Shown here: positions 1 to 64,000 of the stretch, one piece after another
Layout of the letters: every line of letters starts with the position of its first letter
How positions within the stretch are numbered: the stretch's first letter is position 1
Assembly (NCBI GenBank): GCA_977030845.1
Contig: OZ365116.1
Location: 20,956,001 to 21,020,000, forward strand
Direction of reading: 5' to 3'
Length of the DNA: 64,000 bases
DNA from: Fimbriosthenelais zetlandica
Taxonomy: Eukaryota
The notes under the pieces: model-generated
Database searches by the model: none
What the model saw: only the letters and a program-made list of their open reading frames with translations
What the model was told of the DNA's origin: nothing
Program-made: the position numbers and the translations under genes

Positions 1-623
1 AGTCGTAGAACATGGAGCTGTTTCTTCTTGGCTGCTATGGTTATAGGAGAGTCCATTTGATGGTTGTCACATATAAGACTGGCCCTGTAAACCAGTAAGA
101 GACAAACCATACGGACATGTTCTGATTTTATAGCTCTGTGTAGTGGTGTATCACCATTGACGTCCATGACATTGACACTAGCCCCGGCTGCCAGCAGGGC
201 TGCAGCCGGTTCAACATGGGCTTTAGTTGCTGCTAAATGTAAGGCTGTCTCTCCATTTACATTTATATTATCAATGGTGTGAGGTGCCATGTCCTGCAGT
301 ATTCTCCTGATGATTGTTAGATCAGGACATGGAGATCTGAAGGCCAGGTGTAGGGCATTGTCCTCCTCTATATTGAGACTCTCACTGACCTGATAGCCAG
401 AAGCAAGGACAGCGTTGAGTAAGGTCCTGTCCAGGCTGGTGATGGCTAAATGGACACACAGACGTTTAGTTTCTGTGTCTACTGGCATGTTACTGTCACC
501 GTGAAGCAGGAGTCGCCTCACCCTGGGCTTGTCACCCGCTACAGCCGCTTGGTGAAGGCAGGATGGGAATCGATGTAGACCTGGCAAGTCATGCCGGACC
601 AATCTCTGACCATGGCCCTCCAT
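1..623 (-). CDS. Ankyrin-repeat protein, N-terminal part (continues beyond the left edge)
   Basis: Open frame from ATG at 623-621 to the edge: MEGHGQRLV...SCLHQAAVAGDKPRVRRLLLHG...EDNALHLAFRS...NGETALHLAATKAHVEPAAALLAAGASVNVMDVNGDTPLHRAIKSEHVRMVCLLLVYRASL...MDSPITIAAKKKQLHVLR. GETALHLAA and GDTPLHRA are canonical ankyrin motifs; about 6 repeats. An acceptor (ttttccag) at 688-687 precedes a 5'UTR stretch. Not in the ORF track because it has no stop inside the window. Confidence 0.88.
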   Translation of the reverse strand, partial: MEGHGQRLVRHDLPGLHRFPSCLHQAAVAGDKPRVRRLLLHGDSNMPVDTETKRLCVHLAITSLDRTLLNAVLASGYQVSESLNIEEDNALHLAFRSPCPDLTIIRRILQDMAPHTIDNINVNGETALHLAATKAHVEPAAALLAAGASVNVMDVNGDTPLHRAIKSEHVRMVCLLLVYRASLICDNHQMDSPITIAAKKKQLHVLR

Positions 624-3607
624 CTTGGTCGTTTAGTGCAAGATGATCCCTCTGGTCTTCCTTTACACTTTCATTTTCTCATGCATCTGGAAAATATTTT
701 AAAAAGTACTCAATTAATTCTAACTTGACAGAACTAAGTATTCAAAGCAGGTTACCATTCGTCTGTTCCTTTGGTCCTTATCCTATGACCTCATGATTAT
801 GGCTTTTATCCAACTATTAAATATCCGATCAGATGGAAAATATTCCACAGAAGCCAAGCCTGATGATCAGTGAACCACACCAGACCATAATTATGTATGG
901 ATCTAAAATATCCTTATATATTGCCAGCTCTCAACATAGCAACACACTAATTAACAGTAGGCCTACATGTGATTATGATGTCCCCTAAATAACGTGCTGC
1001 TATAAAGAACATCCACCATATCATATCCTGTTGACATAAATCAAATATTTTCCCAATCATTTATGTCCTTAAATTAAGATCTTTTGATAGAAAAAGAATG
1101 ACTTACAAATTGTCATTCTTGAGCTTCTGTTTCCGCGACTTTCAATAGGGACATATCCAAACTTAAAGGTTAATGTGTTGGCTGGTGTGGTATAGAGGTG
1201 GGATGTACTACTCTTGGCCTGGCCTATAGGTTCTCAGACCTCTATATATACATGTCCATGTAGGCCTACATGGACATTAAGGCTTTAAGGTCCATGCACG
1301 CCACTCAGACAGCCATTCCCATACAGTACGTATCCACTATGCTTCCTTTTTGCTCAATTACTGACATATAGTGTTCCCCTTTGGTTTCTCGGGAAAAGGA
1401 TAACTGAAGAATGAAAAATTAAAGGGAAATATAGGAATAGAGGAAAAAGAAACAGTAGAAGCACATAAAAAATGTTCTACCCGTGCAAACTAAGTTCGGA
1501 ATAACGAGTCTCCTCATTGCAGAATTTGACTTTACATGCCTATGTAACGTGGGTGCATGTCCAGACTCAATCTGTCCTAGAATAATAACGCACCTATGTC
1601 TACATGTAACAGTCATGCCTCAACCTAGCCCAGACTTATCCTCGAGGGCGGCCATAAAACATGTCTTCAGACATTTAATAGGCGCTCCATGAGGTGTTAG
1701 CCAAGCACGTATTAACCTATAGTTGTATTGTTAACCTCTGATCACAGCACCTTTCATTAATGATATACATGTATGTATAGTCAATGGGCCGGCGATATTA
1801 TATGGGCATCAACATATATATTTGTTGAACAACATGTGGCCATATACAAATATTATTGTCAATATAAATATCACTAGGCCTGCCTTTATCATAATCATTT
1901 CACTTAGGACAATAACTATATTTAAAAAAACATTATATTACTTACAGCTTGCATTCTCAATGTCTCTCCGAGAATTTCCTCTAAAAAGGTCTTTCTATTG
2001 ATAAATGATTCTATGTTATAGATTCCTTTCCCTCCCACAACAACAACTGCTGTTATTTCTAGTTTACTATTACTTGCAGTGTTTCTCTCTGCCTGGATGA
2101 GTCTGATCTATTAAGCTTTAAGCACCAGACCATCTGTTCTACTGCAGGGATGCAAGTTACCATACAAAAATACTGTGTACCAATTATTATGCAAGCGCAA
2201 ACATATGTGTTGAACCCATTTTGTTGACCTCTGTATTGCAAGTTAACCAATATATTATACACACAAATGAATGGATATTACACATCTAAGACCCTGAAAT
2301 CACATTAAGAGATAAATCTGAATACCGGTACCCAATATATTCCAAAATATTTTCTCCGTGATTTGTAAGAAATATTGGGAAATTAGTTTTGCATTTGATA
2401 AATATTTACCCACCTTTGATTTGGTGTTCTCTTGGAACTGATATGTGTGTGGTTGAGTAGTAGTATTCCATTCATTGTAGCTGTGTTATGGACGGAGAGT
2501 ACAAGTCAATGCAGGCTTCCCGGCCTCTCATTTGCCACCGGCGCGTGTCTTTGTCGTGTTTTCGCCCAGGTGAAAATATAGGTCAGCTAGGTGTGTAACA
2601 ATGCCTCCCCCCTGCCTTCATTGAACACAGGGGGCTACTTCCCCACTGCTTCATGAGATAAGCTTAATTCGACGGGGGTCCAGGGGGACAACTCCCCCTC
2701 CCCCCGGTGTTATCGTTTCGCTCAAATAATACATTTTTTGCCATTAGGCTACCCCTCCCCCCGTTCAGATCTCAACCTTGGCCCCCTCCCCGCCTCGCTA
2801 ACATTTAGATAAGTAAATGTAAACCCTGAATGCAGGCGGGAGTCTGTGAGGCTTGCTGCCGTGACCTTTGCTGACCTTTAGCCGATTGACCAATGTTAAA
2901 GTACCAGAATAATCCGGCTGGTTCAGAGTATTTAAGAATTACCCTTATAAGTTATATTCCCATTTCAATTTCGTCCATTGTATTTTAGTCCGCGATTTAT
3001 TAAATTATACTTCATAAGCATAGGTCATTCTAGAGGGTGATCGAGAAAAACTAACCCTTTTTTCGGATTTCTTTTGCGTTTGCCTCGCTGTAAGTTTTGT
3101 TGGCGATTCATCTTTAACATAGGTGACTTTTGGACATCTGGTGACCAGGTATGTATACATACTATTTATATATTGAAAAATTATATCATGAAAAATCTAT
3201 TATGACATTATTTTAGTTTTTAATAACTTGACAGATGATTGTTGTATGATGACCATCTGGATGAAGCAAAATGTGGACATTCTTGAATTACTTACTCTTT
3301 TGTTTCATTTTCAGCCATGATTTATGATCCCAAAAGACATCTGGTGGAGATAGTTCTACAAGCCATCAGGACCAGAGATCATTCCCTCCCCCTCCTTCTC
3401 ACAACATTTTACCTCAGCCAGTTGCTTCACTAGATCCTGCAGGAGTAACTCCAGAACCCAAGAGCTGCTCCTCCTGCTCCACCAACCTCCACCCCCAGTC
3501 CCCACCACTCTCTACTCTTCTCTACTCCTCACCAAGCCAAAAGCCAGCAGCCCCCCATCCCGACAACAATACCAATACACTCACTCAGATCCAAGCTCCC
3601 CACAACA

Positions 3608-3619
3608 ATGGCTGCCAAG
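3608..3619 (+). CDS. Calponin-like gene, probable first coding exon (MAAK); lies at the end of exon 3315-3619, with an upstream non-coding donor at 3149
   Basis: ACAATGG start context, upstream in-frame stop, AAG|GTAAGC phase-0 donor matches the phase-0 acceptor at 14315; AAK-DAEM resembles the ASKRNPEM segment of Drosophila Mp20. Confidence 0.62.
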
Positions 3620-6600
3620 GTAAGCTAATTTACCCATATATTCATTCTATCATAGATCCTGTCTATTTATTTGCTCGTGAATATAATATATAAGTGCGTT
3701 TTGAGTGAGTACTCATTGCTTGTTTGTTGATGATAAGGCAGTGGTCCATTAAGACTGTTTATGATGAGAGATGATGCTCCCTCTGTTTTCACCCTTAATA
3801 TTCCGCACTTGTTTAGCTGAGGAATAGGTGTGAAAACAAACGGCTTTGGTGAGAAATGTTATGATAACATTTTACCTTTTGTAACAATATTTTGACTTTT
3901 GTGACCTGGTGATTTAAGAGGTTAGAGTGTCTCAGGGGAGGGATGTCTTTTAGATGGACTTCTGTCATTCTTGGCTTTGGTCACCGGTGAAAGTTGTTGT
4001 TTCTTTCAGCTAGGCCTTCTGTCCCAATATTTTCTGTCTTTTGGAAAAATAGTGCACAGGGGTGTAAAGTATAGGTAGGGTTGTATGAATGAACTGGATA
4101 TTTTCTTTGAAACTTGCATTTACTGAACATTTAGTACATACTAATCTCTGGTCAAATCTATTGCATTTATAAAATCATTTCAAACTTGATGTAGGGAAAC
4201 TTTCTCAACATTAGAGATAATTGAAGGGGGAATAATCTCAGACTGTATTTTAATAAGGAAACTTTCCTCATATTGAGCGTGCATCCAGCCAGCATATGAT
4301 AGATGCGTTGAACCCTGTATATATAGAGTTCAAGGTTAGAGAAGCCACCCTTTAGTCGTCACGTGGCGTCCTTGCCGCTTCCTCCACGGTCCCAGATGGA
4401 CTCTGAGAGATCCAGGCGTTCCCACGCAGCCGTTGCTATGGAGAGTTGCCATGACAACCCATTTTAACATTGAAGTCAATGGTAGATAAGTGGGGCAGGG
4501 TACATGAGCAATTCCCCGCTCTTCCTCCTACAGAGGTGTATCATCGTAAGATATGAGGGGTAGTGGAGGAGTTTATGTGGGGCGTTCTCTCACTGATCTT
4601 CTATACCCCATAGATCAGTCTAGTCCCTGTCAAATTCCCCTCACAATAGACTTCTAACACTTTCCTTGATACGCCCTAACTTTATTTGCGAAATCAATAT
4701 TAAGCAGTGATTTCTTCTCCACAAAAATATATTGAGCTGGCCTTTTAAGATGCACTAATAAATTCCCTGCCAACTTTTACTTGGAGCAACACATAAAAGT
4801 CTGCCAATAAAGTTGTAATCTTAATAGAAGGGTGTAGAGTAGAGCTTAGTTTAACGGTATTCCAAGATAAGACTATTTCTCTACACGCGTGCTCCTGCTG
4901 CTCACAGCAGGCTATCTCCTACATTAGGAGATAAGTAAATACGATTCTTGTAGAAACACATGGCTCAGCAGTCAGCTGGCCCGTGTGACCTCGAGCAGAA
5001 GAACACAGGAAGCGAGCTGCTCCTTCCACTCATGGAACCACTCAGAATTGAGCCCAAAAGAGTCAACTCTTCTTCTCAGGCGCAAATTTGCACTACTGAG
5101 AGAATGTGGTGTTGATACTGGGTACCATGCTTCCATGCTTCATGTATTTGGCAGCAATAGTCGGCCGCAACTCGGAGAAGTAAATGCCCCTCACTGCCTA
5201 CTTCTGTGCAGTTCTAAATAGGTACAAAATAGAAAAACAGTACCTCGCACTTCTTTATCTGTAGCCCAGCCCTCAGACTCTTACATTTGTTTTATTTGAC
5301 TTTTTTAAACTTCCCTCTGCGCAGCCTTGTTGTTACTGTTTCAGACTTTGCTGACTGTTTCTCTCCCCCGCCCCCCTCTGTTCTAACAGATCTCTATCCT
5401 GCCTCAGCTGGGAAAGGTTACTAAGGGTTGTAAAAAAGGATGCCCTGGTGCTGATTTTGATTATATCTCTCCAGATGCAGTAGACCACACCCTTCTATGT
5501 GTATTTTTATGAATAATATAATCCTAACAATTCATGTTGTGTTAAATCATGTACATGATTGGATTAAACAGGCATGATATTTTCGATTATGATTATCGAG
5601 GTTTACATAAAGTTTTATTTGTTTACGGTCTTCGCCCCCCCCCACCCACAAGTATTCCTCCGCGTGCTATACTGGCCTCCAGCCGTGGAGGTGAATGTGG
5701 CATATCTAATGATACACTCCAGGTGGCGGCCACGACGCTCATACATGACGTCACGTGATGACGCGTGGGTGGCTGCATGGGGTACACGAAAACAAACATT
5801 TATAGAAAAGTGGCTTGATAAATAAATGGAAACAAGAAAATGAAAAGCTGGTATATGATTGCTCCCTTGATTCCCCTCTATTGATATAGAATGCATTTTC
5901 AAATCCAATTGTTCTTGGTAAAGTAAAATGCATTTGTACCATTGGTTGCTATACTTGATCAGTGTATATGTTTAGCTTTATTATCTATTTAGCCATCCCG
6001 ATTGCGCTGAACTCTGAGCAAGATATCTCCTGGTTTAACTGAGACTGACACTTGCCTCCATCTACACAACCCTATACCATCCACCCCCAGCCACACCCAC
6101 ACCCTGTATCATCCCTCCCCACACCCCCTCCTCCCCCTGCCCGGTCTGTACACCTGACCCACTCACCTTGCCAAACCGCAAATAGTACTACCTCTAACCC
6201 CCTGACTCCCTGACTCCCTTACTCCCTGACTCCCTCTCTAATCACAGACCATCTTCTTACCTCCCCAAAACATTCCTTCCTTTCACTTCTCAAATCACTA
6301 AAAACTGCTAACGTCGTTTCGCACTCACTTAGCCTTTTCCACAGTCGACTTATATTTTATGTCTGGGGAATGTAGGCTTTGAAAAAGAATACAACCCTGG
6401 AAAGAGTCCAAGTCCGCCTCCATAGATCTCCCCAGTACATCGGATCCTACTAGGCTAATCTAATTTTGACAATTACCCATTGATTCCTCATAAGACTTAT
6501 GGTCAAATATATACAGCCTAACTTGTGACCACAATTTCTTTGCCAAGTGTAGCCTACCCTTTAATATTTCCCTTAGTATATCACGGGTTCCTACACCCTT

Positions 6601-9600
6601 GATATAGATCTATAGATGGGAGATGGGAGGGTTTCATGCCTGATCCAGATGGTATGTGAGCATGAAGGTAACCATAACAACGTATAGATACAGCACGCTA
6701 GCATGTGAGTACTCCCTCTACCACCCACCGACTATCATTATACCCCCAAAGGTCATCCTGATACCAGATCCTTAAAGTAATTTACATCTTTGATATGATT
6801 GGTATTAGGGGTCAGAGTTAGGACAAATAAGATATGATGATAAACTTTCATTCAGTCACTATTATTAGAGAATATTTGCCGTTTAGGTCAAGCAATGAAA
6901 TGTGTTGGATTATCATCTTAAAACATTGATGTAATATGGCTCAGTTATGTTTATGTTGTCAATAGAGCTCACTTACAACCGTGCTTATACTCTAAGCATT
7001 GTGGTTCTAAACATGTGCCAATTGATATCAAATAAATAAACCTAGGCCTAGGTGCTAGGGATGTCATTCATGCCACACCCCTTTCTCAGAAAGTAGGCAC
7101 TGAACCCTCCAGTTCCAAAAGATTGCCTTGGAACACCAGTTAAAATTGTCTAAAAGATATTGTCTGTCCATTCCTTTTCTGAGTTCCTCATGCAGTGATG
7201 AAACCTTTATTTAAAATAATATACACCCTCCCATTTTGTAACGTTGAACGAATTGCATTTCCTCGTATATAATTTGATGATCTTATTTCTCTAATGATCG
7301 GTGAATATGGAACATTAGTTCAGACTTTTGTGTGGCAGACATTAAATGTTGAAGTTCCAGAAATGCTCACCTGGGAGACCATCTGTGCCTTGCTCCCTCT
7401 TTACCGGGAAGTTGAGTGTTCAGCTTCCCACACGGTGGCAGCACTTATCCCAAGATGTGGGTACGAGAGGAGAGAGATTACATGGGATATAGATAGAGAA
7501 GGGGAGAGGTGTGAGATTGTGAGAGGTTGAGGCAGCACAGGGCTGAGTCAGAGGTATTCAATGTTCATGGAATTCCTTCTTGAGCAAGTCAAATGCTCGT
7601 GAGAGATAAATGGGCGAGTGAAATAGATAACAGATGAAAGTACACCCGTGATACCTGGTGAACCATTTCTTGTATAGACCAGAATCCCAGTATGATGTAC
7701 CTGAGAGATATTCATTAGAAGTAATCAATTATTTGAAATATATTTCATATGGCCTGGTAATAACGTGAAAAGAATATCCCTGGGTGGCTGGATGGGTACA
7801 AGAACATTCACATAAATTTAAGGATTATAGTCTAGTATTTATTTCATCTAGAGTACGGCTACTTATGTCCCACTATTCTTATACCTATACAACATTAGTT
7901 AAGTCCTCTGGAGACGATTCTCGATGACATGAATATAGGACTCCAGTCTTAGCTTGGTTGACTTTTGTTTACACTGCATTATAAGCTCACTGAGATAATA
8001 TTTTTTCACCAAAGAAACATATATACAGAGGAGGAAATCCACACTCCCACCACAGCTCACGTTCTCCCACAATCCTCAAAAAATCTCCTTTCCCCCCTTA
8101 GTTTGATTTTGTGATGTGAGAGGGTCTTCAATCAGACACGCCTCTCTTTGATTTGTGCAAATATTTAAGTTAATGTCATATATTTATTTTGCGGGGAGAA
8201 GAATGCCTATAGGCTATAAATAAGGTGGACAAGATAGCTTGCCCAGTGGATGGGGGTCTAAGCTGGACTCGATTGTTTCGAGCTTGATAAGTAAGAGGTA
8301 ACATATCAAGTCCACTAAGAATAAACCTGTTATCTCGAGAGCTGAAATAAATATGGAGGCAGAATATAAATACTGAACTGAAGGGGAAAACAGGATGAAT
8401 GTATGTAAGCAGAAGATACAGTCAGAAAGCAAGCAGTGAGTTGAAGGAAAACATGGAACTGCTGCTATAAAAAGCCTGGGCTGGAGAAATCATATTTCCA
8501 GGATCGACTCTTGGGTTTAAAAAAACAAATAGACCGGTATACTGGATCACCTGGAGGTCTACCGTATTTCCTGTACCTCAAACCTGAACCTAAATGTGAT
8601 ACATTGCGGGGGTGTACAGCCTATATTTCACAGTAATCTGCCTGGACTTATCTTAGTCTCTCCAAAGTTGGGATGAGATCATTATTTTCTCGTCATCTTT
8701 GTGATTGTTTTCTCTATATCTGTCCAGTTTGCAGCTATATGCTTTTTGCCTTGAGTTGAGCGCCTCACTCTGACATGAGCTGCTCGCTCCACAGTAACTC
8801 AACGCCTCAAACTGTTGCCAGTCCGTGTTTTTATGCCAAACACCTGATTCACAATTCAACCCACTTCAGGTCCATAGCAGAGGTTAGCCAAAGCAAAATA
8901 TACCCGTTTATCTTCGCCTGTATCTCCAAACTCCCAATATGTCCAATCTCCGAGGGTAGATGATTTACTGGTGGTGGGGGGAGGGGGTAGGTGGATCTGG
9001 TAGGATGGAGGGTGGAGAAAAGGTGATAAACTAACCCAGCATGTCAGGCTTCAGTAGATATAACACGAGAAAGAGATGCGAGATTATTATGCTTATCTCA
9101 CTGAGACTGGTGTGAAGATGTAATGTAATTATCTCACCGTCAGATAACGTATGACAAGATCTCACGAGTTACACTCCTCTATTTCTGCTCCCACTGAGGT
9201 AGGCCTAATAAACTGGTCAAAGTAATCTCTTCTGCTTTTAAAAGCCCCCCAAATACGCAATTAAATTAATAAGTATTATTGTTTAAGATCATAAAAATCA
9301 AGAATGTGAGAAGTACCGTATTGGCTACAGGCCTTTTGTGTTGAAAGTAATTTCATTAGCTTAACTTTACATTTGGTGAACACACCTTGGCATGGAGTGT
9401 GCATGTTGGAGCTATAGCTTATAGCGCGCCCCCATCTATAGCCTCATGGTGAGTTATTGAGTCATGGCTGCCGCTCACCATGATGAATCAGATCCCTATA
9501 AAGATCTGGGTGTAAATGAAGGAAAGTTGAACCGAGTTAAGGAATGTATAGGCTTGGGTTCATACCTGTAGGTAGGTACCCTATAACTGGCTGAATTTAC

Positions 9601-12600
9601 TCATGGTTTCCGGCTGCTCAAAAAAGGTTGGAACTTGGAAGATTGAAGTTATTAGAGATTTGAAGAGATGAGGGACATTTAGGATAGTAAGGGGATAATG
9701 GGCTGGTAGTATAGACGATTTGGTGTATGGAATATTTTGTTATAACAGGAGTAGAGTAATCTGGAATGGAATGGGATGTAAAGGGAGATGCCATCTAATA
9801 ATTGAAGGCAATTGGAAACGTGAGAGTTGGAACAGCATCAGAGGCTAAAACAGCAGTAAATGCCATGAGTGTAAGAGAAAACTATCGACACTTGGCACAT
9901 GCGTTCTATTTCCAACCTTCACGTTAAACTCTATGTGACTTGAGAAGGGCCCTTTTTATTCAAAGATTGAACCAAGTGAACTACACCGTTTTAACAGCTT
10001 GTCCGCACTCTTTCTCTTACTCACTCCTTTCAACAAAATCACATGTTCTCCATTTCGATCCTTTCCAAATATACACAATCTGTTGAATCTCACTGAGAAC
10101 GTCGCTCCAGTTAGTGCAGCGAGATGAATTCATCAACAATTGAATGACATTATGTAGTGAGAAAACATTAGGCAAGACCTGCTGGTGCCAAGACTGTGTG
10201 GAGGTAGCAGGCATTCAGTAAATAGCTGGTGATATACCTGCGCAATTCACAACTCTGTTTTTGCCCCAACACCTGACAGAGCTTGTACCTTACCACACAG
10301 CTTATAGCAGCAGGCAAAAAACCATTGTCTTATATCTCCTCATATTACAGGCGATTTATTGTTTGTCCGTATGTTGCTTCTCCTGATAGATTAGAGTGCA
10401 CAAGGCAAAAATAATTGTCATTCAATTTGGATTCATTTCCTCTTAGATGTACGTCTATTTGTTGGGTTTTAAATTTGATCTAACTGAATATAAGTTGGTT
10501 CTCCTTGAAGTAAATGGATCAATATTGTTGATATAAATTGCCTATTTAATAGCATTCAACTCGTTTATTTATCCACGAGCAAGTCTATGAAATCAGCCAT
10601 CTCTTGTTGCCATGGTAAGGTGACTGGCGGCTGGTGGGAAAGTTGCGCCCCCTAGCAGGCCTTATTGGAAGCTGGGTGAGGTAAAGTGAGGTGAATGTGA
10701 GTTGCTCCCATCCGCTCACCTCAGATCCCGCCCAACGTTTGCTGAGACAGGCCACACAGACAGGTGGTGCTGTAGCCTGCCTCCCAGCCTGCCCTGCCTG
10801 CCGCCCTCCAGGCTGCCGTCTCCAGCTCGAACCAGAGAGCCAGGACCCAGGATGAGTACGGCCACCAGGACCTTGATCTCGGCCCTCCCTGCTGGCTGTC
10901 CCCTACCTCTTGCTTCTTTCTATACACATATCCCAGGTAGGGTGTGATGGCCGGGGAGGCTGCCGAATGGTCGGTCAGGTGTAGTAATCATATTGCTGTT
11001 GATCATCTTTTGGGACCGGTTATCTGGATTTTCGGGGCTGCCGAGCTGAAGAAAAGGCGCTGGAGCATGGAACCGGAGGCAGGGTCTGGTCAAGAGGCAG
11101 GAGACTGAGTCACCCCTGACCTGTTGGCTTGAGAAAGATCCTCAGCTGAAACATTGAAAATTATTACCATCAACAATCTGCCTTGTTACCAGTGAACTTC
11201 TAAAAGTCCAGATGGAACTAAACATACAAGCTGGGAATGATGAAACAAACATTGAAAGAAACTGTGAAAGACCTAAGAGGAAACTAAGAAAGAAAAAAGG
11301 CAGAAATTCACTTTTAGACAAAAAAGAGCAAAAATGGGATCTGATAATAAGTGCTTGAGGAATCATTAATGGATCCTTGGATTACTCAGGGAAAGGATTT
11401 TCATTTCTGTGTAACCTGTGTAAACCCCTTCCTTAGGCCTGGGACTCCAAGGCCCTGTTGTGAAACATCCTCAAGCCTCTATAAGACTTAGTTTGATTCT
11501 ACGAGAAAAGAAAGAAAAACGAAGAAGAAACTTTCCATCTGGCAGTTACAAGGTTATTTTTGACCTTGATGTTATCAAAGAAAAAACTCTTCCTCCCTGA
11601 AGCAGGATTAGACATGAAGCATGTACATAGTGCTGCTCGTCGTTTTTCACCCTTGGGCTGGATTCCCAAACGTGCAAATCAAACAAGATGAGGAATGAGT
11701 GCATCTGTTGGGGACGCTACTCCTCTCACTTCGCAGAGCCCACAACTTATAGTGTTCTAGTGTCCTTCCTGTAAGTAACATTTTTTGGGTTAGAATCACT
11801 ATATCGGAAAGGGCCTCTCTAAGTCATGAGGTCTTTAGCATTTCAGCAATTTTATTTAGAGTTATAGATTAATAAGTGACCAAATTATCATATATACATG
11901 TATGAATATGAATGTTCAGGTGTAGAGAATCCTTGGACCCAGTATAGATGTGTCAGGTATAGAGATTATCAACCTCCTGGGACACACCCTGGTTTTTAAG
12001 CTAAACCTATCAGGTTTTCTAGGTTAACTTTCTCACCAGATCTCACCTGCCTCTGATGTTTCATCGTACCTGGTTAAATATCAAGCTGATGTTGATGGGC
12101 AGATAATTCACTTCACCTCAACTGGCCAAATTTTCACCCAGAAGTCCCGTTTTTAAGTTAGTTATATATTGGTAATGGCTTGCACAGCCAACACATTATG
12201 GGATATATATTTTTATGTAAGGCAATTGCAGTAACCCTACACATGTATAAGACATGATATATTGGAGGTCTAGTAACACTTGTGGAAAAAGTCAGTTATC
12301 AGCGGGCCGAGAATAATATGGAGAATAGAGTTAGTTATGACACAAATCTTATAAAGAAAAAAATCTCTGACTACCGCACTGGCAAGAGTTGCTCCTCTTA
12401 TAAACGCTGCCACTCCTACTCGCATGTATATGCCAGGAAATAATATGCCACAGGTGTAGGTCTTACATGAGGCATAGTTTATAAACATACCTCCCTACTC
12501 CACACATTATGAGGCTACTGGCCAGACCTGACTGCTGATTAAGTCGGTCTTCTGCAGTTACACAGTTTCCTGAAAATATTACATGTTGGCATCTGTTTTT

Positions 12601-15198
12601 AAGGTCATCCAAATCATGTTATGTGTAAATATTTATTGATAAAGATTTATCGGTCAACATATAGAGACAGGGAGAATTTGAAACTGGAGAACATCTGCCA
12701 GACTTCCATTTCCAAATGGAATAGTTTTCAACAGTTGAAATGATGCTAAAATATCAACTTCTTTATATGATATGAGTTTGTGGTTGGTATGTGGAACTCA
12801 CTGTCCTTGGACTGGGGCTTTTCTATTAATACCAGATAATCAGTGACGTTGAGGGCGGGTCTGTATACCATGAGGCCTGGTATCATTCTTTCTCACCAGA
12901 AGTCAATTTGGAAGCCTTGTAAGCATCAAAGCCTGACTGATTATGTGGGAGGGACATTCATTACCTCCATAATGAGAAAACTACCCTCACTCCTTGTAAA
13001 CATCTCCCCATGTTGCCCTTCTCATTATCCAGATTTTTCCGGTTCTGTATTTAAATATATTACCCCAAGAACTATATTTATCAACCAATATATTATGACA
13101 AATTGTGGAAATATAAAAGTATCACCATAATATGACAAGGAGTAAGTGAGTAACCTTTTCTGGTCCGATAAAAATGATAGCCAATGCAATATGCTGGGCA
13201 ACTAGGCTTGATGAGCTGTCATTTGAGTAAGAAGATTTATGTCTTGCTAAAAATGACATGAGAAAACTCCCCGAGGAGCTGATGACAGATCAAAGGTGCT
13301 CAGGTAACGAGCGCCAGTTTTTCTCTATTTTTTTGAATCATGAGAAGGGGAAAATATTCTCAATCATTAAGAAGACCTTGGCTTATAGCTGCGTGGCTTT
13401 TTGTATGCGTCAGCTCAGATTTTCATTTATAAATATGATCTAATCCATCATCCAGCATGTGCTGAAGGCCTACCTGTCTAAGTCTGCCCACCTCCCCCTG
13501 CCTCTACCCTGATACAGTGTTATAGATGGCTTGACTGGGAGTTGGGGAGAGAGATTGTGGGGACTCCTTGCTGGGCTGCCTCCAAGGCGCCTCCAAGTGA
13601 TAAGGCCTGAAGTAATGTGTACCAGGTGCTCTCTCCCGGGTCGGATCTGTAATGTTACTGTTGCATTGAAAGTTTAGAACCTGGGTCTTCTATATATTAC
13701 ATGGGTATACACCAAGGGCTATAATCTCTGCTTATATGCCCCAGTCAGAAATGAGTGCCACGTTAGGTTAAATTGCTGTCTGAGATGTATGTGTTTATTC
13801 TATAGTTCGTCTAATAATATGGTTTAAATGGTCTGAAAGTGACGTATAGTGTGACTGTTTAGGCAGGTATGAGTCTGTTGAGCTGGAGTTTCTGGGAACA
13901 TATGCCATGTTTCAAGGTGAAGGGGGAAACCCATCAAATGTTGATGAACTGTTTTTTCGTCCATTAGTCTGGCTTTGTACATCTAGCTGTTAGAGACCAA
14001 ACAGATGCGCCGTCTGACAAAGTAGATGGTATAAAGAATGGCAGGAAGAGGTGATTTTACCTGCCAGAATCCCATTAAGCCTGATCCTCTTATTCAGATG
14101 AGACTACTCTTTTACTACTGCCATCTGGAGATTTTCTCTCTCCAAGATCTGTGTCTATGGCCTCTCTCTACCTGTGGGGTGCATCCCAATCTTAGTACCT
14201 GGTTGAGGGATGAGTTTAGAAGACACCCTTTTGAAATATGTCAGATAATCTGTTATGGAGTTGTGTTTATATTTACCTTTTGTTGTAATTACGATTAACT
14301 TTCCATTTTTTCCAGGATGCTGAAATGAAGACTGAGGTCCTGGACTGGATCGAAGCTGTCATCAAGAAGCCAGTCAACAGGAAGGATCCTTTCGAAAAAG
14401 TGCTTAAGGATGGCACAGTCTTATGCGAGTAAGTTACGACTGTTTGCTCATGAATCATAGATTCTGCTAAATGAATTATGTAATACCGAAGACAAATACC
14501 AGAAAAGAAACTCTCCTAGTATATATAATTTAGACCTTTATGTATTTAAATTGCTACCAGCACTCGCTTGATGATCGTGTAATAATTTAACTGATGATTA
14601 TTTCTCTTTACAGGCTGATAAACGTTTTACAGCCGGGCAGCGTGAAGAGAGTTGCCACCAAGGGCTCTAACTTCCAACTGATGGAGAATATCGCTGCCTT
14701 CCAGAAAGCCATTAAGAAATACGGAGTGCCACAGGAGGAGATCTTCCAGACAGCCGACCTGTTTGAGGCTCGTAATGTGAAGCAGGTCGCTCTCAGTCTC
14801 TTCTGTCTGGGACGCATAGTGAGTCAGAGAGTTCATTTACTCTACCAATAGTTTACCTATTAATTCTACACTCTTCTGTACTATCAAAGAGATTACTATT
14901 AAACAAGCGTATCTATAATTTATCTAAGAATAACTTTCCCAAAAAACATATAACACCCTTTCTCACTATTTCAAGCAAGTAGAATGTAAGTGTAATTGGA
15001 TTTTGACATTTTCAGGCACAAAACAAAGGCTATGACGGGCCTGTCCTTGGTCCAAAGATGGCTGATGCCAACAAGAGAGAATTCACGGAAGAACAAATGA
15101 TGGCTGCCAAGAACGAAGTCAGTCTACAGTATGGGTCTAACAAGGGAGCCTCACAAGCTGGTGTTAGTATGGGTGGCATTAGACACATCGTGGATTAA
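3608..15198 (+). CDS. Calponin/transgelin-family protein (myophilin / muscle protein 20-like), 170 aa, 4 coding exons: 3608-3619, 14316-14428, 14614-14818, 15016-15198
   Basis: Spliced product MAAK|DAEMKTEVLDWIEAVIKKPVNRKDPFEKVLKDGTVLCE|LINVLQPGSVK...FQLMENIAAFQKAIKKYGVPQEEIFQTADLFEARNVKQVALSLFCLGRI|AQNKGYDGPVLGPKMADANKREFTEEQMMAAKNEVSLQYGSNKGASQAGVSMGGIRHIVD*: CH domain plus one calponin-like repeat (LQYGSNKGASQAG). All junctions are GT-AG with consistent phases (0,2,0). The first coding exon is less certain than exons 2-4. Confidence 0.9.
4445..4458. promoter_or_regulatory. RFX X-box motif (GTTGCCATGACAAC), with an adjacent partial X-box at 4432-4441 and an E-box at 4360-4365
   Basis: Exact match to the GTHNYY-AT-RRNAAC X-box consensus inside a locally CpG-rich patch; function untested. 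Confidence 0.35.
6202..6233. repeat. Short tandem repeat, 8-bp unit (CTGACTCC) x4
   Basis: ctgactcc ctgactcc cttactcc ctgactcc. Confidence 0.75.
14316..14428 (+). CDS. Calponin-like exon (CH domain start)
   Basis: ttttttccag|GAT...TGC GA|gtaagt; DAEMKTEVLDWIEAV...LKDGTVLC. Confidence 0.92.
14614..14818 (+). CDS. Calponin-like exon (CH domain core)
   Basis: ctctttacag|G CTG...CGC ATA|gtgagt; matches track ORF 14594..14851. Confidence 0.95.
15016..15198 (+). CDS. Calponin-like last coding exon (calponin repeat, stop)
   Basis: cattttcag|GCA...GAT TAA; GPKMADANKREFTEEQ...LQYGSNKGASQAG. Confidence 0.93.
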   Translation, partial: AQNKGYDGPVLGPKMADANKREFTEEQMMAAKNEVSLQYGSNKGASQAGVSMGGIRHIVD

Positions 15199-15751
15199 AC
15201 TCTCACTCCCCACCATATACTATCAACATCCTAGTTGCTCACCGAGTCTTACTTATTAGAATAATTATGGTGGGCAATTAAACTTAAAATGACACTAGCT
15301 CAGATCTTATGGTTGATAGTCATTTTTCTATAACTTGAATATCTTCAGTTATGAGCTCTCATAACTTGTGTTCTGTATAGAAACATAGAAAGATATAACA
15401 CAGCATTCATCTGAAGTCAATTTATTTGATTTCAACAAAAAGTGGGGGATGTATTTCTTTTTGGGCTTTCGGTAAAATCAATATGAACACTGTGGTGCTC
15501 TACGATGGTGCTAAAAACTTTGAGAAGACGTGTCAACGTCTCATAAAAATTATTCCAAAGTGCTAAAATTCACCAAGATTTCTTTCAGACATCTCTTTGT
15601 GATTGTAATATATAAAAGTCTGAAGCTCATATTATTGTTTTGGATAGTTAAACACCTGGCACAATCTTGAGGGGTGTCTCCTTCTCCAACGGAAGATATC
15701 ACATGCTAACAACCAGATGTCAACATGTTGTTTGTATTGTTTGTATTTTCC

Positions 15752-15757
15752 AATAAA
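15752..15757 (+). terminator. Candidate polyadenylation signal (AATAAA) of the calponin-like gene
   Basis: First AATAAA I find downstream of the stop at 15198, followed by a T-rich tract at about 15770-15800. Confidence 0.5.
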
Positions 15758-15895
15758 TACTACCAATCTGCCCTCCTTTGTTTTACCCTTCTTTGTTATC
15801 AAAGTGATACTCGAGATAAAATTTAAAAGTTTTTAAAATCGTGGTCTGTTAAATATCCGAGGAACTTAAAATTCTTGGCATTGTGTACCTATATT

Positions 15896-16912
15896 TTACT
15901 TATCCGGTGAGAGCAACTTGTCATAATATATCATAGTCAGCATGTTGAAAACGCTCAGTGTCGTCCACTTATAGAGGGGGTTAAGGTAGGAATTGGTACG
16001 TGAGCCATAATCATTGGACAAGTAATAGAAGTGCATTGAAACTAAGAGTGGGAAAACCAGCAGAATAGCATTGAAGGCTACAAGATAAATTGTCTTGAAG
16101 GAGAATCCTGTCTTCAGGCTGTCCTCGCTTGCCTCTCCCGATGATTCAATATCAGAAGAGGGCACTGTAGATTTGTCTTTGACTAGATCACTGGACGAGG
16201 ACGTATAGAAAACAAGCGGGTCATATTTCCTGGTCCTTGATTTGACGCTGAACACAATCAGTTGCATTGTGGCAGCAAGAATGAACAGGATTATAGCACT
16301 GCCCACACTGAATAAGAGAGAAGGCATCGGTTTGGTATAAAGACAGAATAGATAAGGCTTGGTCATGCTTGTAGAATCCTTGTATCTCACATTTGGCAGG
16401 TAGGAGAACAAGTCAGGCAGGAAGATGAGCAAAATCACCAAGATATATGGGCTGACGATTCTGGTGACATAAGATCTGGCTTGATTAGTTCCAAAAACGG
16501 CCACGACATGGAAGTGGCGTGCAAGTGCGACTCCCAATATGATTCCCATAGATTTGCACTCAGAGTAAAGTCTAAATTCAGATGTGCACATCACCTCTGA
16601 TTTCAAGTCACTTACTGGGATTAAATAGTGGAAAATATAGATAAAAATAGCCAGGCTGAGTCCACACACCAGGTCCCCAGTGGTGATGAGTGAGAGGAGC
16701 AGCGATGCTCCACTGTTTGCTCGTGTCCTTGTAGGACGACATCCTTGTAGGTGAAGAGATCCAATGTTAAATATAGACAGGATTAACACCGAGGATGTAA
16801 TCAGCCAGAACATCTGGCTATCTGTCCAATATACCAGATTCTCCTCTGGTATTAGCAGCCACTGGGAAGAATTCCCTCCCATGATTTCCCCTCCAATCAT
16901 GGCCCTCTTCAT
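15896..16912 (-). CDS. Divergent rhodopsin-like (class A) 7TM receptor, 338 aa, single coding exon
   Basis: Seven hydrophobic segments; TM1 Asn (SIFN), TM2 Asp (TTGDLVCG), Cys at the top of TM3 (VMC) and in ECL2 (YLFC), TM3 Arg in ARH replacing DRY, TM6 Pro (LVFP), N-glycosylation sequon NSS near the N-terminus, Ser/acidic ICL3. An acceptor at 16959-16958 and an in-frame stop 5' of the ATG define the start. Confidence 0.75.
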   Translation of the reverse strand: MKRAMIGGEIMGGNSSQWLLIPEENLVYWTDSQMFWLITSSVLILSIFNIGSLHLQGCRPTRTRANSGASLLLSLITTGDLVCGLSLAIFIYIFHYLIPVSDLKSEVMCTSEFRLYSECKSMGIILGVALARHFHVVAVFGTNQARSYVTRIVSPYILVILLIFLPDLFSYLPNVRYKDSTSMTKPYLFCLYTKPMPSLLFSVGSAIILFILAATMQLIVFSVKSRTRKYDPLVFYTSSSSDLVKDKSTVPSSDIESSGEASEDSLKTGFSFKTIYLVAFNAILLVFPLLVSMHFYYLSNDYGSRTNSYLNPLYKWTTLSVFNMLTMIYYDKLLSPDK

Positions 16913-18248
16913 CTCAGTTTCTTAACAATGAGACTCGCGTGGCAACACAAACTCCGCCTGAAATGAAAAATATTAACTTAACTTCAAAACGAGAAAAGAA
17001 AGTGTTGTTAATTTGACTGAGTAAACCAGTACTAGTTGTGCTATCTACCGTGACCGTGACCCAGGCTCAGTATACGTGTACACCTGACAATTATATATAA
17101 TAACACGTGTCAACTGGTCCAGCACACCCGAGCTTCACAAACATGTATACCTAAACTAAAAGAAATACTCTTTCTTTATAGTGATAAATGTGACCATACG
17201 TTTAGATGGTAAGAATGTTCAAAATATGTATATTCTGATATTATGCCCGTGTATGTTCCATTAAAGATTTTATGGGGTTTGCAAATTCCTGACAATGTCT
17301 TAGAACACATACCTTGAATCCAATCAGTTCTACTCGGATATTAAATATCTGCGAAGAGGTATTCCTATCAAATTTACCTAAATGTTTCATAGGTCGAGAT
17401 GTTCAAGTGTGTACAGTTGCTAACTTGCTTCTGAGCCCAGACTGACTGTGACTTATGTAGGTACTTTCTCGTGTGCTCGTGGTCAAGGACTTATTATACA
17501 TGTTAGAACACCTTTTGACTCGGACACAGGCCGCAGCAAAGCGGGGGCCCGTTTCAACAGAAATTAACAATGCTATTATTCGCTTTGAAACCGGTTATAG
17601 CAATATCCTTCGGTCAGTAGTTTGTGCTAGGTCATTATAATTGGGGAGGGATGTATTCATACCTGGTCCGACTACTGATGAGGCTTGTTTGGGTTGGCAA
17701 GTTGGCTGACTGGTATGAAATCGGTAATGAAGTTACAAGGTTACAAGATTTGCAACTTGTTGCTTGTAAGTTTCAAATTATGAATTTTACCTCATGGCTA
17801 CATGACAATAATATTAGTATTTATTAATAAATGAATTATACATGTGCGTACACATTTATGTTTCAAGCATAAGATTAAGTACATCCTTCTAAAATACTCA
17901 TAAATGATATGAAATGCCGAGGGCAGTCATAATCTGCTGGTCTGTTCACGTCACCATTTCTGAGGTGGACCTAAAATAGGTTAGACCTCATGTACTGGAC
18001 ATAACACATGAGGTGATAGGTAGGGGAGACCCGGGTGAGTTGTGCCAATTTTCCGATTTTATCCAATATCTTTTAGCATATTCAACTTAGAACTTTGTTA
18101 CTATTATAAAGTAGTACTATTTTTTTACAATATGGGATGGGTAAATGAAATTCAAAGTCATTGGATATCCTACAATTGCCTCATAGCCTACACCTCGCCA
18201 GGAAAGGATGAAGAAGCAATTAACATAAGAAAACTTGATGAACCCTTA

Positions 18249-18315
18249 GACATTGACATATTGACATATAGAGACATATTGACGTATTGACATATTGACG
18301 TATTGACATATAGAG
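18249..18315. repeat. Degenerate 8-bp tandem repeat (TATTGACR) with interspersed ATAGAG
   Basis: gacattgacatattgacatatagagacatattgacgtattgacatattgacgtattgacatatagag. Confidence 0.7.
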
Positions 18316-18722
18316 CCATAGTAATAATCTGAATTGTAACACGGAAGTGGACTTGTAAAGAAAGTTTTACCCAAGAAAATCAGTGATCCACATCCACACT
18401 CCTTCTCCGCATTTCTAATTAAAGAATATAAGTTCTAGATTTCTAATTAAAGAAAATAATACAGTGAGACACTTACATGGTATTAATGTATAAAATTCCT
18501 CCAATTTTTCTGCCATTTCATGACAACTCTTGGTGTATTGTCGGTAGAAAATAGACCCTCAATTGTTAACTGCCCTGTCGTCAGTGAGTAAATGTGTCAT
18601 GTCTATTTACACAGGTCCAGGTATGCACAAGGCCGCCCAATGACTGGATGCGCATCCACCCATCCGTGACTCAAGGTGAGTACAAATGAAAAGTGTGAAG
18701 CAAGTCGACACACTTGTCTTTC

Positions 18723-18855
18723 NNNNNNNNNNNNNNNNNNNNNNNNNNNNNNNNNNNNNNNNNNNNNNNNNNNNNNNNNNNNNNNNNNNNNNNNNNNNNN
18801 NNNNNNNNNNNNNNNNNNNNNNNNNNNNNNNNNNNNNNNNNNNNNNNNNNNNNNN
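18723..18855. other. Assembly gap, 133 N
   Basis: Run of N characters. Confidence 1.
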
Positions 18856-20386
18856 GTATTTGGTTTTGTGGAGGACTAAGCATGTTTAAATACCTGGCTA
18901 TAGGAGCTATCTTTACTGTTGGTTTCCATGGTACTCCATCCACGTCAATGATAGAGATGAATGATATGATGCTCATCACCTCTGGGCCTGGTTCTACATG
19001 TGTATCTGGTCTGAATTAATCAATGGTTGGGAGCACGACTGAGCACATAGGTTGAACAGTCAATAACTTACATGTGGTGCGTTAATCTAATGAATCATGC
19101 CATTACGTCACACATAATAAGTTGAAATGAATTATTTTGTGCTATTACAATACTTCAAAATAGCAAATTCCTTATCCCTGTTTGACCCCTTTTCTTTAGA
19201 AACATTTTCTTTAGAAAATTACCAACTTTTCATTAGACTTTCCATCTTCTCATATCCATTACATTAACATCCAAAGGATTTCCTTTGGTGTTAGTTCATC
19301 ATTTATCCAAAACGTATGAATTTTAGGATGTCTCTTATTCCTGCTTGTACATGTGAGGGATTTGAATTGTTTGTTCAAGAATTATAACGTGGTCAGCTAA
19401 CACAGTGACGCTACTGAACAATCATTACAAATCCATGCATGGCTGCTGCTAAGCAACCCATGCGTTATAAACATTAGAAAATCGACCATTGGTCAACAGT
19501 AGTATGGTACTACTCCAATATTCCCATATATTAGGTAATAGAATTTAGATTAAGCATACAGATATTTGTAAGTATATTTCCTGGGGCCCCAGAGTATAAC
19601 ATATGTCCTCGCTTTATCAAAAGAAAGAAAATGTAAATAGAAAATGTGTTCAGATAAGACAATGTTTTATTCACATTTAGTCACATTCAATAATGGATAT
19701 GTAGATGAGCAGAATATTGTATACATGTACATTATTATGCGGCATTCTCCTCAGTACATCACTTTAACAATAATTGTGTACAGATTAATAACTTCATATT
19801 AATAACTCATGAGTGATAATATCTAGATACCAGCTAGTTATAATATCAGGGTGTAAACAAGGCGGTCAAACGCCTGTTTGAATAAATAGCACCTTTTTAG
19901 CCGGGGTGGCTACAATAGTAGAACATGTACACATACAACTCCCTCAGTAGAGTATTAGGGACCAGAATTGGGAAGACTTGGCCACTGAAGATCTAAATAT
20001 TGTAATAATTATTACATGTTTACTACCTATATAATATGTATTGATATAACATGGATTATTACATGTTTACAAGTTCATCTCAGACTCCATTCATATCATT
20101 GATTGATTAATAATATTATATCACAAGCAGTCTACCATACAACCTGGGAGCAGACTCCATGAATGAGCTATAGTATACAGTGTGCAGAAAGCGCAGTCCT
20201 AGATAGACTATGAGCATAGTTAGGAACACAAGTGATTAAGTTAGAAAAAATATACATTAAAATTAAAGTTAAAACCAAATGAGGGCCACGCACCACTGTC
20301 ACACCTTCCATGCTAGTACAGAGTAAGTTGCATCCTTCACGCCACCCCTACCACCATAACAAGCCCCTATTGGAGCACCCCTTCTC

Positions 20387-22000
20387 CTATAGCGATCCAA
20401 TCTCATTGTAGCGTTTTAATTTGTCAGGGAAGTTATCTTTATAGAGTACAGGATCCGCCCTGAACTCGACAGTTTTTAAAGGCATACAGCCATAGATCTC
20501 AGCGAACTTATTGACACATTCAGACCTCTCCACCATGTGGACGAGGTCCGCTGACAGACCGTAGTTCTGACACTCTGGACATTTAAACTTCTGCCGCGGG
20601 GCCACCTTAATGGCCGGCTTACTGGTGAGGTTAGAGATGAGGAAGTTCATGGCGATGTCCTCACAGTTCATATGGTCGTCCACCCACGCCTTGATGTTAC
20701 CAGGCATAGAGTTAGTGTAGAGGTAGCTGTAATACTGCAAGACAAACAATGACATTATAATTCATCATTTCTTTTTAGAGATTATACATATTGTAGAAAT
20801 TATAATTCCAAATCATGGCTACATGTAGTGGTGTGGATTGTGATGAGAGATTGAGCTCTCACCTTGTGGTGGAAGGCAGCGCCAGTGAGGACGATGGAAA
20901 TCTGACTGGTCCACTCTGATTCATAACGCCATCTGTTGGTTACATTGTCCCAAAGATGGAGGCGGGATGGGAAGCCAACCAGGCGGTCCGGGAACTCACG
21001 CCAGACCTGTAACCAGTAATTATACTTACAATCATGTAACATGCATGACATAGTGCTATATTATATAACAACCCAGTGCTGATGATATAATGAAGGAGTG
21101 AAGAACTTGCCTCATATCCAAACTCAATCTCATCAGGGGTTAACATAATGATGTCATCATCTAGAGCTAGGATGGCTTCTGTCTCTATCTCATCATAAGG
21201 GTAGAACCTGGAAGGTTAAATGTGATATCATAAATATAGTATTGAATGCAAAGCAAAGAGGAGGCAAGAATTAGCATAGTCGATGTAACTAGATACTGCT
21301 TTGCAAACTAAAAGTAGATGTTATGTCTCTTACCTATTGCTCAGCTTGTTTTGTCTAGTCTGTACTACCTTCAATGGTTTGCTGATTTTCGGCCACACAC
21401 TCGCTGAAAAGAGATTAAATAATAATTAAATCTTTAATCTCTCAGACGAGCAAAATGACAGATAATGGTCAAGTGTGAGGAGGGATGGAGAGCTACCTTG
21501 AGGTGGAGCCTTCTGTTGATTGTTCCACACCACTAGTACTTTAGTAAGTGAAGGGACCATGGCTACCCGGGTGATCACCCGGAATAGATACTCCAGACGG
21601 TCATAGGTGAGGATGACAGCCGTGAAGCCCATGGTGCGGGGAGGCTGGACAGGCAGGAACAGGGGGTTCATGATGCTAGCCTGAAAATAATCAAAATAAT
21701 ATTGAAGTATGAAGTTTTCTGAATGTAGGAATACATCTTATTATAGAGCAGCACAATTCTGCACTATGACTCACCTTAGCCGGGGATTCGTTCCATTCTT
21801 CATATTTTTTGGCAGCGTAAGGGAAGACTCGGTCATTAATGATCTGTAGGGTAGTCATGGTGATGGCCCTCATGGAGCTGAAGTAAGTCTCCCATATAAA
21901 GCGAGCCTGGAGTCTCAGTGCTTCTACATGACCAGCGCTCATCTTAGACAGAGTGGTGACTACCTGAGGTAGGATATCTTCACGTAGCACCACCGATGCT
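20387..22000 (-). pseudogene. EXT2: Partial duplicate of EXT2 (exons 5'-10': 22000-21775, 21680-21497, 21403-21334, 21207-21111, 21006-20863, 20734-20387); no disabling mutations; may be a functional cassette, a pseudogene or an uncollapsed allele
   Basis: Same exon lengths (226,184,70,97,144,348) and splice dinucleotides as the intact gene; lacks the first four coding exons (TM anchor and most of the GT47 domain). Confidence 0.7.
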
Positions 22001-22567
22001 CTACACAAATATAGATAAAGACAGTTTACAATCATGCTCAAACCCATCTGTGAGGTCTCATAATTCACACTTAAAATCCGGGAGAGGAATGAGTGAAAAA
22101 TTCAAGTACAGAATTCTTGATCCATGAATTACAAGAATAATATCTTCACCTTTTCTCATATTCATTACATTACAATCCAAAGGATTGCCTTTGGTGTTAG
22201 TTCATCATTTTATTCAAAACGTATGAATTTTAGGATGTCTCTTATTCCTGCTTGTACATGTGAGGGATTTGAATTGTTTGTTCAAGAATTATAACGTGGT
22301 CAGCTAACACAGTGAAGCTACTGAACAATCATTACAAATCCATGCATGGCTGCTGCTTAGCAACCCATGCGTTATAAACATTAGAAAATCGACCATTGGT
22401 CAACAGTAGTACGGTACTACTCCAATATTCCCATATATTAGGTAATAGAATTTAGATTAATCATACAGATATTTGTAAGTATATTTTCTGGGGCACCAGA
22501 GTATAACATATGTCCTCGCTTTATCAAAGGAAAGAAAATGTAAAAGGGTGTTCAGATAAGACAATGT

Positions 22568-22573
22568 TTTATT
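22568..22573 (-). terminator. Candidate EXT2 polyadenylation signal (AATAAA); paralogous site at 19666-19671
   Basis: tttatt on + strand ~710 nt past the stop in both copies. Confidence 0.45.
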
Positions 22574-23284
22574 CACATTTAGTCACATTCAATAATGGAT
22601 ATGTAGATGAGCAGAATATTGTATACATGTACATTATTATGCGGCATTCTCCTCAGTACATCACTTTAACAATAATTGTGTACAGATTAATAACTCCATA
22701 TAACTCATGAGTGATAATATCTAGATACCAGCTAGTTATAATATCAGGGTGTAAACAAGGCGGTCAAACGCCTGTTTGAATAAATAGCACCTTTTTAGCC
22801 GGGGTGGCTACAATAGTAGAACATGTACACTTACAACTCCCTCAGTAGAGTATTAGGGTCCAGAATTGGGAAGACTCGGCCACTAAAGATCTAAATATTG
22901 TAATAATTATTACATGTTTACTACCTATATAATATGTATTGATATAACATGGATTATTACATGTTTACAAGTTCATCTCAGACTCCCTTCATATCATTCA
23001 TTGATTAGTAATATTATATCACAAGCAGTCTACCATACAACCTGGGAGCAGACTCCATGAATGAGCTATAGTATACAGTGTGCAGAAAGCGCAGTCCTAG
23101 ATAGACTATGAGCATAGTTAGGAACACAAGTGATTAAGTTAGAAAAAATATACATTAAAATTAAAGTTAAAACCAAATGAGGGCCACGCACCACTGTCAA
23201 ACCTTCCATGCTAGTACAGAGTAAGTTGCTTCCTTCACGCCACCCCTACCACCATAACAAGCCCCTATTGGAGCACCCCTTCTC

Positions 23285-26200
23285 CTATAGCGATCCGATC
23301 TCATTGTAGCGTTTTAATTTGTCAGGGAAGTTATCTTTATAGAGCACAGGATCCGCCCTGAACTCGACAGTTTTTAAAGGCATACAGCCATAGATCTCAG
23401 CGAACTTATTGACACATTCAGACCTCTCCACCATGTGGACCAGGTCCGCTGACAGACCGTAGTTCTGACACTCTGGACATTTAAACTTCTGCCGCGGGGC
23501 CACCTTAATGGCCGGCTTACTGGTGAGGTTAGAGATGAGGAAGTTCATGGCGATATCTTCACAGTTCATGTGGTCGTCCACCCACGCCTTGATATTACCA
23601 GGCATAGAGTTAGTGTAGAGGTAGCTGTAATACTGCAAGGCAAACACAGAAATTATAATTCTTTTTAGACATTCTACATATTGTAGAAATTATAATTTCA
23701 AATCACTACTATATGTAGTGGTATGGATTGTGATGAGAGATTAAGCTCTCACCTTGTGGTGGAAGGCAGCGCCAGTGAGGACGATGGAAATCTGACTGGT
23801 CCACTCTGATTCATAACGCCATCTGTTGGTTACATTGTCCCAAAGATGGAGGCGGGATGGGAAGCCAACCAGACGGTCCGGGAACTCACGCCAGACCTGA
23901 AACCAGTAATTATACTTACAATCATGTAACATGCATGACATAGTGCTATATTATATAACAACCCAGTGCTGATGATATAATGAAGGAGTGAAGAACTTGC
24001 CTCATATCCAAACTCAATCTCATCAGGGGTTAACATAATGATGTCATCATCTAGAGCTAGGATGGCTTCTGTCTCTATCTCATCATAGGGGTAGAACCTG
24101 GAAGGTTAAATGTGATGTGATATCATAAATAGTGTACTGAATCCAAAGCAAAGAGGAGGCAATAATTAGCAGAGTCGATGGAACTAGATACTACAGTACT
24201 TTGCAAACTAAAAGTAGACGTGGTGTCCCTTACCTATTGCTCAGCTTGTTTTGTCTAGTCTGTACTACCTTCAATGGTTTGCTGATTTTGGGCCACACAC
24301 TCGCTGAAAAGAGATGAAATAATAATTAAATCTTTAATCTCTCAGACGAGCAAAATGACAAAGAGTTAGTGGTCAAGTGTGAGGAGGGATGGAGAGCTAC
24401 CTTGAGGTGGAGCCTTCTGTTGATTGTTCCACACCACTAGTACTTTAGTAAGTGAAGGGACCATGGCTACCCGGGTGATCACCCGGAATAGATACTCCAG
24501 ACGATCATAGGTGAGGATGACAGCCGTGAAGCCCATGGTGCGGGGAGGCTGGACAGGCAGGAACAGGGGGTTCATGATGCTAGCCTGAAAATAATCAAAA
24601 TAATATTGAAGTATGAAGTTTTCTGAATGTAGGAATACATCTTATTATAGAGCAGCACAATTCTGCACTATGACTCACCTTAGCCGGGGATTCGTTCCAT
24701 TCTTCATATTTTTTGGCAGCGTAAGGGAAGACTCGGTCATTAATGATCTGTAGGGTAGTCATGGTGATGGCCCTCATGGAGCTGAAGTAAGTCTCCCATA
24801 TAAAGCGAGCCTGGAGTCTCAGTGCTTCTACATGACCCGCGCTCATCTTAGACAGAGTGGTGACTACCTGAGGTAGGATATCTTCACGTAGCACCACCGA
24901 TGCTCTACACAAATATAGATAAAGACAGTTTTACAACCCATCTGCGAGGTCCCATAATTCCCACTTAAAATCCGAGAGAGGAATGAGTACAAAATTCAAG
25001 TACAGAATTCTTGATATATATATATATAATTCATGGAGAAAATGAATTACAAGAATAATATCTTCACCTTTTCCAATCAATAACTTCCTCAAATGGAGGC
25101 ACGTAACCATCAGCGATTATAACAGGAATACATCCAGCCATGAGAGCATCAAACAAGACGGTCTGACCTAGCCGTGCACCGCGCACCACCAGACAGAATG
25201 TAGCATCCTGTAATACAAAACATCTCATCATAAAGCATCATTATAAATGATAATAGTTTGTGAACTATCAAGTTCACGATTGTGGAATCAAATTTGGTGG
25301 ACACGTGATGCTGACCTGGAGGATATCAGGATAGTTATACACTTCACCAGAAGGCGTGTGACATCTCTGAGTAAAGTTTCCTTCCTCACATCGGTCGAGG
25401 AGGAGGAAGGTGGGATGGTGCTGTGCTAACAGAGACAGCTCTTCATAATATTCTGAATGGATTCCAAACTGAGATGATACCAAAAGCCAGCGACGATCAC
25501 TCCTGAAATCAAGAAATATATGGAATACTCGAAGTGAAAATCAATTCAAATGTATGGAAATAGTATTAAGATGACCCCTCTCCCCCGCCCAGCCCGGATT
25601 GGCGGTATAATACCTGGTATAGTCTGTTAGTTTGGCGTTGACAGTGAGTGGATTGTAGATGGGTATAGACACATCATAACCATATCTATATGACCAGGTT
25701 GAGAAGCCACCACCGGCCATGATGGCGTGGTCATGGTTCACATCTAATGTTGTATTGTAGTCCGGAGTTGAACCAGGCAGCATGTTAAACAACAGATGAT
25801 TGATGCCTTCATTCCACCTGAAGACAAAAGAAAATCAGATAAAGAATATGGTATATGAATTCTATTCTACCCTTCAATAGTTCAAATCCTTTTATTGTGT
25901 ATTGGGTAATGCTAACTCATTATAATTTAACCAGGGATGAATATATTTACCTTGGCAGAGTGGCCAGTATCTTTGAAGTCTCCTTCAAGCGAATATTGTT
26001 CTGATTTAAGAGATCTAATGTAGGCAGGAAGAGACAAGCTCTGTCTGGATCTGTGGTATAATAGATACTGTCCATCACAGTCTGAATGACCTCATGAAAC
26101 TCTTTAGAGAAAGGCAGACTGACAGGTAGTCCTGTCTCGTCCTTATACTCCACTGTAGGGTAGATATAGACACTGATTCTGTTATCATCATTATAGCCGC

Positions 26201-26522
26201 AGTGATACACATCAAAACACGAGTGGAAGGTACATTCCTCATTACGGGGCTTGGCCAGGCCACTTTCCGCTGTGATCACAACTTCTTTTGGGTACTCTAC
26301 ATTACGTCTATTGATGTCTTCACTTTCCTCTGAAGCATGGGGCCAAAACTGTAATATTATCACTCCAGTGAAGAAGAAGGTGACAGCGACTATAGATAGT
26401 ACCCAGAGATAAAATTGTTTCTGTTTTGGTGGACGTCGAGTCTGTATCCTCTCCCTGGTCTTGGAGTCAGAAGGGATGTATACTCTCTCTGACAGATGGA
26501 CATTCCTCGACTTTAAGTCCAT
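23285..26522 (-). CDS. EXT2: Exostosin-2 (heparan sulfate co-polymerase subunit), 723 aa, 10 coding exons: 26522-25951, 25817-25614, 25502-25316, 25207-25068, 24904-24679, 24584-24401, 24303-24234, 24097-24001, 23896-23753, 23632-23285
   Basis: Type II TM then [140 protein letters not shown]...IGSL, all recognisable EXT2 motifs. Exon lengths sum to 2172 nt with consistent phases; one intron is GC-AG. Confidence 0.97.
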
Positions 26523-26972
26523 CTTCAGCGGCTAAGGGGCCCACCCAGACCTGAAATATTTAGAGAACATTTATAAAGTAACTGTGAAACTGATATAGTA
26601 TCTATATACTGTAGTTTGTAGGCCTACTGATTGTCTGATAAGACTGATTGCCTATTGTCTACTGCAACTATTGTCTACTATTGTCTTGCAACTCTTGGGC
26701 CAATAATTGGTCTTGAGACTTTACTGATCAGATGGAGGGATGATTATCATCTCAATGAATCAACAAGGGCATAACTTCCTTATAATTAATGGTGTAATTC
26801 CATAAGATGTGAGTATTAAAATTTTGTCATGATCAGACAGTGAGGTGTCAGAACACTGATCAGACGATGTCGATGGGTGTCCTGTTCAGTAGCCTGTTTT
26901 ACCGGTTCTTTTATCATTTGTGTCTGTTATTTATGGATTTCTACGTGCATATCATATAGGGCATCAACTTAC

Positions 26973-27100
26973 CGCTTTACCTGATGCGTATGATGGTAAA
27001 TTTCTTCGTAGGGAAGCTGAAACACAGGTTTAGACTAACAAAATATTGACTTTTCTTGTCTTAGTCCGCCATGTTGGATTTTTGAGTAACCGGACCGCAG
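26973..27100 (-). other. EXT2: Probable non-coding first exon of EXT2
   Basis: Donors GCG|GTAAGT (26973/26972) and CAG|GTAAAG (26981/26980); acceptor at 26552-26551 feeds the ATG exon; YY1-like AACATGGCGG at 27075-27066 is typical just downstream of a TSS. The 5' boundary is approximate. Confidence 0.55.
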
Positions 27101-27355
27101 TTAATATAAGATCTAAATCTGTTTCATATAGGAATGCCCTGACAAAATCATATATTTAGAATAAGAATAGGTGTTATTAATTTTAATTAAATAGATTATT
27201 GAGAAAAGACAAGACGGAACGTTTATGAATATGGACCAATGAGCGTTGAGCATTTACATACTCCGGGCACACTCTCGCTCGGCAAGTTCCGGTTGGGTTC
27301 GGGAAATCGGCGAAGTGAGCGCGTGTGTACAAACCTCGGAGCGGCAGCTGTCAAT
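27076..27355. promoter_or_regulatory. Probable bidirectional promoter shared by EXT2 (-) and DAGLA (+)
   Basis: Head-to-head genes with start codons 940 bp apart; AT-rich core flanked by CpG-richer leaders; CCAAT at 27236-27240; YY1-like motif on the EXT2 side. Confidence 0.6.
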
Positions 27356-27461
27356 ATGGCCTTAGCCTTGGTGCGCTCAACACTTTAAAAGCATGGTTTC
27401 CTGGATTTTACGGTGCCACCTCCTCCTGGATTACTCTGGATCGTGAGGACAGTTTGTCATC

Positions 27462-27556
27462 ATGCCCGGGATCGTTGTTTTTAAGCGGAGATGGAGTGTT
27501 GGTTCGGATGATCTCGTGGTCCCTGCTGTGTTTTTAGTTGTTCTTCATGTAGCCTG
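27462..27556 (+). CDS. DAGLA: Diacylglycerol lipase alpha (inaE-like), first coding exon; the rest of the gene lies beyond the window
   Basis: Encodes MPGIVVFKRRWSVGSDDLVVPAVFLVVLHVA(W) then TG|GTAAGT; nearly identical to the human DAGLA N-terminus MPGIVVFRRRWSVGSDDLVLPAIFLFLLHTTW. Too short for the ORF track. Confidence 0.93.
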
Positions 27557-30500
27557 GTAAGTGGAGAGGCCCAGCCTCCCTTCATTGATCCATGATTTCC
27601 ATCCCATGCGCTGCCTGCTTTGGCCGATGGCTTTCCTGCAATGCATACTCCAGCTTGATCACTAAATTCAACCATTAATCTTAGTTACAATATTATATTC
27701 TTTCTGAACTTGTAGAACAAATATGTACAGCTTATTTGCGCCTCCATGGTCCCAGCTTGATTGATTAAATTTTTCATTTGGGAGATTTGGAATTGATCTG
27801 GTGGTATTGGCAAACAAGCAAGTCCGACCAGGAGGAAACATATGCCTCTGGTGAAAACATGAGGAGTATTGATGAACCAAGGAGGTTGCGTGTTATCCTT
27901 GTGTTTCATTTGCTCTCAATGTCTCATCATCTCTTCTCGCCCCTTCTTTAAGTTGTTATCCGTATGCCAGGAGGGGCGCAAAATGCCCCGCCCCTCTCGC
28001 GGACTTGGTATCATGTGCATGACTGATGTGTATTGTGAATTACCCACTCCAATAATCCATGAAATGACCATTTTAATCATTCACACAGAATTGTCAATAC
28101 AGAAGTCTGAAATGCTGGAGAAATTGCCATCTAATTTTAGTTAAAATGTAGTGAAAAGTGGAGGCCAGCTTCACAATTTATGCCTAATGCCACACCCCCA
28201 CTTGTTTGCATTCATACAAATCTTTAGTCTAGCCCAGGTTATATCAGTTAAGAGTCAGATAAGGCCTAGATTTCATTATTGTCATTTGCATATTACCAGG
28301 ACTTGACCATCTGAGACCAGTAAATCCTGTGTGGTCTGTTACATAATATGACGTAATACTGGCTCCTGGTATGTATAACGCCTCTTTTCAACGTTATTCA
28401 AAGTCAATCCTCTTCACAAAACTCAAAAGTGTGAATAGCTAGTCGAGGGTAAATATTGATGTGTTGTACAATCCATCCATAGAAACGAGGTGTAGAATTT
28501 TACCTTCCATACATATCCTATAGAGGAGAGTGATTGCAGGTTTAATACCAACCTTTATTTATTTCTGAGATTGATTTCCCTGATGCATTCATATAAAATC
28601 ACCGCCCTGTTCATGATATAGATTTTGAGCTTGCAGCACTAACGTTAGGAATATTTTAATGTGGATTTTCCTAATGTCATAAAATGTACCAAGGCTGCGT
28701 TGTACCAATCCTTGGTGGTACGTAGGCCTAAGTTACTGATATATAATAACTCTCACAGATTGATATACCGTACACATTCCTAATTACCCCCATCGGGCCT
28801 CCCTCCATACAATAATGTCCATACTCAATTTATGACGAGTGAAAATTCCAATAAGGGCATTAGTCACTGGGAGTGGGAGGTGTTATAACAATAATACTGC
28901 CATGTATCTCCATGTCTCAGTATTTTGGATCACGTCTCCCAGTTTAGGGACATCTATTGAGGAATGGCCAGGCACCAATGATATGAATAAAAACAGAACG
29001 AGGAAGATGGCCAAAACTAATAAATTCTCTGTGTGACTTAGAACGCCAAAAGTCAAAAGTATCTAATTTCCTGAGGGAAACCGGAGCCGGGGAGAGAAGA
29101 GTAGTGTAAGAGTTGTGTTGGTAGTGATGTTTGTACTTCGTGACTTTTTGCAAAGAATTAAGATCAGGGACGGGAAATTGCATGTGTTAGTCAACTTGTC
29201 CTGTTTCTCTCAGTGTGTGCCTTGGTTCCTAATTTTTGCTGGTTTCGAAACTTCAAAGATGGATTTGACGATTCTCCAGCATCACACTCCTCTCGCTGAA
29301 ACTACATTCCTCTATTTCCCATTGGCAATGTCCCTTTAAGCAAAGGCTTGTGGCTTATGTATAAATGATGGTTCTTAATATTTTACATTAAGGGGAAAAA
29401 GGCAAAATGGACAAGCTTGGTCGCATTATCTGGAAATTTGGAATAGAGGCACGTGTGAAGCAGGAGGACCATTAGTCCGTAGTGTTGCTTATCACCGCCT
29501 GGGGGAACAGTCCGCCCCTCTTGATCCTCTCCTAATCTCGTGCACGGCGAGAATTAATGAGAAAGCCTAGTAAATTACCCCGTGACCAACAATATTAGAA
29601 AATCTCATTAAAATTAATTACCTGATCACCCTCTTGGCATGAGAGGCGCTGTGTCCTCATGGTCCAATATCAATGAACCGACTCTAACTATTGTACTCTG
29701 ACAATAATTGATACCGTTCTCTTAGGCTTTGAATCATTTGCTCTTTAAAAAAATATTGTGTGTCTTATCATGATCAACTGAATTTATCTTTCTCCATATT
29801 TCTGATGGGAGAAACCCTCAGTTGACCATCTCATCCAGTTGGCATGATATATATACTCGTCTATGAGGTTCATCATTTTATCTTCCTTCATTTACAATTC
29901 AACCTCCTACCCCAACCCATCCTTCTTAGCCACGCATTCTTACAACTCTGGTGGACCACTTCAATCTAAATAGCCGAGGGGTCAGCAGGCAGCTTTCCAA
30001 AATACATAGATACCAGACGTCTGTACGTCTGTTTAAATAAGCCTGCGGTCAGACGCCGTTCAATAGACAAGCTTACGGTATTCAGGGCTGAATGACGAGT
30101 GGAGATGTTGGCTAGATTGAACTTTTTTTCCTCACATTTTCGTTTTACCCTATATATGTCGTTTAGACTTGTGCAAGTCCACGCCAACTAAGATCGAGTT
30201 TGCAATTCATCACTCACAGAATTTGTACACAGGACCAGCAATGGTCTTTTAAATTGCAAATTGTTTCCTGTGGAAATATTTGTTGATGCATAATCTTCAA
30301 ACATTGTCTTTTATTGAGGCATTTTGGGCCGGCAGTAATATGTGTATTGGACTCTAGTATGAGATGTGTAGAGAGGGTAGAATTTCATTCATTCTAGTGC
30401 CACTCTCCCCGACCACACACCTGTGTGAATACTAATAAGACCCGCTGAGGGCCTTTGATGAGACTCAAAGCCCTTTATGACCTCAGCGGATCTTTGCATC

Positions 30501-33500
30501 GATACACAATTGTGCAGCTATGTTCGTGAAAAGAAGGCCAAAAAGTCCCTAGCTTTACTGCGTCAATGGCCCATCAGCCAGCGCTAAGAATGTGGCCTGT
30601 ATAAAAAATGGAGTACGGTACCCCCTCAGAATGTGTCTTCTTACTCTATCCAACTTGAAGATCACTCTTATAAATATGGGGATTTACAAGGTGTAATCAG
30701 TTGGAAAATAAGCTGATGCAAACAAAAAGTCTGTTGGTATCTTCAGAGATAAATTAAGGCAGCTTATCCCATGTGACTCGGCGATGTGATCAGGACTCGG
30801 TCGTCCCAGCATGGAGCCATTCTGTACTGGTGTGAAATAACATAGACTACTATAGGTGGTGTTACTCTAGTTGTGTTCATCATCATTTGTCATATAAAGG
30901 TGAATGACAGGCGGGGATTGGTTGTCATAATGGAGGAATGTGGTGCCAACTGAAGCTGTCTAATTACCAGGTCTGAAGGCAGCCGAGAAGTTAAGACATG
31001 TCAGTTATGAGAGGTGAGGAGGTAGAAGAATGGAGGCGTGAGAAGGATAGTTAAATTGAATTGTCAAGGCAAATGGTTCTGCCATCCGTATACTGATGTA
31101 CAATGCTGCTGCCTTCACACTAAACCGATGTTCTTATAGCAGAACAGTTCTAATAGAGCCTCATTCAGCGCCTTCCAGCTGCAGATCTTCTTATGGCGAA
31201 GACACTTGAACGTATTAAATAGATCTATAGTGACTTTCTCAAGTCTCATGTTTAAATCGACTACATCACCCATTGTTGGATCTGTCGAGCCCCTGCCGTG
31301 ATTTAGTTTCTTTAAGGGTGATTGCACTGTTATTGTCTCCCGCATCATTTATAAAAGCAGTTAAAGAAACCGTTCTGTGGATTGCTCCCGGAGTGAGCAT
31401 TCAGTCGCTGCATCTTGAAGAATGGTATTTCTCCCAGTAATTTCACCCTCCATCACACATCTCACACTGGAGGGTAATATCATTGTATACATCATGAGTT
31501 TCCCTTCTCTCCCCCCCCCCCACCCCCATCCACTTCCATTGTCTCGTGACCATGGATTAATGACGTCACCAGACGCCGTCACACAGGGCTGTAGCAGATT
31601 AGTGGATAACTGACGCTTATATCGTCTGGCTTCCTGCAAGGCACTCCAGAAAGTGAACAAATCAAGTCACACCCCATTAGCCTTGCTGGACCAGTGGAGG
31701 GAGAGGAAGGAAAGGGCTGGTCTAGTCACACCAACAAGCACCATGATGCCCCCAGGCACCCTCGATAACGTCCACTCAATGGGGGAAAGATTCTTCCATA
31801 AGAAAATCTTACACTGAAAATCTGCTGATGATACAAAAATATTGTTTGGGAAGAAGCATTCTAGCTGCATACCTCCAGTAGGGGATGCTTGGTAGCAGCA
31901 ATGCGTGCCGAGCCCATACCCTACTAAATCCCAGAGGGGCCATGACCTAATTTTCTTTCTTTCACTGGTGAATCACTGGAGGAGTTGATGGTGCCTTGCC
32001 TCCTCCTCCTGCCTCTACCCCCATCACCATCATCCAGCCCGCTAACCCCCGCTCAGCTAGGCGTGGCGAGGACTGTCACCAGGCAGGTCCTTCACTATTG
32101 TCCTGCCAGCTTTTGTCTCCTCTCTCATCCTCCTGCCTCCCCCCCCCCCCCCCCCACCACCTCCCGTCCCACCGTGCTCACCGAGCGTGGAGCTATATTC
32201 CATGCCAACTCATGTTCAAAGGCTCATATCAAAGGCTTGCCATGTTGAGCAATGTGGCAGGGAGTTTAGGGTGTGGCGGCTTACAGATAGGGCTGGAGGT
32301 CCGCGGGTCAGGCAGGGATTGCTGCTCTATGAAGAATTGCCTGGTGACAAGAATTCTGAGGGTGTGATTCCTGAGTACAGTGTAAATTTGATAACTCGTC
32401 TTTACATAATAATGGCAATCTAATTGCTGTTGAATTCCTCTTTAATCTGAAGTGGTGAGAATTAAAATGATTGATAATGCCCTGCCTCATGGACAGGATG
32501 GTTCCTATTAAAGAACATAACAAGCTGCAATGCTAATATAAAACGTGTGGAAAGAGGAACGGAGTCATGTTAATAAATGATTAGCCACTGGGCATTAGCC
32601 ATGAAAGCATTGGATAATGTATCATGGCTCCTAATCTATTACGTCATTTATCATAATCAATACTCAAAATGGCTCCTGGCCACGTTTTGCCCTGGTGTAA
32701 AACCTCCCCACTCTTGTCATAATTAGAATGTGACTCATGTCTCTGCTTCTGGCACTTCTTACCTCACCTACATGCATGCCACATGGTTACACATTCTTTA
32801 TCTGTAGACGACATGTATGATGTTTGTCATTGGTGATTTCCCATGGCATTTCCACCTACTATAGCCCTGTGGTTATACAGGTATTTCAATGTGCCCTCAT
32901 CTTTTTTAGGACCTCCATTGAGGTCGCATTAGAGATTCCAAGAATAATTTTTTGACAAGCACTGCTTTCACCAGTCGAAGATAATGTTCATGTACACAAT
33001 GTATATAGGAATATTTATATGCCTATAAACATTATCCAACTGTGCAATAAAAGATTTATCATTCAGTATTGTATCAATACATTGAATGATGATCGAAAAC
33101 TGTCATTTTGAAGCAGTCGTATTGTATTGACATTAACCTTTGTCATATTGCCATATAATCCAATAAAGGCTTTAGCTTAATTGTTATGGGCTTCTCCCTT
33201 GGGTAGAGGAAGGAGGGGGCGGGGCTACTGACCATCCAATGCCCCCAATTAGCTCCCACAAAGCCTGCCATCAGCCCCACCTAGTGGCCCACAGATTCTC
33301 CCACTATTAGATCCCCCGGGGATGACCGAGTTTTGTTATGATGACAGTTATGATGTACGACAGTTATTCTGTATGTTAATTCTCCTCCGATCAACCCATA
33401 ATATACTTCCACTAGTACTTAATTCCACAGGAATAATGACCCGTGACCCCTCCATAGTAATGTTGATTGTAATGACCTTTTGTCCCAGTGATTATAATGG

Positions 33501-36500
33501 TCAGATTGACCTCCTGAGAATTGTTAATGGCCTTTGTGGAATTACAGAAAGACCTATAGGTGCCAATGACCAGTATTGATTAAATGGTATTTCAGATGTA
33601 AAATGGCGAACACTGGTCAGTTATGCTATTTATCTCGATTTTCTTCTGAAAATACCTGTTCAGATGGCAATTATTTTCTCAAGTTAAACCTCTCTATACA
33701 CTGCTGTTTCTTGCAATGTATACATTTCAATTCTTTTTCCCGCATTTTGGCGGTTCAATAAAGTCCAATACAGTGGTAGAGAGAGTCTGACCTTCTGGGA
33801 GGTAACCGGGGCCCGCACTTCCTGCTCTGTTGACATGAGCTCAAGTCTTGCGTGAGGCTTTCTCTACACTGGCGTGTCCACCTTATCCTTACAACTGCCT
33901 TTTCCTTTTGAAGTTCTTCCAATAATGGATGTCTGCAGGCCCAATCCCCAGCCTTCCCCCTTCACTTGCTTCTATTTTCAAGGCTTCTGTATATAGCCCC
34001 AGTGCTTCAGACTCTCAGGGCTGGATTCAAAGGGCTGCTCCAGAGGTCACGTGGTTATTGAAAGTTTCTCTTATTCATGGAGTACGTCCTCATGATATTA
34101 ATTTATGACATCGGCAATAATTTATAAGGCCAAAACTTGACGTCATGCCTCCTGGCCTGCCCCATGGGTAGATGCCTCTCACGTCAACGACCTCCTCCAG
34201 ACCGATCCGACATGAGCCTCTCAGCCTCTCATCTGAGGAGCAATATTAACCGTGCTTCAATGATTACAATGCTCAAAACATGCAGGCAAACCACTACTGC
34301 TTTCTTGGTCCTGGTTGATTAGGCATTGCATGTCAATTTGAGCATGAATTTGAGCATGAATATTTCATGCTGAAATAATTTATTATAATAAACTTCTGTT
34401 TACATTGGAGGAACCAGTTGATAAAGAACTAAAGGCTTATTTTTCAGACCTATCCAAGTTATGTTTTCAAGCATTGAATTAACTCACGTAGGTTGTACCT
34501 TTCACTTGGGGAACTAGGACCAGACTTGCTTTAAAATCGGAGCAATTTGTTCTCTCCCTTGGTATGGATTTTTTCTTGGGTCTAAGTCGTGTGTTGAATA
34601 CTTTCAGTGGATACACGTGTGATGGACTCTTGCCTCCTATCTTTCTTCTCAGCTTTGTTTATATTTGAGCTGCTCCTTGAGCTCTTCTAACACGAGGAGT
34701 GGTTTTGAGCAGATTCTGAGCCAGGTCAAAAATTCTCTACAGGGGTTCCTACACATGATGTGAATATTTTAGCATTTTTTGATCACCTGTTATTGTATCC
34801 GTATTCAGAATACAGATATTTGTCTAAGCTATGAATTGCCTGGTGATTTTGAAGTGTTGTAAGATCATATCAATATTTTAAAGATATCGAGCTTAAAAGT
34901 AGCCAATATCATACAGTTCTTACAGATCTTTTCTCGTAGTTTTAGTTTATGAGATAACTTGGTTCTAAGTTGAGAACAATTGGAGTATCAAGTCGGTGTT
35001 ATTACAAACACATGCACTCTTCTTGTTTCTCCATGGTTTTCTCTCACGCTACTTTAAGCTCTCACTTGACATCTGATGACGCCCATCAATGTGACCTCAG
35101 GAGGGCTCTGAAAAAACACACTGCTTGTAGTCCACACCCATGTTAACAGAGACATGTGTCTATACCATGTCACACCGACGACGAGGGGTACAGGGTCAGG
35201 CAAAGTCACCAAAAAGATGACTAATATCTTAGCCTTGGTATTGTGTTACATTCTTAGTAACCTTGCAAACCCCATCTCCATTGAATATCGATGTAACTTC
35301 TGGCTCCAATGAAAATAGAGAATTTTTAGGAGTAAATAAGTTGTCTTTCATGATATCTACATGGATTATGAGGGAGCTGTGAGTTATAGAGCCACTGATG
35401 TCTATGGCTTGTCTTTGGTCGTTATTTCAGTATTTTACGATGCTCTATACATCCCTGTTGTGACTTGATCACTTTTTATTGGGCATAAAATGAGCAGCAG
35501 GTGGCATTTTAATGTGAAGTCATGGAGTTGCCTGGTTATGATGGAATGTGCACCTTTATTGCCGGTTATATCCGTCTATATTACTCCATCTTAATTCACT
35601 TCCCTCATGTTTTTATTCTTTCAAAGGAAGTTTATTTTTCTGTCAGGCAAGCATGGTAACAATGAAGTTAAAAGGCGTATCCCTTAGTGATATTATACAC
35701 TAACCGACCTGTTATATGGAGTTGTCATCCTTTATTTTAAACACACGAACAATTATGTAATTTCGGATTATTCAGGCCTAAACTGACTTCAAGCTGGCAC
35801 AAAAAATGGGCCATGTGAACCCAGTGTTTCATTGGTGCGGTTCCTTAGTATGCCCCAGGTTAAAGTGAGTTCCAGCTTTAACACTACCATTGTGCTGTGC
35901 TGCATTAGACTAAGGTGATAAGCTGGCATTAACAAAAAACCCTCCCAAGAGAGCCATTCAACATAGGCGCTGAAGTTTAGATAAATGAAAGCTAGAATAT
36001 TAAAAAGAATACTTCCTACAAAAACCTTTCCTACCCATCTCTCCGCCATTAAGTTGGTGACTGCTCCTTTCCATGATGCTCTGTGCTCCTAATGATCCAA
36101 GAAAATACAAAGCCAGTCCAATTTCCACTGTATGACACCACGCATTTCCTCTCCACCGCCTTCTACCCGCCGACCCCTCCAGTCAGGCCTCCTCACGGAT
36201 GGGTGGATGGATGGTTGATTTGACATGTGATGGATCCATGGATGAGTAAAGTGAGTTATAAGCATGCATCCGTCCGTACTTTCTCTGGATGGATGAATTC
36301 AATTTTGAGTCATTCTCTGGCATTTATGTCCTGATTATTTGACATCTGCATTATTTATAGTCATTTGGCCCTCAAGCCACACTGCCATACAAGAAGAACT
36401 AATGTTGGCCGAGTCCAATTATTATTATTACAGATGCCGGTGTTCACCTTAGGCTGGTTTATGTGTAGCGAGTGGCCGCCAGCTCCAGATGGTGGATGCT

Positions 36501-37805
36501 ACTTATTGACAAGGCTAATGGAGCCAACAATGGAATCCCGGCCTCCTGATTTCACTGTCTCTATGGTGGCTGTAAATTAGATGCAGCCATATTTATACAA
36601 TAGTCCTATAGCCATGGGTGAACCGAACCCCATGATCTCCCGCAGAGCACCGCCAGCTCTTGATGGGAATTGAGCAATAATATTGGACATTCTCAAGGGC
36701 CGTACGGTCATCATGCTCTCCCTAATGTGTACCATTCATATTTGAGTTGACCAGTGGTTTTATTGTAGCTTAACAGCTGGTTCATACGTGTATATAGACG
36801 GGAAGGGTTGTGTTATCTTTATGTAGGGCTATAGAGATAGTGGAAAAACAGATTTATTTGAAGCTTGGAAACAGATGAAAAACCAGAGTAACATATGGAG
36901 GAATGAAACTGAGATGCAAAAAGGGAGTCAAGATAAGAAAGTAATTAGAAAGGTAGGAAGGAGAAAAAGCATCTTAGCCTGCTCAAGGCTTCAGACCAAT
37001 GATTGCTAGTTCTCTCCCAGCACTGCAGGCCAACTCATATATTGTAATCCGGGAGAACGTCGAGCATATTGCTTCCCCTATGTATATACTCTGTGGCGCC
37101 CTGTCTTCACAGCTAACTCCCTCAGCTCTGTCAGGGTAGCCTGTCTTTTGCAGCTATCAATATCGTGCTTTGACACAAAGTATAATGTAAATACCTAAAT
37201 AAGGGAATGTGTTTTAGTTGTGAGGTTATCAACAATATGTATCATAACAAGTAGTTTGTGCACACACCTTGTGCACACACATCACTTTATTCTTGTACTA
37301 TATGTGACCATCCTTCCTTGTATAGTCCAGGAAGTCCTTCTTGGCATTCTTTCTCACTTTACTCTTTATGTAGCATTACTATTAGTCCATCCAGCCCCGT
37401 CTGTGCTCCATACCGTAACCCATTCACCCAATCCCGTATAGTGCACGCTCTCACAGCCCACTATTTTACTGTTGACATGTAATAGAGCATGTCACCCTGT
37501 GTTTTCTAGGTGTGTATGCTGTAATAGTCATAGCATGTTCCCAGTTTTGCCATGTACCCAATGTTTCAATATCAGATTGACAGGACATTGATTAGGGTAG
37601 CCTTCGTTTTCCACACATGTCCCAATTAAATAATCATGAAGGCGCAGTGTTGATGGGATTGACTTGACACTGGTGACCTGCAGTAAAATAAAGCTGGGCT
37701 GTGAGGCTTGACTCATGACGGCATTCACAGATCAATAGCCACAATACATGCCCACACCGTTTTATCAATATTAGAAAATCCTGCACAGCAAATAGCCACA
37801 GTGAT

Positions 37806-37853
37806 GGGGCGCGGGGACGGGGGGCGGGGACGGGGGGGGGGGGGGGGGGGGGG
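37806..37853 (+). repeat. G-tract cluster ending in G22 (G-quadruplex potential)
   Basis: ggggcgcggggacggggggcggggac followed by 22 G. Confidence 0.8.
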
Positions 37854-38825
37854 CAGTGTGTGATCGTGGTCCGTGTTAGCTCTCAGTGATGGCTCACTCA
37901 GCCACAGAGAGACGGACCCGGACTCTCTCAGTGATCCACGCAAATTTCCATTCGAAATGTATATTTTTTTCACAAACAAATACTAAATATTGTGAAAAAT
38001 TCCACTTTGCCAATCATTTCCAGTGAAATACTCTAAAGGAGCTTTTAAAATTTTCTTTTAATCGTTGTCCTTTGCCACATCAACATGAAACGTTTGTCTC
38101 TGAAGCTCTGAGGCTATTAATTAGATAGTTGCCAAAAGCAATCAAACACCATCTTTCTGAACATTTCAAACTCAGCTGAAATAAAGTAAATGAGAGTGAA
38201 TGAGGTCAATCTCTGCTATAATTCCACATTTGAAAGATCAGAGACATATGGACACATGTATAAATTGTGCTTCATCATTATGTTGATTGCTCCAGGGCTA
38301 AGGCTAATTAGTTAGGCTTATTTTGATTTGTGAATAATGCTGCCGTACTGGTCGTAGGATTGGGTCTTTGTGAGATATAAATTGCTCTGAGTCTGTTTTC
38401 TCTACATCTAACTCTGAAGGCTGAACATATTCACCCCTCTTGAGGCTCATCATACAGAAGCAATGGTGAAGGTATTACTTCACTTCCTCGTCCATAAAAT
38501 ACACACTCCAAACAGAAAACACTTCCCTCCACTTATTTATTGAATTCAATATGTCCTTCACGGCTGTATTACAGTTTTAACTGAATTAAAATCATGGATC
38601 TGCGTCTGCTTTTCTTCCTCTTCAGCCTGGTCTTTCTTACTTGCTGGTTTGTGGGTTACCTTTATTAATACCCATTCTCCAAATGCTTGCACTCAGATCT
38701 TCCCACCTGGTCAGAAGTGGGATGGTGGAGGAGGAGCAGCAGGAGGAGGTAATAGTATTCTGTACCATGGAGTACCATGGTCTACCCTATAACACCCGTC
38801 ATGTCTCAAAGTGCATGCTTTATCA

Positions 38826-38855
38826 CCCACCCTTCCCACCCTTCCCACCCTGCCC
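38826..38855 (-). repeat. Seven CCC tracts with 1-2 nt spacers (minus-strand G-quadruplex motif)
   Basis: cccacccttcccacccttcccaccctgccc. Confidence 0.7.
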
Positions 38856-41800
38856 GCCTCAACCCTTCCCACCTCCAAACCCCAACCCTCCTCCATCCAT
38901 CACTTTCCTCTCATTGCTTCTTTAAACCAGTTTAATCACCATATTCATTGTTGAATTGAGTAGACAGAGCAATAGTCATACATCTTGGTCTTAATATGAT
39001 CTGAATCATTGTGATATTTAATCTCAAGATCAATTAATCTCATATTACAAAAATGACAATAAGCAAATGCTGTTCAAACTGTTATCTCTCCACTCGTGTA
39101 TTTTGTTCGTGTATGTGGAGTGTACTGCTGGTTTGTATACATTTCACTATGTGTGATGGATGTGTGAGTGGTCATGGGCCCTCCACTGCCTCACTATCCA
39201 GTCACCAATATTGCTCCATCATTGGTCTAGTCAGGTCACGATTAGTTTGCTTAGTATATAGAGTCAATGAGGGTCTATCTGACGATACCTATTACAACTC
39301 TTATGTCCTGGCTACTGGTACTACACGGTATTCCTGCCATGTTGTAACTAGAGCTGCTAACTTAGTTATTCCATATATTACCTTTACATGTATATAGGTG
39401 AATGATATGGAATAATAGATACCTGGTCATTGCTCGATGATCAGATTCTCATGTGCATGATGCGCACATACTTTACCTAATCATAGATGTGATTTAGAAA
39501 TGCTTCTCGAAAATTTAGTACAGGGACATCAAATGTTCCCATCTGACTTTGAGGATCCATTTCAGTCCCATACAAACGGCGCCAGAATGGAGGCACTGTA
39601 TTGAAGCGTCTTTCTTTTAGAGAAGTCGCTTGTATGGACAAGAAAAGACCACTTTCACAGGCAAACACTGCTGTCACCTGAAGACACCCCAAGGGGAGCT
39701 ATAGCCTGCAACTTTAACAGCAGGTACAAGCAGTCCCATGACTTTTTTATTAGGCTCTAAAGGCGGGAAACGGAGAATAGAGGAGAGAGATTTGGATGGC
39801 AAACACCTTGGCAGGCTTCCCTTGGCATGGTGTGTTGTAAGGCCATGGAGTGGGTGTTACATGTTACATGATTGTAGGTGTATCAGCCCGGCTCTTCGCC
39901 CCGAGCCCGCCAGCTCTTCTTGGCAAGTTAGTGTTGGGTTGAGTGGAGGGGTTGTTAGTTACTCCAGTTTATAGTTTGGTTGAAGTTTGTGATTCAGGTT
40001 GAAGGTTACCATTCCAAGGTGATACTCAATACATCTGCTCCCATTGCTACTATTTGCTTCCATTTCCTATTGGCATTGTTTCACATTCTTCTAAACACTA
40101 ATAGAAGCCAACTAAGGCTTAATGTTAAAAGGTAAAATTGCTACATTTGCTTAATGAAAACAATAAGTCTTTGTGACGTATTAAAATGAAAGTCTCTACG
40201 ATTTATTTCCATTTCAACAAATTAAGATTTGGTGTTTTTAGGGATCCAGTTTGCGAGTTATTTCAGGGTCTGAGGATTATGCCAGATTTTAAAAATGAAT
40301 CATTTTCCCATTTTCCTTCAAAGACAGTGACAAGTAATATCCGCTTGGATCATTTCAAGTTTTTGTTTGACATTCATTCTCCTAGGAAACATTAGCTTAA
40401 AAAGTTAAAAGCTGCTCTCATCCCGAAAAAAATACTGAAAGGGAACTGATGCAAACACTGTCCAGAAAACAATGAATATTCATTTGATTTATTAAGTTTG
40501 TTTTCTCCAAGCTAAATGATTGTAAAATGATTTTGCTTGAGCAATTTTGACTGGGGGTGGCAAACTAATCAGTACCCTAAACCACGGCCCCACCGCCAAC
40601 ACACGTGCCTGGGGTGACTTAAACAAGCTGACCTATTTGTGGGAAAGGTCATGGTGGCATTTAACTTTTTCTTACACTATTTTAATCTCTGCTAAGCTGA
40701 CATCAACTGTTGTTCTCATTCCCCGAATATTTTGTGGGCTGAGATTTTGTTCAGGCTTTTATGGGAAATTCTAAATTTTATTTAAATGAGATAGTTATGG
40801 AGATATATATAACATGTAGTTAATGACTTGTTTTGGTTTCAAAATTGATCATAAAGTTCTTCACCTTGAACTGATGTGTATTGATATAATATATTAACCC
40901 TGCCCCTTTAGTCCTCAGACCTTCTGATTCACATACATTTATTATATTACCATTTAGTCACCTGCATTGCATGAGTTGAAATTCTCTGAATTTGATTCGC
41001 AGTTAAATGAGTTGAAAATCTTTAAAATTTTGATTATGTAGTGTCGATTTACAGTTAGGAAAATGTCTGCGGACAAATTTGATCCAGGGTATAAAAGAAG
41101 AAATGCTCTTAGTTTGTCCTTGACAAGGAGCCCTGTGATGGAAGGTCTTGATCTCATGGCCCATCATAAAGGTGCAGAATGTCAGTGGTGAGCCCGCACT
41201 GTAAATATTAGATGACCTCGTGGCCAGGACTAAAGGTCTGCACCATTGATGGCTTACTCTTTCTTTCCTAATTTGCTCCTTTTTCACTCTCGTTTTCTAT
41301 CCTCTCTGACTCACTCTCTCCTCCTTTCTCTCTCTCCGTGTCTTTATCTCAGTGTCAGGTCTCGTCTCCGGGCCTGTGTTATGTAAGGTGAGTGTAGAAT
41401 CGGCCATTAGAGGGCGTGAGATGCGATCACATGGTGACACAAGATGCTCCACTTACCACCTCTTTATCGCCCCGGATGTGCCTGGCCCAACGAGAAAAAA
41501 ATAACGCCTTTTGACTCAGACAGCCTGTTATCATTTCTTATTAAGGCAGCTCATCATCTGTGCCACTTTGTCCCCCATAGAATTTAATACTTAATGCACA
41601 GGGGGTTTGGTCGTTGACTTCTTTATACCATTTGCTGAGATATGGCTGAGACTGTCACTGAGTTAATGCCAAGCCAAAACTCAGTACATGCTCATTGTAA
41701 TGTGATGAAGTATTCTCTGCCGTATCAATTTCTTTTCCTTACTACTTTCGTGATATGTTCTTGGCTTTCTTAATCCATAATCGTCTTTTTCCCTACCTCA

Positions 41801-42515
41801 TGAATCTCCAGAATCCTGTTGTGTTTGCCAGCGTATTCCATTTTCCCCCTAATAAGTATGGATATTGCCTCACATAAGGGTTATCCTATGCACCACTTGG
41901 CTGCTTTTATGAGTAGTAATTCCACCCGTTGCCGCCACTCCTGTCATAACAGTCTGATTGAATTATTATTATTGTTGGCAGACCTTGCCGTCAATATTTG
42001 ACTCGCTGCTCACTGGAGCTTTCCCTAACACAAAAAACATAGATAGCGGGTTGGTTTGGACCTCCCACCAATCTGAGCCCTGTGTTTTTTTGCCGTGTAT
42101 TGATCTGGCTAGTGATGTGAAGTTTCTGAACAGCCACCATCTTGCCTGGTCAGACAGCGGTTAGAGCTGGAGCTGAGTAGACCATGGATCAGAATCATCA
42201 GATTGTGAACCATGTGTCAAGATTGTGTGCACATCCTTGACATTTCCACTAGATTGATACAGCTTGGTTTATGAATACTGATATAGAGCCTTTCTCATAA
42301 AGTCAACGCTCTTTTTACGCTGGGATATCTGTTAGTGTTCGTCTCAGAGAGGACAGTTTTATTTATTGCCAATCATATGTTGGAAGCTGAAGAAAAATAA
42401 AACTTATTGTTAATGAACCAAACTCCATATTTCAGATGGTTTTTTGTGTAATTTACAATTTAAACAATTTAAATGATAATAATGTGTACTTTTGCTTTTA
42501 AACTTTGCCCAATGT

Positions 42516-42636
42516 TTAATTTCCGTACTTTTCTTTTTCAGGTGAGTGTTTATTCCTCAGCCTGTCGTAATAAGGCCATTGACGGTAATTGAAAACTTTG
42601 AATTTTGTCATGATGACAATTAAACTGCAGGTATGT
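42516..42636 (+). other. Candidate recursive splice site (CAG|GTGAGT at 42541/42542) with downstream RS-exon donor (CAG|GTATGT at 42630/42631)
   Basis: tttaat branch-like motif, polypyrimidine tract ttccgtacttttcttttt, CAG immediately followed by consensus GTGAGT; 89-nt cryptic exon with stops in all three frames. Confidence 0.55.
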
Positions 42637-45600
42637 AAATGGTTGAATTTTGTTTTACTGGCGAGCAGAGCCGTGCCACCCACAATGTGGTGGCACGCCA
42701 GCATCACATTTCTCTGCTCACTTGATTCACATTGACATCAATAGAGATTTTCCTGTCAAAACTAGGCATCATTTGCCTGGCATCATTTAATGGCTTGTCT
42801 CTAACAGTAGATAAAAGACAGTAGGTGTGTGTTGTAGAGAGAACAAGTGGAGAGGTTGGTTTCACATGTAGGCTACATACCTCCTACTATAGTCGGAAGG
42901 CTATACATTATGTATGATCAGGAAAAGTGTGGGAACAACAGGTGGAAGGCCTAACCAACACCAAACACCGGGCAGAGCATGGCACATAGAGGTAGAAACG
43001 ACATGCATGTGGCTGCATTAAGCGAATAATAGATGACATATCAAATCATGTCTAACCCAGTGATATGATCAGACTACACGGAGGTACACAGTTATAGGCA
43101 GTATATATATCGTTAAAAACCATTCATTCTCTGTTACAGAATCAGATATTGCTTGTTAACAATAGCTCCATTAAGATTTATGTCCTCCAGTTTTAAAATG
43201 CTTGCATGGATCTGATCTACATGACTGATAATTATGATAAAACAAGTTAAATGATGTCGATCTCGGCTCCAGGAACTCTCAGGAGATTTTTGCCTGGCAA
43301 TCTGCCATGTAAAAGCTCTTGAGCCGGACTCGCTAGCAAGACCAGGCAGTCCCATCTGACGAATGACTGTAATTTGAAAGCTGTAATTGGTGCAGATCCA
43401 TCAGTGCCACACACGAGACAGATTACAACAGCCATATCCAAATCTCAAAACAAGTACATCAGTCACAGCCCATAAAGATTATTTATCTCTCTCTGTCTCT
43501 ACTACCCGCTCCAACGCTGAGACCCATCCAACCCAACCCATCTTACTCCCCATCTGTGTTCAGCAAACATCTAAATATGATGATAATGAATTAACCTGCC
43601 CGTGCCTGTCACCGCCACTTTTCCTCTGGAGGATCTTCTCATTCGAGTATTTCTCGTTTCAAGCATGGTAACATTTATTTGTAATTGAATATAATTTCTG
43701 AGCGTGATGGAAAACATGCCTTATGCCCTGGAAGTTCATTTTAATGTTTTGACGTGGAACTCGTGAACTTTGATCTATGACCAGAACTTCATATTTTCCT
43801 TAAATGAGGTCATTGTCTTTATGGCACATTTACAGAGAGGTAAAGGCAAGCTACGAGAAAAAATGCTCATGTTGAGGAGACATTCTAGTATAATGAATGT
43901 AATGTGAGATCTTTGGATGCGCTCCCACCATCTGCGCTATCTGCTGCCATTCCCTGCATCTCTCTTTCTCTTTCTCACTTTCCTTCCACTTTCTTCTTCT
44001 TGTCTTGCATTACACTTGCTTAGATGCTGCCTTTGGCATTTCCGGTTCCGCTTGTTTCATCATAGTCTGGCATGAAAGATCAGAGAGCAAAAACAGAAGG
44101 TAGAAACGGGCTAAATACGAACTTGTAAAGAGCTGCCTTCCCCTACCTTCGTCTCTAGTTGTATGCAGCTTCCTGCCTCCGCCATTCCTCGTCCCTGGTT
44201 TCCATTTCGCTTATGAACTCATGGGGTAACTGCACTGTACTTAGTATTCATCAGATGGTGATGAATGTAGGACCGAGACTCGTGTCTACAAATTATAACC
44301 TCCCTCTACCACATACTCCGCTTTGTCTGAGAGTAAAATTCCAGTCTATGATGCATTGTACCCAACCATATTGACATAAATACGTTTCTTCTTAATCCCT
44401 TGTACATAATCATTAACAATGAAACTGTATCATATTTTAGAGAATTCCAACTTATATGATAAGAAAGGACTAGCCATGTCTGCCCGGTAGAGCTTCTCCC
44501 CCTCTTGCTGAATTTATAAACTTGATGCTGAATGAAATATTGGCTGGTTGGCCTAAACAGGTCAAGCCTGCATGCATAAGGGAGGCTGTGCCTTTGCCTG
44601 ACGTCTATTGGTATTCTCTCCTTATATATGAGCATAGTGAAAAAGTGCTTTAGTTGCATTCCAGTCCATATCCCGCCTCTGACTCTGTTAAATCGCATGA
44701 GATGGACTCTAATACTTGGGATTGGATAAATCTACAATAGACCTTTTAATATTTGGAGGTGATTCACCCAGATATAATTTAGTCTACCAATTCTCTTCCC
44801 ATTACTAGCTGTTCCCAATTAAGGGGACATAATTTTGTCCATGCCACCAATAAATATTTGATTGAGTCTCTGAAGGAAAGAGATTTATTGTCATGTTCCA
44901 ACACATAAAAGCTGTGTATGCTGACTAAGGAAGTCCATTTAGAAGAGACTCCGGAGTTTTGAGAGAATAATTTGCTTCCCACGTCATTTCTTCGTGATGT
45001 ATTTTCATATTTTAATGATTTATTGGAATTTTTATGAAAGGAACTATGGTATGCTCACCAGCTTCAATGTATGCTGGTTACTTTGAAGCTAATTGTGCTC
45101 CTCAAATCTATGTGGGTTTTGTGTTTGCTAATATCCTTCTCATGGGGATTATAATGACCTAACTGGCTTATCCGTCACATATATTAATCATATTTATCTA
45201 TACACTACCACTGTCTACCACTGGCCCGCTGCCTAATCTGATGCTACAATGCATAGGACTATAAATTGCTTCAATTTTCCCTGCCAATCGATTTATCATT
45301 GTGATACCTCAATCATACTGCTTGTCGGCTATGGGATAGGTCACGTGTTCTTGTAAAATGCCTCAGGGGAAATCAGTGGGGCTTCCGCTGAGTAATTCTC
45401 AGTCCAGTGTCTGGAGCCCGTGAACATAGGCATGAGACCAATAGCATGCACTATAGATTCCATTATATCACTCATCCCTTTCATATAATAATCAGGGCCA
45501 AATAGCAGCAAGCTTCTGTTACAAATTAAATAGCTTCAGGTCATTCTACCTCGTTTGTTCTACCAGTGTAGAAGTCAGTCCTGAGTCATTTTATGCTGCA

Positions 45601-48600
45601 AGGTGAGCAGGACATATAGATGGTGAGATATATGATACACTGTAAACATAGCTTACATTCCAACCTTTATGGCTGACATTATATGTCAAACAGTGTTCGC
45701 GCCTGGCAGCGATGGTAAAAAGCTATGATTGGGTCTCACCATTATTTAAATCATTAAGAGAGGAGGTGAAATGACGCCGCTGTTTTGGACAGGTGAACTT
45801 GGTGCTTGGTGACAGCGGAGGCTAAAACCGACCTGTTAAATCTGTAATCGATGGCTGGAATTACAGCCAGAGCTCTGTTGATTTTTACCATCTAACACTA
45901 TGGAGGATGTGATGGATCAGATGCAGTGCTTTTCATGAATTATCCCAACAAAATAAGGTGGATTTTATTGGAAGTCTAAGTGAGCAATATAACTGCTGGT
46001 CTTAGTATTCTACCTTGACTTGATCACTGTGTCACTCACTAATATAGAATGATGTATACCGCCCTTCGTGCTAGTGCCCACTACACCCAGCCCTGTACTG
46101 TGCTGTATGACAAAATGGTCTAATATCTCAATATTGAAAATACAGAGAAAATACCACTATTGTTTGTAAAATCAGTGCTGCCCTTTCATTGGCCTCTGGA
46201 CGCGGATCAATGATTGTCCAGAATGTGAGGGTGTGTTGACGTCTGTGGTGGACGACGTGATTGATGGGTGGCTACACGTCCTTCATGAATCCTCGTCTTT
46301 CTATGGCTCCTCTAGCTGCCTGTCCACCTACCTTCTCTCTCGCCTGTCGTCTCTCTCGCCTGTCGTCTCATATAATTCCTGCCTCCATGTGCCCTGCATA
46401 CCGCACATTGCTCACCAACTATAGACGCTAGTCTGTAAGTAGTTCATGGAATAAGAGGTCCTGCGACGGCTTCCATTGTTATATGGCTGAGATTGGTTGG
46501 GGATGCGGCCATGCAGATATTATATTTATTGGTGCCTGGGATGAGATTTATCATCTAGATTTATATTATATGATACCGAAGGATGTCTCTGAGTTACGAT
46601 CCTCGTCAATTAATTCATAAATAAGACCAGTTGTGGTGCTTGGAACGCCAGTCATATTTGACTTTATGTTCTGGGGCAGGTCCATGCATTGTCTACATGG
46701 GATACCAATTGTGGAGGTCTCTTGCCACGTTACTCTCATTTGAGAGCATGTAGAGAGGTTTTGAATTGGCAATTTAAAGGTGACCGCTTCTTTGCCGTTG
46801 GCTAATTGATTGGCATTGAGAATCCCACCTCCGCCAGTACCGCCTGTTATTTCCCCATCCCTGATGTCAAATTGCTCTCACCGGTTCCAAATCTTCCTAA
46901 TTCAATATTTTATTCAGGGAATCCCTACACCGTTATCAACAATTCCTTAGCGGTTATCAGTGGCAGGATAATGAGACACTTGGTATGATGGTGATCCCAT
47001 GGTGATCCCATGGTGAAGGCTCAGGACCTCTGACGAACATGTGTATCACTAATAATTATGATTGATCTTAATGGGTGAGAATCAGTCTCCATCTCCCAGT
47101 ACACTGACATCGAGTGAGAGCATTTCACCCATCCCCATTGGTACCCCGACCCCTTTTTTTGCAAGCTGCGAGTGATTCCCTCATTGAATTGTCGTGTTAT
47201 TTAATTGATCCTATTGCGGTTAAGCATTTCTTTTTTTCAATATTATGTTTGGAATCATCAGAATTCATTTTGATTGAGGGAATGTCAGATTTCTTTGCAA
47301 AGTACTTTCCTGCAGCCCGGCGAGTAGGACAGTTAGTTTATTCTAGTAGGTACCGTGGAAGTTATACGTGTGGCCTTGATGCCAAAAGTGGACATTTTTG
47401 CTGTAATTTTAGCCTCGCCCTTGAATGTATTTATGCAGCAGCAGCGTAATTGTATTTACCGTCACTAAAATGTTGTTGGTAACTTACTTTTCAATGCTTC
47501 AGTGTAACTGAATCTAGAAGAAATTGAATCATGCTTGATATAAAAACTTACCTACCCGCGGTAAGAATATGATACATTGTGCTGTCACACATCTCCTCTC
47601 CCTGCCGCCACAACACCCACCATTCATCTTCACATCATTTGCCCATTTGTTTTTGTTTGTGCTGTGCCAGCAAGAATTGATGTAATATGTGTATTATGAT
47701 AGGAGGTGAGTTATGGCCGGACATGCCTTCATATTTCCCTTATCACTCCCTCTTTGCCGGTCTCTATCTTCTTTATTGTCATTATAGCACAAGACTTGCT
47801 GTGGAATCAGCAGCAGAGGAAGATAAAGTCAGAAGAGAGTGCAATTGGTTCTTGCAATAAAGACAGAAAATAAGCAGTGGTCTGGATGAAATGAGCTAAT
47901 CTAATCACCGTGAGCGCCTCACTGCCTCCACCCAACTGCTCCTGTCCAGGTCGACCAATTCATCCTTGGGCAAGCATCGGATTTGTTTGATTTGCTTTTC
48001 ATATGGGACCCTTTACATTTAGTTATGTTCATTATACTAAATGGGTTATCTTGCCATCAGTTTTTACCCCATTCCTTCCCGTATTCATTCAGACATTTCC
48101 TCATATTTATTGGGAAAGTAATGTGAAATAAATTGTGATTTTGATTGTGTTGAGCACGAGCTCCCTGTTTAAAAGCTAATGTGGTTTGTGCTCTATCTGA
48201 ATGGATTTATACAGGACCTAACGTAGTTATAGGCCCTGGGAATTTAAAGGATATATTGGAGATGGGAAGTAAATGAAATTATATACAAGAGGGTTATGGT
48301 AGAGTGGGGGTAGGAGCAGTAAGTGATGGGAGATACTCTGAATTATCCTCCCTATCATAATCATAGAGGACTAGGTTGAGGTAGGAGGAGTCAATGATTG
48401 GGTATAGTGGATGGTTTGTATCTGTCTGGCTGTAACTGATCTGCTTGGTGGTAAGCTGATCTTACAGTGTGAAGCCTGGCCATACCTGGCATATCCTGGC
48501 CAACAAGCTAATACTGAGAGGAAGGCTAATCCCGCTCCCACACCCTCATAATCCCATCTACTCCTCCACCCACCAATAACACATTACTCCACTTTTTCCT

Positions 48601-51600
48601 CACCAAAAAGTACAGCTCTCTTTCATTCATCAGCTGCTGGAATTAATTATTAGAAAGCTAGGAGTCTGTTATACTGGGGGAGCTTCCTCCTGAGAGCTAG
48701 ACTGGCATACACCCCCTGTGATAAAGAACTTAACACCAATTTCATGAACATTTTAATCATTGCCTCCAAACTGTTAAAGGGATGACAAATCGCCTTTATG
48801 TACACTTTTCCGTCTTAGAAGGCTTGAGGATCATTCTGTCTTCTGATCAACTGTAGTCTACTTATTCAGCATCTGGGCTCTGGACCCTTCACTGTCCGAT
48901 CTCCCATGGCTTTAAACTATGTCTATTTTAGATGATGCGTGAGATAGTGTTAAAGAACTGTAACCAGCCTTCTGTGTCAAAGTGTCTGTGGCAATCTACA
49001 GAAGGACCAAAGCTAAAGTCAGTAGAGATGTAGGTGAAGGAGGGACGGGTGGAGGACTTATTCAGCCATCTTGATAGGCAGGGAGCAGTATCAATTATCT
49101 GAGGCTGAGTGTTTGGGCAGTAAGCCCAGGCTGGCCAGTTAATGGAGGCTTTATTTCCTAATTACCTCACCTGTGCTTGATAGATGGCCAACCTGGCGGG
49201 CGCTGACATCCGGACCAGCCCGCTATGGTCTCTGGGTAATGGGAGCCTTTAACCCCTCCACTAACTATTGCTTTCTCTCAAGCCTTTGTATTACAACCCT
49301 TGCCTCTCAATTTACACTCCCTGGTTATTTTCATCATTATCGGCTGAACTTGGCTTTAACACTGGTCTAACTCAGATCAGGTAGTATCTCTGTCGCCACA
49401 ATCACATTCCTTTTCAATTAGACCAAACCAAGACGAGGAAATATAGCATGTGAGTGATAATGATGAAGCCATGGATTCCGTGGCTGGTTTGGCTCATTCT
49501 GATTAATGATACCATGGTAGAAAGCTGTTCATTGCTTCATTCTGAATTATATATTGGCCGTGATTTAGAGTGCACAGTAAGATTCAGCCGAAATTAGCAT
49601 CCTAGTTCTTACTCCACTGACAACTCCTTCCAAATCAATCATGTCATCAAGCGAGAAGGCCATATATCGCACGCCATCAGAGATACTACATAATTAGAAT
49701 GGACTGCGTTCCTCTGCATGTCTGGGGATCTTTAATTAAATCAAATCCCCGACAGAGAGGTGGTAATGTCCTCCTGGCTTAGCTTCCTGTCCATGTCATT
49801 CCTGATACGCTCAAATTCTTTGAGGAGATTTTGCTCCAGTTGTCAATTAAGTTGTCAGTAATTGGCGTTCAATATCTGTCCAAAAGATGCAACTACATTG
49901 CAAATCCATGTATACCAATGACACATGTATAGGGTCTAGTAGTTGCTAATCTTTCGAACTCAGACTTTAGATATAAATATTGGCTAGATTTTGCACATTT
50001 CTCGAAATAAAGCTGTAAGAAATGGTCCAATTACTTGGCGCCGTTCCATGAATGAATATTTAATGAAATGAGTTGAAAAGGTTTAAGCTTAATGGAACAT
50101 GTGGCCTGTGAGAGCCGTTTGAGAGATTGATGTGGGTTAATGTTGTTACAGTGTTAAAGGCAGTGGCAAAAATTAGATTGCTGGTGGGAGATAAATTCCA
50201 AAGGTTGAAGTAAAATGTAATAGTGAGTTTGGGGTAGGAAGACGAGTACCAAGTAGACCTGATTAATTTTTAAGTGTATCGTGTTCCCATCAGAGTATAT
50301 AATGGGATTATGGCGGTGTTTTATGATTGAATGTCTGTTAGAATGATCAGGGTGTAGTCGGGCTTCCAGTAGGACATTCACCCAACCATTCCCCAGTACA
50401 AACAGCTGAGTCAGCAGTTACCCTCATCATCTGATTGTAGTGAGGACCCATGACTAGCGGGGATCACTCTAACCACACTCAGATTCGCCTCACTTCTCAC
50501 TCTCCCAATCCACCACCAACCACTAAGCCATACAGGCCTATATAGTCCTCCTCTCTCTACTATAAATAGAAACACATTCCTACTCCTTGTAGAGACAGAG
50601 CCTCGAGCAGTTGCCATCTTTGTGTACCTGCTCTAACCATGCAGTGAGCTGCTCCTCTACCACTCTCCTCATTGCTGCTTCACATGTAAAATCCCCGCGG
50701 CCTCAATAAAGACTCTTCTGCTAATTAGATTCCTTTCTCGCCAACTATCTGTCAACTTTTAATCAACATTTTACTCCTGTTTTTGCTGAAGACTCCGTAG
50801 GCCAGAAGGAAATCTCTCCTGACAGGAGGAGTATTGTTAGCAGGAAGTTTGAGCAAAAATGCAATTAGCAATCAAGGATAATTAGATTTTGATTAGTAAC
50901 AGTATCTTCTTCAGATTCAGATTCTCCTAAATTTTCTTATTCCTGTTAATTTCTTTAATGAGCTATGTTGCAATGAACAACTTGGAATCTTAATTATCCT
51001 ATTCTAGTTCTAATCCTGTATATGGACCGAAGGTGGGAAGACATTCTAACAGCTAATGCTTCAGAACAGAGATAGAAGGTCAATACTTGTATCTACCCAT
51101 CAAAATACTGCACCTATTTCCCAATTGACCCACTGTATGATACCATCACCAATTGACCCAGTATATAGAGGATCAATAGCGAGTCCCGGGAATATTGTCC
51201 ATGGCCGAGTGATTGGCGACTTAACCTCCTGTAGCGGGATGGGGATGATCCACACCAGATTAGCATGCTTGGCTCTATACCATGCCATCCAATCCCTGAC
51301 GACCGATGTGAAAAGTGGAAGTAAGTAGTGTAAAGGATAGGGGATTAGTGTCAGGCTGGGTATGGAGGGCACCATACATCCCCCACTATAGTTCTATCTG
51401 ATAGAGCGGGTGGAGTGATGGTCCTGGTGGAGCTGGTGGGGCTGGAGGTGGGCAGGGTCTCCAGGGTAGATGTACTTCATATCTGGATTCACACAAAGGG
51501 GCGTTTAGATGAGATAGAGTGCGTCCTGTGGGGGATGTTTGGATGATGGGTGGGAGAGAGCAGGGAGCAGATTTGACGTGATTCCGGGTGTAGTGTAGGC

Positions 51601-51846
51601 CTTAACAACCAGAGTGGGAAGCTGGTCCCGGTTAATAAAACGGGCTTACACAGCCAGAGATTGTACAGGAGAATGGATCTGGTACTGTGGGGTAGATAGC
51701 TGTGATTTGAATTAGGATGTAATGGGATATTCATACGAGAGTGAGAAGATTTGAGTTGAGTGTCTTTCCTGATGGTCTATTACCTCCCTCTCTTACAGAT
51801 AGACTGGGTATTTTCTGAATTGGAAAGATAGGGAAAAAGATGGTAA

Positions 51847-52273
51847 GAAGGCAGGGTGAGAGGGGTAGAGGCATGTGAAGGCAGGGTGAGAGGGGGTAGA
51901 GGCATGTGAAGGCAGGGTGAGAGGGGGTAGAGGCATGTGAAGGCAGGGTGAGAGGGGTAGAGGCATGTGAAGGCAGGGTGAGAGGGGGTAGAGGCATGTG
52001 AAGGCAGTGTGAGAGGGGTAGAGGCATGTGAAGGCAGGGTGAGAGGGGTAGAGGCATGTGAAGGCTGGGTGAGAGGGGGTAGAGGCATGTGAAGGCAGGG
52101 TGAGAGGGGTAGAGGCATGTGAAGGCAGGGTGAGAGGGGTAGAGGCATGTGAAGGCAGGCTGAAGGAGGTAGAGGCATGTGAAGGCAGGGTGAGAGGGGG
52201 TAGAGGCATGTGAAGGCTGGGTGAGAGGGGGTAGAGGCATGTGAAGGGAGGGTGACAGGGGGTAGAGGCATGT
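51847..52273. repeat. G-rich minisatellite, 14 copies of a 30/31-bp unit GAAGGCAGGGTGAGAGGGG(G)TAGAGGCATGT
   Basis: Units parsed by hand; length differs only in the G4/G5 run, plus a few point variants; no spacers. Confidence 0.97.
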
Positions 52274-55200
52274 GAATGTGGAGGGTAGACGGATGTAAGA
52301 TCATTAACAGAAGGAAGTGCTCCAGGCACTGGTTCAAGATGGTGGATGGATGAGTGGCCGGGAGGAGGAGGACATGACCCTGGAGGAGGAGCAGGAGGAT
52401 CTATCATCATACACTGTCTCTCTACTTGTCACTGCCACCTTCTTAATCACACACCATTGATAGCTTCTATACTTCTCTATATGAGGATGTCTTGACTGAT
52501 GATAATATATCAGCATTATCTCTATCTATGTTGGCATCATGTACATGGTCCGCATATAGTTAGCTTCTCCCTCTATCTACTCTTCACACACTTTCTTTAC
52601 AGAATGTATATGAATTTCGCCGCTATAAAGTTTGAGAGGTAATCCCGTGAGGGAGTTTTTCACTCCTGCACACCCGTTGGTCCGTGTATATATATGGTGG
52701 TGCCATTTTCCCCCTGCCCCCGTTCCCAGCTCTAAAGCTGCAACATCAGCAGGAAATGTGAATGATGTGTCTTTGCTGACGAGATGTGAGTCCTGGGAAT
52801 CACGCTCTGGTTTGGAAGTGAAAAGCTCCTGAAAAATTTGGTTTCTCAGGGATTTAGATCAATCTTTGTGGAAGCGAGATTTCATGTTATCATATGGCTG
52901 GGTGATTGTACGCCTTGCTTCTGTGAAGCTTATAAGAAGCAAGCTTGAAATGGCAGCTTGTGGAATTGATCTGGGAACAGGTAGTGACATGGCGAGCCGT
53001 TACCACTTCTCCCGGGAGAATATCCATCATATATCTTCCCACCGACCAGGTTCCATGTCTTGTACAAGCACTTTCTGCTGATATATATGTGGCGGATAGC
53101 TTGCTTCCTTCCGGTGTACCATTTTCCTACTATATATAGCCATCCTGTACGTCCCTGGGGGATGCCCCTCCGAGCTGCTCCTACACTTAGATTGTTTGCT
53201 CAATTACAAGCAGAGATATTTTTACCGCGAGAAAACTTTGATCTTACTGTGACAGCGTGTCCACCTAAATCCGTGCAGTCCGGTGAACATCCATTTCACT
53301 TGTTTCAGCTCATATTATTCTGTGCACAATTCATTTTTCTTTGCTACTTGCGGAGCAAAGTGAAACGTCCAATATATCTTAGCCCGGGTGACTCCCATGG
53401 CAGGTCAGCAGTGAGAAAGGGAAGGATCTATGTCTGTGACTCGGAGAAGGCACATCTAATCCATGGTCAGCTCACCACAGCTCAGCTGGCAGGGCCGTGA
53501 TCCTTGCTCCGGCCCACCAGCCATTTGTCTCTTTCTGTGGCTTTAGTGTGCTGTGAGGAAGACCTAATCCCTCGACACCACCGCCAGGTTTTCACCTTTA
53601 TGCATACAGTTTAATCAGGCACACCCACTAAGCTTACACAGGCTTGCTAAGCTTGGCCACAGTATGTTGCCTTGTGGGATGCAACTCTGCAAACAGGACT
53701 TACTGGGTGTAGCTGCACTGGTCGTACCAGGCTCCAGGCTTTGTCAGCCTCCAGTCACACATTTGTGTATGGATTTTGTCCTGTCACTGGTCTTTGGTCT
53801 CAGATTAGTCACATATTAGTTCTGCTATATGATTTATACATGTCCTAAAGCCTATTCAAAATTGATGGATCAGGACTGTCGGCACCCATGAACTGGGCAG
53901 GTAGCAAGGTCCTGAACTATGTACATGAATCATGGTGAAAAATGAATTATATGTCCAACTGCCATAAAATGAAGGAATAAAAATGTCGGTATGGGAGATA
54001 TCTCGGGAGATATATATCGTATTCAAGTGAGGCTTTTATACAAACTTTCTACTCAACAAATGAAAAATATCTCATATGTGCACAATGCAATATTGGGGAT
54101 ACTTTGCTGGGAGGGTGAGCTGAGCCCATAACCTCATCGTCACTAAATCAGATCATGGACTTAGCCACAGTTTCCATCTCATCCAATCGCCCAGCCTGGC
54201 GTTAGATAGGTCGTCAATATGATCATATAGCCTTGCCTTGCCTATCACGTTTCTCTGCACTATACGCCTCTGCCAGCTTGGGGTTACAATCTGCATACGT
54301 GAAGCCACGATTAATGTGGGTAAAAATCAGGGGCTGGCAGTTAGGGCAGCGAAGGCCCTGGCCCTATAATGCTCCTCCTTGGCAGGATTGTAAGCTTTCC
54401 TGCCATCCTGTAAGCAATTTGTCCTCCAGCACTTCGTGAACCCAGCCAAGTGTGGGCAGGCCCTGGATGAGTCTTACCTCCATACACACTCGTATCTTCC
54501 ACCTTTCCCAGCCTATCAGGGCGGCATTTATCATATACTTAGAGGTAAGTGGTACAAGAGGAAATACAGGGAAGATGTGGCCATTGTTGTGAGAATTTGA
54601 TTGGAAGCAAGAGGCTGGTGTGGTGCAGCAGCTCCCCGGCCTCCTCCACATATTAGATTCATCATCGTCCTGTGTAAAGCATATATCTGCCTCCAGGTCT
54701 CACCAGTAAAGTGGAACCTCTTCTGATAAGGCTGACAATTGCTGGCTCTGTTTGTCCTGCCTGGAGGAGGGCAGAGTCAGAATTGGTATCCGATATAACT
54801 GGTTACTGCCTGCCAGCATCACTGCCCCTCCAGGCTGCCCTTTCAGGCTGAAAGCAAACTGGAGATAAAGGCACGGAGTACATTCTGACTGAGGGCAATG
54901 TATTTAACCCCCGCTTTCTTGCATGATAGATCGACATAAATATATATTCAATGAAGTCGATGGAATAAAAAGAGTTCTACATTTTTATTGCTTATCTCTC
55001 GTATTGAATACATCTTAAACTGATACCAAATGTAGATAATTCATTTACGGTGATTCACGATTAGATACCCGATATTTATTCTGCAGTTTATATCCAATTT
55101 CTTAACCTAAATAATTAAGCTTTTAGTTATTATTTTTAGGCGAGCGGAAATCCATAGCATCTAATTCTTCAGATGTATTATCAGAAGCAAATGTTCCATG

Positions 55201-58200
55201 ATAGCCATTCTGATTCTTGTGATATTGATTCACGTTTCCTCCGTCCTATCTCTGTCGTGTTTCATCAACATTTTGGGAATGCTTCACTGGGAACTGCCAC
55301 AACCAATAAACATAGCCTCATTCTCTACTGAATCATTGACAGTGGCTAGTCCTACCGCCTGTTGCCATGGTAGCACACATAAGAAGTTGATCAATTAATG
55401 GCTATTGGATGTAGATCCTCATTTCCAGCGTCTCAGTGGTGGTCAGCCATGTTTGGATTACGTCTATATGTGGGACATTCACTATACCACATACTCACTC
55501 ATACTGTACAAAATGCCAATGGTCATATATGCAAATGTGAGGTGTGACAACGAGGCTGGGGTATTCATCTGAAGGAAAGCTTGCCTTTAAAGATGCACAC
55601 TTGGCGGTCATGGTGATATTGTGATTTGGGAGTAAGGCTTAGACATAGCAAGTTGTGGTAAAAGGTCATGACATTCAGTCAGCCTGACAATCACACGGCC
55701 AGAGTCTGGAGGATTATCTTACTCATCCTCCATATAGCCCGACATGTCCCCTGCCACCTTCACTCTCCTGCCCTCCCAATCTGAAAATGTCACAGGCAAT
55801 AGTTGAGATCTAATGACTTCTGACTATTAACTATCTCAATGTCCACAATACTCCATCTCTCTGTTTCATATCTCATTGAGGTCGCTTTACAGATTCATTG
55901 ATTTGGAACATAAAATTTATCGTTATCTTTCCTTTTTCCTTTCCTATAAGCTGTGTCATGTGTAGAATGCTGTCAGAAAGGACCTGGATTTCTGTGTGCA
56001 TTTACGCACAGCATTTCCTGTGAAGTAACGTAATAGTTAATTCATAATTATGAGTATTTAATGACATTATTTAAATATATATCCTGTCAGAGCTGACTCC
56101 AATTAACCAGAACTGTCCACTTTATGTTTTCTATCTTTATATGGCCTGCGCCTGGTTTATCGGTTGGGTTAAGTATGAGCTAACATTGTACTATCTGTAT
56201 ACTGGGCCAATATCTTGTGACATTAACTATCCAGCCCTCTATTGACCTGCTACTTATTGAATAACGACGTGCCACTTGAGCCTCCTCACTAGGTCTGCAC
56301 GCACCGTCAAAGTGAATGTCTCACACTGACAGGCCCAAGTATTAGTCTCAATATCTCTTACCTACCAGCCTGGAAAAATTTACTTAGAAAAACAACCACT
56401 AAGTCTGGACATATTTCTGCCATGAATTGCCACTTTCTTTGCATCTGTTTCTAGTGAAATCTGGCAGGCAGAAACTGGACATTAATTTTCCGTATTTAGG
56501 ATATATACACGGACTTAAAGGCCTTTCTATTTGACAAGCTTTAAACAGGCATGGAGGGACAAAAATGATTATATCCACTTGCTATTATTACACCAGAGCT
56601 GAAGGAAATCACCCTGGCTGACATGTATGATATTGGTAGTAAGGGTTATCACAATAGACAGTATTGAGCAGGCATGGCCGAGCTAGCTATAGTGGGAGAT
56701 AGGTGTTAAGTAGTGAGGGCCTCCTTCTAGAAGAGGACCTATTTACCTCCATTATATTCAGGCTTCTTGATGGTGTGGCACTAAAGATATGTGTGATGGG
56801 AATAGAGGGCAGGTTGAGTTAATGCGTGGCCATCATTTAGGAGGTGATGTATGTGGGCAGGCCGCCTCACAGGGCCCTTGTCAAAGCTGGCCCCGTTTGT
56901 CCTTGTTCTCCCGCTAAATGAAGGGATCAATGGTGGGAGGTGGAGGAGAGTGACTCTGAGCACATCCTGTCCTGGTGGAATCCACTGAGGGATGATAGTG
57001 CAAGATGAGGCCTGATAAAACTCACTTTTCCTGGCTCTTTCCCCCTCTGTAGGTTGGGCTACTACATTCAACACTCCCATACGTTCCTTTTTAGTTTCTA
57101 ATCTAAGACCGCTCACTGAGTTTAATGTCTCTCAAAAACGAGCAGGAAATGTAGCAGAAAGCACATCACCAAGCTCTAACATTACATTCTGCAGATTTCT
57201 ATAATGGTGCCAATATTTCACAGCTTATCTTAAGTGGAAGCTGATTTAAGTAAGCTCCTCCCAGCTGAAGATGGTCATCATAAAGGCATGTGAATTGAAG
57301 CTAGATCTGTATTGAGAGAAGTAACTCCCTTCCTGTCAGTATATGTATACATTTAAAAGCTGTAGCACCAAAGAACCTCCCTTCAGTGCTCTTAACATTA
57401 AACAAGCTTCTTCACAATCGATTGTTCCCTTGCTTTGGAATCCAACATCAAAAAAGAATGTGGCTGAATGAATACTCTGAAAGGGGGAAGAATGCCTCTG
57501 ACTAACTGTTAGGCGCTGAATCTGCTTCCATTGTTGCGTCGGCCAGGATTGATTTTCACTTTTCACTTAATGTTTATTCTCCACTGAAAGCAAAAGCCAA
57601 ATTCCACCCAGACTGCAAACTGGTTCTTTCACATCAACATTTCCCAGTTTTCTGATTAAATCTGAATGCTGTCAGTTTTGACTGGCTTTGAACTGTAAGC
57701 TGGGCTCCATTCTGTTCCCTGCCTATTATAAATATCCCAGCTTAAATATCCGCCCTACATTCATGGTCTGGAGCATATAAACCTTCACCTATACATGTAT
57801 GCTGTGTTGACATAGATTTTCAAGAATGACTCCACTGCACAGATCTGATTACCTTTTAAAAATTTTGAATAATGGGGTTTAGTGATTTTTTCATTTTGAT
57901 GATGAATTTTGTGCATGTTTCACAGCATGGGTTAACTTCCCAATGTCAGAGCATCAGGTTCCCCGCTGATAATTGCCCGTTCTCTGGTCTGAGGTATGCA
58001 CACTAATGCATGGGCATTCAGGCCTCACTGCTACAAACTATCAGAGGCATTATGCCGTTAGTTGATGCCTTGGATGTTCAGTGGATTAAAACTGTTGTAA
58101 TACATTAAGGATTTTCTGCAAAGCAACTTTTAATGAAATTATCTTTTAAGAACCCATGCGGCATGTCCAGAGTTTTCTGGGCTAATTGTTATAAACATCT

Positions 58201-59095
58201 CCAGAAAGTAAAGTAATGTATTGGCGTTCATTAATTGGCTGGTCTACTACACACTCCCACTACATACACATGTCTCAAGCCAGAGGCAAGAACCTATTCA
58301 ATTTTTCTCACTACCGGAGGCTCCACCTGAGAATAGATTAGATAATCCTTTTTTAATGTACAGCTTGCAGAGAGCTAGGATAAAAGGTAACATTATGGTC
58401 AGTGTAAGGCATGCATTGCCTTGGAATGCTGCTCAGGCCTGGCCAGCCAGCCTAGAGGTACAGCTCTCCCGAGAACTCAAGGGTAAGTGGTCTGTCTTGG
58501 GGCGAGCAGAAAATGAGCAATAGGTCCATGGTGAGCAGCTCGGGTCTTCAATTGCGGCCCTTTATATGATGACCACTGGTAGTTCTGTGGAGTAGAGATC
58601 AATAATTTAGCCTGAAGCCTCTCCCCCGATCATATAATGACTGTGGACCCTAGATGCACCTTGGGTGGCCAGCAATCTTTATCCTTTTTTTGGCTGCCAC
58701 TGTCCTCCAAGCAGCTGACTTACATCCCTCCCAAAGTCCGCTTTGCCTTTAAAACCAATCCAAGTGATGACCATAAAATGACTTCTATTACCTCTCTCCT
58801 GGCTTCATGGAGATTAACTGTGGCATTTGAAATAACAAGGATGTTCTTTAGTAAAGAACGATATTGCTCGGATTTTGCTCCCCCTGCCCTCACCCCATCC
58901 CAACCTTCCAATCTCCCCGCCCAATTCCAGCGCCTGATTTTTCATCAGTGAACACACTCTCCCCTCAGACTGGCCTTGCGTGGCCCCTGTCCAACTTACC
59001 CATCACATTTCCATTTATCAATTCAAAGAGAGTCTGTGCTACCCTGTGATTTCAAGAGCTGTCTATCATATTTAAATGTAGATTTTCGTCTCGGT

Positions 59096-59117
59096 GGGGG
59101 CGGGGGGGGGGGGGGGG
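59096..59117 (+). repeat. Poly-G tract (G5-C-G16)
   Basis: Direct reading. Confidence 0.85.
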
Positions 59118-62100
59118 TTGCCATGAAGCCCCATATCTACCAATCCCTGACTGCTGTCCAGTGTACTCACATTGAGATTAATTCTTGTTGTAGGCTGGAG
59201 GCTAATAACATCTGACAGACGACCAGGTCTGAGTGATAACAGGCTACAACTATAGATGTGGTGGGTCCATAACAAGACCAGACATGAGGCAGGAAATGTG
59301 TAGGTTATAACTGAATATTACAGGACTCCCAACACTATACATTAGTCTATAGGCCTCATTGAGGAGGTAAAGTCGGACTGGCTTGCCTACAAAAACCTAT
59401 AAATTTTCTGCTTTAAATTGAAACCCTTTCACACATATATGCATTGGGAGCTTTTGCAGCAGTATGGGCTTATAAAAGAGGCAAATGGAATGCACTTGAG
59501 TTTTGCTGATTTTGTCAGGATATTGATATAGGAAGAGGCCATGAATAAATTCAGCCCCTCCATGAATACCATGGAATGAGAATCTACTGTGTCCCAGCCA
59601 TGGATCTGTTGCCTACAGAAAAAAAAACTGATTTGAAAACCAAGGACCCCTGTCATGGAAATGGCTGCTGGTTGGACATTGAGGAGGCCTGTTTTACCAG
59701 CTCAGAATAAATGCTTTGAATGGGAGCTTCCACTTGAATGGGTAAACACCATCACGCCATGAATTTTACATCATCTTGCTGCATGCGCCGCTGCCCTTCA
59801 ATGCAACCAGAGATAGGGCTCCTTGTTAAGACACAAGTAGCTGGGTGCATTTTCTTTTTCATATTCAATTTCCCTTTCTACTCCTCAGGGCTCAATTACA
59901 GAACCATTCAAAAATCATTATAATAATGTCTGCCATACAAGTTCTTACAATGCTTCCTACTCGGGTTTTTTTATCAGGGGACTTCGCCCATGTCTGCTTT
60001 CAAAGCTCTGTTATAAGTTTAATGGAGATGATCTATTATAGATTTCAAACTACCATGGAGTATTTAGCCGATTCTCGGTTTACAGATCTGTCAAATATAC
60101 TGGAATATTGTGATTGGGAAGCCATACAGCTTGGAGTTTAACAACTGTTTGGTGGTTTCCTAAAGAGCTTCAGGCACCTTTCATCCTTGATGAAGACCTT
60201 ATCGGTCATTCTGACATGAGGTTCCTCTGGGGACGTAAGCTTCTCTGTGTTAGAATGATGATATTAATTGGTTATGACCACAGAATGACCTGGCTCCATG
60301 GCCGACATCTTCTCTCCATTCTCTCCAATGCTGAGGAGAAGTGCTACCGACTGTTTTATGAATATGATGGTGGCATTCTATGAAATATTTATAATGCCTC
60401 ATATTTTTTAATAGTGATAGTAGTATTTTCGTAGTCATATGTGTACACCAACTGGTTCATAAAAATTATATATTAATTCTGTTCTTTGGCAATAGCAATA
60501 TGTGAAGCTTATACTCATGCACTATAGTCTGCTTCTACAGGAAGCTATTAAGCAGCTTAGGATAAGACCGTAACTCCGATTACCGAAAAATGACAAGTAT
60601 TTACAGTTAGTGCAATCTCACCGAGTTTGATCAGGTGCGGCGTCTTGCCATAAAAATCATTATCCATCACCTCCTGTGTGGCTCTAAGTTATTTACCGCT
60701 CCTCCTGTCCCTCCCTTGTATGTAACCAGTATCAGAGACGGTCAATTATACAACAAAGGCGGACGTGAATGAGTTAGTGGAGCCAGTCAGGCTTATTCAC
60801 ACATGGAGTTAACCTCCCTGGAGGAGCATGGCGGCTTGTTGACGACGCACCATCTGTGTGCTAATCCCGGTGAGAAGCCTTTAATGGCTGCCTCCTGAGG
60901 CTTACTCCTGGCCCGCCATTATAGGCCTCTTTGCCTTGCCCGGCATTATAGGCCTCTTTGCCTGGCCATTGTGCGGGTGAGTATGCTTTAAACTGGCCTA
61001 TATCTCGGACGGCATGGTGCCATCCTATCATAGACCATATAGATTGTCACTATGGTAGAGAACACCTTTGTTGTTAGTGAAATATAGGTGGGTACTGGTC
61101 TGTCATGTGATTTAATGTGGTTAGGTTATGTGGGGATATGGGTGATATATTGCACCTATTGTACTATGTATGTGGGACCTCTCACCTCCGATTGCCATAT
61201 TTTATCGGGACTTTCACGTATGTGGAAAATGAGCTATGTATATATATAATGTTTATGAATGAACAAAAATCAGAATATTGTATGCACATAGCTATTTCTT
61301 ATTTCCTAAATTATATTTTTGTACCATTTGTCTCCGAAGGACATGTTATATATGTAACATGCTGAAGATCTAAATGCTAGTTGTGACAGTAGATATATAT
61401 CGTCTATATATTAATGCAGTCTGCTGACGGTTAGCTAACAGTTCTTGGATAAAAAAAAGTATATAGCAACTGTGTGCTATAGCCAATCTACTTTATTACC
61501 ATTGACTTATCTATCACACCTCATTGCCTTTAATGTATCTGCTTCTATAGTACACAGTATCACTGCCTGCCACTATATAGAGGCGGGAGCTGAAGCCAGC
61601 CTAATGATAACACACCACACACTGGCCAATATTACCTCACATGGAATGGATCTAGAACCACGTGGTGTCCAGGGACACATTCAGTCACGTGACAGAGGTG
61701 GGGAGGGCAGTGAAACTGAGGAAAAAATGAGAGTAATATACTCTAAAACCTGCTGCCCTTGGCAACAACCAATTCACTGCACATGTATCATGCATCATTA
61801 CCTGAAATGGCTGAAGGAAGTTATCATTTATTGAGCAAATTCGGTCTCTAAATTCATGTTCATGTCATATTGTTGAAATCATTTAGATCGGGTAGATTTA
61901 CTACTATTAGCCCATCTGGATAGTCATCGTAAAAATAGCAGAGGTTTTACAGTGAGAGGGATTGTAGTGGCCATCTCGTGGAGGAGCCATCCTTCAATCT
62001 TCCACAATTACTGTCTCTCTGACCTTTTAGGCCAACCGAGCAGGAGAATTCTCAAATCCTTGTAGTCAGGATACCCTTCCACCTTCCTGTATCTTTACCT

Positions 62101-64000
62101 TCATTGCATGAAAGTTTGTGTCAAGGAACCACATGCAAACTTTCTTAAGGTAAAGTACAACACTAAAATATGTCTTTGGATGATTTCATTGCGGGGGTTG
62201 AGAATGAATGTAGAGCAAGTCACCCTGACCAAAGTGGACTCTAGGCTCTTTAGTTATTCGGATGTAATCCTGAAAATATCTGACCGCCACTGTCCTATTG
62301 GAATACTTGATCCAATATTCTCATAAAATCCTCCGCTTGCCACACTTCCAATTTATTTCTATGGTGCACTTTCTCAGCAAAGGAATGAATATGGCTGTGT
62401 AAGTAGTATCAGGAAATGGACCAAGGCTGGAGGCAACAAACAAGTTTTGCTCTAAGAAAGTCATTTCTGGTATTTGTCTTCCACGCCAAAATCAAAGGCC
62501 GTCCAATAACAAAGAACAGATTCCTTTCCCATCTCTAATGGGCGATACATCATAATGATAATCAGATCTATAAGTCAGAGTTACTGTTCGGGATTAAATG
62601 CGAAGCATCCATTTGGTAACATTGAATGTAGTTGCTGTATTTTGGCTCCTCCCTTTTCAATATTCTGCTCATGGCCTCAGATGGAATACATTTGAAATAA
62701 GTTGGCTTTATAGTGCTAAAAGCTGCCTCTGTCAAATTTATTTAAATGAGTGACTTGGTACCCAATTGTGTTATGATTGAATATATAATATATAGAACGT
62801 GAAATGTGGTTCACATCTCTGGCTGATAACATTCACTATAATGTATCTTGTCTTTGCATTATCCATATCACCCTCATTCATTTCAAATCACGCCCCAAAA
62901 TAATGCTGAAGCTTTTTCAATGAAGCTTTTTGTCAGCATTTCTGATTTTAACTGGAGCGACTGAAATGTTAGGCATTGATTGGTGGAGCATTTAGCTGAT
63001 AATGGATGAGTAGACAGGCGGGGGGAGGATGGCATATGAATGCCACAACACGGCTCATCTTGATCCCATGCTATGCGTCTGTTTACATTTTAATACACTA
63101 ATGCCGAGAGTGCAATATTTTGTGGGTGTGGGGGTTGGGGCTTACTTTCTCACATTATAACATTGTGTAAGGCTTAAAGTCGACCTAGTGGGTCCACTCT
63201 GTGATAATTGGTTGACAAAAAATAATTTGACAATAGTCAGTTGCTTCGGGGAGAGTAAAGATATGAAATAATAACAATGGTTGTGATCAATGAGGGAGTA
63301 TGTCCAATCTGCCTAGTAAGCCCACTCCCTTACATAGTCATCTCAGGCGCGGCCTGCCACCCGCTGCTGCGAGGCCCATTAATAATAAACTAACACATCA
63401 GTCTGGCTTTCTTCTCACAATGGATGCATTTTGTAGATGTTGTAAACTCCGTCATACTTAATCAGCTTAGTATTCCTGTTATAATCAGAAAAATGCTCTC
63501 ATGATTAGTTCAACTCTACAGGAGAATATTTAAGTACATAATTCTGCCCTTGAATACAGCTTATGCTTCTGTGTAGAGACTCTTATTGGGCAGCACACAA
63601 ATGCTTCCAGACAAAAAAAAGATTGTTTAATTCCTGCTTTAAAGCATCTCCGAAAGATAAGGGTATGGGGGGATTCTTACCTTTCTATTCATAATTTCCT
63701 CACTGATCATTTAATGTGATGCAGAAAATAGAGCACACATTGATGGCACTCCTCCCATCTTCCCTTATTTTGCATTCCCCCTATTGAAAAGAAGACTGTA
63801 GAGCCTTCCAGCTTAGTCTGTCTCCAGCAGGGCGATGGACTGATGCCCTTTTTCAGAATTCCATTTGTGATAATGACAATATAGGGCTGTGGTGTTGGAA
63901 ATAGAGAGGGGAAGCGGTGATGGAATTTGCGGCATATCAAGCAGAACATGAGTGTCGGTTTGGGCAGCAGGAGATGTGATTAAGATGAGTCTGGATCTGG

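Follow-up and report, generated by a model that had tools for sequence, protein, structure and literature searches.

A tandemly repeated 3' half of an EXT2 gene and its probable origin as two alleles

An EXT2 gene with a second copy of its 3' half

The 64-kb window (the whole stretch of DNA analysed) contains an EXT2 gene on the minus strand, the 3' half of which lies in a direct 2.9-kb tandem repeat of two head-to-tail units, unit A and unit B. Exons 1 to 4 (E1-E4) together with unit B make up a complete 10-exon gene encoding 723 amino acids. An earlier note on this DNA had described a copy downstream of the intact gene, which holds, with the correction that the gene runs on the minus strand, so that unit B completes the gene and unit A is extra. 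The features, in the order in which the gene is read, are:

25068-26522, minus strand: EXT2 exons 1 to 4, the unique 5' half (GT47 region), placed by tblastn with beetle EXT2 P0003, GT-AG boundaries and PF03016
26522-25951 (E1), 25817-25614 (E2), 25502-25316 (E3), 25207-25068 (E4), minus strand: exons of the 5' half, in an open 723-aa frame
22153-25073, minus strand: unit B, the gene-completing copy (PF09258; closest solved structure, human EXT2)
24904-24679 (E5), 24584-24401 (E6), 24303-24234 (E7), 24097-24001 (E8, GC donor), 23896-23753 (E9), 23632-23285 (E10, TAG stop), minus strand: exons of unit B
22573 and 22214, minus strand: starts of the first and second AATAAA of unit B
22148-22155, minus strand: junction, with the exon 4 remnant (last 6 nt, GAAAAG) and GT donor
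19247-22152, minus strand: unit A, the promoter-less downstream copy, whose 356 encoded residues match those of unit B despite 12 synonymous differences
22000-21775 (E5), 21680-21497 (E6), 21403-21334 (E7), 21207-21111 (E8, GC donor), 21006-20863 (E9), 20734-20387 (E10), minus strand: exons of unit A
19671, minus strand: start of the AATAAA of unit A
18856-19246, no strand: unique 391 bp separating the N run from unit A, present once in the assembly and without similarity to the units
18723-18855, no strand: run of 133 N, with no other such run in the window or in another 200 kb sampled from the same chromosome

Human EXT2 is the GT47 plus GT64 subunit of the heparan sulfate polymerase, and both domains were recovered here. 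PF03016 matched E1, E2 and E4 (60.8 bits for E4, against a cut-off of 33.4), and PF09258 matched E6, E8, E9 and E10 of unit B and E10 of unit A. The last exon scored 177 bits as EXT2, above EXTL3 (105), EXT1 (79) and EXTL2 (46). The best full-length matches among stored proteins were the EXT2 set recovered with the beetle protein, several of them named exostosin-2; most of the homologues retrieved with beetle EXT2 were insect EXT2 proteins, to which the gene is 54-58% identical over the aligned region. Elsewhere in the window, a 338-aa ORF at 15896-16912 gave no match. As in human EXT2 (PDB 7SCH/7SCJ/7ZAY chain B), the predicted protein has two domains, PF03016 followed by PF09258, with a DDD motif in GT64. 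This motif falls at residues 544-546 of the 723-aa model in both copies, in agreement with the claim that the whole GT64 domain and its motif had been copied, and GlcNAc transfer by human EXT2 uses D538/D540 (PMC9675754). Unlike its human counterpart, the protein is an invertebrate orthologue of 723 aa from a compact 3.2-kb gene.

The anatomy of the repeat, claimed as a unit of six exons, 3'UTR and polyA signal, was found as described. Each unit holds six exons, a 3'UTR of approximately 715 nt with AATAAA, and approximately 400 nt beyond it, with AATAAA lying 712 and 716 nt past the TAG stop codon in the two units. The claim that the copy keeps intact frames and splice sites was likewise borne out, with all acceptors and donors intact in both units, the GC donor of E8 included, and with an open 723-aa frame also obtained when E1-E4 are joined to unit A, which itself has neither a promoter nor exons 1 to 4. 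The retention of introns rules out a retrocopy. The units are 96.2% identical over 2890 columns (19247-22121 against 22153-25015), and their final 32 nt are identical (22124-22155 and 25042-25073). Within the 447-Mb assembly the copy number of the repeat is exactly two, units A and B only, and homology ends sharply on either side of the repeat.

Silent divergence between the units

All 12 coding differences between the units are synonymous over 1069 coding nt, and the encoded proteins are identical. Divergence is 5.1% at synonymous sites, 5.4-6.9% in introns, 2.1% in the 3'UTR and downstream sequence, and 1.1% in the coding sequence as a whole, consistent with the many substitutions and indels reported in the earlier note for introns and UTR. 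A drifting promoter-less copy would be expected to have gathered about 21 replacements, against none observed (Poisson P(0) = 5e-10). Constraint is thus visible in both copies, as in alleles, rather than relaxed in the promoter-less copy as a true duplication would lead one to expect. The differences consist of clean substitutions and multi-base indels rather than homopolymer errors; both units are therefore accurate sequences of distinct molecules, and an error-derived (homotype) duplicate is ruled out on the same grounds.

Without a single replacement between the units, an old duplication is excluded. That unit A should be the decaying pseudogene fragment of such an event, as its missing promoter and first four exons might suggest, is refuted for practical purposes by the substitution pattern: the probability that 12 of 12 differences are silent under free drift is 4.8e-6, and at 5.1% silent divergence the coding sequence is free of replacements, frameshifts and stops and has lost no splice site.

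The same constraint could be read as the mark of a real duplication kept by selection, in which the exon 4 donor is spliced to E5 of either unit B or unit A, the latter being used when the unit B polyA site is bypassed, with both units translated and both under purifying selection. None of the coding differences alters the protein, unit A retains all six acceptors and all five donors, down to the unusual GC donor of E8, its exons continue the frame of E1-E4, and it has an AATAAA of its own, all of which would fit such a use. However, identical products leave nothing for selection to favour, two AATAAA signals of unit B stand upstream of unit A, relatives have a single 3' half, and allelic variation accounts for the pattern more simply. 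We therefore consider an alternative 3' cassette very improbable. An ancient conserved two-cassette gene is ruled out by the single 3' half of relatives; wherever the downstream flank of a relative was long enough to judge, a second 3' half was absent. Looking up the last-exon ORF of each unit in independent assemblies gave no exact match, and a metagenome scan returned distant relatives only, at no more than 86% amino-acid identity.

The junction, the N run and the origin of the repeat

The right breakpoint (25073/25074) falls within exon 4, 6 nt from the end of that exon, and unit A thus opens with GAAAAG and the exon 4 GT donor. On the plus strand, TTC at 22153-22155 is the same as the unit start at 19247-19249, giving 3 nt of microhomology at the join. 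As had been claimed, the junction itself (22152/22153) has no N, and the gap placed some 390 bp from the left end corresponds to the N run, 391 bp from the repeat. This run could be an assembly gap or a mask; it is the only one in 264 kb, comprising the 64-kb window and 20 stretches of 10 kb from the same chromosome. The idea of a conserved small RNA gene hidden in it gained no support, Rfam having found nothing in the flanks of the run. The unique 391 bp and unit A would together make a block of 3.3 kb that extends from the N run to the junction. The largest indel that separates the units measures 24 nt and carries an AT microsatellite; unit A ends 32 nt beyond it, just within conserved exon 4. 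Because the left flank is unique and homology does not extend beyond the unit, unequal crossing-over at flanking repeats or transposons was rejected.

Judged from the sequence, the two units are probably alleles of a single EXT2 3' half from a heterozygous individual, placed head-to-tail by the assembly pipeline; both the allelic nature of the differences and the way in which the pipeline joined them are what we infer. In such a heterotype false duplication, a short block from one haplotype (18856-22152, with the N run on its left) would have been put before the contig of the other haplotype. That long contig would start at 22153, and the 2.9-kb overlap would have been left unmerged owing to approximately 4% divergence and indels, and no Ns would have stood at the join, whether it was left as it was or closed. 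On this reading the animal would carry one ordinary 10-exon, 723-aa EXT2 gene. The ratio of 12 silent to no replacement differences is what purifying selection on two alleles would be expected to leave. An N run close to the boundary would be expected if both haplotype contigs had stopped at one hard spot, and we estimate the chance of finding one within 391 bp at about 1-2% if the two were unrelated; should the run prove to be a mask rather than a gap, the allelic reading may be weakened. Diverged haplotype paths would also be expected to rejoin where unit A ends, in conserved exon 4. The single 3' half of those relatives with sufficient downstream flank points the same way. The EXT2 3'-half duplication of the earlier note therefore stands in its anatomy, while as a biological event the internal evidence leans to the alternative which that note had itself raised, an uncollapsed second haplotype.

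Among duplication errors, heterotype false duplications form the main class even in modern assemblies, and most of them lie on one scaffold (PMC9516828). The locus resembles them in that part of a gene is copied beside itself on one scaffold, with heterozygous-looking differences and an N run nearby, the outcome being a spurious extra gene fragment. It differs from the typical case in the position of the N run, which lies 391 bp outside the pair and not between the copies. A gap between the pair is a main mark of same-scaffold false duplications (Ko et al. 2022, Genome Biol 23:205, PMC9516828), frequent but not strictly required, and its absence here counts against two alleles. The assembly continues over long distances without gaps (one N run in the window, none in the sampled 200 kb), which suggests that it was built from long reads. 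In long-read assemblies a junction internal to a contig is normally carried by reads, which likewise counts against the allelic reading. A further point against it is that the 200 kb sampled contained no second diverged tandem pair of kb scale, so that artefacts of this kind are not frequent in the assembly.

A real duplication is favoured chiefly by the clean, gapless junction with its sharp edges and 3 nt of microhomology. Partial-gene tandem duplications arising through microhomology are seen segregating in animal populations; such copies start identical, after which the promoter-less one drifts. The present repeat is like them in being a kb-scale head-to-tail unit with no flanking repeats at its breakpoints, 3 nt of microhomology, and one breakpoint inside the gene, which is therefore copied in part; unlike them, its copies are approximately 4% apart without any amino-acid difference. 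A young tandem duplication, maybe still segregating, could reconcile these features if its two units derive from alleles that already existed, microhomology having linked the unit's end on one homologue to its start on the other, with unit A a promoter-less passenger without function of its own. Such an inter-homologue origin would explain the silent pattern without selection on unit A, and it agrees with the clean sequence of both copies, with the continuous junction, which in view of the long gap-free stretches may be supported by reads, and with the lack of a gap between the pair. It requires, however, a rarer route than sister-chromatid or within-chromatid events, which give initially identical copies, and it leaves the nearby N run to coincidence. 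Joining two haplotype contigs in silico would give an identical sequence, and nothing in the sequence specifically favours the young duplication, which we regard as possible but rather unlikely.

Consequences for reading the locus

Taken at face value, the locus would be scored as a gained gene or a partial 'EXT2-like' one, and could feed claims of an expanded heparan-sulfate machinery or of selection on untranslated copies. Treating the units as probably allelic avoids such claims. If the duplication were real, it would be an ordinary young partial-gene duplication, and only the unlikely use of both units as alternative 3' ends would be notable, with a duplicated terminal cassette that contains the GT64 catalytic domain in full. 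The 12:0 ratio of silent to replacement differences also serves as an inexpensive warning, obtainable without reads, for similar tandem pairs elsewhere in the assembly.

The EXT2 gene model and its repeated 3' half

Self-comparison showed a direct tandem repeat, 19247-22121 against 22153-25015, with 96.2% identity over 2890 columns, where a head-to-tail repeat of about 2.9 kb had been claimed. The ends of the two units (22124-22155 and 25042-25073) share an identical 32 nt beyond an indel-rich patch, and outside both units similarity is at background at once. The trinucleotide TTC (19247-19249 and 22153-22155) is common to unit start and end, giving the junction at 22152/22153 a 3-nt microhomology. 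The window's only N run (18723-18855, 133 N) lies 391 bp left of the repeat and the junction contains no Ns, in agreement with the earlier note, which had placed a gap about 390 bp from the left end and described the junction as N-free. In the whole assembly (447 Mb, 79 sequences) the two units are the only copies, and as such a separate haplotig is absent.

The EXT2 model, built by tblastn with beetle EXT2 (P0003) as guide and from GT-AG boundaries, has ten exons (E1-E10) encoding 723 aa.

Exons of EXT2 and of the repeated 3' half
26522-25951, minus strand, E1 (tblastn and GT-AG)
25817-25614, minus strand, E2 (tblastn and GT-AG)
25502-25316, minus strand, E3 (tblastn and GT-AG)
25207-25068, minus strand, E4 (tblastn and GT-AG)
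Within unit B (22153-25073), minus strand, E5-E10 of the gene, TAG stop at 23285
22000-20387, minus strand, duplicate set of E5-E10 in unit A (19247-22152)

Unit B completes the gene, and unit A, downstream of unit B's polyA signals, is a promoter-less copy. Pfam assigns the 5' exons to a GT47 domain and those of the repeat to GT64, and the last exon matches human EXT2 at 177 bits, EXTL3 at 105 and EXT1 at 79. The DDD motif occupies residues 544-546; its counterpart DxD in human EXT2 (D538/D540) is required for GlcNAc transfer (PMC9675754). Neither unit has lost a splice acceptor or donor, and AATAAA follows the stop after 712 nt in unit B and 716 nt in unit A, with either unit running about 400 nt further. 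The exons, splice sites, GT64 domain with its DDD motif and polyA signal described earlier were thus all recovered, but not the strand, the gene lying on the minus strand. The right breakpoint (25073/25074) falls inside E4 by 6 nt, so that at the junction the minus strand reads GAAAAG and then the GT donor of E4. We note that the donor of the intron after E8 is GC rather than GT in both units (GAG|GCAAGT; 21105-21110 and 23995-24000, minus strand), and that unit B has a second AATAAA at 22214, 1071 nt past the stop, which is missing from unit A through a C/T difference at 19307.

Divergence between the units

Between the two units there are 38 transitions and 37 transversions, along with nine indels of 1-24 nt, bearing out the many intron and UTR differences described earlier. 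These are clean differences rather than homopolymer slips, and both units are therefore accurate sequences from two distinct molecules.

Divergence between units A and B
Synonymous sites, 5.1%
Internal introns, 5.4%
Intron-4 piece, 6.9%
3'UTR and downstream, 2.1%
All CDS, 1.1%

All 12 coding differences over 1069 nt are synonymous and at third positions, and the 356 encoded residues are the same in both units. An old duplication in which unit A is a decaying pseudogene fragment is virtually excluded by this pattern: drift of a dead fragment predicts about 21 replacements where none is seen, and the probability of 12 silent changes out of 12, had unit A been dead since duplication, is 4.8e-6. 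Three readings fit the substitutions: two alleles joined in assembly, a recent real duplication between homologues, or a real duplication with both units translated. The last of these is improbable. E1-E4 joined to unit A do form an open frame, but the product would be identical to the normal protein, and the polyA signals of unit B precede unit A. Furthermore, in eight relatives whose sequence extends 2.4-7.3 kb downstream, the 3' half is single without exception.

Alleles in tandem or a recent duplication

An erroneous join of haplotype contigs is an unequal crossover in silico, and as such the first two readings predict exactly the same sequence. We consider it probable that units A and B are two alleles of one locus set in tandem by the assembler, since the units differ as alleles do and an N run is close by; misassembly of a heterozygous locus is more likely than a biological duplication. 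Both haplotype contigs would end at one hard spot; 18856-22152 would be a 3.3-kb piece from one haplotype, followed from 22153 onwards by the other haplotype's long contig. An N run beside the repeat is natural where both contigs stop at one such spot. Another 200 kb sampled from the window's chromosome, as 20 stretches of 10 kb each, contained no N runs and no other kb-scale diverged tandem pairs. Apart from the EXT2 pair, the only repeats seen in the 264 kb including the window were minisatellites of an ordinary kind and a few small ones in two copies, and its single N run is the one 391 bp from the repeat; we estimate a 1-2% chance of such proximity were the two unrelated. Unit A ends 32 nt past the largest indel between the units, barely within conserved exon 4, a place at which the paths of two diverged haplotypes would come together again. 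Among duplication errors, heterotype false duplications predominate, and in recent assemblies they are mostly on the same scaffold (PMC9516828).

A real recent duplication between two homologues, the units having begun as two alleles, is a less likely but serious alternative. It is favoured by the gapless junction, since a gap between the pair is a main mark of false duplications (Ko et al., PMC9516828), and by that junction being clean and microhomologous. The long stretches free of gaps point to long reads, and a junction within a contig normally has the support of such reads; the N run might be a mask, and its flanks gave no Rfam matches. Exact look-ups found no other contigs with unit-specific last-exon ORFs, and a metagenome scan returned distant relatives only. 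Among the metagenome contigs, five (L023, L026, L027, L028 and L048) carry intronless EXT2 relatives as a single unbroken match, and are probably transcript-derived or from environmental intron-poor eukaryotes.

Neighbouring features

Left of the N run, a SINE- or MITE-like dispersed repeat of about 170 nt (~18020-18186) has at least 40 copies of 87-90% identity on many chromosomes of the assembly, many of them clustered at ~7.4-9.1 Mb on the window's own chromosome. An intronless 338-aa ORF with several hydrophobic stretches (15896-16912, minus strand) had no Pfam match and no homologue among 5.8 billion proteins, and could represent either an orphan membrane protein or no gene. A calponin/transgelin-type gene (14594-15198, plus strand) has a CH domain exon (PF00307) followed by a calponin repeat exon (PF00402), and 51847-52276 is a G-rich minisatellite with about 14 copies of a 31-nt unit at 94% identity.
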